From: a virus
Lineage: Duplodnaviria; Heunggongvirae; Uroviricota; Caudoviricetes
IMG/VR virus record: IMGVR_UViG_2585427757_000006
DNA: 64,000 bases
Strand: one strand, 5' to 3'
The number at the start of each line of letters is the position of its first letter. Positions within the stretch are counted from its first letter, which is position 1. The notes beneath the pieces were generated by a model. The model did no database searches, was not told where the DNA came from, and was given only the letters and a program-made list of their open reading frames with translations. The position numbers were made by a program, and so were the translations under genes. Positions 1 to 64,000 of the stretch are shown piece after piece.

Positions 1-1830
<1,830 letters not shown>

Positions 1831-2039
1831 TGACCAATAGCGGACATTAAAAATGGCGAAAAACGGCCAATAATCTTGGCGTTGACAGTGTTACGGGGGA
1901 TAAAATCAGGAGTTGAATAAATACGAAAAAGGAGGCGACACCCCTCCTTCCCTCCCCACTTATACATACCTGGCTTCTTCGCTATACATGTTGTGTTTTA
2001 TCTGTCTCAACCTCTCTATAGGCGTTAATGCTCACTCCT

Positions 2040-2760
2040 TCCAGAACGTTCTATACGGCGACTATTTCTGTTGGTGAATTGGGTGTGTTGTTCTCTCTGT
2101 CGGTGTATGTGGTTTCGTTCGTTTTGCGGTGGTTCTTCTATGGGGTGTTCTCGTCGTTTTGGTGATTGTTCTTCTCCGTGTATGGAGTAATGGCAGGGGG
2201 GCGATTCCTTTCGTTGTTGTGTTTGAGTTGTTTGTCTGGAGTGTGTGAAAGGCTTTTGCAGTTATTCGTGTATTGGGTAATGGCATTTCCCGTGATTGTT
2301 GTGTTTCGTGTCTTTTGGGATTGAGAGAAACCTTGCGGTTACAGGCTTCGTTGGGGTTTCAGTGATTCTGGTGTTCTTCGCTGTTTGGGGAATGGCGTGT
2401 CGTGGGTATCGCGCGTATGAATGTTTTCGGATTGCCTGTGAAAGTTAGGTTGGTTGTCCGGTAGCCTGGGGAGAAGAGGTGGGTCTTTTCGGTAGCCTGG
2501 GGAGAAGAGGTGGGTCTTTTCGGTAGCCTGCCATAAAGAGGTTGGTTGTTTTTGGAAATGGCATTTGTGTTATTTAGTTGTTTTGTTATGCCTGAAAATA
2601 AGTTGTTTATATGGTTGTGTAACGCAACGGGAGCGATTTTGAGCGTGTGTTTTTGTTGGTAGTGTGTTGGGTCGTCTGTGGTGAAAATTGGACGCTGTGG
2701 CGCTGTCTGCTGCGTAGAGTTACGGGTATAAGCAGTGATGTGTGAAAACGTCAATTTTTT
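2040..2760. repeat. GT-skewed degenerate repeat tract, non-coding
   Basis: Plus strand dominated by G and T, recurring units such as ggtaatggca; only low-complexity T/N/Q/P/K-rich ORFs. Confidence 0.5.
2459..2530. repeat. 31-bp direct tandem repeat, about 2.3 copies
   Basis: cggtagcctggggagaagaggtgggtctttt repeated exactly twice, then a partial third copy. Confidence 0.85.
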
Positions 2761-2963
2761 AGACCAAATCGGGTGAAAGCGTTGATGTTTCGTTGATCTG
2801 TTATTCAGTTGTTTTCTTGATTGTATAAACAACTATAGCTTATTGATATTTAAGGATGTGATTGCGGGTATGGAAGAAGAGTAGTGGCGATCAACGGATT
2901 CTTATAGAAAAGAATCAAATTGTGACCGCCATTATCAACTGATTGATTTGTTTACTTGTGTAG

Positions 2964-3362
2964 TCAGTTCTCGAAATGAATAGGGTCAACGTAATGCCGC
3001 TCACCGCTTTTACCATTACACAGCACTGTAACTTTCGCCTTTTCACTCCAGGCTGAGTATAGAAAGTTCCCATCAGGTTGAACATGGTAACGAGAGAAGT
3101 AAACATCGCCGACTGAGGCGTCGAACATGTTCCTATCTTTTTCACTTTGGGCAAGCGAGATGGATATCACCGAATTCCCATTTGGGGAAACGATTTTAAA
3201 TTTATTCCCTATATCCATAACAATATTGTAACCAGGTAATTGCTTGTGTGTTTCCGGATCTATTTTCATGCATCGTGGGTACACGATAGTGTTAGGCTCT
3301 TCAACTGGCGTGGCATTAGCAGAAAGCACAAAAAATATTAGTGCCAATGGTGCATATTTCAT
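2964..3362 (-). CDS. hypothetical secreted protein with N-terminal signal peptide
   Basis: 132-aa ORF, hydrophobic N-terminus MKYAPLALIFFVLSANA. Confidence 0.45.
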   Translation of the reverse strand: MKYAPLALIFFVLSANATPVEEPNTIVYPRCMKIDPETHKQLPGYNIVMDIGNKFKIVSPNGNSVISISLAQSEKDRNMFDASVGDVYFSRYHVQPDGNFLYSAWSEKAKVTVLCNGKSGERHYVDPIHFEN

Positions 3363-3656
3363 TTATCCCTCACAATTTCCAATTTTCCAGACCATCGTCT
3401 ATTTCAGCGTCAGGGTGGAATTGTACCGCATCAAATCCTACATCGAGCACCTTTCGAATGTTCTTGATGGTTTGCTATGTGACACCGTAATCACGCAGCT
3501 TTTCTTCCCTCCCCTGACTCCCCCATACTCCGTTTCTGTACCCAATTGAGTCCGAGATTGTATGGTGCTCGAAACAGATATTTGGTAGACACTCAGAGTC
3601 ATGCTGTGTAACGAGGGTAGGGCTACTAACTGTCGTCTTATACAATTTGGTGAGTT

Positions 3657-3905
3657 TCAGCATTTTACCACCCCGTTCGGAAACAACTCATTCGCCGTAG
3701 TTGATATAACCTCCCAATTAACGCCGACATCAGCGTTATGGCATTGTCTGATTTTTTGCATCACCTGTACGCATTGTTCATCAGTGAGATCTGTCCTTAC
3801 TTCAGCAATATCTTCTTTGTGCCACATAACCATGAGTAAGGGTTCGTCTTCTGGATAGTTTTTCAGTTTCTCGATGATTTCTTTTGCTGTTCCAAACATC
3901 TTCAT
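3657..3905 (-). CDS. hypothetical protein
   Basis: 82-aa ORF with SD ggag and the recurrent aaacaaNttgttttct motif directly upstream of its start. Confidence 0.5.
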   Translation of the reverse strand: MKMFGTAKEIIEKLKNYPEDEPLLMVMWHKEDIAEVRTDLTDEQCVQVMQKIRQCHNADVGVNWEVISTTANELFPNGVVKC

Positions 3906-4011
3906 CTCCTAAACAATTTGTTTTCTTATATGACTTATTATCTCAATCAACAAAAGGTAGAAAACAAATTGTTTTAGAGTTTGTTAAAGTCAGAAGGGGT
4001 TGTGTCTATAT

Positions 4012-4040
4012 GAAAATGCCCGGCGTGTTGCCGGGCATTG
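4012..4040 (-). terminator. rho-independent terminator downstream of metG
   Basis: GC hairpin gcccggc-loop-gccgggc followed by a T-run on the minus strand. Confidence 0.6.
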
Positions 4041-4058
4041 CGAAGAGAGGGTGTTTAA

Positions 4059-6092
4059 TTACTTAACCTGGTGGCCAGGTTTAGCACCAGCATCCGGGCT
4101 TAACAGGAAGATATCTTTCCCCCCGGGGCCAGCAGCCATTACCATGCCTTCGGAGATACCAAAGCGCATTTTACGCGGTGCCAGGTTGGCCACCATAATG
4201 GTGTGACGCCCGATCAGTGCCTGCGGATCTGGGTAGGCAGAACGAATACCGGAGAAGACATTGCGTTTTTCACCACCGAGATCCAGCGTCAGGCGAAGCA
4301 GTTTGTCAGAACCTTCTACAAACTCTGCGTTTTCAATCAGCGCCACGCGCAGGTCAACTTTGGCGAAGTCGTCAAAGGTGATAGTTTCCTGAATCGGGTC
4401 GTCAGCCAGTGGGCCAGTTACCGGTGCGGCTGTGGCTTTCACTTCTTCTTTGGATGCTTCCACCAGTGCTTCAACCTGCTTCATATCGATGCGGTTATAC
4501 AGTGCCTTGAACGGATTCACTTTATGGCCCAGCAGCGGTTGCTGGATACCATCCCAGGTCAGTTCTGTATTCAGGAATGCTTCTGCACGTTCAGTCAGTT
4601 TCGGCAGTACCGGTTTCAGGTACGTCATCAGCACGCGGAACAGGTTAATGCCCATAGAGCAAATCGCCTGCAGATCGGCATCGCGTCCTTCCTGCTTTGC
4701 CACCACCCACGGAGCCTGTTCATCAACATAGCGGTTAGCCAGGTCAGCCAGTGCCATGATTTCACGGATAGCTTTGCCAAATTCGCGGCTTTCCCATGCT
4801 TCGCCAATCACTTCAGCGGCATCAGTAAAGGTTTTGTACAGTTGCGGGTCAGCCAGTTCGCTTGCCAGCACGCCGTCAAAACGCTTGTTGATAAAGCCTG
4901 CATTACGGGAGGCCAGGTTAACCACTTTGTTAACGATATCGGCATTCACACGCTGAACGAAATCTTCCAGGTTGAGATCGATATCATCAATGCGCGAAGA
5001 GAGTTTCGCAGTGTAGTAGTAACGCAGGCTGTCGGCGTCAAAATGATTCAGCCAGGTGCTGGCTTTAATAAAGGTGCCGCGAGACTTGGACATCTTCGCG
5101 CCGTTCACCGTCACATAGCCGTGAACAAACAGGTTGGTCGGCTTGCGGAAGTTGCTGCCTTCCAGCATGGCAGGCCAGAACAGGCTGTGGAAGTAAACGA
5201 TATCTTTGCCGATGAAGTGGTACAGCTCGGCGGTGGAGTCTTTCTTCCAGTATTCGTCGAAGCTGGTAGTGTCGCCGCGTTTGTCGCACAGATTCTTGAA
5301 GGAACCCATGTAGCCAATCGGCGCGTCCAGCCAGACGTAGAAGTATTTGCCCGGTGCGTTCGGAATTTCAAAACCGAAGTAAGGTGCGTCACGGGAGATA
5401 TCCCACTGTTGCAGGCCAGATTCAAACCACTCCTGCATTTTGTTTGCCACCTGCTCCTGCAACGCACCGCTGCGGGTCCATGCCTGCAACATTTCGCTGA
5501 AAGAAGGCAGATCAAAGAAGAAGTGTTCGGAATCACGCATTACCGGTGTAGCGCCAGAAACCACTGATTTCGGCTCGATCAGTTCCGTCGGGCTGTATGT
5601 CGCGCCGCAGACTTCACAGTTATCGCCGTATTGATCCGGCGCTTTACATTTCGGGCATGTGCCTTTTACAAAACGGTCCGGCAGGAACATGCCTTTTTCC
5701 GGGTCGTACAGCTGAGAGATGGTGCGGTTTTTAATAAAACCGTTCTCTTTCAGGCGAGTATAGATAAGCTCGGACAACTGACGGTTCTCTTCGCTGTGCG
5801 TCGAGTGATAGTTGTCATAGCTGATGTTAAAGCCTGCGAAATCAGTCTGATGTTCCTGACTCATTTCGCCAATCATCTGTTCCGGTGTGATACCAAGCTG
5901 CTGTGCTTTCAGCATGATTGGCGTACCGTGGGCATCGTCGGCACAGATGAAATTAACCTCGTGGCCGCGCATTCGCTGGTAACGAACCCAGACATCAGCC
6001 TGGATGTGCTCCAGCATATGGCCGAGGTGGATTGAGCCGTTAGCGTACGGCAGCGCGCACGTCACCAGAATTTTCTTCGCGACTTGGGTCAT
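4059..6092 (-). CDS. metG: methionine--tRNA ligase
   Basis: 677-aa product from [40 protein letters not shown] motif, C-terminal tRNA-binding domain; start trimmed from track ORF to the conserved N-terminus. Confidence 0.95.
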
Positions 6093-6249
6093 AGTAGGCA
6101 TTACTTCTTTGTAGTGAAAAGGGGCTTGATAGTAACAAAATGGCCTTATGTCTGCCATGTGATAACAGCATTTCTCATAAATGATTAAATGTCGTAGCTG
6201 GAGTACACTACAAGGCGACAATTGCGCAAATTAAAATAAAGGAGACGGG

Positions 6250-7350
6250 ATGAGCGAGTCCAAATCGCCGGATGCCCTGAGAGCAATGGTAGCCGGTACG
6301 CTGGCTAATTTTCAGCACCCAACCCTGAAACACAACCTGACTACGCTTAAAGCGTTACACCATGTTGCGTTGATGGATGACACACTGCATGTCGAACTAA
6401 TCATGCCTTTCGTGTGGAATAAGCCTTTTGAAGACCTGAAAGAGCAATGTAGTGGTGATCTGCTCCGTATCACTGGCGCAAAGGCTATTGACTGGAAGCT
6501 GTCGTACAACATTGCCACGCTTAAGCGCGTCAAAAACCAACCAGGCATTAATGGCGTTAAGAACATTATCGCCGTCAGCTCAGGCAAGGGCGGCGTGGGT
6601 AAATCCTCCACGGCGGTAAACCTGGCACTGGCGTTGGCTGCTGAAGGTGCGAAAGTTGGTATTTTGGATGCCGATATCTATGGTCCATCAATTCCAACCA
6701 TGCTGGGCGCGGAAAACCAACGTCCAACCTCACCGGACGGTACTCACATGGCACCTATCATGTCTCATGGCCTGGCAACCAACTCTATTGGTTATCTGGT
6801 CACCGACGACAATGCAATGGTGTGGCGTGGACCGATGGCCAGCAAGGCGCTGATGCAGATGTTGCAGGAAACACTGTGGCCTGATCTGGACTATCTCGTT
6901 CTCGATATGCCACCGGGCACTGGTGATATTCAATTGACGCTGGCGCAGAACATTCCTGTAACTGGTGCGGTTGTGGTAACTACGCCGCAAGACATCGCGC
7001 TGATCGATGCGAAGAAAGGCATTGTGATGTTCGAAAAAGTCGAAGTGCCGGTACTGGGTATCGTTGAAAACATGAGTGTGCATATTTGCAGTAACTGCGG
7101 TCATCACGAGCCAATTTTTGGCACCGGTGGCGCACAGAAACTGGCCGAGAAATACAACACGCAGTTGTTAGGCCAAATGCCACTTCATATCTCTCTTCGT
7201 GAAGATCTGGATAACGGAACACCAACCGTTATTAGTCGTCCAGATAGTGAATTTACGGCTATTTATCGTGACCTCGCAGATCGCGTTGCTGCCCAAATGT
7301 ATTGGCAAGGTGAAGTAATACCTGGCGAAATCGCATTCCGCGCAGTGTGA
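6250..7350 (+). CDS. apbC: Fe-S cluster carrier ATPase ApbC/Mrp
   Basis: P-loop [16 protein letters not shown], CxxC motif CSNCGH, SD ggaga upstream; divergent from metG as in enterobacterial chromosomes. Confidence 0.93.
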
Positions 7351-7357
7351 TAAAAAG

Positions 7358-7486
7358 GTGGTGCTTTTGCCGTTACGCACCCCCCCGTCAGTAGCTGAAC
7401 AGGAGGGACAGCTGATAGAAACAGAAGCCACTGGAGCACCTCAAAAACACCATCATACACTAAATCAGTAAGTTGGCAGCATCACC
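7358..7486 (-). mobile_element. IS1 left-end remnant (inverted repeat plus first about 24 codons of insA), internally truncated
   Basis: Reverse complement reads ggtgatgctgccaacttactgatttagtgtatgatggtg, the IS1 terminal repeat; encoded [24 protein letters not shown] then breaks into apbC 3-prime flank. Confidence 0.8.
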
Positions 7487-7648
7487 GAGCGCCAGCGGCG
7501 AACATATGAGCTTCGGAAATACTAGACATTCTTAACTCCGTTGTTTTCTAGTTGTGGTTATTTTCACAAATAAGAAAAGATAGAAAACAATTTATTTAAG
7601 GCCACAACTTATGGCCTTTATTTATTCATGCCGAAGGATTTGTAGCGT

Positions 7649-8029
7649 CTAATTGCCGGATAAAATGGGGTGAGGTGCTTGCCAGTAGGCTCCACCGTTC
7701 CATGTGAACCCCATGCGAATAAGAGTGTTTATTGCGGCTTTGGTAGACTCCGATTCGACACTGGCTTTACGAAACTCTTGAACCTCTTTCGCCAACTTGT
7801 ATGTAATTGTGCAGGGGACGATTGCAGCCCAGCCTTTCTCATGACTGTTAATGACCATCTGGATGTGACCATCCAGAATAGGTTGATTAGGCATGTTATT
7901 GAAAATGTCTGCCTGTTTTTGAATGTGAAGAAAAAGCCTTGCCAGCGCCATTTGCTCACTACGAGACAAGGGATTATCAAGAGGGCTTTTTGCAAAAGCT
8001 GCTATACGCTGTGCATCAATGCCAAACAT
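7649..8029 (-). CDS. hypothetical protein
   Basis: 126-aa ORF; stop overlaps start region of upstream gene. Confidence 0.4.
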   Translation of the reverse strand: MFGIDAQRIAAFAKSPLDNPLSRSEQMALARLFLHIQKQADIFNNMPNQPILDGHIQMVINSHEKGWAAIVPCTITYKLAKEVQEFRKASVESESTKAAINTLIRMGFTWNGGAYWQAPHPILSGN

Positions 8030-8733
8030 CAGCGCACCTCACCATCTTTATGGCTGGAGTTAACTTCCGTCATTAAATGTCTGACGTAATCGACAAGAGA
8101 GCCGCCTGGTGGAATCTGGCATTCCTCAACTAACTGGAAGTAGATATCCGCTGCATTACGTGTATTGCTACCCGCGCATATTCTTTCTTCCCGAAGTGCA
8201 TGAAGCTCGTTGATCAAACGGTCACACTCTCCGTTACGCTGATCCACAACGGCCTCAAGCTCTGCGACGCGTTCACCTGGCGTCTTACCTTCTTTGCGTT
8301 GGATGGTAACGACGAAATCGCCAATTGCAGGGACGTTGTAATCCAGCTCAAGGTAGTTTTTGGCACCGCTGCGGACGAACTCACCCGCGAACATGGTGGC
8401 GAACATCGCAGAGGCCACTTCTCCGTTGAAAAGTGACTCCAGATCTAACGGAGTCCCGGCAGCAAGAGCCTCCTTTGCTGTATCCATTGCATCCATGAAC
8501 CGATCAAACTCACTAGCGCGCTTTTCCAGGTCTTTCCATTGCTCGCTCCAACGTTTGGCAACGAAGTCTATGAATGTTTTCGCGGATTCATCAAAATTCC
8601 CCTCAAACTTAACGATGCCTTTATCAATAATGATCTGGCCTACCGCATCCTCTGCATAACCTTTCAATGTAAACTTGAAAGGAAAATCGGAATGGCCTGT
8701 GACGTTAAAATGCTCTAACTGGAGGTTGCTCAT
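8029..8733 (-). CDS. hypothetical protein
   Basis: 234-aa ORF in compact operon. Confidence 0.45.
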   Translation of the reverse strand: MSNLQLEHFNVTGHSDFPFKFTLKGYAEDAVGQIIIDKGIVKFEGNFDESAKTFIDFVAKRWSEQWKDLEKRASEFDRFMDAMDTAKEALAAGTPLDLESLFNGEVASAMFATMFAGEFVRSGAKNYLELDYNVPAIGDFVVTIQRKEGKTPGERVAELEAVVDQRNGECDRLINELHALREERICAGSNTRNAADIYFQLVEECQIPPGGSLVDYVRHLMTEVNSSHKDGEVR

Positions 8734-8794
8734 GTGTTTTTCTCTTATCGTTTAGTAACTACATTCTTACATAAATTAAGTAAGCATTTACCTA

Positions 8795-10480
8795 TCATTT
8801 AACGCGTTTGAAAACGTATACGCTGACTGTGATCCCTGTGTCTTCAAACTCGTTGGTAAACGACTTCCCTCTGGCATAAACGTAATTATCCATCGTCATC
8901 CAGTCCAGTATTGGCGCAGTGCCCGGCAATACTGCTACAAGACGCCCGCCGACTTTCAGATGCCCCAGCGCAGCCAGCGTGTGCTCTCTATGACGACCAA
9001 GCGAGTACGGCGGGTTCATAACGATTTTGTCGAACTGATAACCTGCGTTGTCCTCAGACCACTTTATGAAGTCGCAGCAAATCGTGTTCGTATACCCTTT
9101 TCCACGCAGGATATCAGCGAAGAGAGGTGCGATTTCTATGCAGGTAACATCTTCCAGATCGGCGTCAATATAGGCCAGAAGATCCCCACGTCCGGCTTGA
9201 GGCTCCAACAGCTTCTCACCAGGCTTCAATTCAGTGGCTCTTGCAACGTACTCAGCAATCAAGCGTGGGGTAGGGTAGAACTGGTGTGATTTTGTATCCG
9301 GTATTAAACCGGTAGCCACAATCGTATTTAGCGTATGGCCGATGTCATACGGGAACTGCCAGTGCTTTTTCTCCTGCACGCCGCCAATGAAGCTCAGTGT
9401 GCGCTCAAGCTCTTCCACCTGCGACTTCTGGAGAGCTGAATCAGAGAAGTACCATACACCTTTGTCTTTGCTCAATCGCCCGTCACGAAGCGCAGTGCGA
9501 ACCGGCACGGAGATCGTCTTCTGGATTAAACCGAACTGCTTTGGTGCCCGTGTTTTTGGCGCAGTTCGGCATGGCGCGGGGATTGCAGCAGGCATACTGT
9601 AAGCCAGCACCTCATTCAACTTCCAGGCCACGTCAGGATGTATTTCAAAGTGAACGTTGCCGTTCTTGAACATCTTCACGCGCATCAGATTTCCATCGAC
9701 GTTCATCCAGTCACCGGTCTGGCAGTCGTTTGCCCGATACGCAGCTGATAGCACCTCAGCAGTGCGGTTGATGGTAATAAATTCTTTGTGCGCGAAGAAA
9801 TGAAGCAAGACACGCAGATCGTCGATGTAGTCCTCTTTGCGATAGTTCACGCTAACGCTGTCCCGCCAGAAATCAGAAATGCAGTCAGCGATTATCAGCC
9901 GCTCGCTGAAACCATTTGTCTTATTTGTCTTGTGCACAGGACTCAGCGCCTTAAACAAGCCATACACGCGCTCAGAGAGATATTTGTGCCTGTCATTCAG
10001 CAAATTAAGCATCGTGGGTATGACCGTTTCTGCTTTGAACTCCGGTACACCAACGAACTCTTTAACCTTCATCTGGTAGCCGGTTCTGTCAGTTTTGATG
10101 ACTTCCTGTTTGCCCTCTATAAACTGCTCGCGCCACTCATCTCGACGGGAAGCTGGCATGATCAGCAAAACGTTAGTCATGTCCGTGACCTTCCTCCAGT
10201 ACTCGGCCCAAATATTCTGTTTCACCCATTCCAGATCGACTTTATCCAACCAACCTCGATTTAAACGCGAGCGATCTTCATCTGGTCGATGGTTTAGTCT
10301 CAGCAGGCGATTAATCATGTTGTGGCGTTCGTCGCCATAAACGAAGTCGTGTACCTGATACATGAAGGCGATCTCTTTCTCGCACTCGGCCACAATTTCG
10401 TGGATAACGTTCATTTCCTGACGATAATCGATAGCAGTGTTTGAGCTGGCATCGTCGATGATGGAAAGGGCTGTATTCAT
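8795..10480 (-). CDS. putative SAM-dependent N6-adenine methyltransferase with large N-terminal domain of unknown function
   Basis: C-terminal FYPTP, LEPQAGRGDLL (motif I-like) and NPPY (motif IV) in 561-aa protein. Confidence 0.55.
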   Translation of the reverse strand: MNTALSIIDDASSNTAIDYRQEMNVIHEIVAECEKEIAFMYQVHDFVYGDERHNMINRLLRLNHRPDEDRSRLNRGWLDKVDLEWVKQNIWAEYWRKVTDMTNVLLIMPASRRDEWREQFIEGKQEVIKTDRTGYQMKVKEFVGVPEFKAETVIPTMLNLLNDRHKYLSERVYGLFKALSPVHKTNKTNGFSERLIIADCISDFWRDSVSVNYRKEDYIDDLRVLLHFFAHKEFITINRTAEVLSAAYRANDCQTGDWMNVDGNLMRVKMFKNGNVHFEIHPDVAWKLNEVLAYSMPAAIPAPCRTAPKTRAPKQFGLIQKTISVPVRTALRDGRLSKDKGVWYFSDSALQKSQVEELERTLSFIGGVQEKKHWQFPYDIGHTLNTIVATGLIPDTKSHQFYPTPRLIAEYVARATELKPGEKLLEPQAGRGDLLAYIDADLEDVTCIEIAPLFADILRGKGYTNTICCDFIKWSEDNAGYQFDKIVMNPPYSLGRHREHTLAALGHLKVGGRLVAVLPGTAPILDWMTMDNYVYARGKSFTNEFEDTGITVSVYVFKRVK

Positions 10481-10581
10481 AATTACACCATTAAATAATT
10501 TGTTTTCTGATTGGTGTAATTATCGCAAACTTGAAAAGGCATAAAAGCTGCATTCATAGGCGTTACAGCAGATTTAAGGCG

Positions 10582-10605
10582 TAAAAATGGGGGCTGTCGC
10601 CCCCT
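10582..10605 (-). terminator. rho-independent terminator
   Basis: gggggcgacagccccc hairpin followed by a T-run on the minus strand. Confidence 0.6.
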
Positions 10606-10621
10606 GTCGACTGGTGCTGTA

Positions 10622-11188
10622 TTAGAGTGCGTATTGCGTTTTGTGCGGCTGCTTATTCAAGTCATGGCGATGCGTGAGCTCCCGCATCATGTCTTCAAGG
10701 CGACTCTTTGTGTCGTCGAGCTGGTCGGCCATTGCACCTAAAAGCTGGCGAACGGCCATCGGATCGTCGCTGTTTAGTGATGGCATTTTAGAACCTGCTT
10801 TAGAAGACATAAGGTTGATTGCAGACATCAACATCGTTAGAGAGGATTTAAGCCCGGCAATTTCACGATCTTTGCTGGCAATAATCGTCTCACTTTTGTT
10901 ACCGTCATCAGTTTCTTGAGTCTCGCTCACCATATCCAAAGTCGCTTGCAACTTATCAGCTCTCTCTTTTTCAGCAAGGTAATGAACACCGAAATGGTGT
11001 GCCAAAGCTACAATCTGAGTTGGCTCTTCAAAGGTGGAATTAAAATTAAGTATTGTAAACAGTCTCTCAAATATGGAAACGTCTTCTATTCCTCGAAGAA
11101 TGGCTAACATTTTGACCAGTTCATTAGCATCCATTTCTTCGAATAAGGCGTTTTGTTCATCAGCTATTGCTTTGCATTTCTCGCACAT
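10622..11188 (-). CDS. hypothetical protein
   Basis: 188-aa ORF preceded by motif aaacaagttgttttcttat and an SD. Confidence 0.45.
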   Translation of the reverse strand: MCEKCKAIADEQNALFEEMDANELVKMLAILRGIEDVSIFERLFTILNFNSTFEEPTQIVALAHHFGVHYLAEKERADKLQATLDMVSETQETDDGNKSETIIASKDREIAGLKSSLTMLMSAINLMSSKAGSKMPSLNSDDPMAVRQLLGAMADQLDDTKSRLEDMMRELTHRHDLNKQPHKTQYAL

Positions 11189-11327
11189 GTGTTTTCCTTA
11201 ATGCTTAAACAAGTTGTTTTCTTATTGGTTTTATTGTGATGTGGCATAAAAGGGGAGCAAGCTAAACGTAAAGGTGCAAACTCTCTATTTCGGTCAACGA
11301 AACACAAGGGCCATTTGGCCCTTGTCA

Positions 11328-11486
11328 TTAACACTTTGCTTTACGAACTAACGGATAAGCGAAGTAGATCGCCAAACCAATGAGGACGCCATCAGAAATG
11401 ACAGACATCATCTTTCCCGTAAAATCCACCAACACCGCCATCACCAGAAGAGCAATGACGATCACAAGCCGGAATCTCTCAAGCAT
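11328..11486 (-). CDS. small hydrophobic membrane protein, 52 aa
   Basis: MLERFRLVIVIALLVMAVLV; start overlaps upstream stop in a TAATG arrangement; below the 60-aa track cutoff. Confidence 0.4.
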   Translation of the reverse strand: MLERFRLVIVIALLVMAVLVDFTGKMMSVISDGVLIGLAIYFAYPLVRKAKC

Positions 11487-11911
11487 TAGAGATAAGCATC
11501 CAGTGACAACTGAAGCGCCTGGGCGATCTTTTTCAGTGCCTGCTCTTCTTGTTCACCAATGCCGTCCTGATCGGCAATATCAAGGCACAGACACAGAACA
11601 TCGACCGCCTCTGGAGTACCCGCAATATCAGACAGCTCACGAATAGCCTGTGCATTAGCAGAACGAGGGGACGCTTCGTAACGAGCACGGATATTGGCGC
11701 TCATTTGGGCAATTTCACCAGCAAACGGAGAAAACGCAGGCAGAGCTGCAATTGTCTTCTCAAGAATGGCAATTTCTTTTGCGTCACATGTGCCGTCGGC
11801 ATAGGAGATCATGTACGCGCCCCACACGGTGGCCTCAACCGCATCACGGTTCTCCATTTTTTTGACTTCGATAACTGCTTTACGAGTTTTCTTTTTGAAG
11901 AAACCTAACAT
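11486..11911 (-). CDS. TerB-like domain protein
   Basis: Two DG-x-E repeats (YADGTCDAKEIAIL and IADQDGIGEQEEQALKKIA) resembling tellurite-resistance TerB. Confidence 0.45.
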   Translation of the reverse strand: MLGFFKKKTRKAVIEVKKMENRDAVEATVWGAYMISYADGTCDAKEIAILEKTIAALPAFSPFAGEIAQMSANIRARYEASPRSANAQAIRELSDIAGTPEAVDVLCLCLDIADQDGIGEQEEQALKKIAQALQLSLDAYL

Positions 11912-12004
11912 GTGTTTTCCTTTTGTTATTTGTCAAAACAAGTTGTTTTCTAGTTAAATAAATTGCTTACGCAAAGACGGTCAATGCATATGTACTAACA
12001 ACCG

Positions 12005-12193
12005 TCAGAAATAACCAAGTACCGAACCGACTGGAAAAATAAAAATCCCAACTACACGAGCCAAGGTCATGCCAGCCTGAAACTGGAGATCGCCAGAGCA
12101 AACAAGTTTTATAATGTTCGATACCCAACCGGCGGCCATGAGGGCAAGAATTGCCAGCCAAATTTTTCCAAAGTGATTTGAAAACCAGTTCAT
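12005..12193 (-). CDS. small membrane protein
   Basis: 62-aa ORF with two hydrophobic segments. Confidence 0.35.
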   Translation of the reverse strand: MNWFSNHFGKIWLAILALMAAGWVSNIIKLVCSGDLQFQAGMTLARVVGIFIFPVGSVLGYF

Positions 12194-12202
12194 ACAACCG
12201 CC

Positions 12203-12697
12203 TTAGTCACAGCATGATCCTGAGTAACTGGATGAACTTGAGGTATCGCATCCACCGCCATCCCATCCAGAGTGACAGGACGCTCCACTGGAGTGGTGGT
12301 AATTGTCGTCGACGAAGGTGTGGTGGTGGATGAATCCGGCATCAAAAGGCTCTGACCGGCTGGAACGGCTACCGTCGCCAGTGAAACTATAATGAGAACG
12401 TAGGCCATTGGTTTCAGCCTCTTTCTTTGAAAATTTTCCATTCGAACTGTCCTTGTTGTTTTTCTCCTTCACTAAAGGCCGTGCATTTTTCGCTTCGCGT
12501 GAAGAACCAGAGGCAACAATCGCCCCCATGTTCGCAACAACTGACGCTTGATTATCTAAACGTTCATTCAGCAACCGAACGGTAGTCTCTAGTTCATCAA
12601 GGCGTGACATAACACGACCGCTAAATAATTCGGCCAAAATTTGACGTAAAGAACGAGGACGTTTAGTTACAGAAGTGAAATAGGTTTGACGTGCCAT
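12203..12697 (-). CDS. hypothetical protein
   Basis: 164-aa ORF, Ser/Gly/Cys-rich C-terminus. Confidence 0.4.
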   Translation of the reverse strand: MARQTYFTSVTKRPRSLRQILAELFSGRVMSRLDELETTVRLLNERLDNQASVVANMGAIVASGSSREAKNARPLVKEKNNKDSSNGKFSKKEAETNGLRSHYSFTGDGSRSSRSEPFDAGFIHHHTFVDDNYHHSSGASCHSGWDGGGCDTSSSSSYSGSCCD

Positions 12698-12845
12698 GTG
12701 GACTCCATCCAGTGTCAGAAAGAGTTGCGGCTGGCGATTGCCAGCCGCTTTTCTCGTTCCATCCTGGAACTGTGTCTTACCGACACATTGTCATCCTGAC
12801 GCCGATAAGATACATGATTTAAAATGATAGGTAAACACTTACTTA

Positions 12846-13436
12846 CTATTTGTTATAAACAAAACCAATATCTTTCTTGTGAGGCATATCTGCTGCTGAA
12901 AAAGCTGCGATCTTCGCGAGTCGATCACATATTTCATTTTCACGATGCCCGGCGTGACCTTTAACCCACTTCCAGCGAACATTATGTCGACTTGCGGCCT
13001 CATCCAGACGCTTCCACAGATCAACATTCTTTACCGGTTTTTTGTCAGAAGTCATCCATCCATTGCGTTTCCACCATTTCATCCACTGTGTCATGCCGTT
13101 TTTCAGATACTGGCTATCAGAGTGCAAAATAACGTTGCATGGATATTTCAAACGCTCCAGCCCGATAAGTGCCCCCATCATCTCCATGCGGTTATTGGTG
13201 GTGCTATGAAAACCATCTGAGAACTCGCGTTCCTCACCACGATACTGGAGAACGATACCGTAACCGCCCGGGCCACCCGGATTTTTAAGGCAAGAGCCAT
13301 CACTAAAGATTTTCACGGTTTTAAGCTGGGGATTGAACTCTACGACAGGCGTTGTGGGATTGGTGCGGGGGGAATTTTTGTTTTTGGCTTTTTTGCGAGT
13401 TTTTGCTTGCGATCGGGCTGGTGTCTTCGTCGTCAT
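12846..13436 (-). CDS. rnhA: ribonuclease H (RnhA-like)
   Basis: [34 protein letters not shown] motifs; start set at MTTKT with SD aggag; basic N-terminal extension. Confidence 0.85.
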
Positions 13437-14018
13437 ATAAACTCCTGAATCAAGCGCCGCGCCGATTTTTCCTCGCGCGTGCGCACACGCGTGCGTGTTA
13501 ATAATTATTAAAATAAACAAATTACTTCCCAGAACAGGTTTTTATAAACCTGAACTGAACGAACGAAGTGAGTGAAGTTCACCTCGAACGAAGTGAGAGG
13601 TTGTCTTTTCAGGTAATACTCTCCCAGGGAGGTGAGTATAAAAATCTCTCACCAACCTGGTCGTTTCATAACCTGAAAAGTTATGGTCTAAGTCTACTGC
13701 CAGCTTAGACTTGGGAAGTTATGGATGACAGCACCCCAGAACCGAGATCTTCCCACACTTTATGAAGGGGAGTACTGGATTCAACCTCTCGAAACACCCC
13801 AGACTCGACAATCATAAAGTGACCCTTGTCTCTGCTCACTTTGGTTCCCCCTTCCCCGACACCTAAACGGCACCAGTTCTACGCTGGTAGTGAGCTTTTT
13901 TAAACCTGACGCCAGTGACGCTTACCCCCACCCATCAGGTCGAGTCTCCAGTCTACGACTGGAAACTATCAGATCTTAGCACTTACAATTCACTTTATGA
14001 ATAGTTTGTACTTATCTA

Positions 14019-14273
14019 TCATTGTGATTGATTATTTTCTCTACCATGTAGTTGAACATTCAAGGCAAACACCTCATTGATCAACTCACCTAAAAGCTGT
14101 TCAACAAGTTCGCGATGCTCGCCAAGATGCAAGCACTTAATTGCCCATTCGTACAAGTTGAAAGCCTGCTCACGATCTTTCATCATTTCACGAGCCTGGG
14201 CCAGAAAATCGCTCTCTACGAGCGCAACGACATTAGTCGGGTATGACATGTTGGTTTCCTTAAAGTGGTTCAT
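14019..14273 (-). CDS. hypothetical protein
   Basis: 84-aa ORF. Confidence 0.35.
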   Translation of the reverse strand: MNHFKETNMSYPTNVVALVESDFLAQAREMMKDREQAFNLYEWAIKCLHLGEHRELVEQLLGELINEVFALNVQLHGRENNQSQ

Positions 14274-14434
14274 AAAATCGATTTTAAAGCGTCTGCGAAG
14301 GGGTTCTAGTGGATTCTGTAGTTATGTTCAGGTCTGGAGTCTCTGATACAAAACAGCCTTCTTCCGTATATTAATAATTAATATGTAGTTATTTATATAT
14401 ACAGAAGCAGGCTAATTACAGACACCAGAACAAA

Positions 14435-15028
14435 CTAAGCAGCCTTCTTTGATGGTCTTTTTTTCCTGATCACATTCGCAGGATCATACCCTCCCAGACT
14501 TTTCATGACGTCCAAAGGGATCTTGCTTATAGAGTGCCCAGCGTCCTGACAGAATCCTCGAAAAACAACGAGCATACTGCCACCCGGGTTGATGTTTACT
14601 TCTACCTGACCCAGATTTACGTCAGGCTCGACAAACGCTACGCGGCCACCAGACAGAATAATCGTCTCATTCGCACACTCTGTTGCACGCTCATACCACT
14701 TTGTATCTAGGGATTGAGGAATTAGCATCACTGTTGTACCCCCGCGAGCCTGCTCACGTATAGCCGCATCAATCCAGGGGTAGATTTTGGAGTAGGGTGG
14801 ATTGAGGAAGGCAATTGTACCTGGCTGTCCCCATTCAGATTTCAAAGCATCACGCTCAACGCCTATGAAATTAGGCAGCTTTGCATTGTCCTTGTTGCAG
14901 GCAACGTCAACATCAAATGTCACTCCAAGATAACGTTGAATGGCAGAAAACAGCCAGTCAGGTGTTCTCCAGAGGTCACGAAGAGAGTTGTCACGCTTTC
15001 GCTGTTTGATTTTTTCGGCTGCAATCAT
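14435..15028 (-). CDS. phage-type N6-adenine DNA methyltransferase (Dam-like)
   Basis: WRTPDWLF and FLNPPYS motifs characteristic of the phage N6A methylase family. Confidence 0.75.
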   Translation of the reverse strand: MIAAEKIKQRKRDNSLRDLWRTPDWLFSAIQRYLGVTFDVDVACNKDNAKLPNFIGVERDALKSEWGQPGTIAFLNPPYSKIYPWIDAAIREQARGGTTVMLIPQSLDTKWYERATECANETIILSGGRVAFVEPDVNLGQVEVNINPGGSMLVVFRGFCQDAGHSISKIPLDVMKSLGGYDPANVIRKKRPSKKAA

Positions 15029-15211
15029 CTTCTTTCTCGATAGGTAAGTAAATACCTATTTTTGCATTTGATTTTATGTCTGGCAATCAAATAAAACGCG
15101 CCAGAAATGCAAACGAGAAGCTCTCTGGCGCGTTTTTGTGGTGCTGGGTATGTGATTGACTTACCCAGTACTATAAAGCTCTCTATGGGCTTTATTTTAA
15201 GTAGGGGAACG

Positions 15212-16021
15212 TCATCCAATAGTGTACTCCGCGACAAACTTCTTAACGATCGGTGATTCTTCGTTCAATGTTAGATTTCCACCGTCTCTAACGGCAATTC
15301 CTGTCGCTGGAAATACAGCCATCATTTGCCCAGCCTGAGTTGACGCAGTATTAAGCGGATACGGTTTTTCTGGATTGCTCATTAAAGCAATCTTAATACT
15401 ATTACTTGTAGCCTTCTTTTCTGTGAGAAGGTGTCTCATGGAAATTACCGTGTAAACACTAATATCTGGACCTCCGCTAAACCAATTAAGAAGGTTTAAT
15501 ATCTTATCCTTTGCTTTGACAGGCGCGTTATCGTAAGCGTCTAAGAAAATATCTTTTTCTAAGCCCGCTTTATTGAAAAACGAATCATCTTTATCACTTA
15601 AAGTAAAACGAGGACCTCTTGCAGTACGAGCTTTTTTATTTGTATTGCTATCATTTGACTGTTGAACTTTTAATTCATCATTAACCTCAACACACTCTTC
15701 AACCTCAATAAATCCCAATTGTTCTGGCTCGTTTTCGGCAGCTTCAACACTTTCAGCGTTAATTACGTTTATAGGCTCATGCGCTAACTCCAACTCATTT
15801 AAAGCAGAGCTGAAATCACCTGCTTTTTCTTCATTGAACAGTTCTTCGGCAACATCATCAGAACTCATGGCTACGCCAGCATCTAGGCCGAGCAGCAGAT
15901 CGTCAATATCATCAGTATTTTCAACCTGTGCAGCTTTTTTTACTGGTTCATCAAGTGATTGCAACATGGCTGTCAGCTCGTCCAGATCAGCATTTGTCAT
16001 TACATTTTCAACCGAACTCAT
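15212..16021 (-). CDS. hypothetical protein with highly acidic N-terminal half
   Basis: 269-aa ORF; D/E-rich first 120 residues. Confidence 0.45.
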   Translation of the reverse strand: MSSVENVMTNADLDELTAMLQSLDEPVKKAAQVENTDDIDDLLLGLDAGVAMSSDDVAEELFNEEKAGDFSSALNELELAHEPINVINAESVEAAENEPEQLGFIEVEECVEVNDELKVQQSNDSNTNKKARTARGPRFTLSDKDDSFFNKAGLEKDIFLDAYDNAPVKAKDKILNLLNWFSGGPDISVYTVISMRHLLTEKKATSNSIKIALMSNPEKPYPLNTASTQAGQMMAVFPATGIAVRDGGNLTLNEESPIVKKFVAEYTIG

Positions 16022-16179
16022 GTAAGTCTCCTTCTGTTTGGTTACATTTGCGTTTCGATGGCTGCATTTTGACTAAACCTATCAGGCGGAAAAGTATTAA
16101 ATACAGGCAGGAAATGATTGAAAGGCGACTGTTCTTTAAAAGAAAGCCTACTTTAAACTTTTTAAAGTAGGCTTTTGTT

Positions 16180-16737
16180 TTACACAATTTCAGAGGGTAA
16201 TTTAAAAAATCCGTACTTATTACGTGCCTTAAAGAAGCATTGCATCATTAAGTTTGTGTCATATAAGGCACTATGTGCTTTGGCATGATCGTATATAAAG
16301 CCAAGAGAGAAGGCCAACTCTTCAAGGCGGGGACGTTTACCGTCTTCTGTGGCCCACAATCCCGATAACATAGTATCTATAACAGGAACTTCTGGCAGTC
16401 TTACTCCATACCCTGAAAACTCGTGTCGAATAAATGGTATATCAAATGCTTCGCCGTTATGAGCAACCCACACACTACATGCCCCCATATAAGCGCCAAT
16501 TTCGCTGGCATGATTTGACAACAAAGGTTCAGCTGCGAGCTGTTCCAATGAAATGCCATGAACGGCTTGAGCTTTCGGATCTATGTTTCTGCGAGGGTTA
16601 AAACGCATCTCCAGACTATCAATATGTCTCTGTGTCTCCAGTTCATAGCGGGTAATTGCGATTTCAATAATTTTATGACCAGCAAGGAAATCCAGTCCCG
16701 TAGACTCGATATCGATGCCTGCAACAATCGTTGTCAT
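16180..16737 (-). CDS. DEDDh-type 3-prime to 5-prime exonuclease
   Basis: GIDIESTGLD, HNGEAFD, HSALYD motifs (DnaQ-like fold). Confidence 0.75.
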   Translation of the reverse strand: MTTIVAGIDIESTGLDFLAGHKIIEIAITRYELETQRHIDSLEMRFNPRRNIDPKAQAVHGISLEQLAAEPLLSNHASEIGAYMGACSVWVAHNGEAFDIPFIRHEFSGYGVRLPEVPVIDTMLSGLWATEDGKRPRLEELAFSLGFIYDHAKAHSALYDTNLMMQCFFKARNKYGFFKLPSEIV

Positions 16738-16746
16738 CAGAACTCC

Positions 16747-17166
16747 TTACAACTTCTTAGCGCCCTTAAGTAGTGCGCTACGTACAAATTGAGCCGCTTT
16801 TTTCAAAGTTTCTTCACTGGTTTCACAGACAATCGGATCTTTCCACTTACCTGACACAGTGTTGAGAATATTGATTTGGTTGCTATCCAGACAAACAGAG
16901 ATATAAAGCACCGTGCCACCAGCCAGCATCAAATGCATAGGAAACAGAGGCTTTTTACTGCCTTCACTGAACTGAGACATGGCGATGTTAATGGCTTCAC
17001 CCACTTGTGTACCAACAAGCCCCTGCGCAGTTTCGAATATGGCACGAATAGCCAGACGAGCCTCTCGATCGCTCATAAGCGACCGGGAATGTTCGTCCGC
17101 TACACGAATCAAAGCCTCTGTTGTTTTCCGATCCAGTTCATCTTCAAGCAACATTTCACTAAACAT
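16747..17166 (-). CDS. hypothetical protein
   Basis: 139-aa ORF. Confidence 0.4.
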   Translation of the reverse strand: MFSEMLLEDELDRKTTEALIRVADEHSRSLMSDREARLAIRAIFETAQGLVGTQVGEAINIAMSQFSEGSKKPLFPMHLMLAGGTVLYISVCLDSNQINILNTVSGKWKDPIVCETSEETLKKAAQFVRSALLKGAKKL

Positions 17167-17227
17167 TTTTTATCCTTAACCCATTTTGAGAGTTTTATTG
17201 TCGCAATGTCGAAGAGGCGAACAATTT

Positions 17228-17872
17228 CTAATGAACGGTCACTCGGCCACAGAACCGGTTTTCTATCTTTTCTACAGCGTTATCTAGCATTCTCATCACT
17301 GATCTGGCTCTTGCTTCAACTGTGCGATACCGGTTGGAAACGACGAAGGTTTGCAGATCTCCCCTTTGCGGATGCAGGTGAATTTTTGTCAGTTCCCCGC
17401 ACATCAACGCATCAATACGAGCGACATACAGACGGTCTAATGATGCTCGTTGTAACCGCAAGTAATCTCGCTCTGAGAGAGCGACCCCCGGGCGTAGGCC
17501 AGCAATGGCGTTAAAGTTTGAAATAGCAGTTTTGTGGCAAAACTTTTCGATATCGAGGGCTAACTCAATACACCGATCTTCATTTGTATGGCCGACCAAA
17601 TCCAACGTGTAGGCCATAACATCAGCAGGTGTGCGATCGATAACAAAGCCTTCAGCACCACGCGTAAGTAGCTCTATATGCTTTGCGATTTCCATTTGAA
17701 TCTGAAGCCGCTCATATAGAGGCATAGAATCACCTACTCGAACACCGAGGCGGCTCATCAAACTTCCGACACCAGCATCCACGTAAGGGATTCCGTAATG
17801 TTTGTCGATATATTTAGCCAGGGTTGTTTTCCCACTGCCCTGAGCACCAGTGATCCCAATCCGGTAATCCAT
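17228..17872 (-). CDS. P-loop nucleotide kinase (deoxynucleoside monophosphate kinase-like)
   Basis: Walker A GITGAQGSGKTT at N-terminus; located in nucleotide-metabolism block. Confidence 0.5.
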   Translation of the reverse strand: MDYRIGITGAQGSGKTTLAKYIDKHYGIPYVDAGVGSLMSRLGVRVGDSMPLYERLQIQMEIAKHIELLTRGAEGFVIDRTPADVMAYTLDLVGHTNEDRCIELALDIEKFCHKTAISNFNAIAGLRPGVALSERDYLRLQRASLDRLYVARIDALMCGELTKIHLHPQRGDLQTFVVSNRYRTVEARARSVMRMLDNAVEKIENRFCGRVTVH

Positions 17873-18348
17873 TACGACCTTCTGTATACGATCTGCGAAA
17901 AGCCAGGCTCTTCCTCGCTGGCTCGTTGGGTATAAGCTGTTTCAACAGGCACAAAGCCTAAATTACGCATCATGCTTGCCGGGAAGAATGCATCGGCGTT
18001 TGGCACATCAACGCCGATGTGGGAGAGCCAAATCTCTTCAACATGCGGCATGAATAGCGAGTAAATTTGTTCCCCGCCAATCACCCACACAGGCTCTGGT
18101 AATCGCAACACATCATCCACACCAGCAGGGTAGAATCCATTTGGTACAAAGCCATGAGAGCGCGTCAAAACGAGGTTATGACGCTCTGGAAGAGGGCGTT
18201 TGAGACTTTCCATCGTTTTACGCCCCATAACGACAGTGGCGTTTTTGGTGAGTCTCTTAAATAGCTTCAGATCGGTAGAACAACGCCAGGGCAGTTCGTT
18301 CGCTATGCCGATTTCATAGTTACGGCCAACAGCAGCTATCATCTTCAT
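17872..18348 (-). CDS. folA: dihydrofolate reductase
   Basis: MIAAVGRNYEIG, LPWRCSTDLKLFK, VVMGRKTMESL, VIGGEQIY resemble DHFR. Confidence 0.85.
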   Translation of the reverse strand: MKMIAAVGRNYEIGIANELPWRCSTDLKLFKRLTKNATVVMGRKTMESLKRPLPERHNLVLTRSHGFVPNGFYPAGVDDVLRLPEPVWVIGGEQIYSLFMPHVEEIWLSHIGVDVPNADAFFPASMMRNLGFVPVETAYTQRASEEEPGFSQIVYRRS

Positions 18349-18758
18349 TTGCTCACCTCATAGATGACCGGTCTATGATGAGAGTCAGCTAAAGCGGCAC
18401 GGAGTCGAGGATCGTGCACCAGCGCAGCGATAAGCAGATCGCCTTTATGCTCCGCTAATGTGCGCTTAATATGCTTCTCATAACTAGTGCTATTCGGTAC
18501 GAGGTGAAGCCAGTCGTAATCAACACCAAAATCTTTCAGCCATCGTTTAGTGGGCGCTTCAAGAGTTTCAGAGCGGCTACTGATAAGCACCACTTCAGCC
18601 CCTGAGCGAGCAAAACCACGCAACATACGGCTGGTGGGGAAAATGAGTTCATCACCGGCAATGAATTGGCCTGCATCCGAGTCAGATACAGATTTACGAT
18701 GGCTGGTATTTGCCAGCACACCTTCAATTTCGCATAAGACATACATACCTCTTGCCAT
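18345..18758 (-). CDS. HAD/5-prime-nucleotidase-like protein with atypical motif I
   Basis: VLCEIEGVLAN aligns to nucleotidase DMDGVLAD scaffold but with C-x-E in place of D-x-D; start set at MARGM, one nucleotide after thyA stop. Confidence 0.35.
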   Translation of the reverse strand: MARGMYVLCEIEGVLANTSHRKSVSDSDAGQFIAGDELIFPTSRMLRGFARSGAEVVLISSRSETLEAPTKRWLKDFGVDYDWLHLVPNSTSYEKHIKRTLAEHKGDLLIAALVHDPRLRAALADSHHRPVIYEVSK

Positions 18759-18759
18759 A

Positions 18760-19890
18760 TCACACCGCCACTGGAACCTTGATCCACGGTAGAGGGGCAT
18801 AGCCAAGAATAAGAATCTCGTCCCATTTGAAATCATCCAGCTCAGACCATTCATTAGGGAATATAACGACCGGATCTGAATGCTCTGGAGCCTGTCGTTG
18901 CATTAGCTCACACACACCTTCCATGTGGTTGTTGTACAAATGCACGTCAAAGCCAAAATGCACAAATGCACCGGCCATGTGACCCGTAATCTTCGCGAGA
19001 AAATGAGTGAGAATGCCATAGCCAGCAATATTGAATGGCATACCAACAAAAGTGTCTACGCTACGCTGTACGAGGCAGGAGTTGAGGATGCGTTTGGGGA
19101 TTCCAAGTTCATCCAGTTCAGCTTCAGTAACACTGCCGTCTATCTCCAGATCGTATAGCATCTTGGTGTAGATAGACTCGTAACCGAGGCGACTGTGTTG
19201 AAGACCAATGTCAGTTGCCATCGTTAAACGGGTTTCAAAATCCAGCTCACGACTCCACAAAGAGAAGACAAAGTGGCAAGGTGGCAGTTTCATATCCTCA
19301 AGCTCGCCTACGTTCCATGCGTTAAGCATGATGCGACGATCGGTAGGGTTCGTGCGCAGTGTATCGACAATACGCTGTAGCTGATCGATTTCACGGGACA
19401 GCACTACGCGATCTTCACTGATACCCAGGTATCCCTCGACTTTGTACCCGCGTTCACGGAAAGTAGCGATCTTGCTCAGATATTCACTATGGCTCACGAT
19501 GCGGGTATCTTCCCATCGACGCCACTGCTTACCGTAAACCGGCCCCAAATCGCCATTCTCATCGGCCCATGCATCCCAAATCTTAACGCCGTTATCCTTG
19601 AGAAATTGGATGTTGCCCGTGCCTTTCAGATACCACTCAAGTTCGACAAGCAGTGGCTTAAGATTTACCGCCTTTCCAGAAATAAGCGGCACAGTCCCAC
19701 CAGTAAGCATGTAGTAAGAGGGAACGTAGCAGGTGCTTAAAGTACCAGTGCCTGTGCGATCATCAGCCTGCACGCCGCTTTTAAGCACCGTCTCAATAAC
19801 TTTTGCATACGATGCGTTTGTTACCTGACCGTTCGTATGCTCACGATTCAAAAGGAGTGACACAAAAACCTCACAAAGATAAGTAACCAC
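18760..19890 (-). CDS. thyA: thymidylate synthase with two internal insertions; start codon uncertain
   Basis: DRTGTGTLS, WADENGDLGPVYGKQWR, RRIMLNAWNVGE, PPCH, MPFNIAGY, C-terminal PLPWIKVPVAV; track ORF begins at a GTG. Confidence 0.85.
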   Translation of the reverse strand: MVTYLCEVFVSLLLNREHTNGQVTNASYAKVIETVLKSGVQADDRTGTGTLSTCYVPSYYMLTGGTVPLISGKAVNLKPLLVELEWYLKGTGNIQFLKDNGVKIWDAWADENGDLGPVYGKQWRRWEDTRIVSHSEYLSKIATFRERGYKVEGYLGISEDRVVLSREIDQLQRIVDTLRTNPTDRRIMLNAWNVGELEDMKLPPCHFVFSLWSRELDFETRLTMATDIGLQHSRLGYESIYTKMLYDLEIDGSVTEAELDELGIPKRILNSCLVQRSVDTFVGMPFNIAGYGILTHFLAKITGHMAGAFVHFGFDVHLYNNHMEGVCELMQRQAPEHSDPVVIFPNEWSELDDFKWDEILILGYAPLPWIKVPVAV

Positions 19891-19927
19891 TTATTCATTG
19901 CGTGAGTTTACATTTATTGAGAGAACA

Positions 19928-19955
19928 AGACCAGACAGATAAAAAAATGGTGGCC
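19928..19955 (-). terminator. rho-independent terminator
   Basis: tggtggcc-loop-ggccacca hairpin followed by seven T on the minus strand. Confidence 0.6.
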
Positions 19956-20034
19956 ATAGGCCACCAAAAACGAATAGTTGTTTCAGAAATTTAACGCGCC
20001 AGCGCAATATACACAGATAGATAACTACCTACAA

Positions 20035-20904
20035 TTATTTTTTGATCATTCCGTACATTGCTGAGGCTTTAGCTTGCTCAACAAAGGAGGATAAATCGAC
20101 ATCACTATAGGTTGGAGACTTCAGAATCTTTCCATCGGAAATTCGAAAACCGATCATCTTATCGGTGCCATCAGCATGGCGAAATCCCAGGTCAGAAGAG
20201 TCGTATTTGCAGTTGGCCACAGCATGGCGACGCTCTTCGGCATCTGCAGGCCATAATTTTGTCATGTTGGACCGATGAATTTCGCCAACCAGCTCGACGA
20301 CATTGATACCGAGAAAATCAGCCAGTCGATAAGTCATCATGCACGCCACATAGATTTTGTTCATTACACGGCGCAGTTCCTGAATCAGCTCAGAATCCTT
20401 AACAGTCTTCTTCTCAAGTTTATCTGCCAGCTCTTCGAGCATACATGACGCCTCACGAGCTTCCTGAAATGGCATTGCCATATCATCGAAAACAGTGTTA
20501 CCAGGCACAAAAATTGTCTGCATAAAGCGATCAATGCTCTGTTCCTGCGTGTAATAAGTCATGCCGGTAGAAATACCACCTTTGATGGCGACCATCGTAC
20601 CAACACCAACGTATAAAAAGTCGGCCATTGCATCCAGCAGTTGCTCAATATCCCCATTCATTGCGGCTGGAATACCTTCCACTACAGCTTCTTCATGAAT
20701 CAGGCTTGCACGGAGACGAAGCAGCTCTGGTGTCGGCATAACGCGTCTCGGATGCTGGAAGAGTTCATGAAACTGATCGACCATCTTGTAAATACTTTCA
20801 GTGGCTACACCATGGCCTTCATGCAACTCATATGGTTCTGGCTTAAATCCAATGAGTCGATCGGTGGCAAGTTTCAGGTGGTCAGTCAGTTTGGTAAAGT
20901 TCAT
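20035..20904 (-). CDS. hypothetical protein, possibly MazG/HisE-like nucleotide pyrophosphohydrolase
   Basis: 289-aa ORF between thyA and nrdB; acidic helical EE-x-D pattern only weakly suggestive. Confidence 0.3.
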   Translation of the reverse strand: MNFTKLTDHLKLATDRLIGFKPEPYELHEGHGVATESIYKMVDQFHELFQHPRRVMPTPELLRLRASLIHEEAVVEGIPAAMNGDIEQLLDAMADFLYVGVGTMVAIKGGISTGMTYYTQEQSIDRFMQTIFVPGNTVFDDMAMPFQEAREASCMLEELADKLEKKTVKDSELIQELRRVMNKIYVACMMTYRLADFLGINVVELVGEIHRSNMTKLWPADAEERRHAVANCKYDSSDLGFRHADGTDKMIGFRISDGKILKSPTYSDVDLSSFVEQAKASAMYGMIKK

Positions 20905-20981
20905 GCTAGTTTTGCTCCTTCTTAATTCTTGTGATCCATTGTGGCCCAGCGTTGCCAGGCCACATAATGCTTTGTATCGGT

Positions 20982-22124
20982 TTACAGGTCTGCAAACTGG
21001 CTTAGAGAAGCCTTATCCACGGTAGAATCGATCTGACCTACCAGATATGTGCTTTGCTCTGCCTCTTGTGGTGCAATTTGCAGTGTGTCGGTTAACAACC
21101 ACTTGTTCATCCAGACCAGCGGATCAGTGGTAACTTCTGGAAATAAAGCCTTCAGGCCAAGACGATTCATAGCCAGATTGGTGCGGTATTTTACATAGGT
21201 TTTGAGAATATCCGCGTTTAAACCAATCATCGAACCGTCTTTGAAGAGATAGTCTGCCCAGTTCATTTCTTGTTCGGCGACTGATTTCATGGTGTCGTAA
21301 ATGACGTTTTCTTCATCAGCAGCAATCTCTTTCCACAATAAACCTTCGCGACCGGTACGCATGAAGCGGATCATGCGTTCAGTTCCTTCGCAATGCAGAG
21401 CTTCATCACGGGCAATAAAGCGCATAATTTTGGTGTTACCCTCAAGCAACTTCCGTTCACCAAAGGCAAACGTACATGCAAAACTTACGTAGAAACGGAT
21501 CGCCTCAAGCGCATTAATGGACACCAACGTGCGGAAAAGCTGACGATGCAAAGGGTATGGCTCCCAGCCATATTCATTTACGTACAGACGCTCAAATTCC
21601 TTCTCACCTAACGACTGGCGCTCGCAGGTCATCCCATAAAGCCTGTCATATTCAGCAGAGATACTGATCGCTCGGTTGATGATTTCTTCATCCGTAACAA
21701 TGCCGTCAAAAACAATGCTCGGATCGTCCACCATGCCACGAATAATGTGGGTGTAGCTGCGGCTATGGATAGTCTCAGAGAAAGACCACGTTTCAACCCA
21801 CGTTTCCAGTTCAGGAATAGAGATAAGCGGCAGCAGCGTTGCATTTGGACTACGTCCCTGAACTGAATCGAGTAACGTTTGATAACGGAGATTGCTCAGA
21901 AAAATGTGACGTTCGTGGTCCCGCAGCTTCGTGTTGAAGTCGATACGATCGCTCGAAATATCAACTTCTTCCGGCCGCCAGAAGAAAGACAATTGACGTT
22001 CAATCAACTTTTCAAAATCACGGTATTTTTGCTGATCGTAACGTGCCACGTTGACAGATTGTCCGAGGAACATAGGCTCTTTGGTTGCATCATTAGCACC
22101 CAAACGGAACGTTGAATATGACAT
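20982..22124 (-). CDS. nrdB: ribonucleotide reductase class Ia beta subunit
   Basis: Diiron ligand pattern incl. EAIRFYVSF and ARDEALH; C-terminal tail; 380 aa. Confidence 0.9.
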
Positions 22125-22189
22125 GTGTTTTTCCTTTTTCTTTTTTGGTGCGTTTAAACAAGTTGTTATCTTATGTGTTTAAACAAGGC

Positions 22190-22225
22190 TTACAAATCAA
22201 AGAGAAGGTGGGGATATCCCCCACC
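22190..22225 (-). terminator. rho-independent terminator between nrdA and nrdB
   Basis: ggtggggatatcccccacc hairpin followed by a T-rich run on the minus strand. Confidence 0.55.
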
Positions 22226-22230
22226 ATATG

Positions 22231-24546
22231 TCAGATTTTGCAGGCTCCGTCGCACTCATCTTCTGGCTCGACGGCTACAGCTTGCGCCAGTGGATTCTGC
22301 GGTTCGTCGTCATCACGCTTTCCTGCACCATCTCTGGTGTTGTGGTAGTAAAGCGTTTTAACTCCCATCTTGTAGGCGAGAAGCAAATCTGACAGTAGCG
22401 TCATCATTGGGACTTTATCGCCTTCAAAGCGAGAAGGGTCATAGTTGGTATTGGCTGAAATAGCCTGGTCAAAGAACTTCTGGATGATCGCCACCTTTGT
22501 CAGATAGCCGCGGTTGTCCGGCATATCCCACAGGTATTCATACTGTTCCTTCAGTTTTTCAAACTCAGGCACGACCATCTTAACGATGCCGTCCTTAGAA
22601 GATTTCACCGACACCGGGCCACGAGGCGGTTCGATGCCGTTGGTGGAATTAGTGATCTGGCTGGAAGTCTCGCATGGCATTTGTGCCGTCAGTGTGGAGT
22701 TGCGAAGGCCGTATTTTGCAATACGTTCACGCAGTTCTTCCCACGGCATCTTTAACTCAAAGTTGGTTTCGCCACTTTCGTCTAATGAAGAACGGTAATG
22801 GTCGATCGGCAACTGACCAATTGCGTATTTGGTCTGCTCAAACCAGTCACACTCACCTTTTGCTTCAGCAAGTCGGCAGCTGGCATCAAGAAGGTAATAC
22901 TGGATAGCTTCGAATGTTTCATGCACCAGTTTATTGCCAGCGGTATCAGAATAACGAACGCCATTCTTTGCCAGGTAATAAGCAAAGTTGGTTACACCAA
23001 TTCCCAAGCTACGACGAGCTTTGGCAGGCACTTCGGCTGCCTCCATCGGATAGTCTTGATAATCCAGTAACGAATCCAGTGCAGCAACGGCATAGAACGC
23101 CACCTCTTTAAGAGACTCCAGTGAACGGATGGCTCCGAGGTTAAAAGCGGATAAAGTGCATAGCGCGATCTCACCGTTCGGGTCGTCGGTAAATGCCAGT
23201 GGACGGGTGGGTAGGGTGATCTCCATACACAGGTTTGACTGGCGGACAGGTGCAAGAGCAGGAATGAAAGCGCCATGCTCATTAATATGATCGACGTTCG
23301 CAATATAAATTCGGCCCGTGGACGCTCGTTCCTGCATCAGAGATGAGAACAGCTCAATGGCAGGTACTGACTTCTTGCGAATTGAATCATCGGCTTCGTA
23401 TTTATGGTACAGCTTTTCAAACAGCTCCTGGTCTGTGAAGAAGGCTTCGTACATATCAGGCACATCATGCGGGCTGAACAGAGTGATGTTCTCGCTTCTG
23501 ACGAGTCGACGGTACATTAGACGGTTACTCATGACGCCGTAATCAAGATGGCGAACGCGGTTTTCATCAATACCACGGTTATTTTTCACCACCAGCAGAC
23601 TTTCAACTTCAAGATGCCAGATCGGGTAAAACGCTGTTGCTGCGCCACCACGAACACCACCTTGCGAACAAGATTTAACAGCCGTCTGGAAATGCTTCAG
23701 GAATGGAATAACTCCGGTATGGGTGGCTTCACCATTGCGGATCTCGCTGCCCAGCGCACGGATACGGCCAAAACCAATACCAATTCCAGCACGACGTGAA
23801 ACGTAGTCGATAATTGCGGCTGAAGCTGCACTAATCCCTTTCAGACTATCGCCAGACTCAATCAGCACACAACTGGAGAACTGACGGGTTGGAGTACGGA
23901 CGCCGGCCATGATTGGTGTGGGCAGAGACAGTTTGAACGTACTTGTAACGTCATAGAAACCTTTGACCATCTCCATACGTGTTTTGCCAGCGCAGTCGTC
24001 TTCCCAATTCTGGAACAGACACATGCCTACCAGCATATAGATATGTTGCGGCCCCTCATGAATCTCACCAGTAACACGGTTTTGAACGAGGTATTTGCTT
24101 TGCAACTGCACCGTAGCTGCATAGCCAAAAAGATCGTCACGTTTCGGCTTAATGTAATTGCCGAGTTCTTCGATCTCTTCAAACGAATAATGTGTCAGCA
24201 AATCCTTGTCATAAACGCCCTTGTTAACGTTCTTGACAATGTGTTGGTAGAAGTTCGGATAGTCGTAACGACCGAAGGCATCTTTGCGGATTTTAAAAAT
24301 GTTCAGGCGGGCAGCCACCTGTGAGTAATTTGGTGCTTCTGGTGAGATCAAATCAGCGGCAGATTTAACCAAAGCCTCATGCAACTGGCTGGTGGTCATC
24401 CCATCAAAAATGCTGGCCGCAGCTCCCATTGCTACAGCGGATGCGCTTACACCACGAATGCCTTCTACGCCATACATTACGACGCGGTTGTATTTTTCTT
24501 CGGATAACGGCTCTGTTTGGCCGTTACGTTTTACGATGCTTATCAT
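22231..24546 (-). CDS. nrdA: ribonucleotide reductase class Ia alpha subunit
   Basis: 771 aa; N-terminal ATP-cone MISIVKRNGQTEPL, catalytic NLCMEI and C-terminal CxxC tail. Confidence 0.9.
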   Translation of the reverse strand: MISIVKRNGQTEPLSEEKYNRVVMYGVEGIRGVSASAVAMGAAASIFDGMTTSQLHEALVKSAADLISPEAPNYSQVAARLNIFKIRKDAFGRYDYPNFYQHIVKNVNKGVYDKDLLTHYSFEEIEELGNYIKPKRDDLFGYAATVQLQSKYLVQNRVTGEIHEGPQHIYMLVGMCLFQNWEDDCAGKTRMEMVKGFYDVTSTFKLSLPTPIMAGVRTPTRQFSSCVLIESGDSLKGISAASAAIIDYVSRRAGIGIGFGRIRALGSEIRNGEATHTGVIPFLKHFQTAVKSCSQGGVRGGAATAFYPIWHLEVESLLVVKNNRGIDENRVRHLDYGVMSNRLMYRRLVRSENITLFSPHDVPDMYEAFFTDQELFEKLYHKYEADDSIRKKSVPAIELFSSLMQERASTGRIYIANVDHINEHGAFIPALAPVRQSNLCMEITLPTRPLAFTDDPNGEIALCTLSAFNLGAIRSLESLKEVAFYAVAALDSLLDYQDYPMEAAEVPAKARRSLGIGVTNFAYYLAKNGVRYSDTAGNKLVHETFEAIQYYLLDASCRLAEAKGECDWFEQTKYAIGQLPIDHYRSSLDESGETNFELKMPWEELRERIAKYGLRNSTLTAQMPCETSSQITNSTNGIEPPRGPVSVKSSKDGIVKMVVPEFEKLKEQYEYLWDMPDNRGYLTKVAIIQKFFDQAISANTNYDPSRFEGDKVPMMTLLSDLLLAYKMGVKTLYYHNTRDGAGKRDDDEPQNPLAQAVAVEPEDECDGACKI

Positions 24547-24619
24547 GTATCACCAAATAAAGAGGGCCACTAAATATAGTGGCCCATGTTAATAGATAAG
24601 CACTTACCTATCAATGAAA

Positions 24620-25189
24620 TCAAATGAGAGACTTAAGAACATCGCGCACCTGGCGGAACTGATCTGTTTGCATACCGGTATGGATGACAGCCACCGCATC
24701 AGCCAAATGTTCGTTTTTGTTCACGAGAACATCCTGTCCAGATTGCTTACGACGCAGCCACGGTTCTTTAGGGTGTTTTTTCGTAGCCCACTGGATAATC
24801 TCTTCTTTCGATGTAGTAAGTTTATTGCCGACAAAATGCTTGATTTCGTTTGGAGTAACCTGGATCAATGGCTTATCCACACACGCAAGTACACCGATAC
24901 AAATACCGTAAGACGTCTGCGAACGAGAGTTTTGGCTCCCAACCGGTAGCTCACAAAAAACCATATTTGCCTTATCAATGATTGGCTTCGCAACACGCCA
25001 TATTTCACTGGCTCGGCGCAGATCGTCACTGTTCACACGAACGGTCTTTTTGTTACTCCCCGCTTTAGTCTCAACAAGAGTAAGGCCGTGAATCTCAAGT
25101 TCGTCCGTCTCAAGGTCTAAAGTGCCCACAGCAAGCCCAAAGTTGCTCATTGAGGGATCAACACCAACTACGCTGATTTTTTTACTCAT
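24620..25189 (-). CDS. RuvC-like Holliday junction resolvase
   Basis: VVGVDPS, FCELP, EHLADAVAVIHTG spacing resembles the RuvC catalytic acidic residues. Confidence 0.55.
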   Translation of the reverse strand: MSKKISVVGVDPSMSNFGLAVGTLDLETDELEIHGLTLVETKAGSNKKTVRVNSDDLRRASEIWRVAKPIIDKANMVFCELPVGSQNSRSQTSYGICIGVLACVDKPLIQVTPNEIKHFVGNKLTTSKEEIIQWATKKHPKEPWLRRKQSGQDVLVNKNEHLADAVAVIHTGMQTDQFRQVRDVLKSLI

Positions 25190-25198
25190 ATAGTCTCC

Positions 25199-25942
25199 TT
25201 ACCATGTTCCCCATATAGGGTTTTCCAATAATCTCGCCTCCAACGAATTGGCTACTATTGCCGTTTGCAACGTTGGTTGGGGATAGTTTGCAAAGTCTGA
25301 ATACTCATTTTCCTGCGTGACACGTTTATCTGCGGTATGTTTAACACCACTTGCTATGAAATGACGCATGATGCCCAACAGCCTCCGACTGTCTGCACTA
25401 TCGTTTGCTAAAACATGAGGGAGCTGAAGTTCGATTTCTACCATTTCTCCATACTTACCAACAAACTGTAGTTTGTCCGCACTGTACTTTTTATCCCTCC
25501 TTTGGATAAGGAAACCAGTAAAAGCATCACCTGGCGATGCCAAACTATCCACCCGCTTATTGGCAAGTCGAATAAGGTTCGTGAAAGCCATACAGTGATG
25601 CGCACCCATTCCCCCAAAGAACCCTTCGCTATTAATGTTAAGATCTTCAGTTTCATGGGATGCAATAAACCCAGGCCCGACGTTGGGAAGATATCCCCCC
25701 TCAACAAAAGGATTAATCAGGATCGGCGCAATACATCCAGGTGGTAGTGATTTCAAACTTTGCATCAATGGTGTCTCGGATATTAGACCAAGCAACGCGG
25801 CGAATTGTACTCCGTCAATATTGTTGCTGCCCCATAGAATACGTGGAGCCGCACCATTGGAAGTATGCCCATTGATCAGTTTTATCGACTGCATCACTGC
25901 AAATACCTGCAAAAACTGCGAGCGGCTTAATTTAAACGACAT
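25199..25942 (-). CDS. hypothetical protein
   Basis: 247-aa ORF overlapping sbcC-like stop. Confidence 0.4.
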   Translation of the reverse strand: MSFKLSRSQFLQVFAVMQSIKLINGHTSNGAAPRILWGSNNIDGVQFAALLGLISETPLMQSLKSLPPGCIAPILINPFVEGGYLPNVGPGFIASHETEDLNINSEGFFGGMGAHHCMAFTNLIRLANKRVDSLASPGDAFTGFLIQRRDKKYSADKLQFVGKYGEMVEIELQLPHVLANDSADSRRLLGIMRHFIASGVKHTADKRVTQENEYSDFANYPQPTLQTAIVANSLEARLLENPIWGTW

Positions 25943-27848
25943 AGCTGCGCCCCTCTTTAACTTCCAGCGTAATAGTTTCCCGGAACCATGACTTCATCTC
26001 TTTATGGGAGATAATCAGCACAGTACCTCGCTCGCGAGCTTTGGACTCCAGAATACCCATGAGGCGTTCAAGACCGGCTGTATCGAGTGCATCGTCAATT
26101 TCGTCGCCGATAAACAAATCGATGTTTTTACTCGCCCGGTTACTAACCAGATCCTGCAATGCCAAAGAACACGCAATGCGAACCTTCCGCTTCTCACCAC
26201 CAGAGAGGGTTTGGAACGACTTACTTGAACCTTTCTTCTGCACACTAATGTTGAATTTGTCGCGATACTCACCTTTTTTAGTGACATCCATCGTCGACCA
26301 CTCAGCAGTAATATTCCCGTCAGACAACGTATTGAGATACTCGGCAGTGCGTGTATTCAGGAAAGGCGTAACAGACGTCAAAATATGAGAACGCACCCCG
26401 GCAGGAGAGTAGACCTGACGAGCTTTTTCCAATAGCAACGTTTGTTCCTGAATAGCCTTCAACTCATCTTTTAAGGACTTGAAGGTAGACTTACTGGATA
26501 CCAGGTTATCTTCGTGTCTGGCGATAAGAGCAATAAACGGATTAATCTCTTTTGATATACGATCGACCTCAGTACGAGCACGAGTCACAAGAGACTCAAT
26601 AGCAACAACCTCCTTCTCACGATGACGCAAAGATGAGAGTTGTTTCGTAAGCTCTTCAATCCGGGCAATGATAGCCGTTACATCAGGTGTCGTTTTAACA
26701 AGGGCAGACTCAATGCTTAACGCTTTCTCAAGATTCGTTTTGTGTTTAGCCATTGCCTCTGCAAGTGTCTTCGCCTGACCAATTTCCTGACGTGCTTGTT
26801 CAATGAAATTCTCCTTCACCGTTGATAGATCTTCTTCGCAGTAGGCTTTGCCACAAGTAGGGCATGGTGATCCCACTTTAGTACCAACCTCTTCTGCTTT
26901 GGTCTTAAAATTACGCGCGCGGCTCATTGCATCAGCCTGACTATTTTCTGTAGCTTTGATGCTTGCCCGAATATCAGTTATCGCACCACGAACTTTGAGC
27001 AACTTGGCGTCATGTTCTTCTTTTGAGGCTAACTTTTTGCGCTCACTTTCGATTGCCTTCTCGGTATCACGGATCTGTTCGGGAAGAGTGCGGATCTCAA
27101 GTTCAACTTCCGTTAACTCAACTTCGGCACTGGCCAGCCCAGCCAGGGCATCGTCATAACGTTTAGAACGCTCTTGCTCCCATGATTCAGAGGAGGCTTT
27201 CGCTGACTCAATTTCTGACTGTGTTGCCTCAATGGTCGAGATTGTCGACTCCAATTTGGTTTTAACCACATCCATACGTGCGGCAGCTGCATTAGCTCGC
27301 TCACGAGCAATAGCGTAGGCGCGTGTCAGTCTGTCAACGCCAGCGGCTTCTTCTACGATGGTTTTGAGGTTTTTGTCGGACATTCCAGGTAAATCTGGCA
27401 TAGCTTCTTGGCTCGCATAGATGGAAGCCATGAAAACCTCTTTAGATGCACCGATCAGACGCTCGACGAACTCTTGCGTCAGCGCATCTTTGCCTTTCGT
27501 CATATCGCCGTCTTCACCACGAACGATAAGCCGATTTTTGAACTCTTTGTGTTTACGGTGACGAATGATCGCATATCTCTTGCCTTCATCCTCGATGGTT
27601 ACTGCAACACGACAGTTCTTTTCATGGTCGGTAGACAACACATCGTCCCCCTTCACACCATGAGCTGTTTCGCCATAAAGACACCACATCAGGCTATTCA
27701 TTAGCGTTGACTTTCCAGAGCCATTACTTGATGCGGAACTATCATCACTATTAACACCCTGAATGAGCACTAAACCACGCTGATCTAACTCGACCTCCGC
27801 GCTGGCGATAGCCATAAAATTCTCAACCTGGAGCTTTAAAAACTTCAT
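25932..27848 (-). CDS. SbcC/Rad50-like recombination ATPase
   Basis: Walker A NGSGKST, long coiled-coil with CPTCG zinc hook, signature LSGGEKRKV, Walker B LFIGDEIDD. Confidence 0.8.
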   Translation of the reverse strand: MKFLKLQVENFMAIASAEVELDQRGLVLIQGVNSDDSSASSNGSGKSTLMNSLMWCLYGETAHGVKGDDVLSTDHEKNCRVAVTIEDEGKRYAIIRHRKHKEFKNRLIVRGEDGDMTKGKDALTQEFVERLIGASKEVFMASIYASQEAMPDLPGMSDKNLKTIVEEAAGVDRLTRAYAIARERANAAAARMDVVKTKLESTISTIEATQSEIESAKASSESWEQERSKRYDDALAGLASAEVELTEVELEIRTLPEQIRDTEKAIESERKKLASKEEHDAKLLKVRGAITDIRASIKATENSQADAMSRARNFKTKAEEVGTKVGSPCPTCGKAYCEEDLSTVKENFIEQARQEIGQAKTLAEAMAKHKTNLEKALSIESALVKTTPDVTAIIARIEELTKQLSSLRHREKEVVAIESLVTRARTEVDRISKEINPFIALIARHEDNLVSSKSTFKSLKDELKAIQEQTLLLEKARQVYSPAGVRSHILTSVTPFLNTRTAEYLNTLSDGNITAEWSTMDVTKKGEYRDKFNISVQKKGSSKSFQTLSGGEKRKVRIACSLALQDLVSNRASKNIDLFIGDEIDDALDTAGLERLMGILESKARERGTVLIISHKEMKSWFRETITLEVKEGRSYVV

Positions 27849-28077
27849 ATAACACCTTTGATACCGTGTGTTAGCTTTTGACCTTCTTTCAATCTGAACT
27901 CCGTATGCGCCGGGAAGGATCTGCGCCTCAATACGCCTTTTCTGGTTAACCTTCCAAGATAAAACGCTACGGGATTTCCTTGTGGCGGGTAGGGCTTGTG
28001 AAACATCACCGTCTGGCCTCGTTCAAGTCTTTTCATCGTGATGGCAAAGTCTCGAAAGCTCCCATAACGACTTTGCC

Positions 28078-29163
28078 TCACACAGCCTCCGAACTCTCCG
28101 CTTCGGTGAGGATTTCCTGACACAAAATATCCAACTTGCTCAGATCAAATCCGCCGTCAGTATCGTGGACAATCTTGCAATAAGCAGATACCGACTCTCC
28201 CAGGCTATCGATTTTGCTGGTTTCCGTTGTGCTTGCTGTCCCTTCCATCATTGATGACTTACGGATGAAGTTGCACACGACACCTTTTGCACCCATTGTT
28301 TTGAGGATGTTCTGGTACTTAATGCCTTCTTCATCGTTCTCAATTACGGCGCGGAAACGCACGTAGTTGCCGCGAATTTGGTCATCGGCAACATAATCTT
28401 CCAGGTTAATGAATTTAGGCGCACTGGTTTCGTAGTGACTGAAACTGCCGTCCGGGTTTACGATCATGTAACCAGCCAGAGATCCAACATCTCCCCAATT
28501 TTGATGGGTCAGCGCACCGACACTGATAACTCCAGGAATGACCTCTTTGTGGTTGTGGTAATGCCCACTAAGCACGAGACGAAAGCCGATATCCTTTAAC
28601 TCCTGCGCATCGATACCGACGTCAGGCATTGTTGGAATGGCTTTGTTAATGGATGTATGGATAACAACGTCATGGTTATCACCTTCTACGCTCTTACGTA
28701 ATGCTTTCAGATCGCTGATAAGCTCCGCATGATTGTTACGCCAGCTAATCAGGTGGACAGTCACATCACCAATTTTTATTGAGTGTGGGCGCTTGCCACA
28801 TACGATTACCACGCCGATAGAACTCAGCGATGCTGCTGCGTTGGCGCTATATACTGAATCGTTGGTTTCAAGATCGTGATTACCGGCCAGCATTACTACT
28901 GTCAGATCAAGCTCGTTGATAATCCACTTGTACGTTTCAGTTACGTAATGCAAAACAGAAGGGGACACAGTTCCTCGGACGTGAAATGTATCACCGGCAA
29001 CCAACATGTACTTACAACCGGCCTTCTTCATGGCGATGGCTGCTTCTTTCGTTGCTTCCAACTGTATTTCAAGTCTGGAGTTAAGCCCCTCTGCGTTCGT
29101 CGTGGAGAACGCATCCCATTTGTGGTAGTGGCAGTCAGAAATGACGCCGTATGGCAAAGTCAT
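28078..29163 (-). CDS. SbcD/Mre11-like nuclease
   Basis: Calcineurin-like phosphoesterase motifs DCHYH, GDTFH, GNHD, GHYH. Confidence 0.8.
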   Translation of the reverse strand: MTLPYGVISDCHYHKWDAFSTTNAEGLNSRLEIQLEATKEAAIAMKKAGCKYMLVAGDTFHVRGTVSPSVLHYVTETYKWIINELDLTVVMLAGNHDLETNDSVYSANAAASLSSIGVVIVCGKRPHSIKIGDVTVHLISWRNNHAELISDLKALRKSVEGDNHDVVIHTSINKAIPTMPDVGIDAQELKDIGFRLVLSGHYHNHKEVIPGVISVGALTHQNWGDVGSLAGYMIVNPDGSFSHYETSAPKFINLEDYVADDQIRGNYVRFRAVIENDEEGIKYQNILKTMGAKGVVCNFIRKSSMMEGTASTTETSKIDSLGESVSAYCKIVHDTDGGFDLSKLDILCQEILTEAESSEAV

Positions 29164-29417
29164 GTGTTTTTCCTTTGTGGTTATTTTGATACAAATTTTA
29201 AGAGCAATGAGAAGGTAAACAACTATGCATAACGGTATGTTAGGAATGAAACGAGCGTCTTAATATACAAAACTTATAAGTAAGTATATACCTATTTATT
29301 GTGGCGCAACTTTGCTTGTCTGTATGACTAAAAATAAGACAGGATCACTGTAGAACGCTATGAGAGCTATTTTGAGGAGGCGTAGATTCTATCTACGCCA
29401 ATATACGATCTGGAGGG

Positions 29418-30062
29418 TTACAGCGCGTCAGTGGGCTTTTTACGCGCTGCGTTTATGCTTATGACGCCAGCTTTTGGACGTGGGTCAACAAGGTTAAGCT
29501 CTTCTTCGCTGTGGTATTCGAGGTCGAACTCACGTTTTACATGTCTGATGTAGATTGCGGTGAGCAGGCTATCTTTGGTCAGAAAGTGTCCGTAGGATTT
29601 GCGGATCACTTCTTCTACCTTCTCGATTTTCTCACCACCCATACAGAGATGATTAAACCGGCTGTGTTTCCGCAACATTTCGTCTACTGGGCCTGAGTAA
29701 ACCTTGTCTACTTTCCCAAAACGGATGATTTTCCCTGTGTCTGCGGATACGAGGCAAATCAGCTTGTCTGGTGATAAACGATCTCGCCACGTCACACCTG
29801 AACGGAGTGTGTTGAAGTAGGGAGCATCCAATCCGATGATCGGTTTACGAAATGCGAGTAATGGAACGTACCTGATGCAACTGTTTAAATGAAAATTCAC
29901 ACCAGCCTTATCAAGTTTAATTCTGGTTTCGTAGATCGGGCACTTCGCCGCTATACCGCAGATGTCACAAAGCAACTTCTGCTTATTCAGGTTGGAATTT
30001 GATTCGATAGTGTAGGAGCCGTCTTCAAGACGACGAACCCAGCGCGTGCGTTTTAGATCCAT
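29418..30062 (-). CDS. hypothetical protein
   Basis: 214-aa ORF. Confidence 0.4.
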   Translation of the reverse strand: MDLKRTRWVRRLEDGSYTIESNSNLNKQKLLCDICGIAAKCPIYETRIKLDKAGVNFHLNSCIRYVPLLAFRKPIIGLDAPYFNTLRSGVTWRDRLSPDKLICLVSADTGKIIRFGKVDKVYSGPVDEMLRKHSRFNHLCMGGEKIEKVEEVIRKSYGHFLTKDSLLTAIYIRHVKREFDLEYHSEEELNLVDPRPKAGVISINAARKKPTDAL

Positions 30063-30140
30063 ATGTCATTTTTCTGTGATTGTTAGCCGAGGCAACGATA
30101 ACCCACCAGGTGCGCCGAAGGTAGTAAATGCCTGTTTTAA

Positions 30141-30365
30141 TTATTCACATATCCACAGGATAGATCCTAATAAAGAGATCCATAGATAGATCCTTATATA
30201 GATCAAATAAGATCCCCGATCGCTGTAAGCCGCGCCACGACTGGTCTGAAGTCATGTTCATGTATGCTGTCAGCGGTAATTGATAGTCTGTCAGCGGTTC
30301 ACCGTATGCTGCCAACTGTTTTTGGTATTCTGTCAGCGGCAAATCAAGTATGCTGTCAGCGGTTG
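30141..30365 (+). promoter_or_regulatory. plasmid replication origin (oriR-like): DnaA-box-like 9-mers, GATC cluster, five iterons
   Basis: ttattcaca and atatccaca 9-mers; six GATC within 30160-30222 in agatcc heptamers; five copies of atgctgtcagcggt-like iteron up to the repA SD. Confidence 0.75.
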
Positions 30366-30383
30366 AATGACAAAGGTGTCCAC

Positions 30384-31478
30384 ATGTCCACAAAAAATAA
30401 AAAAGGTAAAAATAACAAAGAAGTAGAAGATAACATCGACAACTTTGAAGAAGGTTCCCTTGAATTGTACACAGGGGAACTTGTCCCTAATAGCAACAAT
30501 ACAGTCCAACCAATTGCGTTGATGCGACTGGGGTTGTTCGTCCCCACGCTTAAGGGAACAAAATACAGTAAACGTAACAAGCCAAATGAGATCGATGCTT
30601 CAAAGGAGCTTGTCCAGCTCGAAGTAGCCCGTTCTGAAGGCTATTCCGATATCAAGATAACCGGTCCTCGTCTCGACATGGATCATGATTTCAAAACGTG
30701 GGTGGGCGTTGTGCGTTCGCTGGCAGAATACGGCGAACCTAACGGTCGTGTCGAGTTAAGCATCACGAAATTTGCGAAGTTTTGTGGCTATCCATCGTCA
30801 CAGATCCGCAAAACACTCCGCGACCGGCTTACAAACAGTCTTTTGAAGATCATGCGTACAACTCTGTCTTTCCAGAGAACGTATGAAGAAAAGAACGTCG
30901 ACGGCTCTAACAAGATCTCGCTTCTGATGGTGCACCTCATCAATAGCGTGGACTACAACGAGCAGAAAGATACGGTGGTGTTCTATGCAGAACCGAAGCT
31001 GGCCGAACTATATCGCTTTGACCATAAGGTTCTTTTGCAGTTAAAGGTTATCAATAAGCTACCACGCAAAGAAACAGCACAGGCTCTGTACACCTTCATC
31101 GAAAGTCTTCCAACCAAGCCTGCGCCGGTATCGCTTGCTCGATTGCGTGCGCGACTCAATTTGAGTAGCAGGAATGTCAGCTCGCAGAATCAGACTATAC
31201 GTAACGGCTTAAAAGCTCTCCAAGATTTGGGCTATCTCGAATACAGCGAGATTAAGCGTGGGCGGTCGATCTATATCCAGATTCACAGCCGCAATCCAAA
31301 ACTCAAAGTCGCACCGCCAAAACCTGAAGACATCGAACCCAAAAAACCAGATGAGAAAGCCGGGGAAATTGATGCCAAACAGAACATTATCAATAAGATA
31401 ACCGAACTTTCGCAGAATTTGACGCCTGAAAATATCAAGATGATTGAGATCCTTTCCAATAGTCTCAAACTGCTTTGA
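30384..31478 (+). CDS. repA: iteron-binding replication initiator RepA (P1/RepFIB-like)
   Basis: NSNNTVQPIALMRLGLFVP, GYSDIKITGPRLDMDHDFKTW, YTFIESLP, HSRNPKLK resemble P1-type RepA; start set at MSTKN with SD aggtg; track ORF 5-prime part is read-through of iterons. Confidence 0.85.
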   Translation: MSTKNKKGKNNKEVEDNIDNFEEGSLELYTGELVPNSNNTVQPIALMRLGLFVPTLKGTKYSKRNKPNEIDASKELVQLEVARSEGYSDIKITGPRLDMDHDFKTWVGVVRSLAEYGEPNGRVELSITKFAKFCGYPSSQIRKTLRDRLTNSLLKIMRTTLSFQRTYEEKNVDGSNKISLLMVHLINSVDYNEQKDTVVFYAEPKLAELYRFDHKVLLQLKVINKLPRKETAQALYTFIESLPTKPAPVSLARLRARLNLSSRNVSSQNQTIRNGLKALQDLGYLEYSEIKRGRSIYIQIHSRNPKLKVAPPKPEDIEPKKPDEKAGEIDAKQNIINKITELSQNLTPENIKMIEILSNSLKLL

Positions 31479-32010
31479 TATGCTGTCAGCGGTGAAATGT
31501 ATGCTATCAGCGGCTATTTTTCTGAAAAGTATGCTGTGAACGGTTAAAGATATGCTACCAGCGGTATAGTGAGATGAACGTATGCTGTGAGCGGTAAATC
31601 ATCTATCACCACTCAATGCTCTGCCATACCTCCCCAGTGGTTACTAACCTCGAAGAGTGCATTCCATATAGGTTTGCGCTCACTAACATTCTATTGCTAT
31701 TGCGCTGATTGCTTGTAGTGAAAGGCATTTATTGCCTGCTACTCCCTGATAGAATGTATGCTGTCAGCGGTGTTTTATTGAGGAATTTTTGTTTGGATAT
31801 GCTATCAGCGGTAATTAATGGTATATGTCAGACCTTCGTATGCTGCCAGCGGTAATTTTGTTCTGGTTATACCCATACCGGGACACATTATTCATGCAAT
31901 GTCTTAAGTATGCTGTCAGCGGTAAAAAATCGAGTAAAGTATGCTGTGAGCGGTGAGATAGACTCTCGATATGCTATCAGCGGTAGTTGATTGTGTATGC
32001 TGTCAGCGGT
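31478..32010 (+). repeat. incA-like iteron array downstream of repA, about 12 copies in two clusters
   Basis: Repeated tatgctgtcagcggt and variants (gctatcagcgg, gctgtgagcgg, gctgccagcgg) with a 150-bp spacer. Confidence 0.85.
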
Positions 32011-32057
32011 GACGACTATGAAATATGACTGCGGAACGTGCCGCAGTCAGTTTGCAT

Positions 32058-32270
32058 TTAGTGTATTTTCTTTAACAGACCCCAAAGTGTTCCGGCTTTT
32101 GTAGTCAGTTTTCCTGTTTCTGGATCGTACATACGCCATTCACGCCGCTGGTGGACGATATACCCATCTTCACGTTCCAGACGCTCAAGAATGCCAGGCT
32201 GCTTGAAACCCTTAGCACGCCAGTAGCCGCTTGTTTTCTCGATTTCCAGACCTGCCAGTGTTAATGCCAT
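32058..32270 (-). CDS. hypothetical protein
   Basis: 70-aa ORF; start overlaps upstream stop. Confidence 0.35.
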   Translation of the reverse strand: MALTLAGLEIEKTSGYWRAKGFKQPGILERLEREDGYIVHQRREWRMYDPETGKLTTKAGTLWGLLKKIH

Positions 32271-32605
32271 TACCCAACCTCCTTGCAGTCATCGAAAAGG
32301 TAGCTGTCGTTCTTCGCGTGAACGCCGTATACATCACCCGATTTGTTGTAAACGAACCTATCTTTACCTACGCCAGATAGTTCGCCGTTACGTTTAGTGA
32401 GAAACGGGGAAGACAGGACGCGATCATCGCGTACCACATAAAACTGTTCGCCACGGTCCACAACCATCGCGCCGTAATTAGCTTTAACGGCGTTGCGGAT
32501 CAGGCCGTTTTTCGCTTCGACCACAAACATTTCGCACTCATAGACATGTGTGTCCGCAAAGACGGGGAGAGTGAGCAGCGCCAGTACCAGGGCTGTTTTC
32601 TTCAT
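32270..32605 (-). CDS. hypothetical secreted protein
   Basis: Signal peptide MKKTALVLALLTLPVFA; 111 aa. Confidence 0.45.
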   Translation of the reverse strand: MKKTALVLALLTLPVFADTHVYECEMFVVEAKNGLIRNAVKANYGAMVVDRGEQFYVVRDDRVLSSPFLTKRNGELSGVGKDRFVYNKSGDVYGVHAKNDSYLFDDCKEVG

Positions 32606-32781
32606 GCCACGACTCCTTTGAAAACGCCTAATGCTGAGTCGAAGACCAGTACTACGGCCAGCGCATTGATCATCACATCATTAACAGGCGCCAGCGCTTT
32701 ACGGATTGCCCCTGTGAAGATGCAGTCGAGCACAAAGGCTATCGAGATAATAAGTAACGTGATATCTAATAAAATTTTCAC
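32602..32781 (-). CDS. small hydrophobic protein, 59 aa, non-ATG start
   Basis: Hydrophobic ORF whose stop overlaps the next start (ATGA); no clear SD. Confidence 0.3.
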   Translation of the reverse strand: MKILLDITLLIISIAFVLDCIFTGAIRKALAPVNDVMINALAVVLVFDSALGVFKGVVA

Positions 32782-32820
32782 GATAGGTAAATGCTAACTT
32801 ATATATTTTTGCTGTAAATA

Positions 32821-33098
32821 TCACTCAAAAGTGCTGATACCCAAAATGCGCTCAAGATGGGCCGCGTCTTCATCGCTTACCAGCATTGTGTCGTCTACGT
32901 ACCAGCAGCTACCGTTGTGCCAACAAACACCGTCATCATCGATATAAATAGAATCCGCATCCATTCCTGTGTATTCAACTAGATTGCGTTCAATTGCCGC
33001 TTGAATTTCTTCATCGTTCAGCCCGTCGCACTTGATCATGAACAACGGGTAAACGTCATAGTCGGTACTAGATGAAATGCGAACCAAAGTCTTCATGT
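32821..33098 (-). CDS. hypothetical protein
   Basis: Start set at MKTLVR with SD aaggag; recurrent tacttatctatc motif just upstream. Confidence 0.4.
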
Positions 33099-33159
33099 GT
33101 TTTCTCCTTGTTGGTAAGTACTTATCTATCTTAATGGACGCTATAAGGCGCACAATCAT

Positions 33160-36994
<3,835 letters not shown>

Positions 36995-37008
36995 AATTGT
37001 AAATTCCC

Positions 37009-38172
37009 TTAATCAAAATTCTTCTGTTTCATTGCCTCAGCCGCTTTTTGCAGCGGTCCTTTCAAGGCTTTTTCTAACTTTGTCATCTGCTCTAAGTGCC
37101 ACGCAACCGCTTGGGGCCACGTCTCTTTATTAAACCCATCAGCTTTGGTCGAAAACTGAATACGGCAAGATTTCTTCTCATCCAGCCTCATCCACTCAAG
37201 TTCTGCACCAAAAGCATGTTCAATGTCCTGTTTGGACTGACTCAACAAGTCAAAAAGGTATTTATTCTCTTCGGTAACCCCACGGCTGATCCAAAGCTCT
37301 ACTCGAAGCTCTTTTTGCAGAAATATCAGGTTATACGGACACCCACTTAACCCTGAGCCTGCTGATAACCAGTGATCTTTGCTTGGGCTAATGTTGTTAT
37401 AGAGTTGGCAAACGCTTTTCTGAAACGCCTCTAAGGCACGCTCCCAGTACTCGCGACGCACCGTATGGCGGTTTTTAAGGACCACTTCGGTGGTTTTTTC
37501 TTCCGCTTCCTTGGCATTAATGCCGATCATCAACTCTTTCGCTTCTGGCGTTGGAATGATCTGGTCAATATTAATCAGTAGCTGTTCACCCAGTGAATAA
37601 GGCGTGATTTTGAAGCAGGCAATGCTAATGCCTTGACCCAATAACCACAGCGCGGTGCTGGTCACTTCTTTGCGAAAGTTTGCCGCAACTAGCATAATAC
37701 GCTGGCTGTTACCCAGGTTGAGCTTTAACTCATCCAGATCGGGCGCATCCAAAAATTCACATATTCTCGCCGAAGCACTTGCAGGGGCATTTAACAGGTC
37801 AACCTCTGCTGTTACAGGCTCATAGCGATCTAAGTACTGCTGGTAAATGTCAACTATTTGTGCTTTGGTTAAACTGGCACAGTAAGAGGCATATTTAAGG
37901 GCCTGCCACACCACATCTCGGCCACTGTCGTCCAGCTTATTTTCAATAATGACCAAGTTGCCATCTTTATCCAGTGCCAGTAAATCTAATCGTTCACGGG
38001 TGTCATCAAAGCCATCGAACTCTTTTTGAATAATCAACAACTCTTCACCCAATGCGGAAGGTTCGTGTGCCAACCACTCCTGAAGATGCTTGCGCTCAGT
38101 AAAGCCCAACTCACTGAACTTCTTTGTCCTAACAGGACTAATCCTGTTAGTTTGATGATTTACCGTGAACAT
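37009..38172 (-). CDS. PD-(D/E)xK nuclease-fold protein of unknown function embedded in type I R-M operon
   Basis: N-terminal D-x(n)-E-x-K pattern LDLLALDKDGNLVIIENKLD; 387 aa; tightly packed between hsdS and hsdR. Confidence 0.45.
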   Translation of the reverse strand: MFTVNHQTNRISPVRTKKFSELGFTERKHLQEWLAHEPSALGEELLIIQKEFDGFDDTRERLDLLALDKDGNLVIIENKLDDSGRDVVWQALKYASYCASLTKAQIVDIYQQYLDRYEPVTAEVDLLNAPASASARICEFLDAPDLDELKLNLGNSQRIMLVAANFRKEVTSTALWLLGQGISIACFKITPYSLGEQLLINIDQIIPTPEAKELMIGINAKEAEEKTTEVVLKNRHTVRREYWERALEAFQKSVCQLYNNISPSKDHWLSAGSGLSGCPYNLIFLQKELRVELWISRGVTEENKYLFDLLSQSKQDIEHAFGAELEWMRLDEKKSCRIQFSTKADGFNKETWPQAVAWHLEQMTKLEKALKGPLQKAAEAMKQKNFD

Positions 38173-38181
38173 ATTCGCGTC

Positions 38182-39462
38182 CTATTGCTCAACCATTTCT
38201 GGGGTGATTTTTATTTTTCCTGTCACGGCGCTGTTGATCAGGGTGGTTTTGTATTCTTTAAGCTTTTCAATCTGCGACTTTTGGATATCAATCGTGCGAT
38301 TCAGATCTGGCTCAATTCCTTCAATGAACGAAATTATTTCTTGAATTTCATCTTTTGGTGGCACTGGAACCAATACACTTGCAAGACGATCCCTTGTTAA
38401 TTTTGGCTGTGCCGCACCAGAAATATATACCGTATAGTCCAATCCGCTTAATAATTCGGCCCAGTATTTAAAACCATGAAATTTTGGCTTAATAATATGT
38501 GCATGGTTATTCACCCAATACTTTCCAGTTGCAACAAAAGCCAATGGTGTTGACTTGCTTAGCAAATTCGCGCCATCTTCAGCGATCAAGATTAAATCTT
38601 CATCAAAGATGTAGTCATCAACATAATCGATAACACCACTTGCTCCGTAATACGGATATACGCCCTGTCTCGACTCTCTCTCAACTGCGCTTATTGGAAC
38701 TCTTCTACTGTTAAGAAACTCAAACGCATATCTCAATGACATTAAGTTCCAATGCGCTGGAATCTTACCAATCCAATCCACACCGGAGTCTTTCATTGGC
38801 ACATTGGGATCAAGCCCTTGGGTCACCGCCTGTTGGATGATGATCTGCTTACGCTCTTTCAGCAGGCTAATTTGCTGCTCTTTGATCGAAATCGCTTCGT
38901 CGATTAGAGCGGTTTTCTTGTCGAGAAAATTTGCAATTAGGGACTGCTCTTCTTCTGAAGGCAGAACAAAAGGAATCACCTTCATCCGTGCTTTTGAAAG
39001 GTCCCACTGACCAATCCTTACACCATCTGATGCACTACCAAAAAACGATACATATAACTTACTGCGTATCGCCCAATTGAAAAACTCAGGATTTATTGCC
39101 TTTGTAAAATCAAAAATAAAATACGCAGGACTTACAATTCCAGTGAACTTTGATACACCGTAAGAACCCTGCCACGCTTTCATTTTATTCATTCCAAATT
39201 GACCTTTCTCAAGCTTTTTATAGCCGCTAAGATCATCTGGTATAAAATTGTGATTTGACTCTTGATTATCCACGTCTCTCTCGATAACACCTTGTTCGCG
39301 TGTTATCGAAAGTAGTGGCAATTCAGGGCAGTTTTTGACCGACACCGGAGATAGGCACGAGCCTAACTTAACCAAGTCCCAATGCTCTGGAATCTCGCCA
39401 ATCCACTCATAACCAGAGTCACTATATTGATCATACTTTAGCGTTGAGGTAATGCTTTCCAT
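38182..39462 (-). CDS. hsdS: type I restriction-modification specificity subunit
   Basis: 426 aa, two-repeat architecture with conserved central and C-terminal helical spacers; 1-nt overlap with hsdM stop. Confidence 0.8.
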   Translation of the reverse strand: MESITSTLKYDQYSDSGYEWIGEIPEHWDLVKLGSCLSPVSVKNCPELPLLSITREQGVIERDVDNQESNHNFIPDDLSGYKKLEKGQFGMNKMKAWQGSYGVSKFTGIVSPAYFIFDFTKAINPEFFNWAIRSKLYVSFFGSASDGVRIGQWDLSKARMKVIPFVLPSEEEQSLIANFLDKKTALIDEAISIKEQQISLLKERKQIIIQQAVTQGLDPNVPMKDSGVDWIGKIPAHWNLMSLRYAFEFLNSRRVPISAVERESRQGVYPYYGASGVIDYVDDYIFDEDLILIAEDGANLLSKSTPLAFVATGKYWVNNHAHIIKPKFHGFKYWAELLSGLDYTVYISGAAQPKLTRDRLASVLVPVPPKDEIQEIISFIEGIEPDLNRTIDIQKSQIEKLKEYKTTLINSAVTGKIKITPEMVEQ

Positions 39463-41891
39463 TAGGCTTCTCCCTGAACTTCCGCCACTTTCACGCCTAA
39501 TATTTGTGCAATCAAACCATCAGCCTTCTGCTCTAGATTGATAATGTCAGTTGCTACTTCTTCAAGACTACGTAATGGCTTATGCAGATAGAAATACTTA
39601 TTGAAGCTGATTTCATAGCCAATTTTTACCGTATCTAGGTTTATCCATGCTTCATCGACATGAGGCTTCACTTCATCTAGGAAGTACTGGTAAATGCTTT
39701 GCTTTAATGGAACAGATTCTGTATCTCGCAGGTCTGAATTGGTCTCGTAAGTGATATACTCGCCTTTTTTACCGCCTTCTGCTGAAGGAACGGGGTAATA
39801 ACCAAAATCTGGCAAGTCAGCGACTTCACACTCATAGCGCTCCAGCAGGTCGTTTAATTTATCACCCGTTAATTTAACTACCTTTTTAACCACTTTCTTG
39901 GCGGTTTCGTCATACCAGCTCACCGCGTGAAGAATGGCATTTTTCTCAGGTGCTGAAAGCTTAATAGCATGGGCTTTTAGCGATTTATCAACTTGGGTTT
40001 TAAAGCTATTGAAGTCATCAAATTCAATGCTACCGATGTCAGCCATCAGCGTTTGTGCAGTTTCAAGCAATGCTTTTAGCGCCAGCCAGTGTTTCACATC
40101 AAGCAGTTTGGCCTTAGCCTTAGCATTGAGACTGATGTCGTTATCTTCACACCAAGAAAGAATGTCTTTCTCGATGGATTTTAAGAAGCTCTTTTTCTGA
40201 TCTGACCCGTAGCCAGTTTTTTCGTAAACACGTTCGCCGTGCTCTGCGTACACGTACTCCATCACTTCACTAAGTTGCTTATCAAAACGCAGTGGGGCTA
40301 TGGCATCTTGAGTAAACTTGGCTTTGCGGCGATCTGGGCGCTCGATAGTGACTTTGTAGTAGCCAAAATCGTCATTGCTGAATACCTTACTGGCGATGCC
40401 AACAGGATCATTGTTTGCATCCAGTGCTCTTTCAACATCCTTACACGCGAGGTAAGTATCGGTAATTTCCGTGATGTGCTCAGGCGCAAATTCGCAGTTT
40501 TTGTTACCTAAGTTCTTGCGCAACTTACGGTAGAGCAAGCTGGCATCAATTAATTGCACCTTACCTTTACGCGCCTCAGGTTTATTGTTGCTCAACACCC
40601 AAATGTAAGTGGTAATGCCAGTGTTATAGAACAGGTTATTAGGTAACTGAACGATGGCATCTAGCATGTCGTTTTCAATGATGAAGCGACGAATATTACT
40701 TTCACCACCGCCCGCATCTCCGGTAAAGAGCGATGAGCCGTTATGAACAGAGGCAATCCGGCTGCCTAATGGACTTACGCTCGGATCTTTCATCTTGTTG
40801 ACCATCTCCATTAAGAAAAGCAGCTGGCCATCACTCGAACGTGGCGTGGCATCCACCACTTCGAGATTTCCCCAATAGTCTTTCAGGCTAACCTTAAAAC
40901 GCGGGTCAATCACATCACTGCCGTCTTTAATGTACTTCTGTTCAGACGCCCAACTCTTACCGTATGGCGGGGTAGACAACATAAAGTCAAAGCGTGAAGC
41001 CGCAAACTCGTCGGTAGACAAGGTTGAGCCTACCTTGATGTTCTCAGGGTTGTTACCTTTGATCATCATGTCCGATTTACAAATCGCGTAGGTCTCGTCA
41101 TTGATCTCTTTGCCGTAAAGGTAAATATCTCGGCTGTCGTTCGGGTATTTCTCTTCAATGAAGTTTTGAGATTCAGTGAGCATACCACCGCTACCACACG
41201 CAGGGTCGTAAACGGTCATGGTCAATGGTAGCTGCTCTTTCACTGGGTCAAAAACCAAGTGTGTCATCAGCTCAATCACTTCCCTAGGTGTAAAGTGCTC
41301 ACCGGCTTCTTCGTTATTCTCCTCGTTGAACTTACGGATCAACTCTTCGAACACGTACCCCATACCCAGGTTAGTAAGGGCTGGCATCTTGTTGCCATCT
41401 GGGTCTTCGATCGTTTCATGAGTTAAGTTGATGTAAGGGGAAACAAACTTTTCGACGACATCAAGAAGGACTTGCTTTGAGGCCATGTGACGAATTTGCG
41501 ACTTGAGGTTAAAGCATTCAATGATTTCTTTAACATTATCGCTAAAGCTAAGCAGGTACTCTTCAAAGTTGGCGAGTAATATCTGTTGGTTATTCGTTGC
41601 GGTGTTGAACAGGGATTTCAGGGTCCATTTAGATGTATTGTAAAAAACATAACCACTAGCCGCCTTCAATGGTTCATCATCAAGCTCCGTGGCTTGCATC
41701 TCTTCTTTTTGGAACTTGACCTCTTCAAGCACGGCTTCTTTGGTGGGTTCAAGTAACGTATCTAAACGTCGTAATACCACCATAGGTAAAATCACATCGC
41801 GGTACTTACCGCGAACGTACACATCACGTAAACAGTCGTCGGCAATGTTCCATATAAATGAGATGAGCTTGTTATGTACACTATGATCCAT
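39462..41891 (-). CDS. hsdM: type I restriction-modification N6-adenine DNA methyltransferase
   Basis: N-terminal FIWNIADD, motif I PACGSGGML, motif IV LSTPPYG; start set at MDHSVHN. Confidence 0.85.
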   Translation of the reverse strand: MDHSVHNKLISFIWNIADDCLRDVYVRGKYRDVILPMVVLRRLDTLLEPTKEAVLEEVKFQKEEMQATELDDEPLKAASGYVFYNTSKWTLKSLFNTATNNQQILLANFEEYLLSFSDNVKEIIECFNLKSQIRHMASKQVLLDVVEKFVSPYINLTHETIEDPDGNKMPALTNLGMGYVFEELIRKFNEENNEEAGEHFTPREVIELMTHLVFDPVKEQLPLTMTVYDPACGSGGMLTESQNFIEEKYPNDSRDIYLYGKEINDETYAICKSDMMIKGNNPENIKVGSTLSTDEFAASRFDFMLSTPPYGKSWASEQKYIKDGSDVIDPRFKVSLKDYWGNLEVVDATPRSSDGQLLFLMEMVNKMKDPSVSPLGSRIASVHNGSSLFTGDAGGGESNIRRFIIENDMLDAIVQLPNNLFYNTGITTYIWVLSNNKPEARKGKVQLIDASLLYRKLRKNLGNKNCEFAPEHITEITDTYLACKDVERALDANNDPVGIASKVFSNDDFGYYKVTIERPDRRKAKFTQDAIAPLRFDKQLSEVMEYVYAEHGERVYEKTGYGSDQKKSFLKSIEKDILSWCEDNDISLNAKAKAKLLDVKHWLALKALLETAQTLMADIGSIEFDDFNSFKTQVDKSLKAHAIKLSAPEKNAILHAVSWYDETAKKVVKKVVKLTGDKLNDLLERYECEVADLPDFGYYPVPSAEGGKKGEYITYETNSDLRDTESVPLKQSIYQYFLDEVKPHVDEAWINLDTVKIGYEISFNKYFYLHKPLRSLEEVATDIINLEQKADGLIAQILGVKVAEVQGEA

Positions 41892-42123
41892 TTTCTTTTC
41901 CTGTTCAGTGTTGGTTGCACCCCACAAAGTTGCTGCAACGGCTTCACTATAAATTTAAAATTCTGTTCTTTCTGTAACGCCTAAATGGCCTCTACATCGT
42001 TCGATTAACTTGTTCTACCCGGCGCTAGATTTAAGTTTATGACACCATAAAGTGAATCGCCACAGGTTTAATAGACTGAATCGCCACAGGTTTAACAGAC
42101 ACCTCAGAGTCATTTAAGATGAC

Positions 42124-42315
42124 TTAAAGAGAGGTGTACAGCTCGGTATTCAGACCAGTCCACTGACGGCCAACGCCGACAACTTCACCGATACCTTTGT
42201 CTTCACCCAATTTGTTTACTTTGATGCCAACGTACCCAGGCTCAACACGATCGCAGCCTGTAAGACCCATTGTGCAAACAGCAGCCACGATCACTGCCAG
42301 TAAACCTTTCTTCAT
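42124..42315 (-). CDS. small lipoprotein
   Basis: Lipobox MGLTGC after a signal peptide; 63 aa. Confidence 0.45.
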   Translation of the reverse strand: MKKGLLAVIVAAVCTMGLTGCDRVEPGYVGIKVNKLGEDKGIGEVVGVGRQWTGLNTELYTSL

Positions 42316-42318
42316 TAC

Positions 42319-42519
42319 TTACTTCCCCTTCGAATTAATTAGTGACTTCAGAAAGTTACGACCAACATTAAAGCCGATAACAGGAGCGCCAAAAGCAACA
42401 ATGATTCCAAGCATTACGGCAATATCGCTTTTAGCCGAGATCAGCGACGGAACCAGCAAACAGTAGATGAAAACTACAGATATACCTGTAGCCACTGCCA
42501 TCAGATAGAGTTTGATCAT
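42319..42519 (-). CDS. small two-helix membrane protein
   Basis: 66-aa hydrophobic ORF. Confidence 0.4.
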   Translation of the reverse strand: MIKLYLMAVATGISVVFIYCLLVPSLISAKSDIAVMLGIIVAFGAPVIGFNVGRNFLKSLINSKGK

Positions 42520-42609
42520 GTGTTTTCCTATGTGGCTATTGTGTGTAGATGGTGAGTAAGTGTTTATATATTTTCAAGGTATAAAGGCGTCCATTCGGAC
42601 GCCTGAAAA

Positions 42610-43683
42610 TTAATCTTCTAATTCATCTGTCGGTGATGTCTTCTCGCGCCTGTCATCTATTGCCTGTAACGCAGCAATGATTTCAGCTAATGGCTTCTCC
42701 CGGTACATCTCGACGATCTGTGATTTGGTGTATTTCTTCTCGCCAATTTCCACACGCCCGCTGGCGCTCTTGGGCAGGTATCCTTCCTCCAGCATGTATT
42801 CAACCAGAGACTCGACGACGTCCAGCCCGCGAGTCGGGTCGAAGTAGAATTTCCATGAGCATTTGCCAAACGGAGGCGCGACTTTGTTTTTAATGCACTC
42901 GGCGCCAACGTCCTGTCCGATCTTCTCTTTGCCATCCTTCATGACGGATGCACCCAGACGGATGCGCACCGACGCGTAGAACTTCGGAGAGTCGCCACCC
43001 GGAGACGTAGTCGGATCGCCAAACATCACACCAATTTTGGTACGCACCTGGTTCAAGAAGATGATGCACGCGTTGTACTTACGCGCCCAAAGCGCCAGAG
43101 TAGGGAAGTTCGCACTTGTCGCGCGCGCCAGCGCCGTGTTGTCGTTCATGTTCAGCTGATCTTTGTCTTTCGCAGTGCCTTCTGCCATCTTGTCGAACTT
43201 CTCAGCCTTCGAGTTCGGAACCATCGACGCCAGAGAGTCGGCTACGATGCAGATAGGGGCTGTTTCCGGAATAAGCTCTTCGTCGCGCACCAGCTTGAGG
43301 ATTGTGCCGATCAGCTCTACGGAGTCTTCGAAGGTATCCGGCTGTTTGTAGACCCACTGACCGTCATCCTCATCTGCGTTCAGGCCATTGGCTACAGCCA
43401 GGCCAACGTCAAAACTGTTTTCATGATCGAGGAATACCGCCAGACCATCTTGTTTTTGAGCGGAGATCATCGCTGCTGTTGCAAGGAACGTTTTCCCTGC
43501 ACTTGGAGGACCGAATACTTCGACGATACGACCACATGGGAAGCCGCCATCGTAACGACCAGAAATAGCTTTGTTTAACGGTGGAAAGCCTGTATCAATC
43601 CAATGAGTTACTTTCTGAATTTCGTCGTTGCTACCGATTTTCTTTTTCAGAGCAAGTGCCAGTGCGGATTTTCCTTTTGCCAT
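42610..43683 (-). CDS. RecA/UvsX-like recombinase
   Basis: Walker A GPPSAGKT, RecA-like core, acidic C-terminal tail. Confidence 0.7.
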   Translation of the reverse strand: MAKGKSALALALKKKIGSNDEIQKVTHWIDTGFPPLNKAISGRYDGGFPCGRIVEVFGPPSAGKTFLATAAMISAQKQDGLAVFLDHENSFDVGLAVANGLNADEDDGQWVYKQPDTFEDSVELIGTILKLVRDEELIPETAPICIVADSLASMVPNSKAEKFDKMAEGTAKDKDQLNMNDNTALARATSANFPTLALWARKYNACIIFLNQVRTKIGVMFGDPTTSPGGDSPKFYASVRIRLGASVMKDGKEKIGQDVGAECIKNKVAPPFGKCSWKFYFDPTRGLDVVESLVEYMLEEGYLPKSASGRVEIGEKKYTKSQIVEMYREKPLAEIIAALQAIDDRREKTSPTDELED

Positions 43684-43685
43684 GA

Positions 43686-43958
43686 TCAGGCTCCTTTTGT
43701 TTCGTTGATTCGTTTTAAAGCGGCGGATTCGTCGAATACAATCGCATCGTGGTTAAGGAGTCTGGATACACGAGCGAGGATTTTTACGACCTGCTCGCTG
43801 ACTAATCCAAACTCGCGATCTGTCGCTTTCATTCCGGCAGCGCCTAGAATTGACGGCAGTGCGATGACAGCGTACTCACCGTGATAAAAGACAATCTCTT
43901 TTGCCAGTTGGGCAGGGGTGGTTGTAGCGCCATTGATAATCGATTTAAGCATTAGCAA
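43686..43958 (-). CDS. hypothetical protein
   Basis: 90-aa ORF in operon. Confidence 0.35.
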   Translation of the reverse strand: MLMLKSIINGATTTPAQLAKEIVFYHGEYAVIALPSILGAAGMKATDREFGLVSEQVVKILARVSRLLNHDAIVFDESAALKRINETKGA

Positions 43959-44947
43959 TACCTTTCGAATGGAAGAACAAACACTTCAAGGTCTTCAAGG
44001 AACGAACGGAAATTCAGCTCGTAGCACAGTTGCTCGAATGCTTTCACGTCACGATTGCCTTTGATTGTTTCGATTTCGGTAGGCGGAAACTTCGTCTCAA
44101 TCAGGTTCATTAGCGTGATGTTTCTCTTGAACGCTTCGAGCATTCGACAGCCTGTTTTCTCGTTGAAGGCATTCTTCGCTAGTTTGTTGAAGGCGGTCTT
44201 ATGGCGTCCTTTGTCAACCACGATTGAGCCGTCGTTGATGCCGCGTACCATCGTTGCGACACTTCCCCATTCATGCAGCAGCTCTTTCGCACCGCCAGCA
44301 CCAATGCCACCAACACCGCTAATGTTGTCCGATTTATCGCCTTGTAATGCTTTTGCTTCCAAAAATGCGCGAGGAGTAGCGAATCCTGTCAGCTCCGCAA
44401 ATTGCTCAAAATTAACCTGCTTGTTTTTGGCGTCTTCGCGCAGGCTTACCCAGCTTACGTTTTCGCGAACTAACTGAAGCCAGTCGCTATCGCCTGTTAA
44501 CAGATAGATGTGTTCAACGATTGGCTGCGGTGCAATGCTGGCTACCAGCAGCCCGGCCAGATCATCCGCTTCTGCATCTTTTGCAATGAGTTGGGTAACT
44601 CCAAGCGCGGTCATCATTTTGAGGATGTATGGCTTCTGGATAGCAAAGCCTTCCTTCATCTTTTTCATATCAGGATCGTCGTCGCGATTTGCTTTGTAGT
44701 CCGGGTAAAAGTCGCGACGCTTGTCACTAAATCCATCCCAAAGAATCATAGGTCGGGCATGGAGGATGGAGGCATAACGACGGACGTTCTTAACAAAGCC
44801 GAAAGCAGCCTGTACTTCCATTTCGCCGTTGTGCAATTTGTCAGATTGTTGGTGGTAATAACCCAGGCTATTGCCATCTACGAAGAGATAATTCACCGGT
44901 ACATTCCTTCCAAAAAGTAAGGCGTCCGTAGACGCCTTACTGGTCAC
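43952..44947 (-). CDS. 5-prime to 3-prime exonuclease / flap endonuclease
   Basis: Acidic clusters VDGNSLGY, AEADDL, LTGDSDW and helix-hairpin-helix LQGDKSDNISGVGGIG. Confidence 0.8.
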   Translation of the reverse strand: MTSKASTDALLFGRNVPVNYLFVDGNSLGYYHQQSDKLHNGEMEVQAAFGFVKNVRRYASILHARPMILWDGFSDKRRDFYPDYKANRDDDPDMKKMKEGFAIQKPYILKMMTALGVTQLIAKDAEADDLAGLLVASIAPQPIVEHIYLLTGDSDWLQLVRENVSWVSLREDAKNKQVNFEQFAELTGFATPRAFLEAKALQGDKSDNISGVGGIGAGGAKELLHEWGSVATMVRGINDGSIVVDKGRHKTAFNKLAKNAFNEKTGCRMLEAFKRNITLMNLIETKFPPTEIETIKGNRDVKAFEQLCYELNFRSFLEDLEVFVLPFERYC

Positions 44948-44956
44948 GTAATGGGA

Positions 44957-45985
44957 TTACAGAGAGTCCAGCTCTCTCAGTAGGTCATCCAGACCTTCAT
45001 CTTCCGTCGCAGATGCGGCTGCTACAGATGTCGCTGCGACTGCTTCAGACTCTTTGACTGATACTGCAACGGCAGCGGGACTTGCTTCTGGTTTAAATTC
45101 AGTTTCAACGGCACGGAGGATTTCTTCATCAACCAGACTGGTTGGTTCAGAAGCTGGGGTATGAGCGGTAGCTACAGCAGTCGCACCCTCCGTATGACCA
45201 GTGACAGAGCCAAATCCAGGTAGTGCCGCAGCCGATGTTTTCGCGGTTGAGGAAATTGCTGGTGCAGATGCTGCGGCAGTTGGTGCAGCGATGCCAATCA
45301 GACGACCCATAGTGCGAACTGTCGACAGAAGACGAGTTTCATCAGCCTGATTTGCGTATGCGATCAGATCATGCTGGGTGTTCCAGAATTTATCTTCGAT
45401 ATCGCCTTTGTAGACTTTACGCTTAGGCGAGACGTCATATTTGGTATCGCGACCAGAGCCAGTACGTTTAATCAGGAATGCGTAGCCTTCCTCTTTGCTC
45501 AGTGGATTGCCGATATCATCAGCGATGTCTTCGGTGATTGCTTTGCAGATATCATCGAATACAGTAGACGGCAGCTCGATTAACTGGCATTTCTCAGCAT
45601 CTGCGAAATCCTCACGAGCAGAAAGAATGCCGTTGACCAGGTAGCGAGGAGTGGCACGCATTTGACCGATGCGTTCTTCCATTGCTTTGTTACCCTTGTG
45701 ACGAGCGCGACCTTCCATCACCATTTCGCATAGCTGACAAGCGCGACCGTGAGTATGTTGCTCACAAATATAAGCGTTGGTTGCTTCTTTACCTTCCTCG
45801 TTCTGATACTTAACGTAGTGCATACCGAAAGTCTGGAAGAACTTACCGTTTGGGTCGTCTTTATTCGGGAAGATGCGGATATAGTTGACGCCGTCTTTTA
45901 AGCGAGTCAGATCAACGTTGTTACCACGTTTGGCGGCAATGTCTTCACGAGTTTTGTTAAGCAAATCAAGTAATGTCTTAGACAT
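44957..45985 (-). CDS. putative single-stranded DNA-binding protein with zinc motif and acidic tail
   Basis: CEQHTHGRACQLC zinc-like motif, A/S/T-rich linker, acidic C-terminus EDEGLDDLLRELDSL. Confidence 0.5.
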   Translation of the reverse strand: MSKTLLDLLNKTREDIAAKRGNNVDLTRLKDGVNYIRIFPNKDDPNGKFFQTFGMHYVKYQNEEGKEATNAYICEQHTHGRACQLCEMVMEGRARHKGNKAMEERIGQMRATPRYLVNGILSAREDFADAEKCQLIELPSTVFDDICKAITEDIADDIGNPLSKEEGYAFLIKRTGSGRDTKYDVSPKRKVYKGDIEDKFWNTQHDLIAYANQADETRLLSTVRTMGRLIGIAAPTAAASAPAISSTAKTSAAALPGFGSVTGHTEGATAVATAHTPASEPTSLVDEEILRAVETEFKPEASPAAVAVSVKESEAVAATSVAAASATEDEGLDDLLRELDSL

Positions 45986-46102
45986 GTGTTTCTCCTTGTT
46001 GTGATTTGGCCGATGGCGCTATGCGCGTTGGGCTTTCGTTCATTCGTGGCTCTTTCGAGCTGTTAAATGATAGATCAGTACTTACTTATTATCTATCAAA
46101 AA

Positions 46103-46558
46103 TCAACGGGGAGTAATAAAGCGTTCAGAGCCTAATCGCTCTAATTCAACGATGGCCATCTTTGACGCCTGAACGATCATGTCTCGGCGATGCGAAAAGG
46201 CGGCGACAGCATGTTTGTATATGTCTGCGATGTGCCGTGCTTCATCCAACTTCTGCCTTTTAGACAGATACTGTGGGTTTGTTTTAACCTTAGCGTCCAG
46301 TACAGATTCGTTGAACTTAATGCCGTTCATACTCAAGTTCTTACGCTCTGTGTCGTATAGCTTTGCTTCAACAGCTTCAAGGTTAAGTTTTGCCTCTGCG
46401 ACACTTCTTTCTGCATGAGCGAGTTTTGAGCCATACTCCATTAAAAGGCGGGGTTGTCTACGCCAGACTTCCTCCAGATTGTCTCGGTCAAACTCGAGAT
46501 CAGACATTATTTTCTCGTAAATATCGGCGATCATGCACATTTCCTTATCACTTATCAT
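46103..46558 (-). CDS. hypothetical protein, possibly UvsY-like recombination mediator
   Basis: 151-aa coiled-coil protein adjacent to the SSB-like and RecA-like genes; similarity only suggestive. Confidence 0.3.
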   Translation of the reverse strand: MISDKEMCMIADIYEKIMSDLEFDRDNLEEVWRRQPRLLMEYGSKLAHAERSVAEAKLNLEAVEAKLYDTERKNLSMNGIKFNESVLDAKVKTNPQYLSKRQKLDEARHIADIYKHAVAAFSHRRDMIVQASKMAIVELERLGSERFITPR

Positions 46559-46660
46559 TTTGTATTGATTATATCATTGTAATGATGAGGCAATGAGCTT
46601 GAAGATAGGGGGGGTGAGGGGATAAGGGAAAACATGGCCTTTATGGCCATGTTTATTGGA

Positions 46661-47830
46661 TCACGTCTTAATAGTTTCTGCTACGTCGGCTAATATCGCT
46701 TCTAGTCGTTCTCCCTCTTCAGGTCTGAAGTAAAGAATGTTGGGGTTAAACCCGTAAAAGACAGTAACGTCAAGGTCTGGAAGATACTCCTTCCTGCCGA
46801 CCAAATCGGATGGCTTGTTTTTGTTGTTAAACAATGAAGTTGCCCGGCTGCCACACGTCAGCACATAGGTCGGACGCACCAGATTGATCTCTTCACGCAT
46901 AAAGTCGGTGAACTGGCCGATCTCGTCTTTGGTGTAGTCTTTTTCTTTGTCTTTAACCTTCTTGCAAACACCTGTGACATAGAGATCGCCCATGCGTAAA
47001 TCTCCAGCCGTCAATAGCTTGGCCTTAAAGTCGTCGTATCCGTTCTCCATAAAGTAACCGGTTCGAGCATCATTGCCGTTCGCATTGTCCAGAATGATCA
47101 TGATTTTCGGCTTAATACCAATGCTGGGGCGGATTAGTTCATCACCTAAGCCCATTTCAGCCGCCATCCGCGTCATGAGTACGTTAATTTCAGCCGAACG
47201 TTTGGGGTTCATCTCAAACGGACGTGAGGCTTTAACTGCGTCTATGACAAGGTTTCCCATCAATTCAGCCTGGTCGCGTAGGCGCTCTGGATCAGTTGCT
47301 GGCAGACTGCCTGGCTCGATGGATGCAAACGCCCCTACTTTTTGCAGCGATTCGCGCACTCGACTATTACAGGCACGTTTCTCGACAGCTTCTTCGAATT
47401 GCGCCAGTGACTCGAATTTGCCGCCAACTTTTTCTCGCGCTCTCATGATGGCTTGGCAGCCATTCTCAGAACACCCCTTCACAGCAGAGAAGGGCGCATA
47501 CAGCACCTGGCTGCCATCTTCAAGCGTGCGGATCTCGATTCGGTTAGATGACACGTTAACGTCTGGTGGCAATACGCGAATGCCATAGGTCAGCGCATCT
47601 TTAACCAGCCCCTGGTGTTTATCTTCGCCAAGAATAGTGAGAGCAGCAGCGAAAAACTCTGCGGGATAATGAGTTTTCAACCACATAGATTGATAACTGA
47701 TTAAGGAGTAAGCAACAGAGTGTGATTTGTTGAAGGCATACGCGCCGGATTTCTCAAACATATTCCAGATTTCTTCGGCTCGTTCGTGCGTCAGGCCATT
47801 GCTCTCTTCGACAACACCGGTAATTTTCAT
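46661..47830 (-). CDS. dnaE: DNA polymerase III alpha (DnaE-like) C-terminal fragment
   Basis: AYAFNKSHSVAYSLISYQSMWLKTHYPAEFFAAAL matches the DnaE finger region; own start codon overlapping the HNH gene stop. Confidence 0.75.
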   Translation of the reverse strand: MKITGVVEESNGLTHERAEEIWNMFEKSGAYAFNKSHSVAYSLISYQSMWLKTHYPAEFFAAALTILGEDKHQGLVKDALTYGIRVLPPDVNVSSNRIEIRTLEDGSQVLYAPFSAVKGCSENGCQAIMRAREKVGGKFESLAQFEEAVEKRACNSRVRESLQKVGAFASIEPGSLPATDPERLRDQAELMGNLVIDAVKASRPFEMNPKRSAEINVLMTRMAAEMGLGDELIRPSIGIKPKIMIILDNANGNDARTGYFMENGYDDFKAKLLTAGDLRMGDLYVTGVCKKVKDKEKDYTKDEIGQFTDFMREEINLVRPTYVLTCGSRATSLFNNKNKPSDLVGRKEYLPDLDVTVFYGFNPNILYFRPEEGERLEAILADVAETIKT

Positions 47831-48561
47831 GCAGTCACCTCATCAATCTTCACGAACTCATCCCCATTGGAGGCCAGCCAGTTCCGTTGGCGCTCCCAGC
47901 TCCATATCTCTTCACGCATTTCACTATGCAGGCGAATGTGGGCGTCTTCTGGAAGTGCTACAAGATTCCCAGGGGCGTTATCTATCGTATCGCGGTTAAT
48001 ATGGTGGACATGTTCATCGTCACGTAGCTCCCGACCGAGACGTTCTTTCGCTATCAATCGATGAACGTATTCGTATTGCGAAACGCCATTGTTACCAACC
48101 AGCTGCATCATGTAGCCGTTGGTTTTTACGATGATGCCACCTTTGTAGTTGTTCGCTTCTTCTCCGATCTTTCCGCGTTTGGCAGCCGCCAGCTTTTCCT
48201 TCGTCTCCGCGCGGATTGTTCTGCCGGTTAGCTTTTTCGAAACGGTGGCCACTCGCTCATCGATATCAGCACGCAGACCGGCATTCCACGAGGTTTTCCC
48301 ATACATAGGGTTGCCAGTGCCAGTCCGGGCTTCGGAGAGACGCTTCATACGTTCGTCATTATTTTTGTTTTTGCCACGATTCCAGGCTGGGGTAGCGGAG
48401 ATCCGCGCGCTTCCGCGCCTGATCCCCCATTTGGCTAATAAGCGGTCAATATTTGCCTTGCTGCAACCAGCTTCGGCGGCAATGTCTTCTTTTCTCATCA
48501 GGTCAACCATGTAACGCTGACGTAACCATTCTTCTGTGATTTTGTACTTCGTACTCGGCAT
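47827..48561 (-). CDS. HNH homing endonuclease with NUMOD-like repeats
   Basis: EHVHHINRDTIDNAPGNLVALPEDAHIRLH HNH motif; NPMYGKTSWNAG repeats; own promoter-proximal motif. Confidence 0.8.
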   Translation of the reverse strand: MPSTKYKITEEWLRQRYMVDLMRKEDIAAEAGCSKANIDRLLAKWGIRRGSARISATPAWNRGKNKNNDERMKRLSEARTGTGNPMYGKTSWNAGLRADIDERVATVSKKLTGRTIRAETKEKLAAAKRGKIGEEANNYKGGIIVKTNGYMMQLVGNNGVSQYEYVHRLIAKERLGRELRDDEHVHHINRDTIDNAPGNLVALPEDAHIRLHSEMREEIWSWERQRNWLASNGDEFVKIDEVTA

Positions 48562-48609
48562 TTCTAAGACTCACTAAACAAATTGTTTTCTTATCTTATA
48601 AATTAATTC

Positions 48610-50973
48610 TCAAATATCGAAGCTCGTTATGTCGGCATTTATTGCCATTGCTTCGGCATAAGTGCGACGCTCACCATCAGCACAAAGTAGGCGTGCTGCT
48701 TTATGGATTTTTCTCGTAGAACCATCATCCAGTGACACTGTCACCCAGCCTTCCTCCGCTCGCTTAATGAAGTCGCCGCCAATGGATTTCATTTTCTCCA
48801 TATCTTTTTTCCCGATCGCTTTCCTGACCGAGTCTGCTTCCGCCATTGAGAACCCCGCCAAGATTCGCGTAGCAGCCATGATCTGTTCCTGATAAATCAG
48901 AACTCCGTTTGTGTCGCGAGAGATGTCGTCCAGCATTGGGTGTAAGGAATGTGGGGCCATGAAGCCTTTGGCCACGGACACATAATCGTCCAACATGCCG
49001 GATTGAATCGGGCCAGGTCGGAAGAGCGCAGTTGTAGCGACGACCGTTTTAAAGCTCATTGGCTCAATTCCACCACCTAAATCTTTAAGCAGCTTGCGCA
49101 TTGGGCCTGATTCAAGCTGGAATACGCCCTGTGTATACCCTGCAGCAAAACCATCCAGCACCTTGCGATCTTCAAGAGAAATGGCATCAAGATTGATATC
49201 TTCACCTGTGTTCTCTTTTATGTAGCGTTTTGCACTATCGAGCAAATCGAGAGTTGCCAGGCCAAGCACGTCCAGCTTAATTAGGCCCATAGCCTCGCAG
49301 TAACGCTTGTCAAATGCGATACAACGCGCGTCACCACGGCGTTCAACCGGTGTACGTTCTGTCAGAGGAACACCTGCTACGATCATCCCTGCCGCATGTC
49401 TACCAAAGCCACGCATAAGGCTTTGTAACTTGCAGGCTGCATTGAATGCATCAGGATATTTTGTTGCGTATTTGTCGAGACTTGCCAGTTGTTCGCGCAG
49501 CTCTTCCAATGGAAGGCTATCATCCTCGACGTTCTTCAGTTCTTTTGATACCGCCATATCTGCGGACTCCACACCATAAATACGAGCGGTGTCACGTAGT
49601 GCAGAGGCTGCGCCCAGGTAGGTGAAGTTCGGAATGCCTGCAACGTAATCTTCGCCGTAGCGTTCATTCAGATACTCGATCACCTCATGGCGACGTGCCT
49701 GGCTGAAGTCCAAGTCCGCATCCGGCAAGTCGAGACGCTCAGGGTTGATGAAACGCTCAAACAGAAGACCGTGACGGATTGGGTCGACGTTGGTTATGCC
49801 TATGCACCACGCCACCAGAGAACCGGCAGAGGAACCACGACCAGGCCCAACGGGAATGCCAGTTTCACGACTATGATTCATCAGATCGCGCACCATCAGG
49901 AAGTAACCACAGAATCCCAGGCGAGTCAGCGTGTCCATTTCGTACTTTAGCCGCTCAACATAAACCCTGTTCTCAGAAGCAGGTGGTGTGTATCCAAACT
50001 CTTTTGTGGTAAGACGTTTACGCAGCCCTGCAACAGCCAGTTTCATCAGCGTTGCAGGTTCGTCGTCTGCCATCTTGGGCAGTGCTGGTGGCAATTCATG
50101 CCAGCGCCATGTGCAGGCATCGATAATGGAGTCCTGCGTTGTTGAGGCCATTGCAGCTGTTACCGGCACATCCATGCGAACGGAGAAGGCTTTAAGCGCC
50201 TCAAGGAGATGGCGACGACCATTGATGGCGTTATCTCGCTGGTGGGGGATACGCAGACGATGCGGCTGGTCGATTTTTATGTTGTTCGTAACCATGTGCG
50301 CAATGTCTTTAATGTCTGCATCGTCGATCGATTCGTAATAAGCGGGATAGAACGCCACTGGCTCTATTTTCAATGCGCTGGCGACTTTCATCGCCCGGAC
50401 GTTAATCTGGTCGTAGAATGGGGTAGGGTGCGGATAAACCACACTATAGAAGTTGTCTTTTCCACCCGCTGTAATCAGTGTGCTTATGATTTTTGCAAAA
50501 TCGTTGCGTTGGAACACGCTACCGATGTCGGAAGTAAGCAGGATGATGTTGCCTTTGGCATATGTAGAAACCAACTGTTCGAGCGAGAGACGCGGCACAA
50601 AGTAGAACTGTTCTCGTGTGTTGGCCACCGTCATTAGTTCGCAGATGTCGCGATATCCTTGCTCATTTTTAATTAGAGCGGTAAACGAGTAGTTACGTCC
50701 CCGCTCTAATGATTCCATACATCTCATAGATTCTTTAGCAAGTTTAGCCCGGTGCTCGTATGTGGGATCATCAACAATGTTTAGTTTCACACCACAAATA
50801 ACCGCCATGTCGTCACCAGCGGCACGTTGTAGTGGAATAACGCTCGCAATATTCATGCTATCTGCTGAAATTACAGCGGTGTAGCCAGCTTCTCTGGCAA
50901 TCTTCACCGCGTTTTCAGCTTTTAGAGCCGACTCCCCAAGTGAGAAGTCAGTTCGAACCATCAGTGCCTTCAT
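48610..50973 (-). CDS. dnaE: DNA polymerase III alpha (DnaE-like) N-terminal fragment (PHP and polymerase core)
   Basis: GIPVGPGRGSSAGSLVAWCIGIT, DADLDF, KLDVLGLATLD, ALFRPGP; homology ends 44 codons before the stop. Confidence 0.8.
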   Translation of the reverse strand: MKALMVRTDFSLGESALKAENAVKIAREAGYTAVISADSMNIASVIPLQRAAGDDMAVICGVKLNIVDDPTYEHRAKLAKESMRCMESLERGRNYSFTALIKNEQGYRDICELMTVANTREQFYFVPRLSLEQLVSTYAKGNIILLTSDIGSVFQRNDFAKIISTLITAGGKDNFYSVVYPHPTPFYDQINVRAMKVASALKIEPVAFYPAYYESIDDADIKDIAHMVTNNIKIDQPHRLRIPHQRDNAINGRRHLLEALKAFSVRMDVPVTAAMASTTQDSIIDACTWRWHELPPALPKMADDEPATLMKLAVAGLRKRLTTKEFGYTPPASENRVYVERLKYEMDTLTRLGFCGYFLMVRDLMNHSRETGIPVGPGRGSSAGSLVAWCIGITNVDPIRHGLLFERFINPERLDLPDADLDFSQARRHEVIEYLNERYGEDYVAGIPNFTYLGAASALRDTARIYGVESADMAVSKELKNVEDDSLPLEELREQLASLDKYATKYPDAFNAACKLQSLMRGFGRHAAGMIVAGVPLTERTPVERRGDARCIAFDKRYCEAMGLIKLDVLGLATLDLLDSAKRYIKENTGEDINLDAISLEDRKVLDGFAAGYTQGVFQLESGPMRKLLKDLGGGIEPMSFKTVVATTALFRPGPIQSGMLDDYVSVAKGFMAPHSLHPMLDDISRDTNGVLIYQEQIMAATRILAGFSMAEADSVRKAIGKKDMEKMKSIGGDFIKRAEEGWVTVSLDDGSTRKIHKAARLLCADGERRTYAEAMAINADITSFDI

Positions 50974-51151
50974 GTGTTTTTACCTTTCTGGTTTTTTTGA
51001 TTTTGTCATTGGGGAAGCCTACGAACTTCCCATGCATCGAAATCGCAACTTCTTTTGCTGATTGGTGACAATCGGGCTTGTCTGGACACACCAGACAAGC
51101 CTTACCAGTTTCAGAAGCAGCGATAAGAGAGCCGAAACATCCTTTACGCAC
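50948..51151 (-). CDS. small cysteine-containing protein
   Basis: 67-aa ORF with CLVCPDKPDC. Confidence 0.3.
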   Translation of the reverse strand: MRKGCFGSLIAASETGKACLVCPDKPDCHQSAKEVAISMHGKFVGFPNDKIKKTRKVKTHEGTDGSN

Positions 51152-51153
51152 GA

Positions 51154-52389
51154 TTAACCAAATATTTTTTGAACAACTTCACGAGCCGCTTGTGCAGAAG
51201 CTGAAGGGAGTTTGTTAATGAAAGAACGCTCAATACCTGTCACAAAGTCGCCTCGCATCATTCCAATCTTGGCCGACAACAAAAGTTCACGAGGGCCAAT
51301 TGGCTGACTAATAAGGTGTTCTTCGTATCCATCGCGAACGATACCGGCAAACTTAACCATCTTTTCAGCGTATTCATCCACGATGCCTGCATTTGTCAAC
51401 ATGTTGATCTCTGCGTCTTTGCTCATGTATTTCACATTCGAAACGATGCCAAAACGCGAAAAGTTCGCGGCGTTCTGGATGTTTGTACCCTGGTACAAGC
51501 CGGTTTCATCACCAGATCCGTTCGTGTTGCCAGTGCCAATGAAAGCAAACCGTTCATGCGGAGTAATGCGACGCCATTCTGGAGTTGCCTCTTTGATGAC
51601 CAACGCTTCACCTTCCAGCACTGGCTGATACACGCCAAGAATTTGTGGAAACGCAAAGTCGTATTCATCCGCGAGGTAAACCCAGCCATGCTTCATTGCG
51701 AGCGCAAGCAAGCCAGGTTCGAAATACGTAGAGCCATCACGCGCCAGAATTTGCCCCGTAACATGTGCCTCTTCCATTGATGCTGTATGTTGGGCACGGA
51801 TCAACGGACGATTGAGCAAAGCACATAGCTGTGTAGGCAATGACGATTTGCCTGTTCCTGCATGACCCCACAAATAGCCAGGTATGCCAAGTTCAAGCAT
51901 CATGAAAATATCTTTGATCAGTTCGAAGTCGCCATATACGTAGCCTTTCTTCACTTCGGGAACGAACTCTGGATACGGCGTATTGACGTTGACGCTAACC
52001 ATGAGCGGCGTCCCACGTTTTGTTCCGAGTTCTTCCACCGTTACGTTTAGCAGTTCGTGAGCTGCGACCAGATCTGTCTTGTACTCAACTGTGCCTGTGT
52101 AGCCAGGGCTACTGGTCAAGCCAGAAGATTTGGCCATTTCGCTTTTTTGCTCGGCACGTTTAGCTTGAATTGCATCAAGTGCCTTTTTCGATAGCGTTGG
52201 TTCATCTGGAAACTGCGTTGTGTACATTTTCAGTACGGTGTCAGGATCGGCATCTTTTACTGACTCAGGAATGCCCTCGCAATTACCATTGGCTACATGG
52301 GACTTAAAATAGTGAAATGATTTGCCGCACCACTTGCAAACAAGGTAATCAGAAGGATTTTTTTCATTTTGCAGTGCAGTAGTCGTCAT
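51154..52389 (-). CDS. AAA+ ATPase, CobS/MoxR-like, with N-terminal zinc-finger-like motif
   Basis: CKWCGKSFHY, Walker A LWGHAGTGKSS, Walker B YLADEYD. Confidence 0.65.
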   Translation of the reverse strand: MTTTALQNEKNPSDYLVCKWCGKSFHYFKSHVANGNCEGIPESVKDADPDTVLKMYTTQFPDEPTLSKKALDAIQAKRAEQKSEMAKSSGLTSSPGYTGTVEYKTDLVAAHELLNVTVEELGTKRGTPLMVSVNVNTPYPEFVPEVKKGYVYGDFELIKDIFMMLELGIPGYLWGHAGTGKSSLPTQLCALLNRPLIRAQHTASMEEAHVTGQILARDGSTYFEPGLLALAMKHGWVYLADEYDFAFPQILGVYQPVLEGEALVIKEATPEWRRITPHERFAFIGTGNTNGSGDETGLYQGTNIQNAANFSRFGIVSNVKYMSKDAEINMLTNAGIVDEYAEKMVKFAGIVRDGYEEHLISQPIGPRELLLSAKIGMMRGDFVTGIERSFINKLPSASAQAAREVVQKIFG

Positions 52390-52484
52390 GCGTTTTTCCT
52401 TTGTTCTCTAATGAGCGTTCAACTTCTTATATAAATATATCATCATCTATCGTAAGTAGTTACTTATCGTTAAGGCTGTTTTGT

Positions 52485-54593
52485 TCACTTTAAAATGATA
52501 CGAGATAGTTCAGTAACTACAGATGAACCAAGACTATCAACGCTCGTTACCAGGGCATGATTTGAGTAAAATCTCTCCGGTGCGTCAGTCATGATGCCAA
52601 TTGCCATCAAATCAATATCAGTCTGCGTTTCAATTTGCTTCGCAACTGAACGCAAATGAGCGTCAAAACCTCTCCCAACAGCCCACGGCGCGCCATCACT
52701 CAGAACAAGCATGATCTTCCTGTCCTCCATGCGACCGGAAAATAACGATGCAAGGCTGGCTATGCTTTCACCATCCACGTTATTAAGAAGTGGGAATGTG
52801 TAGCCTACGCACCCCATACGTGAGCGAACTTCGCGAGAATTTACCTTTTCATTCCAATTTTTGATGATAGGTAGCATTAAAGATTCAAAGCGAGAGAACT
52901 CATACTTGACAGCCTTAAGTTCTCCTGCCGCCATATGACTACCAAATGTAGTGAAGCCGGTGATAATGTTGGGAACATTTATTCGATCAAGGGCATCGGC
53001 GATGGTATATGCACTTGCAAGAGCCAGTTTAATCGTTATACCACTCATTGAACCTGATAAATCAATCACTTGTTGAACACAGGCGTTAACGGCTTTAGAT
53101 TCTTCTTTTTTACGAAACACGCGAGCATCATTCATTGCTAATCTGTAGATACTAGAACCATGAATGCGCCCCCGACGCTGGCCCGGTATAAACTGAACTC
53201 TGTTTCTGCTTGCTATTGCTCGCTCCAGGTCTTTTGCCAGCGTCGACGAAACACCTGACGAAAGATGCTTTTCAATATATTTGTCGAAGAGCTGGTTGCC
53301 TTCAGGAACGATGCGATAGCGGCTGATTGGATATCCTCCCAAATCAATATCGGAGAATGTTTTAATAAGCCGTTTGATATGGGCTTCTGCCTGATCAATG
53401 GAGCCGATGAAGTCGTATGAGCGATTGTATGGCCTGTATTCGCTTTTCGAGCTTTCTGTTAACTCGCTTTTAATCGTTTCGGATAGCGCATCTTCTGTCA
53501 TGCCTCCGACTTCATCTTCCATGCTATCCAACTCCTCTAAAGCCTCTTCCAGACTCATTTTTGACGGAGTTGGGATATCTGAAGAGCCGTCTTCTGTCGT
53601 TTTTCTTTTTTCGTGGTCAGCGGTTAATGATTCTGACGCCGCGTTATCAGAAGCATCAGAATCTGATACCTCTTTATCATTTTCTGTATCATCGAATATT
53701 GTTTCTGATGATTCAGAATTATCTGAATCATCACTGTCGTTATTATCATGTTTGTGCTTACTATGTGATTCTGATTTGATAGATTTGTGGTTATCTAACA
53801 CTGAGGGTGTCTCATGATCTTCGTTGTCTTCACTGTTTTCTCCAGAGGCATCCGTCTGGTCAGCGTCTGAAGGATCGGAAGTTTTTCCCGGAGCTGACTC
53901 CTTACCTTTGCTTTCACTTTCAGTGTCTTTGAGGATCTTAGCTATGGTCGCAGCCACCTTTACACAATCCTCGGTGCAAGACATGTTACGCACGGCCACA
54001 TCGATACCATGTTCTTTTAATAATGAAATTGGTTTCTCAATGACAGGCCAATATTCATCCATGAAATCTACGAACGGTGCTTGGCCATCCCAGGCTCTTA
54101 CAACCGGACAGAGAAAGAAGTTTAGAAAAAGCGCGCGCTGATCTTTGCCACAATAAGCAATAGCCTCTGAAGCCTTTGGTTTAAAGACTTTTTCGATTAT
54201 AAGGCGCTGAGTTGCCATCAGATTACGTCTTGTTCCGTTAAAGACCTGACCCATTTTTCGCTCGATGAACACGTCTTCTAAGGCATTCCATAGCGACCAG
54301 GAAGGAACGCGTCCTTTTTCTCTCATTTTGTTGGACACACGAATATCGGTAAACAAAATGTGAGCAACCTCATGATCGAGAAATCCGCGCACAGCATTCA
54401 TCAATGCCGGTGTTGCGTTATCCGGGATTGATGGGATGTTTACGAGAATTGGCTCTCCATCATCGTTATAGCGTACATAAGCGTCGTCCCCTCGTTCTGC
54501 AACAGGGATGTTTTTACCTGAAAGGAGAGCGACTACTCGTTTTACACTGTCACGGAAGTCCTGAACCTCTTTGATGGAACGTTTTTTAGACAT
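52485..54593 (-). CDS. von Willebrand factor A domain protein (CobT-like partner of the AAA+ ATPase)
   Basis: MIDAS motif VIDLSGSMSG; long acidic Ser/Asp-rich low-complexity linker. Confidence 0.65.
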   Translation of the reverse strand: MSKKRSIKEVQDFRDSVKRVVALLSGKNIPVAERGDDAYVRYNDDGEPILVNIPSIPDNATPALMNAVRGFLDHEVAHILFTDIRVSNKMREKGRVPSWSLWNALEDVFIERKMGQVFNGTRRNLMATQRLIIEKVFKPKASEAIAYCGKDQRALFLNFFLCPVVRAWDGQAPFVDFMDEYWPVIEKPISLLKEHGIDVAVRNMSCTEDCVKVAATIAKILKDTESESKGKESAPGKTSDPSDADQTDASGENSEDNEDHETPSVLDNHKSIKSESHSKHKHDNNDSDDSDNSESSETIFDDTENDKEVSDSDASDNAASESLTADHEKRKTTEDGSSDIPTPSKMSLEEALEELDSMEDEVGGMTEDALSETIKSELTESSKSEYRPYNRSYDFIGSIDQAEAHIKRLIKTFSDIDLGGYPISRYRIVPEGNQLFDKYIEKHLSSGVSSTLAKDLERAIASRNRVQFIPGQRRGRIHGSSIYRLAMNDARVFRKKEESKAVNACVQQVIDLSGSMSGITIKLALASAYTIADALDRINVPNIITGFTTFGSHMAAGELKAVKYEFSRFESLMLPIIKNWNEKVNSREVRSRMGCVGYTFPLLNNVDGESIASLASLFSGRMEDRKIMLVLSDGAPWAVGRGFDAHLRSVAKQIETQTDIDLMAIGIMTDAPERFYSNHALVTSVDSLGSSVVTELSRIILK

Positions 54594-54691
54594 GGCTAAT
54601 CCTTTGTTATGAAAACAAATTATTTACTAGTGTGTTTAATGTAGCACTGCGCGAACAGGGAACTAAGCCATTCGCGCAGGGAGAAGAGGGG

Positions 54692-54904
54692 TTAACAGAT
54701 TCTGACGGCTAAAGACCCGGAGCCGATATTGAGAAGCGTGAAGCGTTTGTTGTTAAGTTCGAATATAAAGCCAGTTGTGTCATTCACACCAACCTGAATC
54801 TGCTCATTCGGTAGATCGGTGAGGATGTCAGCTACACACTCATCAGCTAATTTCTGTACGTGTCCGATCTCAAGAGCGATTAGGCTGGAAATAGTGGTGT
54901 TCAT
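54692..54904 (-). CDS. hypothetical protein
   Basis: 70-aa ORF. Confidence 0.3.
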   Translation of the reverse strand: MNTTISSLIALEIGHVQKLADECVADILTDLPNEQIQVGVNDTTGFIFELNNKRFTLLNIGSGSLAVRIC

Positions 54905-55154
54905 TCAATCAATCCATTCTAACTTATACTATGGTAAGGAATACTACTAAAATTTATATCAATACTGAATACATTCATATCATATGCAAGTTAATTTTCT
55001 TACCTGTTTTGGGCTAATTTTTCTCCGTGCAATGGCCTTTAACCGGTCTTTTAAGTGTCTATCGAAAAAATGATAATAGCTTTACAACCCTAACCTTTGA
55101 TGTAATATCGGTAAGCACTTACCAGAGAGAATTGAACGCGCAAAGGTTGTAACA

Positions 55155-55541
55155 ATGTCTGACAACAAGATTGAATTTATAGAAAGTCGCTATGCTGCTT
55201 TTATCGCAGGGCTGATTGAATCCTCACCTATGAGTCAGGCCCAAATAGCCAGACTTATTGGTTATAAAAATGCCAACAACCTTTCTTTAATTAAAAGTGG
55301 CAAAATTCCTTTGCCTATCGATAAGGTTCGTCCGTTGGCGCTGGCGCTGGGTATTGAGCCAAGTCGTCTTATGATGATGGTGCTGGAAGAACGCCAACCT
55401 GAACTCGCAGCATTTTTATACAAAGAAGGCACCGCTCCTCTTAACGAGGACGAAAAACAGGTTCTTGCTGCATATAACGAGCGATTCGGTAAAGAGAAAG
55501 GCGCATCACAAAAGGTTGTTGAGGCTATAAAGTCTCTATGA
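55155..55541 (+). CDS. helix-turn-helix transcriptional regulator (XRE-like)
   Basis: MSQAQIARLIGYKNANNLSLIKSGK HTH; one of few plus-strand genes, convergent with the recombinase. Confidence 0.6.
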   Translation: MSDNKIEFIESRYAAFIAGLIESSPMSQAQIARLIGYKNANNLSLIKSGKIPLPIDKVRPLALALGIEPSRLMMMVLEERQPELAAFLYKEGTAPLNEDEKQVLAAYNERFGKEKGASQKVVEAIKSL

Positions 55542-56639
55542 AAAATTTACACGAATAAGCTCTGTTGATAGACGATCTCCCTTAAATTTGTGGTCAATTT
55601 CGTCTAAATCCGGTTGCTCTACGATTGATGCGATGTACGTCGAGAAACTTTCTAAGGCGTCTCGCATCTCGTCCATATAATCGTGCCGGTCGTAGACCCG
55701 ATCTATCCCCTCAAGACTGTGGTTCATGATTTTACGTGATACCTCCTGGCTTATGCCTAATGCTGGGAAGTAACTACGCGCAGTACGGCGCAAATCTCGG
55801 GGTGTAAATGGCTCAAGCTCCATCAGTTCTGGTCGTTCCAGAATACGACGTAATGCCTGGGCTATTGCCACTTTAGACATAGGAAGGTCTTTCCCGATTT
55901 TTTTATTCGAAGGCACGAGCCACTGGCTGTCTTTACCATATTCGAACAACTCTTCAATACAAGTGCGCATTAATGAGCTTAAAGGCAGAGAATGCTCACG
56001 GGCAGATTTGTTCCTCTTGCCTTGATTCCAAACCCCACGCTTAAGATTGAACTCACTTTTTTTAGCCCGCAGTACTTCGTCAGGTCGTCTTGCGGATACA
56101 AGACATAGCCTGGCCGCCCATTTTGTACCAGCACACACATTGAAGTAGTCCCATATATTCCAGAACACCCATACCTCTGCGTCGGTCAGCTTCCGCTCGC
56201 GAGGTGTGGGCTTTGCGCCACCGGCAACTTTGTTTAGTGACATATCGTTTAACGGTGACACGTCTATCATCCCCTGGAAGGCGCACCAGCTAAGGAACTG
56301 CTTCATCAGAGAGAAAACGCGGCGGCCCATAACAATTTTGCCATCCAGTATTAGTGGGTTGACCAGTTGGTTCACCATGAACCTATTAATGTCACTTACT
56401 TTTACATCGGCAATGTGCGGCAAAACATGTATCAAAATACAATGAACAGCGATCTCTGGCCGACGTCTGGTTATCAGCAGAGATAAGCGAGTGAATAACA
56501 TGAATGCGTCCGAGAATCTCATGTCATTGCTGACCTGGGAGATCATAACGGCCTGCATTTGAGATGCTCTTTCGAGATACTCTATCGCCTCTTTTGAGGT
56601 GTTCTCCGCAGCGCGTGCTCTGTCAAAGCTATTTTTCAT
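55536..56639 (-). CDS. tyrosine site-specific recombinase
   Basis: C-terminal R...H-x-x-R...Y pattern: LRRTARSYF, HSLEGIDRVYDRHDY. Confidence 0.75.
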   Translation of the reverse strand: MKNSFDRARAAENTSKEAIEYLERASQMQAVMISQVSNDMRFSDAFMLFTRLSLLITRRRPEIAVHCILIHVLPHIADVKVSDINRFMVNQLVNPLILDGKIVMGRRVFSLMKQFLSWCAFQGMIDVSPLNDMSLNKVAGGAKPTPRERKLTDAEVWVFWNIWDYFNVCAGTKWAARLCLVSARRPDEVLRAKKSEFNLKRGVWNQGKRNKSAREHSLPLSSLMRTCIEELFEYGKDSQWLVPSNKKIGKDLPMSKVAIAQALRRILERPELMELEPFTPRDLRRTARSYFPALGISQEVSRKIMNHSLEGIDRVYDRHDYMDEMRDALESFSTYIASIVEQPDLDEIDHKFKGDRLSTELIRVNFS

Positions 56640-56737
56640 ATGACAATCACCGAGTTACGCCGATTCACTGTATAAGTAAACAGTATATTAGGCATAGATT
56701 CTTATAGGATCAAGAGTAAAAGTAACTCATTTTCAGT

Positions 56738-56770
56738 AATGATTCCATACATAGTAGGTATGGAATCATT
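56738..56770. other. lox/dif-like recombination site candidate: perfect 13-bp inverted repeats around a 7-bp spacer
   Basis: aatgattccatac-atagtag-gtatggaatcatt, 100 bp upstream of the tyrosine recombinase start. Confidence 0.5.
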
Positions 56771-56889
56771 GTGGGCCTTTTTTATAAAATCTGTGATTCT
56801 TCTCAGGATAAATTATCTAAACTAAAAATTGTGTTTTGTGTTGGCATCTGCTTGAATAGACGCATGTTTATTCAGATATGGAATAATCA

Positions 56890-57426
56890 GTGAACAACCA
56901 AATTCATTGGGACTACCCATTCTCAGAAGAATTCGGCAGTGGGATGGTACACAGACAATTCACTGTGGGAAGCACTATTTATGCCGTTGGGTTTGAACAA
57001 ATATTGACGATGGATGATTTCACACGTAAGGGAGTTGATATCCTAAATGTACATCCAACATTCCGGTTTCCTCTGAGTGGTGTATGGGGAGTGATTTTTG
57101 ACGAAATTGACCCTGTAGAAATGGATTTCAAAGGATTTCGGCATATCCAACATCAAGGCTTGGCAGGTGGTCAAGTGCTTTTGAATGTTGCAAGTATAAT
57201 CTTTGACCATTATACTGTTTGTAACGCAGGAGCTTATGTCTTCTCCGCCGCAGACGACCATCAGCATTTACGCAGAACTGACTTGGTTGACATTTACTGT
57301 AAGATACTAGGTCTAAATGGAAAACGTAAAAGTAGATTGTTCGCCAATGGTTTTCCTGGATGGGAGGCATACTGTGATGTACCAACAGGAGGAAGAGGCT
57401 ATGTCGTCACGACTGAAAGTTATTAA
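56890..57426 (+). CDS. hypothetical protein, GTG start
   Basis: 178-aa ORF; no clear SD. Confidence 0.35.
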   Translation: MNNQIHWDYPFSEEFGSGMVHRQFTVGSTIYAVGFEQILTMDDFTRKGVDILNVHPTFRFPLSGVWGVIFDEIDPVEMDFKGFRHIQHQGLAGGQVLLNVASIIFDHYTVCNAGAYVFSAADDHQHLRRTDLVDIYCKILGLNGKRKSRLFANGFPGWEAYCDVPTGGRGYVVTTESY

Positions 57427-57628
57427 TTATTACCCCACCTCTGCAGAACGTTTGAGCCTTGAAATGGGCGAAAGACTACAGAAAGCTGCTGGTCAGGATT
57501 TAAAGAACAAGTTGGGTTCAGGGGAAATTAAACTGATTAACGGTAAATATGTAGGTGAAAGCCTGAAAGTTAATAGCACCTCTATGCTAAAAGCGCGGTT
57601 GCGTAAAGCGTATATCCCCGCTAAATGA
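57401..57628 (+). CDS. hypothetical small protein
   Basis: 75-aa ORF starting MSSRLKV with SD aggagg; overlaps previous ORF in another frame. Confidence 0.4.
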   Translation: MSSRLKVINYYPTSAERLSLEMGERLQKAAGQDLKNKLGSGEIKLINGKYVGESLKVNSTSMLKARLRKAYIPAK

Positions 57629-57630
57629 AA

Positions 57631-57656
57631 AGGCCTATATGGGCCTTTTCATTTTT
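57631..57656. terminator. bidirectional rho-independent terminator between convergent genes
   Basis: aggcc-tatat-ggcct hairpin flanked by A-run and T-run. Confidence 0.6.
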
Positions 57657-57900
57657 ATAGTGTACTCACCAGCGCCGCAAATTCCGTATACCCCCCAATA
57701 TGCTCTCCATGTATGAATATCTGAGGTATGGTATCCACTGGTTTACCAACCAGGTTGCTCAACGTTTCTTTGTTGATCCCCGCAGATGTAATATCTATAT
57801 ACTCATAATCACCGTAGCCATGTCCCTTTAGTTGCTTCGCCAACTCGACCGCACGTTTGCAGTATGAGCAGTTATCTCGTCCGTAGATAGTGATCGTCAT
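57655..57900 (-). CDS. glutaredoxin (NrdH/NrdC-like redoxin)
   Basis: CSYC active site, TIPQIFI, GG motif; 81 aa. Confidence 0.8.
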   Translation of the reverse strand: MTITIYGRDNCSYCKRAVELAKQLKGHGYGDYEYIDITSAGINKETLSNLVGKPVDTIPQIFIHGEHIGGYTEFAALVSTL

Positions 57901-58073
57901 AACTTAACAAATACCTTTATAAATATTGATTCGAACATATCAGACTATACTACAAACAGATTTTTTTGATAAGTATGTAGTAACTTATTGATTGACTAGT
58001 AAACAATTGAAGTGATTACGACAATAGATTACAGTAAGGATTGCCTTGAAATGTACATTTTATAGAGGTTTTA

Positions 58074-58982
58074 ATGATTGGTAAGTTGTCTGATTCTTTG
58101 ATTGAAAATAAATACAACGAATTTAGAGAAGAAATATCTTTACTTTTTGACTATTTAAATCAGATAAATGATACAACAAAGAAAAATATAAAACGTCTTC
58201 TTAAAGAAGTGGAGTATGCACAAAATCCAGATACTATTATTAATATTAATGAAACTATTAAGATTAAGTGTGGCACAACGTTAGCTCGCCATTTATGTTC
58301 AAACCCATATACAGGTTCAACATTAGAGATAGGTAACAGCGCCATTGATTTAGAAGAAAAGATAAGATTGTGTAATACTTTGAAAAATAAACAATATCAG
58401 TGGGTTATTACTGAAGCCTATGAGTTACTGGAAGACTATATTGAGGCAATATATGTCTATACTGTATGTGTTCGAAATGATTTATGGTCCTCAAGTGATT
58501 TTGGTAAGGTTGAAGATGATGAAATTGGGAAAAGGGAAGTTTATTACAGATTATTAAAAGCAAAAAGTAACCCATCGAAAAAAATAACTAAAATTTTCAG
58601 AAATAAAATACCTGGCTTCAAAGAGATAGAAACAAACAACAAGATTGGCAAAAACTATCGCTTTAACATCAAGCTAATTGAACTACTAAGACATACAATA
58701 GTACACAATAGTGGACGATTCAATGATACAGAAAAATTTATAAATAAGGTTTTAGATGAATCTGAAATAAACGGTAAGAAAAGAGTTATTGGAGAAAGAG
58801 CTGTTAGAAGTTACATTACTAAAGTGCAAGAAGATGATATTGTGATGCTCTTAGAAAGACCATCTGAAATTTTAGGTTCTTTTGGTGGGTATTTTAACAG
58901 AGCAAAATTTTTACTAAGTGATATTTTAGAATACTCACTAATCATTAAAGAAGAACTAAAATCATATCTAGGCAATCATTAA
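58074..58982 (+). CDS. AT-rich hypothetical protein with HEPN-like R-x4-H motif; candidate abortive-infection protein
   Basis: 302-aa ORF visibly AT-rich versus its neighbours; LLRHTIVHNSG; strong terminator downstream. Confidence 0.45.
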   Translation: MIGKLSDSLIENKYNEFREEISLLFDYLNQINDTTKKNIKRLLKEVEYAQNPDTIININETIKIKCGTTLARHLCSNPYTGSTLEIGNSAIDLEEKIRLCNTLKNKQYQWVITEAYELLEDYIEAIYVYTVCVRNDLWSSSDFGKVEDDEIGKREVYYRLLKAKSNPSKKITKIFRNKIPGFKEIETNNKIGKNYRFNIKLIELLRHTIVHNSGRFNDTEKFINKVLDESEINGKKRVIGERAVRSYITKVQEDDIVMLLERPSEILGSFGGYFNRAKFLLSDILEYSLIIKEELKSYLGNH

Positions 58983-58987
58983 CAAAA

Positions 58988-59013
58988 AAGGGGCCGAAGC
59001 CCCTTTGGATTTT
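58988..59013. terminator. bidirectional rho-independent terminator
   Basis: aggggc-cgaa-gcccct hairpin flanked by A6 and T-rich runs; sits between the plus-strand gene and the minus-strand tRNA cluster. Confidence 0.7.
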
Positions 59014-59160
59014 GCGCTTAAAAAAGTGTTGCTAGGATGTTAGCAAGCTATGGTTAAGAACGTCTGCCGTAATTGTCTATCACAGCGTTGAGCGGTCTGG
59101 TTTATGTTAGCGGAGTCTTAATCTGGGTGATTAAAAGGCCAAACCGCTCAACGCTGTGTC

Positions 59161-59247
59161 TGGCGGAGAGTAATGGAATCGAACCATCATCGCTTGCGCA
59201 ATGGGACGGTTTTCAAGACCGCTTGAGCACCATGCTCCCTACTCTCC
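59161..59247 (-). tRNA. tRNA-Ser(UGA), type II with long variable arm, CCA encoded
   Basis: Acceptor ggagagt/actctcc, anticodon loop cttgaaa, T-loop ttcgatt; D-loop unusually short. Confidence 0.6.
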
Positions 59248-59471
59248 GGCCGTTGTGGTGGCCGGTACTGAATCTCCGGCATACGGTGCAGCCAATTAGG
59301 ACTACGGACGATCACCGCTCGCGAAAGGGAAGATTTGCGGCCGCATTTCCCTAACATCCAAGAAAGCTATCGCATCAGTCTGCGAATCCACCACAACGGT
59401 AAGATCACTACCTTTCGACCAGTCATTGTGCACATGAACGACGATTAACCGTAATGATCTTATCGTTGTAT

Positions 59472-59547
59472 TGGTGCCGGTTAGCGGACTCGAACCGCTG
59501 ACATCCTGCTTACAAGGCAGGCGCTCTACCAACTGAGCTAAACCGGC
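59472..59547 (-). tRNA. tRNA-Thr(UGU), CCA encoded
   Basis: gccggtttagctcagttggtagagc D-arm, anticodon loop cttgtaa, T-loop ttcgagt. Confidence 0.75.
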
Positions 59548-59551
59548 AATT

Positions 59552-59638
59552 TGGTGGGGAGTGATGGAGTCGAACCACCCGAGTCGCAATGACAGTAGAT
59601 TTACAGTCTACCCCGCTGCCCCTACGGACTAACTCCCC
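59552..59638 (-). tRNA. tRNA-Tyr(GUA), long variable arm, CCA encoded
   Basis: Acceptor ggggagt/actcccc, anticodon stem gtaga/tctac with loop ctgtaaa, T-loop ttcgact. Confidence 0.65.
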
Positions 59639-59643
59639 TAAAT

Positions 59644-59718
59644 TGGCGATGGTGGGTGGATTCGAACCACCGACCAGTTGGTTAACAGCCAACTGCTCTA
59701 CCGCTGAGCTACACCATC
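59644..59718 (-). tRNA. tRNA-Asn(GUU), CCA encoded
   Basis: Acceptor gatggtg/caccatc, D-arm gctcagcggtagagc, anticodon loop ctgttaa, T-loop ttcgaat. Confidence 0.75.
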
Positions 59719-60470
59719 AATTCAGCACTGCCAGTATTTATTACTCAACAGTGCCAATCGCGACGGTTTAGTTTCTGCCAGGAAACGCACCGCTACTTGC
59801 ACTTTTCGTTTGTGCCAGACGCTTTCGACTTCGCTCAATAGTAGAAGGCAAAATCTTTAAGTAGATGATGTTTCTGAGGACAGCACCTACTTTGTAATTT
59901 ATACAATGTGATGTATGGAATCATTTGTTGTGAAAACAGGCACCAATGGCAACAGTGGTTAAACCTACACAACAATCCTGTCTTCACAACGTTGAGGCCA
60001 CTACTCCGATTGAATGTTTGCCCAACATGTTACATATCAACGCTCGCCGGTATCTCTGTGAATAGAACCTTAGAATTGATAAAAATGTAATGGCCTCAAC
60101 GTTGTGTGCTGGCTAACCATACCAGCCGGGCTACGTCGCCGCTTTTTAACCCAGTATAAACGACATAATTGAACAAAATGACGTAACAGGATGGGCGGTC
60201 AGTGGCTAAGAATCCGGGAGTCATATGGAGTTGAAAATATACCAACCGCCCATTCTGTTCCCTCCTGCGTTCTGCAATCACACTCGCTCAGTGTGTCCCA
60301 TTTCGGTAACGAGGCTGGAAACTGACCTCGCTGGTGTTTGGCTTATTAGGCTACTGCCAGATAGACTTCTTCGTTTGCACTTGTATTTAAGTTCAAACAG
60401 TCGCGTCTCAACGAAAACAAAGTCATCTTATACATAAAAGATAAGTAAGTAAATACTTATCAATATGTTT

Positions 60471-60761
60471 TTATTCGGTTGTGACTTTTTTGATCAAGGC
60501 CACTCTACGACTAGGTGTTCTTGTAATGGTGGCAGTGAATCGTTTCGCTTGGATAGTAATGGTTTCGTTCTCCTTAAGTTGCCCGTAGCGAGTTTCCACC
60601 AGGGTGCCAAGACGCCACAGACCATCATCGATACGTTTATGACTAGCAAATTTAATCAGCAACAGTTTTACGACTAACTGACCTACGTAAAAGGCGAATG
60701 CGACTCCGGCCGCTAAGAAATAGGTGGCCAACCACCATTCCCAAGAAGTTAAATTGCTCAT
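60471..60761 (-). CDS. membrane protein, N-terminal transmembrane helix
   Basis: 96-aa ORF; WWLATYFLAAGVAFAFYVG. Confidence 0.4.
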   Translation of the reverse strand: MSNLTSWEWWLATYFLAAGVAFAFYVGQLVVKLLLIKFASHKRIDDGLWRLGTLVETRYGQLKENETITIQAKRFTATITRTPSRRVALIKKVTTE

Positions 60762-60910
60762 TTTTTCACCTTTGTTTCATGAACTACCCGATACACACGC
60801 TTTCCGATGCACAGTGTTTTGGTTTTAAGTTCCTGCTTAATTAAATCACGACAGATGCCGAAGCCGATAAGGAAGCCACCCATAAAAGCTAATGAGATGT
60901 ATGGAATCAT
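60758..60910 (-). CDS. small membrane protein, 50 aa
   Basis: MIPYISLAFMGGFLIGFGIC; SD aggag; stop overlaps next start (ATGA); below track cutoff. Confidence 0.4.
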   Translation of the reverse strand: MIPYISLAFMGGFLIGFGICRDLIKQELKTKTLCIGKRVYRVVHETKVKK

Positions 60911-61122
60911 TTTAACACTCCTGATTCTACTAATTGCTGTAGCAATACTTTCCCTTTATCAGTTAACTGGTAGTTGGCCGAACACCACGTTTCAGAAACG
61001 TTTGCAACCAACCCTAAACGCTCTAACTTAGCTCGCGTTTTAGGCTTCCAGTACTCAGGGAACTCCGGCCACTTACTGATTTCATGAAGCGTTTCCTTCT
61101 CCCGTTTACTTAATACGATCAT
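60907..61122 (-). CDS. hypothetical protein
   Basis: 71-aa ORF, overlapping starts and stops with neighbours. Confidence 0.4.
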   Translation of the reverse strand: MIVLSKREKETLHEISKWPEFPEYWKPKTRAKLERLGLVANVSETWCSANYQLTDKGKVLLQQLVESGVLK

Positions 61123-61285
61123 CCTTAATCTCCTTCAGGGTGTTGGTTATTTCTACAATGCGATAAATACGACCGCGTCTTTCTATAACACCGCTTTTAA
61201 TGTAGTCATTGATGCAACTGGACATCACCACAATACCTATGAAAAAACCAACTGCTAAAAATGCAATCATCCAGCCGAGCATCAT
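61106..61285 (-). CDS. small membrane protein, 59 aa
   Basis: MMLGWMIAFLAVGFFIGIVVM; start overlaps ligase stop; below track cutoff. Confidence 0.35.
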   Translation of the reverse strand: MMLGWMIAFLAVGFFIGIVVMSSCINDYIKSGVIERRGRIYRIVEITNTLKEIKDDRIK

Positions 61286-62604
61286 TCTTTATCTCCGATT
61301 CGATCTTCTGTATCGCGTAAGCAACGCGGCCATTTCAGTCGGGGGTGGCGTAAGCTGCCATCCGGTGTTTTCTCGTGACAATGAACCTCAACAATACGAC
61401 CACGGTACTTCTCTTTGTTGTTCCAGATCTCGTCCAGATATTTATGCTTAATACCGCTCGCACGAACGATGACGCCGTTTTCAAGACGAATAACAATTTT
61501 TCCAAGTGTGTTGGCAAAACCAGAGTCCGGGTCGCCCGGCTCAAAGTCGATAATTTCACCATCTTCTGAATCTTCGTCTTTTAACTTCCACCAGCTGCGG
61601 GTACGTTTAAACTCGTAAACAGAGTTCGGATCTTTGCCCATCTCCCCTTCTTCGTTATCGTCCAGGCGTTTCATGAAGCGTTCGATGAAGTCTTCGTGGC
61701 TATGGATGATATAGAACGGATGCAGGTGAATATCTTGTGTGTAGCCTTCACTGCGATCGTTTTTGAACAACGCCACCAGCATAGCCAGGCGCTCTTTCAG
61801 CTTCATACCTGTCTTTGCATACTCTTTGGATTTAGCCTGTGCTCGCCATTCCGGTAGGAAGAAGTCGAAAACATGATAAATAGCGCCAATTGCCTGCACG
61901 TTCTTTTTGCGCAATGCAGATACGGACTGGTTAAATGAACCGGCAGTTCCTTCACCATCGAAGAAGATGTGTTTGTGGCCTGAAAGTTTGCCTAATTCGA
62001 GCATGGCTGGCTTTAGGTGATCGAGAGACGTGATTGGATTACCAGTACGAGAAAGGAAGTTAACCTCTTCCTCGTCAACAATAACCTCGCAAATTACTCG
62101 CAAACCATCGAGCTTAAGACTGCCAATCATTGGCCATTTTGCTTTAGGATTTGGCTTGAAGGGGTATTTGTCGCCTTTTTCTTTATACGGTGACGCCAGC
62201 TGCACCTCGAATTTCGGAATGGGATTTTCAAAAACCTTGTTGCATAGGCTAATCCCAACGCCAGCTTTCGGGTCTTTTAAGAGGAAACGACGGAACACGT
62301 CCTGCCCATCGGCGCACATTGACGCCACGATAGACTCAACAGCTGCTATTGCTGCGTTCCCCGTTAGCTCGCGAGAGGCCAGCTTGTTCAGTACATCAAT
62401 GGCTTTTTCGTCACTTGGGATGGACTCACTAAGCGGCTCTGCCACTTTGTATTTCTTTACCCCAAAACGGATGAAAGGGTTGAGCATCAATGAAACCATG
62501 CTTTGCTCGAAGTCATCCATGTTGGCCAATGCCTCTTTTTTTGCATTGGTTCCCATAGCTTTCATTTCGTCCAGCTTATGCTTAAGTGCGATCAACTTTT
62601 TCAT
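61282..62604 (-). CDS. ATP-dependent DNA ligase
   Basis: Adenylation lysine motif KLDGLR; 440 aa; OB-fold-like C-terminus. Confidence 0.75.
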   Translation of the reverse strand: MKKLIALKHKLDEMKAMGTNAKKEALANMDDFEQSMVSLMLNPFIRFGVKKYKVAEPLSESIPSDEKAIDVLNKLASRELTGNAAIAAVESIVASMCADGQDVFRRFLLKDPKAGVGISLCNKVFENPIPKFEVQLASPYKEKGDKYPFKPNPKAKWPMIGSLKLDGLRVICEVIVDEEEVNFLSRTGNPITSLDHLKPAMLELGKLSGHKHIFFDGEGTAGSFNQSVSALRKKNVQAIGAIYHVFDFFLPEWRAQAKSKEYAKTGMKLKERLAMLVALFKNDRSEGYTQDIHLHPFYIIHSHEDFIERFMKRLDDNEEGEMGKDPNSVYEFKRTRSWWKLKDEDSEDGEIIDFEPGDPDSGFANTLGKIVIRLENGVIVRASGIKHKYLDEIWNNKEKYRGRIVEVHCHEKTPDGSLRHPRLKWPRCLRDTEDRIGDKE

Positions 62605-63083
62605 TGTTGTTTTACCTCCATATGTTGATCGATTTGCTCATGTGTTTCTTTTGTTGTTTCTTCAAGCAACGCCGCATACACGTCAGTGATCGCTGTTTGT
62701 GATGTGGTGCTCTTCTTAACCATGCTATTAATCGTTACACTGTCACGTTTTCGTTTTAAAGTTCTGGCTTGTTTATTCCGTTCTTCAACCTCCTTAATGA
62801 GCGCGGTCATATCTTCGAAATACAGAGATTCTCCTTTACGAATCTCTTCAACCATCATTTTTAACGCCTTGCATTTGCCTGCTTTGATAGCGGTTGCGCA
62901 CGACTGGAATGAAGTTCGAGGAAGACGGTTTTCTTTGAAGGCAAGAATGGTGTGCTGGCAAACGGAGTAGCTGCAATATGCCGACTCACCGTTTATCTTT
63001 ACTTCCTCACAACGAAGTGAATAACCATTATTTCCTGAAATAGAGGGGATTTTTGACAAATCAGCTTTCACAATTACCGCCAA
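62601..63083 (-). CDS. hypothetical protein with N-terminal Cys/His cluster
   Basis: 160-aa ORF; ATGA overlap with ligase start. Confidence 0.4.
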   Translation of the reverse strand: MAVIVKADLSKIPSISGNNGYSLRCEEVKINGESAYCSYSVCQHTILAFKENRLPRTSFQSCATAIKAGKCKALKMMVEEIRKGESLYFEDMTALIKEVEERNKQARTLKRKRDSVTINSMVKKSTTSQTAITDVYAALLEETTKETHEQIDQHMEVKQQ

Positions 63084-63138
63084 AAATAATCTTGTGCTTA
63101 CCTATCATTATTTGCGTAAAAAACGACACACTGAGAGC

Positions 63139-63915
63139 TTACCAACTTCCCCAGCTAATCATCTTGCGCTGATCGCTTTCTAAGCGATAGGGGACAAGAA
63201 GCTCTGTGACATGATTGGTGGCGTATGATTTAGCCTCTTGCTCTATCATCGGTAATTCGTTAGCAATCCTGACCATCTTCCCAGCAAACTCCGCCATTAC
63301 GCCATCACATGCCTTCCCAGCATCAATAACGATATGCACCAGATCCAACTGGCTTTTGCACATGTCGCAAAGAGACGCATACTCACTCTCTCTGATTACA
63401 TTTACGGCATCATTGGCCCCTTTATTAAGCAAGACTTCCAACAGGTTTGTCGGGGTAACGAAATCTGCTTTCAGAGATAATGTCTTTTCACCACTTATCG
63501 AACGCAAGTACTCTTCGTAGTTATTCTTCATCAAACCGCTGCTGCGCATTGCTAGAACTGCTTCTTGAATGGCCGCTTCAATAGTTTCGTCGTTTGAAAG
63601 ACAAAAAACGGTATTTGTGTAGATCACTCTGCCATCAAGCCATGCTCCAACCTGCACTTTAAGACTGAGCGGGTTTTCTTTGCTAATAAAAACAACTAAT
63701 GCAGAACGCCGTGCACAAGAAGGTTCGCCCCATACGTGTAACTCAACTTTCAGATAAGGCAACCCTGGTAGCGGGATCTCGTCCATACGAGCAGCGATAT
63801 GATTCATTGCTGTATTGACGGCCTTTCCAATGATGTCTAGTCGACTGCCCTCGCTGATTTCTAAACCTGTTTTATCAATGATGTCACAGGCCAATTTCTG
63901 AATTTCGTCTTTCAT
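63139..63915 (-). CDS. hypothetical protein
   Basis: 258-aa ORF with SD upstream. Confidence 0.45.
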   Translation of the reverse strand: MKDEIQKLACDIIDKTGLEISEGSRLDIIGKAVNTAMNHIAARMDEIPLPGLPYLKVELHVWGEPSCARRSALVVFISKENPLSLKVQVGAWLDGRVIYTNTVFCLSNDETIEAAIQEAVLAMRSSGLMKNNYEEYLRSISGEKTLSLKADFVTPTNLLEVLLNKGANDAVNVIRESEYASLCDMCKSQLDLVHIVIDAGKACDGVMAEFAGKMVRIANELPMIEQEAKSYATNHVTELLVPYRLESDQRKMISWGSW

Positions 63916-64000
63916 ACCAACTCCTAGCTAACAGATGAAAGTATTCTTACAAAAAACTAAGTATGTATCTACTTATCATTTTAGGCGCAATAGTTCCCTA

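Follow-up and report, generated by a model that had tools for sequence, protein, structure and literature searches.

Stand-alone HEPN proteins of the Abi type are well known, among them AbiD/F, AbiJ, AbiU2, AbiV, HEC-08 and Ishtar. HEPN toxins also occur in MNT-HEPN toxin-antitoxin modules, in the form of HepT/DUF86 proteins such as Shewanella SO_3166 (PDB 5yep) and HI0074 (PDB 1jog). The core of a HEPN domain is made of four helices in an up-down arrangement, helices 2 and 3 being separated by an insert. [quoted passage not shown] 2013, PMC3710099). The same work classes Abi_2 as HEPN and describes RnlA/LsoA and PrrC/RloC as latent HEPN endoribonucleases directed against phage T4, which become active upon infection and then cleave mRNA or tRNA (PMC3710099). 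In HEC-08, mutation of the motif His abolishes defence (bioRxiv 10.1101/2024.01.29.577857).

Here we compare with these systems a 302-aa protein encoded at positions 58074-58982 of a 64-kb stretch of DNA, which is referred to below as the window. The protein is like Abi_2 (AbiD, AbiD1, AbiF) in that it is the ~300-aa product of a single, AT-rich, plasmid-borne gene and has an Rx4H motif, and it would be like Abi_2 in mode of action only if the defence reading given below is right. It differs in that the 302-aa protein has no match to the Abi_2 model (PF07751) at E ≤10, and Abi_2 is absent among the families matched by 138 of its relatives. The DUF3644/EC042_2821-type proteins, among which are HEC-08 and Ishtar, are likewise stand-alone HEPN proteins found in defence islands, but they differ from the 302-aa protein in domain order and accessory domains, and matches to DUF3644 lie far below the Pfam cut-off. 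HepT/DUF86 proteins are ~130 aa long, whereas the protein studied here has 302 aa and additionally contains a helix and hairpin at its N-terminus and an alpha/beta part at its C-terminus. In MNT-HEPN (MntA-HepT) modules the nucleotidyltransferase antitoxin is encoded adjacently, whereas the neighbours here are grxA and tRNA-Ser and no conserved partner is present across 47 loci with relatives; DUF86 gives no Pfam match and an hhalign probability of 0.7%. RnlA/LsoA and PrrC/RloC serve as the model for the mechanism proposed for the 302-aa protein, although they have partner antitoxins or ABC-ATPase fusions and no sequence or structural match to it was seen.

Our preferred reading, to which we give a probability of roughly 0.55, is that the product would be a HEPN-type metal-independent RNase acting as a single-gene abortive-infection or exclusion module. 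The family to which it belongs is probably a new one of the HEPN superfamily, separate from Abi_2, made up of such single-gene abortive-infection or exclusion RNases. Since the stand-alone, Abi-like HEPN kind is already familiar, the gain would lie in a new family and its sensor module, and no new principle would be involved.

An accessory gene of SSU5-like phage-plasmids

The window is an SSU5-like phage-plasmid of E. coli, with pECOH89, 'Escherichia phage CMS-2020a' and phage Cyrano as relatives. SSU5-like phage-plasmids are frequent in clinical E. coli and Klebsiella, and some of them, pECOH89 being one, carry ESBL genes. The coding sequence of the 302-aa protein (58074-58982, + strand, stop codon included) starts with ATG, and a GAGG Shine-Dalgarno sequence can be read 5 nt upstream of it (58065-58068, + strand). 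The AT-rich intergenic leader (57901-58073, + strand) is shared with the divergent grxA gene (57655-57900, − strand) and is presumably the promoter region; a scan of its + strand found no sigma-70 consensus site. On the other side of the gene lies a cluster of tRNA-Ser-UGA, tRNA-Thr-UGU, tRNA-Tyr-GUA and tRNA-Asn-GUU genes (59161-59718, − strand). The original prediction, made from the sequence of the window, had placed the gene between a glutaredoxin gene and a tRNA cluster and next to a recombinase, of which the first part is correct and the second is not, the tyrosine integrase (55536-56639) being 1.4 kb away.

With a GC content of 0.292 and a GC3 of 0.224, compared with GC3 values of 0.36–0.51 in six neighbouring genes, the gene coincides with the lowest-GC 909-bp stretch of the window (minimum of 0.287 at 57901; window mean 0.46, sd 0.037). 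The codons AAA, AAT and ATT together account for 18.5% of the gene, compared with 6–11% in the neighbours, and the commonest single codon is GAA. These GC and codon-usage calculations agree with the earlier description of an AT-rich gene unlike those around it and with the enrichment of the three codons, although to call the gene dominated by them was a slight overstatement. The strong bidirectional terminator that had been noted at the gene end is also present, as a GC-rich 8-bp hairpin with a GGGGCCGAAGCCCC core (58986-59006), which has an A-run (A6) and a T-rich run as flanks and is terminator-like on both strands (terminator scan and sequence). This hairpin is the right edge of the cassette: phage Cyrano lacks the gene, and its homology to the window restarts at 58983, directly after the stop codon.

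Copies of the gene with 100% identity were found in plasmids and in one phage record. The gene is present in 30 of 5426 complete E. coli genomes, each time on a plasmid of 106–117 kb and never on the chromosome, and these copies fall into two allele classes without intermediates, one with ≥99% identity to the window (19 genomes) and one with ~70% nucleotide identity (11 genomes). A comparison that slides along the sequence in blocks of 100 bp confines the divergence of the second allele from the window to ~57875-58974 (53–77% identity), while the adjoining 100-bp windows are 91–100% identical; the leader diverges together with the gene (64–77% identity). Between the two alleles dS is ~1.0, compared with a difference of ~3% in the surrounding backbone, and the alleles have therefore been swapped by recombination rather than having diverged in place. 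The dN/dS ratio between them is 0.29 overall and 0.19 in the core, with the highest value (0.41) in the N-terminal third (codons 1-92); the gene encodes a real protein under purifying selection, the N-terminus of which evolves faster.

Homologues occupy the same slot in the same orientation in elements of E. coli, Citrobacter and Klebsiella (38–59% identity), the phage-plasmid homologues of Citrobacter and Klebsiella having 43% and 38% identity, respectively. A homologue is present in 58 plasmid records, as against 429 plasmid records with grxA, most of which thus lack it. In pLAU-OXA1 (NZ_CP045278.1), the slot is filled in the same orientation by a different AT-rich gene (GC 0.31; 5402-6664 of the extracted locus, L058), the product of which is a 420-aa membrane protein with an N-terminal hydrophobic segment and with no Pfam or PADLOC match. 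This protein was considered as a relative of the 302-aa family and rejected (hhalign probability 0.3%). In many other plasmids a Gp49-family gene is found at the same junction. These alternative cargoes identify the grxA-to-tRNA junction as a cargo hotspot, which can hold the gene, its other allele or unrelated cargo, as had been supposed from its position. The gene is thus a horizontally exchanged, optional accessory cassette ('moron') of the SSU5-like E. coli phage-plasmid, and its separate acquisition, first proposed from base composition, is seen in a discrete segment that is present, absent or replaced among near-identical backbones.

The gene abuts the tRNA cluster in the E. coli, Klebsiella and Citrobacter elements alike, and PrrC and RloC are HEPN anticodon nucleases (PMC3710099), which together suggest an anticodon nuclease coupled to the adjacent tRNA genes, whereby host tRNAs would be cut and resistant copies supplied by the element. 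We consider such a coupling highly improbable, since the presence or absence of the gene has no bearing on the tRNA set: phage-plasmids that have the gene and those that lack it share the same cluster, tRNA-Tyr included, and any tRNA is found within 6 kb in only 7 of 47 chromosomal homologues, where it has other identities. As a clue to function, the proximity of tRNA genes is not supported, being a trait of the plasmid backbone rather than of the protein family.

An uncatalogued family with a putative HEPN core

PHROG 35492 was founded on exactly this 302-aa sequence (match E 3e-211), and the family has no assigned function. Word-indexed searches retrieved only nine to ten relatives, and when 1.84 billion cluster representatives were searched exhaustively with a profile, 453 proteins were retrieved at E ≤1e-3, of which 142 were at E ≤1e-30; these 453 representatives stand for clusters at 50% identity. 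Most are ~290–300 aa long and match end to end, with no longer multidomain fusions among them, and the shorter entries are probably fragments. The family extends over Proteobacteria, Bacteroidota, Campylobacterota, Spirochaetota and others. No sequence model of Pfam, NCBIfam, PADLOC or the PDB matched the 302-aa protein at threshold, nor did any of Pfam or PADLOC match the family consensus or any of Pfam the 138 relatives individually, and literature searches returned no paper on the family and no experiment on any member. The family is uncatalogued, lying outside Pfam, NCBIfam and PADLOC 2.0 and being listed in PHROGs as unknown.

The original prediction had assigned the protein to the Abi_2/AbiD/AbiF-type abortive-infection proteins on the basis of an RHTIVH (R-x4-H) sequence. 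The sequence is present as described (residues 206-211; 58689-58706), but the assignment does not hold: neither Abi_2 nor any other HEPN model of Pfam is at or near threshold for the protein, its 138 relatives or the consensus, and PADLOC has no model of an Abi-type or other system that matches the protein or the consensus. We exclude that the protein belongs to Abi_2, DUF86 or another named family. In a protein of such composition, 0.21 occurrences of R-x4-H are expected by chance, and the motif alone is not significant. It is meaningful here because it is near-universal in the family, with R-H-x-[IV]-V-H in nearly all of 156 sequences, and because R206 and H211 are invariant in the 138-sequence alignment, as is E117. 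A further ten residues are kept in ≥90% of the 138 sequences (N105, Q107, W110, Y127, W138, E186, N189, H207, V210 and G214). Conservation is focused on residues 93-133 (KNKQYQWLL.EAYE.FED) and 195-215 (LIE.LRH.IVH..G), while residues 1-92 and 216-302 are variable, the former being the least conserved part of the protein.

An AlphaFold2 model calculated with the 138-sequence alignment is of high confidence (mean pLDDT 94, pTM 0.90). It begins with a long helix (2-50) and a beta-hairpin (69-91), after which come another long helix (93-133), four short helices (140-187) and a further helix (195-212). The loop at G214 then leads to two short helices, a small beta unit and a C-terminal helix (276-300). 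Model, conservation and the dN/dS of 0.41 together mark codons 1-92 (58074-58349, + strand), with the first helix and the hairpin, as a candidate sensor or regulatory module. The long helix (codons 93-133, 58350-58472, + strand), which contains the conserved block KNKQYQW..EAYE..ED with the invariant E117 (58422-58424), is the proposed HEPN 'helix 2' with its acidic residue. The four short helices between the two core helices (codons 134-194, 58473-58655, + strand) would form an insert at the position where HEPN domains usually have one, according to the published description (PMC3710099). The next segment (codons 195-215, 58656-58718, + strand) holds the helix that ends in R206-H207-T-I-V-H211, the proposed catalytic Rx4H motif, and the G214 loop.

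Set against the published HEPN features, the family has an Rx4-6H motif of which both the Arg and the His are invariant, a polar residue after the Arg (H207) kept in at least 90% of sequences, and a motif that coincides with the end of a helix in the model, with G214 in the following loop. E117 is an invariant acidic residue on helix 93-133, which we assume to be close in space to R206 and H211, but the E-x3-[KR] form is absent (E117-L-L-E-D). Model and conservation pattern would fit each published HEPN point with the exception of this form. At the profile level, no similarity to an established HEPN family reached threshold in Pfam, NCBIfam, PADLOC or PDB sequences, and the profile search of PDB sequences returned no HEPN protein. 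Below threshold, Pfam DUF3644 matched the 302-aa protein over residues 182-223, which include the motif (E 2.9, 7.9 bits vs a cut-off of 27.6), and among the 138 members DUF3644 matched three and HEPN_Apea two; both are HEPN families. The family consensus had no HEPN match in Pfam, even sub-threshold. The hhalign comparison with DUF86, made against a four-sequence profile of plasmid HepT genes, gave one alignment, which is non-significant and motif-on-motif only, placing E-x-L-R-H-x-I-V-H in register on g-x-R-N-x-L-x-H.

A Foldseek search of the model against the PDB and BFVD gave nothing significant. HEPN entries appear among 60 hits at a frequency that we estimate to be far above their share of the PDB, an estimate that depends on how many HEPN clusters the library contains, and each of these entries was aligned over ≥90% of its length. 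We infer homology from fold and motif only and regard membership of the HEPN superfamily as likely. Alternatively, this could be a helical protein of another fold or function (a regulator, a scaffold or an enzyme of other chemistry), the conserved Arg, His and Glu of which serve that role; we judge this to be unlikely.

The sub-threshold DUF3644 matches also bear on the kind of HEPN protein that might be involved. The recently described Ishtar proteins are single-gene HEPN proteins (DUF4145 or DUF3644) located near defence genes, with which cells lose plasmid RP4 (bioRxiv 10.64898/2026.07.06.735840), and the 302-aa protein might similarly be an inter-element exclusion factor against plasmids rather than phages. 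The idea has its appeal in that the carrier, being a plasmid, is in competition with other plasmids, and weak DUF3644 matches are found in three family members and in the window protein. Those matches, however, do not come near the threshold (the window protein has an E of 2.9), and the HEPN domain of Ishtar is N-terminal and followed by a beta-rich domain, while the putative HEPN core here is central and lies behind the helix and hairpin module. An anti-plasmid function of this type is, in our assessment, still less probable than a non-HEPN fold, though more credible than the anticodon nuclease.

Genomic context and proposed mode of action

Relatives of the protein were examined at 47 chromosomal loci from Gamma-, Beta-, Alpha- and Deltaproteobacteria, Campylobacterota, Bacteroidota, Spirochaetota, Nitrospirota and others. 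An all-against-all BLAST of these loci found no conserved partner or antitoxin gene, the largest neighbour cluster being that of four related Pseudomonas islands, and the protein therefore acts alone or with host factors. A ToxI-type repeat RNA antitoxin was not found either, with no tandem repeats and with short repeats at chance level only, and Rfam returned the four tRNAs only. With neither an antitoxin gene nor a repeat RNA, control of the protein would be intrinsic or would come from the host.

The GC content of the gene is below that of its flanks at all 47 loci (mean difference −0.115). Within two genes of it, the Pfam families found include resolvase (5), phage integrase (4), FRG (3), AAA_21 (3), nSTAND NTPase (2), Bro-N (2), ToxN and Eco57I. 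The PADLOC matches in the same interval are to mad3 (3), PDC-S15 (3), AriA (3), HEC-01A (2) and PtuA (2), and also to type IIG and type I restriction-modification, PDC-S13, Avs4 and AbiEi; these are raw counts, set against no background rate, and any enrichment in defence-gene neighbours is descriptive only. The IMG/VR collection contains 19 viral contigs with the gene, of which 11 carry distant homologues (24–35% identity) and apparently do not belong to SSU5-like elements, as their gene neighbourhoods differ and comprise tail, tape-measure, lysis, integrase, anti-repressor and methyltransferase genes. The family thus recurs beside known defence genes and in mobile elements, unrelated prophages included, as is expected of a defence gene, and PADLOC-DB 2.0.0 has no catalogued defence-system model that matches the protein or the consensus. 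In descriptive terms, this context is characteristic of a mobile module for defence or conflict that consists of one gene, and it makes a defence or toxin role plausible. As a separate observation, one distant homologue (P0008, metagenome contigs L006-L009) is repeatedly located at the ends of contigs, where it converges with a gene for 562 aa to which Pfam assigns no family.

The same data bear on the possibility that a HEPN-type RNase serves the biology of the phage-plasmid itself, in lytic shut-off of host RNA, in RNA processing or as a self-contained addiction toxin by which the plasmid is stabilised. The gene is carried by a phage-plasmid, between replication/recombination genes and the tRNA genes of the element, and its slot and orientation are kept at 38–59% identity across E. 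coli, Citrobacter and Klebsiella elements; an addiction toxin, moreover, could dispense with an antitoxin-like partner if the protein inhibits itself. The gene is, however, optional on these elements, as the plasmid counts given above indicate, and most members of the family are chromosomal, in islands that hold defence and recombinase genes and have no phage around them, while neither a conserved antitoxin gene nor a repeat RNA accompanies it. We therefore consider a role in the element's own biology improbable, although it is the best placed of the alternatives to an abortive-infection or exclusion module.

For the preferred abortive-infection or exclusion RNase, we propose a mechanism modelled on the latent HEPN endoribonucleases. 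The core would be formed by helix 93-133, which would supply Glu117, and helix 195-212, ending in Arg206-His207-x-x-x-His211. By analogy with HEPN enzymes (PMC3710099), two protomers may join their Rx4H motifs in one active site, in which, from the HEPN properties described there, His211 would be the general base and Arg206 would stabilise the transition state of a metal-independent endoribonuclease. Outside this core, the variable first 92 residues, with their helix and beta-hairpin, and the alpha/beta part at the C-terminus may keep the enzyme off and sense the trigger, with sensing most plausibly attributed to the fast-evolving N-terminal helix and hairpin. An infection-linked signal would then release cleavage of cellular and/or invader RNA and growth would stop, the outcome being that the lysogen population and the phage-plasmid are shielded from competing phages or other mobile elements. 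Separately, loss of the Klebsiella plasmid p2 (CP085480), which was considered as a possible carrier of a homologue, raises phage burst and plasmid uptake (PMC8969562).

In its widest form, the proposal is that the 302-aa protein is the first to be recognised from a large family of single-gene immune proteins, so far uncatalogued, in which a HEPN core is combined with a new N-terminal sensor, and that phage-plasmids swap its alleles at the hotspot and so exclude rivals; we advance this tentatively, at somewhat less than even odds. If confirmed, a compact and widespread single-protein RNase system would be added to the catalogue of bacterial and phage-borne immunity, in which the models of PADLOC 2.0, Pfam and NCBIfam currently miss the family, and the grxA-to-tRNA junction of SSU5-like phage-plasmids would be marked as an exchange hotspot for such cargo.

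Other variable and structured stretches near the cassette

Further stretches close to the gene were recorded in the window. Between the integrase gene and grxA, a segment of ~0.9 kb (56770-57674) is absent from pECOH89 and from the allele-2 plasmid pZ1323HEC0016-2. It contains two ORFs without Pfam or PADLOC match (56890-57426, 178 aa; 57317-57628, 103 aa) and has a hairpin at its end (57623-57654). Elsewhere, the same junction holds other unknown ORFs (Cyrano and pHCM2) or, in Klebsiella elements, a YafO toxin-antitoxin pair and a colicin-immunity gene, and it is a second cargo slot.

Within the tRNA cluster, the 224-bp spacer between tRNA-Ser and tRNA-Thr (59248-59471) has only 25–50% identity to pECOH89 and to the allele-2 plasmid, while the flanking tRNAs are conserved; neither Rfam nor a tRNA gave a match in this third variable stretch. 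For the tRNA at 59164-59248, the best Rfam match is tRNA-Sec, with 46.6 bits against a gathering score of 47, and ARAGORN identifies tRNA-Ser with anticodon TGA; it is most likely an ordinary class II, long-arm tRNA-Ser(UGA). Directly 3' of this tRNA-Ser, on the − strand, lies a very stable hairpin (59081-59158) with 20-nt arms that are 95% complementary and a 38-nt loop (−43 kcal/mol, z = −6.9 vs shuffles). The 100-bp windows over it are 97–100% identical to pECOH89 and to pZ1323HEC0016-2, and the hairpin could be a terminator, a processing site or a recombination site.

Follow-up and report, generated by a model that had tools for sequence, protein, structure and literature searches.

Several described RNA systems share individual properties with the locus reported here. 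The species 1 and species 2 RNAs of phage T4 (rnaC and rnaD) are stable small RNAs of unknown function that lie within a phage tRNA cluster and on the tRNA strand, and the ends of species 1 RNA pair with each other, with a large non-tRNA domain inserted. The C4 RNA (RF01695) is a three-way junction consisting of a closing stem and two GC-rich hairpins, and c4 RNA is released from its precursor by RNase P. ROOL and GOLLD are phage and prophage RNAs, likewise of unknown function, that often occur beside tRNA islands, and their loop-loop pairings, first inferred from covariation, proved to be intermolecular contacts. Engineered tRNA scaffolds, in which a foreign RNA replaces the anticodon arm, are reportedly used to express recombinant RNA. 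Finally, LPR2 of phage lambda has been detected on northern blots as a discrete Hfq-bound RNA of about 63 nt that forms chimeras with other RNAs (bioRxiv 10.1101/2024.10.31.621285).

The locus analysed here lies in the tRNA cluster of a phage-plasmid, within a 64-kb stretch of DNA (hereafter the window), where about 1.4 kb (60378..58987) forms a single non-coding array (Table 1). Neither the extent of this array nor the fact that all features of the cluster lie on the minus strand had been recognised in the initial annotation. Read in minus sense, the array consists of a tag-like frame, hairpin modules, tRNA-Asn, tRNA-Tyr, tRNA-Thr, module A, module B, tRNA-Ser, a clamp hairpin and an intrinsic terminator that likely forms the 3' end of the RNA array. 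The four tRNAs with encoded CCA that had been proposed are all called by ARAGORN, all on the minus strand, and the general Rfam tRNA model backs those for Asn, Thr and Tyr, of which tRNA-Tyr is missing from phages Cyrano, P7 and D6. The general model does not recognise tRNA-Ser, whose sole match, to the tRNA-Sec model, reaches 46.6 bits where the gathering score is 47; according to the D6 record, tRNAscan-SE left the amino acid of this tRNA uncalled. An earlier remark that the D arm of this tRNA is atypical was right, since the tRNA-Sec alignment shows a long stem closed by a 3-4-nt loop. A 15-bp inverted repeat had been placed upstream of tRNA-Ser; the repeat is present and longer, with 20-nt arms (59081-59100 and 59139-59158) complementary at 19/20 positions and a single mismatch that becomes G.U in the minus-sense RNA, but given the minus-strand orientation of the tRNAs it lies downstream of the gene. 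The hairpin makes up a third clamp-style module, which had not been recognised as such, and in Klebsiella phage KPC53 its stem is kept around a different interior.

Table 1. Features of the minus-strand array, listed in the direction of the tRNAs.
Feature	Position	Strand	Description and support
Tag-like frame	60343..60378	-	Resembles tmRNA tag: ANEEVYLAVA and two stop codons, near array start
Two further hairpin modules	60106..59985 and 59990..59927	-	Upstream of tRNA-Asn; CAAC/GUUG-bounded
tRNA-Asn (GTT)	59644..59718	-	CCA encoded; ARAGORN; Rfam tRNA model 75.5 bits
tRNA-Tyr (GTA)	59552..59638	-	Long variable arm; CCA encoded; ARAGORN; Rfam tRNA model 39.7 bits
tRNA-Thr (TGT)	59472..59547	-	CCA encoded; ARAGORN; Rfam tRNA model 76.5 bits
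Spacer	59465..59471	-	AUACAAC
Module A	59398..59464	-	Clamp hairpin; 14-nt arms GAUAAGAUCAUUAC / GUAGUGAUCUUACC; 39-nt structured interior
Module B	59399..59250	-	Three-way junction: P1, hp1, 88-nt cargo, hp2
Module B, P1 5' strand	59388..59399	-	CCGUUGUGGUGG; first CC common to module A stem
Module B, hp1	59370..59385	-	Stem UCGCA/UGCGA; loop GACUGA
Module B, cargo	59281..59368	-	88 nt; hairpins C1 59351..59327 and C2 59318..59283
Module B, hp2	59261..59280	-	Stem GCCGG/CCGGC; loop AGAUUCAGUA
Module B, P1 3' strand	59250..59261	-	CCACCACAACGG; abuts hp2, 2 nt ahead of tRNA-Ser
tRNA-Ser (UGA/TGA)	59161..59247	-	Atypical type-II, tRNA-Sec-like D arm; CCA encoded; ARAGORN
Third clamp hairpin	59081..59158	-	20-bp stem with one G.U; 38-nt interior; directly 3' of tRNA-Ser
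Intrinsic terminator	58987..59006	-	AAAGGGGCUUCGGCCCCUUU followed by U run

The 224-nt gap between tRNA-Thr and tRNA-Ser (59471..59248 in minus sense) is two separate structured RNA modules, A and B, and is neither tRNA nor junk. It had been described as an insert without a recognisable tRNA, and both parts of that description hold: ARAGORN finds no tRNA in it, no Rfam family, the tRNA clan included, matches it even at E<=10, and in phage Cyrano the Thr-Ser spacing is only 8 nt (ACACAATT). The long-range pairing noted at the same time, between 59250-59261 and 59389-59400, is real, although its second arm was one base off; 59250-59261 and 59388-59399 are complementary at 12/12 positions with 126 nt between them. 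By our estimate about 0.002 chance pairs of this kind are expected in 224 nt, and the pairing is kept and covaries in hundreds of relatives. The suggestion of a small RNA or processing structure is supported, the 12-bp pairing being the P1 helix of a covarying family and the other module the counterpart of lambda LPR2, and the suggestion of an unusual or interrupted tRNA is not. A degenerate, interrupted or intron-containing tRNA gene is a very improbable reading of the gap: its position inside the cluster, the helix layout of module B, which fits tRNA topology, and the canonical T-arm sequence GGGTTCGAATCCC inside some module A interiors of P1 and D6 are what such a gene would predict, yet ARAGORN and the tRNA clan are silent, the anticodon arm, T-loop and conserved 3' CCA are all absent, and the frame occurs hundreds of times far from tRNAs, with 116 of 152 unique elements lacking a tRNA in the locus examined.

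Module A folds with -19.6 kcal/mol (z = -2.8), and alignment of its arms with 49 other arm pairs revealed compensatory changes in 12/16 pairs, with 0/500 shuffles matching the observed values. Its arms follow the family arms CAACAGGUAAGAGCAUU / AGUGCUCUUUCCGUUG around a variable interior, with a 1-nt deletion and compensatory changes such as G-C to U-A in the window copy. CAAC of the spacer can pair with GUUG after module A, lengthening the clamp, and the CAAC/GUUG pairs are retained in 40-50 of 50 arm pairs (alignment A3). Judged by sequence, module A is a putative clamp hairpin of the lambda LPR2 type, for which accumulation as RNA is shown for lambda only. The two have common clamp arms, both stand directly upstream of a GUUGUG-type module, the ~63-nt band equals the length of a clamp hairpin, and the northern probe for LPR2 (P844) maps inside lambda module A. 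In contrast, the interior sequence of lambda is unlike that of the window, which is 77-79% identical to those of lambdoid Klebsiella phages, and the LPR2 preprint deals with one sRNA of lambda and neither describes a family whose interiors are exchangeable nor covers module B. Among 81 unique copies of module A, 54 directly precede a module B.

Module B belongs to a family with a common plan, in which a P1 helix of at least 7 bp is followed by a 3-nt linker (AAU), hp1 with a 5-bp stem and the loop G(G/A)CUGA, a variable cargo, and hp2, whose 5-bp GCCGG/CCGGC stem carries a loop with UCAG(C/U) and joins the P1 3' strand with 0 nt in between; the hp1 and hp2 loops are complementary across 5 nt. 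In the window copy P1 comprises 10-12 bp (59399-59388 with 59261-59250), the linker AUU and the hp1 loop GACUGA represent a variant common to P7, D6 and one further locus (L120), the hp2 loop is one U longer than the consensus and its UCAGU is complementary to ACUGA of the hp1 loop, and the 88-nt cargo occupies the place of the variable insert. Folding of module B alone gave a modest MFE z-score of -1.6.

In its layout module B corresponds to a tRNA: P1 takes the place of the acceptor stem, hp1 that of the D arm, hp2 that of the T arm and the cargo that of the anticodon and variable arms. As in tRNAs and tRNA scaffolds, a terminal helix of about 7 bp is stacked on a 5-bp hairpin and the loop of the second hairpin meets that of the first, but the loops of module B pair by Watson-Crick complementarity instead of forming a T-loop/D-loop elbow, no CCA is conserved and no tRNA model scores. 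A tRNA-like 3' ACC(A) tail, common by eye, was rejected as a general trait, at 15% when P1 types are equally weighted. T4 rnaC differs by its canonical T arm CCGGGUUCGAAUCCCGG, by the lack of an hp1/hp2 pair and of sequence similarity to module B, and by having no known family with variable cargo; a T arm of the species 1 type (GGUUCGAAUCC) was not found beside the P1 3' strand in the window, where the hp2 loop AGAUUCAGUA is no T-loop. ROOL and GOLLD are RNAs of 500-800+ nt with other folds that are present in Rfam, and neither matches here.

Covariation was measured on an alignment of 143 distinct module B frames (A1) against 500 shuffles and shifted-register controls. The frames were paired in 92.3% of cells compared with 83.0% in shuffles and only 27-49% in shifted registers, where percentage paired and conservation are both inflated because the search patterns fixed the hp1 or hp2 sequence and the detector demanded at least 6 P1 pairs. 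Double-change cells numbered 284 as against 70.5 in shuffles, the covariation score was 0.276 as against 0.102, and 0/500 shuffles reached the observed values. Compensatory changes were found in 10/10 P1 pairs, 3/5 hp1 pairs and 4/5 hp2 pairs, and the inner 7 P1 pairs form in 136-143 of the 143 frames. When elements were retrieved with hp1 as anchor, the P1 sequence was nearly free but always complementary to the bases directly after hp2; with hp2 as anchor, the hp1 stem varied (GCGCA, GAGCA, GCCCG, GCGAA, GCCGG, GCAAA) around a constant loop, GGCUGA. A MAFFT alignment that mixed rows with and without cargo (A4) split hp2 between two row groups.

The pairing between the hp1 and hp2 loops is present in 98% of cells. 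A single loop-loop position varies, with G-C in 123 cases, G.U in 13 and A-U in 4, and with A.C mismatches in L024, L106 and L397; of the two copies in L004, one has G/C and the other A/U at this position, and the A-U state may derive from one or two events. With a linker of 3 nt on one side and 0 nt on the other, a 5-bp loop contact within one molecule may be strained, and an intermolecular contact is possible.

In the tRNA-sense orientation the helices contain 83 G.U as against 20 A.C pairs (about four to one), an excess that points to a single folded strand, and 28/28 unique elements that have a tRNA within 300 nt share its strand. By these sequence measures, module B is RNA in the tRNA sense. 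It is hardly likely that the arms act instead as DNA, as recombination or homing sites for cassette exchange comparable to integron attC sites, MITEs or homing-endonuclease targets, with RNA structure as a by-product. Such a role would account for identical arms around different interiors at one locus of Jedunavirus (L006 compared with L048), for the absence of the insert from Cyrano as compared with the window, for the CAAC/GTTG boundaries of the modules and for the HNH endonuclease genes that adjoin the element in 10 loci. It would not account for the G.U excess, for a P1 and an hp1 stem that covary while their sequence is free, something not needed for recombination driven by homology, or for an orientation that is strictly that of neighbouring tRNAs and operons; moreover, GTTGTGG misfits the attC core GTTRRRY (cores RYYYAAC / GTTRRRY) with R at position 5 broken, and module A of lambda exists as RNA. 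Cassette exchange at the DNA level could nevertheless take place alongside an RNA function.

Module B was identified in 944 of 5426 complete E. coli genomes, in at least 159 cultured phage records, including P1, P7, D6, HK620, Stx2 phages and P1-like phages, and in prophages across Proteobacteria. The full element was present in 80 of 120 species genomes with the exact hp1 19-mer, from Gamma-, Beta- and Alphaproteobacteria and a few others. Phage P1 carries its copy between trnT and tciA, and a diverged module B copy was observed in lambda. The elements lie in untranslated leaders or tRNA arrays, in the direction of the operon, and their neighbours are Q-like antiterminators, CI-like repressors upstream, lysis genes downstream, or tRNAs; eight unique elements stand directly upstream of the tRNA-Ser type found in the window. 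The family is absent from Rfam 15, no Rfam model matched module B in 34 other loci, and it is nowhere annotated as RNA, some copies being annotated as hypothetical proteins (for example plp/upl in P1 and 'putative lipoprotein Plp' in RCS47). A literature search, with the P1 genome paper outside its scope, returned no description by keyword and none of the consensus strings.

Other candidates from the literature were also considered. The phi80 M3 RNA, a classic RNase P substrate, was rejected as a minimal module B, its record being that of an oop homologue and phi80 having no hp1/hp2 pair, and HK022, with its put antiterminator RNA, likewise lacks this pair. Rfam models for C4, isrK, Drum, ROOL, GOLLD, YrlA and self-cleaving ribozymes gave no match to the gap at E<=10 and none to module B in the 34 other loci. 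The anti-sRNAs (Tree et al. 2014) and Pas sRNAs occupy the same 'moron' slot and are different RNAs, anti-sRNAs being 51-60 nt long and arranged as convergent pairs.

The cargo is hypervariable across the family, ranging in length from 12 to about 170 nt, with 209 unique cargos falling into 149 clusters, yet it is a conserved structured domain in its own right. The window cargo is about 75% identical to a Klebsiella Jedunavirus copy, and RNAalifold applied to the cargos of the window, P7, D6 and Klebsiella Jedunavirus gave two common hairpins with compensatory changes in 7 pairs. Members of the same cargo class are found with unlike P1 helices and across genera, and one cargo recurs in different clamp types, in lambda and P7. 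Some cassettes resemble fragments of 16S rRNA, of hammerhead ribozymes or of tRNA arms.

Hypervariability of this kind would be the expected product of immunity-type specificity, and module B may be read as an antisense regulator of the C4 type (like c4 of P1/P7), released by RNase P and pairing through its variable region with a target in the element, with a specificity of each phage's own. In favour of this reading are the plan, which like that of Rfam C4 combines a closing stem with two GC-rich hairpins (GCGCx and GCCGG stems), and the occurrence of C4 in like phages; we nonetheless consider it improbable. C4 is closed by a 17-bp stem, carries nothing inserted between its two hairpins and has loops that are not complementary, and neither the C4 model (gathering score 45) nor its clan matched the gap at E<=10, compared with 80.7 bits for a genuine C4 in locus L018. 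Antisense complementarity did not exceed chance in the 64-kb window, outside which about 40% of the plasmid lies, the longest match being 11 nt against a shuffle median of 12, and the cargos are mostly folded hairpins instead of open loops and range from 12 to about 170 nt.

In our view, both modules are probably transcribed together with the tRNAs and excised as stable small RNAs, in which a tRNA-like frame displays an exchangeable cargo. The array would be transcribed as a single precursor; no sigma-70 promoter was called near 60440 by a promoter scan, and in the P1 and P7 records an upstream C1-controlled ban promoter is annotated as governing the tRNA genes through ban, the corresponding promoter of P1/P7 being repressed by C1. 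Nucleases that mature the tRNAs would then cut the precursor, and if RNase P cut at the tRNA-Ser 5' end, a 2-nt tail would remain on module B past its 12-bp P1. Clamp stems and the loop-loop contact would produce compact, stable small RNAs. In these, the conserved frame would be the chassis that provides for processing and stability, and activity may reside in the exchangeable structured cargo, which would act in trans on some factor of the host or phage, either as its binding partner or as a decoy. A bolder and more tentative extension is that of a modular 'RNA display' of phages, where a tRNA-shaped frame and clamp hairpins hold cassettes that are swapped by recombination between arms and serve to counter host factors or defence systems, whether as decoys or as regulators, and where dimers or larger assemblies may form through the loops, as in ROOL and GOLLD.

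The processed-RNA reading has to be weighed against purely cis-acting modules that guide or insulate tRNA processing or block 3' exonucleases or the loading of Rho along an extended untranslated RNA, with an interior 'cargo' that has no function itself. This is unlikely, though it would agree with the constant location of the elements in operon-oriented untranslated leaders or tRNA arrays, with clamp stems placed exactly between tRNAs, with the great freedom of cargo length and sequence and with the finding of no trans target in the 64-kb window. It is harder to reconcile with cargos that are structured domains with compensatory changes across unrelated phages and that are reused under different P1 helices, in different genera and in different clamp types, with the accumulation of lambda module A as a stable Hfq-bound RNA that forms chimeras, and with an exact loop conservation across phyla that exceeds the need for any stable structure.

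If the processed-RNA reading is true, about one in six complete E. coli genomes, as well as textbook phages, would contain an unannotated structured RNA class that is a natural counterpart of the engineered tRNA scaffold for recombinant RNAs. The cargos represent a large set of conserved, highly diverse structured RNAs in accessory slots, and because toxins, tRNAs and anti-defence genes are kept in the same slots, any cargo class offers a candidate regulator or decoy that can be tested. The family also provides a handle on why phage tRNA clusters hold stable non-tRNA RNAs such as T4 species 1 and 2, and its recognition would improve the annotation of phage-plasmids.

The array opens with a frame that resembles a tmRNA tag. 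Neither the window nor seven related loci yielded a tmRNA call by ARAGORN, and no Rfam tmRNA match was obtained in the window at E<=10; the related loci give only weak tmRNA_permuted matches (26 bits against a gathering score of 47). Nucleotide homology of the frame to tmRNA was rejected, as BLAST against E. coli ssrA gave E = 0.1-1, which is not significant, and the resemblance is confined to the peptide and the context of the resume codon.

The window belongs to a P1/D6-like phage-plasmid; across the region, it is most similar to Escherichia phage CMS-2020a (98.8% identity). ARAGORN called four tRNA genes, all with an encoded CCA as had been reported in the initial annotation, and Rfam backed those for Asn, Thr and Tyr. 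The atypical D arm noted there for tRNA-Ser(UGA) was borne out: this tRNA failed the general Rfam tRNA model and its only Rfam match, to tRNA-Sec (46.6 bits vs a gathering score of 47), is consistent with such an arm, the alignment giving a D arm of long stem and short loop. The D6 record's own remark on tRNA-Ser is likewise consistent with this poor fit to the tRNA model. Between tRNA-Thr and tRNA-Ser lie 224 nt (59471..59248 in minus, or RNA, sense; hereafter the gap), rightly termed an insert because phage Cyrano has only 8 nt at this point. These exact 224 nt were found at full length in 60 plasmids and as partial matches in 178.

Beyond a spacer, the gap holds module A, a clamp hairpin (paired arms around an interior) resembling the phage lambda small RNA LPR2, and module B, a three-way junction formed by a terminal helix (P1), two hairpins (hp1 and hp2) and a variable insert between them, the cargo. 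The long-range pairing first seen in the gap is P1 of module B, 12 bp of it exact, with the second arm having been placed one base off; the inverted repeat beside tRNA-Ser is also real, as a longer stem that lies downstream in RNA sense and not upstream. In the module B of the window, ACUGA in the hp1 loop is complementary to UCAGU in the hp2 loop. The tRNA-Ser(UGA) gene is kept in Cyrano, P7, D6, CMS-2020a and Klebsiella phage KPC53, often with module B directly upstream.

Features of the tRNA and module array, in RNA-sense order
Feature	Position	Strand	Remark
Tag-like frame	60378..60343	minus	further upstream than the two hairpins
CAAC/GUUG-bounded hairpin	60106..59985	minus	upstream of tRNA-Asn
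CAAC/GUUG-bounded hairpin	59990..59927	minus	upstream of tRNA-Asn
tRNA-Asn	59718..59644	minus	ARAGORN; Rfam tRNA model
tRNA-Tyr	59638..59552	minus	ARAGORN; Rfam tRNA model
tRNA-Thr	59547..59472	minus	ARAGORN; Rfam tRNA model
Spacer AUACAAC	7 nt, first in gap	minus	sequence
Module A	59464..59398	minus	67-nt clamp hairpin
Module B	59399..59250	minus	then 2 nt, then tRNA-Ser
Module B P1	59399-59388 with 59261-59250	minus	helix of 10-12 bp; 3' strand directly after hp2
Module B linker	between P1 and hp1	minus	AUU
Module B hp1		minus	stem UCGCA/UGCGA, loop GACUGA
Module B cargo		minus	88 nt, two hairpins
Module B hp2		minus	stem GCCGG/CCGGC, loop AGAUUCAGUA
tRNA-Ser(UGA)	59247..59161	minus	ARAGORN; Rfam tRNA-Sec model only
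20-bp clamp hairpin	59081-59100 with 59139-59158	minus	downstream of tRNA-Ser
Intrinsic terminator	59006..58987	minus	downstream of tRNA-Ser

Relatives of module B were retrieved in three scans of viral contigs (at least 120 matches each), one with the 5' arm as anchor, one with only hp1 and one with only hp2. Among the matches listed, the 5'-arm anchor had the unconstrained 3' motif no more than 400 nt away in 123 of 130 instances, with total lengths of 68 to 218 nt except for two longer calls, in which arms of separate copies seem to have been wrongly joined; with the hp1 anchor, the 5' strand of P1 was nearly free in sequence and still complementary to the bases directly after hp2; and with the hp2 anchor, a 7-bp P1 partner lay upstream in 66 of 82 new loci, nearly always followed by AAU and an hp1 with a freely variable stem and a constant GGCUGA loop.

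Covariation was calculated for 143 distinct module B frames in comparison to 500 shuffles. Overall, 92.3% of cells were paired (83.0% in shuffles), a percentage somewhat inflated because part of the sequence is set by the anchors and the detector demanded at least six P1 pairs, a bias that leaves the variety of P1 helices and hp1 stems untouched. Double-change cells numbered 284 (70.5 in shuffles) and the covariation score was 0.276 (0.102), values reached by none of the shuffles; shifted-register controls were 27–49% paired, and in the orientation used there were 83 G.U vs 20 A.C pairs. Module A was surveyed in loci that had not been selected for it, yielding 81 unique copies with interiors of 11 to 273 nt, 54 of them followed directly by module B; compensatory changes occur at 12 of 16 pairs of the clamp helix, and 0/500 shuffles matched the observed values. 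It is highly probable that both modules are real structured RNAs belonging to these two families. The hp1 and hp2 loops pair in 98% of cells and vary at one position only (G-C 123, G.U 13, A-U 4, other 3), where two copies in a single genome (L004) carry G/C and A/U respectively. This is conserved complementarity with thin covariation, and the contact may be intra- or intermolecular; in ROOL and GOLLD RNAs, which like module B are sited in phage tRNA islands, loop pairings inferred likewise proved to be intermolecular contacts.

The layout of module B is that of a tRNA, in topology only. P1 (most commonly 7–9 bp) takes the position of the acceptor stem, hp2 (its 5-bp stem stacking on P1 without a linker) that of the T arm, hp1, reached through a 3-nt linker, that of the D arm, the cargo that of the anticodon and variable arms, and the hp1-hp2 loop contact that of the elbow. 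The gap had been described as encoding no recognisable tRNA, and the 224 nt indeed gave no tRNA or other Rfam match at E<=10, with no score for tRNA models on module B; nor do module B elements generally end in a 3' ACC(A) tail. That the gap is a broken tRNA is hardly credible. C4 is a known precedent for a three-way-junction RNA, and it is unlikely that module B is a C4-like antisense regulator.

The 209 unique module B cargos fell into 149 clusters. Cargos are structured: that of the window and a Klebsiella Jedunavirus copy (~75% identical) have two hairpins in common with seven compensatory pairs. Different cargos occur within the same flanks (related loci L006 vs L048), and one cargo was found in two clamp types: the interior AAUUAAGCGAAU(A/G)CCGGAAGCAGAACCGGAUCACCAAAUGCGUACAGGCGUCAUCGCCGCCCAGC lies within a GUUGUGCUG/CAGCACAAC helix in lambda (L130, 1060-1140) and within a module-A-type clamp downstream of tRNA-Ser in P7 (L002). 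Interiors therefore move between clamp types. The reading of the modules as DNA-level cassette sites is very unlikely. One cargo class (L074, L083, L096) resembles 16S rRNA nt 254-282 (26/29 identical, E = 2e-5 vs the rrnB operon), in the helix 11 region, and by eye against the 16S sequence, the differences look like compensatory changes. One module A interior of ~190 nt, in L055, holds a hammerhead-like core (384-430), CUGAAGAG...CGAAAC, that scores 28.7 bits (E = 0.004) with Rfam Hammerhead_1, below the gathering score of 34.

Of 5426 complete E. coli genomes, 944 carry canonical module B arms, at 836 places on chromosomes and 237 on plasmids; none of the matches listed has an annotated feature beneath it. 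Among cultured phages the arms were found in at least 159 records, with HK620, Stx2 phages, P1-like, N4-like and ~160-kb Klebsiella phages among them, and any annotation present reads 'hypothetical protein' or 'putative lipoprotein Plp'. At least 120 species genomes contain an exact copy of the hp1 19-mer, 80 of them with the full element; these are mostly Gamma-, Beta- and Alphaproteobacteria, with a few MAGs of other phyla in which binning errors are possible. In phage P1, an array of modules lies between trnT and tciA, where the record shows nothing but two antisense ORFs, plp ('putative lipoprotein') and upl; these run over modules in the order A, small B, C, D, B, A, B variant (L342 7503-8233; P1 record 69502-70232). 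In phage RCS47, module B lies beneath a 'putative lipoprotein Plp'. Such ORF calls over modules may be spurious.

Of 152 unique module B elements, 28 have a tRNA no more than 300 nt away; all 28 are on the tRNA strand and eight have tRNA-Ser(UGA) directly downstream. Recurrent co-oriented neighbours are Q-like antiterminators, CI-like repressors and NinG upstream, and endolysin, Rz and holin downstream; the elements are therefore placed in untranslated leaders of early-left and late operons, in a 'moron' slot or in tRNA arrays. HNH endonuclease genes adjoin module B, and share its strand, in L006 (2363-3157), in L048 and in 10 loci of the neighbour survey. Klebsiella Jedunavirus phages have an HNH gene, a module B and a terminator grouped as an island on the strand opposite the baseplate and tail genes, with a cargo that differs between phages.

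A purely cis-acting role for the modules is possible and rather improbable. The lambda copy of module A is located immediately past tR', the terminator of 6S RNA, and the LPR2 northern probe maps within it. LPR2 is an Hfq-bound RNA of ~63 nt found mainly in the lytic cycle (bioRxiv 10.1101/2024.10.31.621285) and is the sole experimental evidence for excision of such a module as a discrete RNA. On balance, we favour an interpretation in which the whole array would be one precursor, processed by the nucleases that mature tRNAs, together with other RNases, to yield the tRNAs and stable RNAs from the modules, with the conserved frame supplying processing and stability and the cargo forming the active, exchangeable part. 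Phage tRNA clusters are already known to encode stable RNAs other than tRNAs, T4 rnaC and rnaD being examples. Module B is absent from Rfam 15 and unannotated in all matches listed, and no description was found in the literature searched, which covers part of published work only; with the general kind already known, the apparent novelty lies in a frame whose loops are complementary, in the hypervariability of the cargo it carries and in how widely it occurs.

In the P1 and P7 records, the equivalent array is preceded by an annotated ban promoter under C1 control; a promoter scan of the window confirmed none. The tag-like frame (GCAAACGAAGAAGTCTATCTGGCAGTAGCC, closed by the two stops TAATAA) encodes ANEEVYLAVA, which resembles the E. 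coli SsrA tag ANDENYALAA. No tRNA-like domain and no tmRNA call by Rfam or ARAGORN accompanied it, and nucleotide similarity to ssrA was not significant. Similar frames (ANDDLMMVAA, ANDDVVLMAA, ANEEMYLAVA and others) occur upstream of modules or tRNAs in at least 36 loci examined, including P1 and P7. A 10-codon ORF (MGGWYIFNSI; 60221-60253, minus) preceded by AGGAGG lies within an inverted repeat (60264..60180) of the non-coding array. A boxA-like GCUCUUUUUACAA follows module B in L018 (oriented 3300-4400), a 'dicF-like region' is marked in the P1 record (68791-68892), and a hairpin with the anticodon-like loop ACGGG(C/U)UCAUA(A/U)CCCAAUC recurs in the leaders of P1, P7, L008 and L018.
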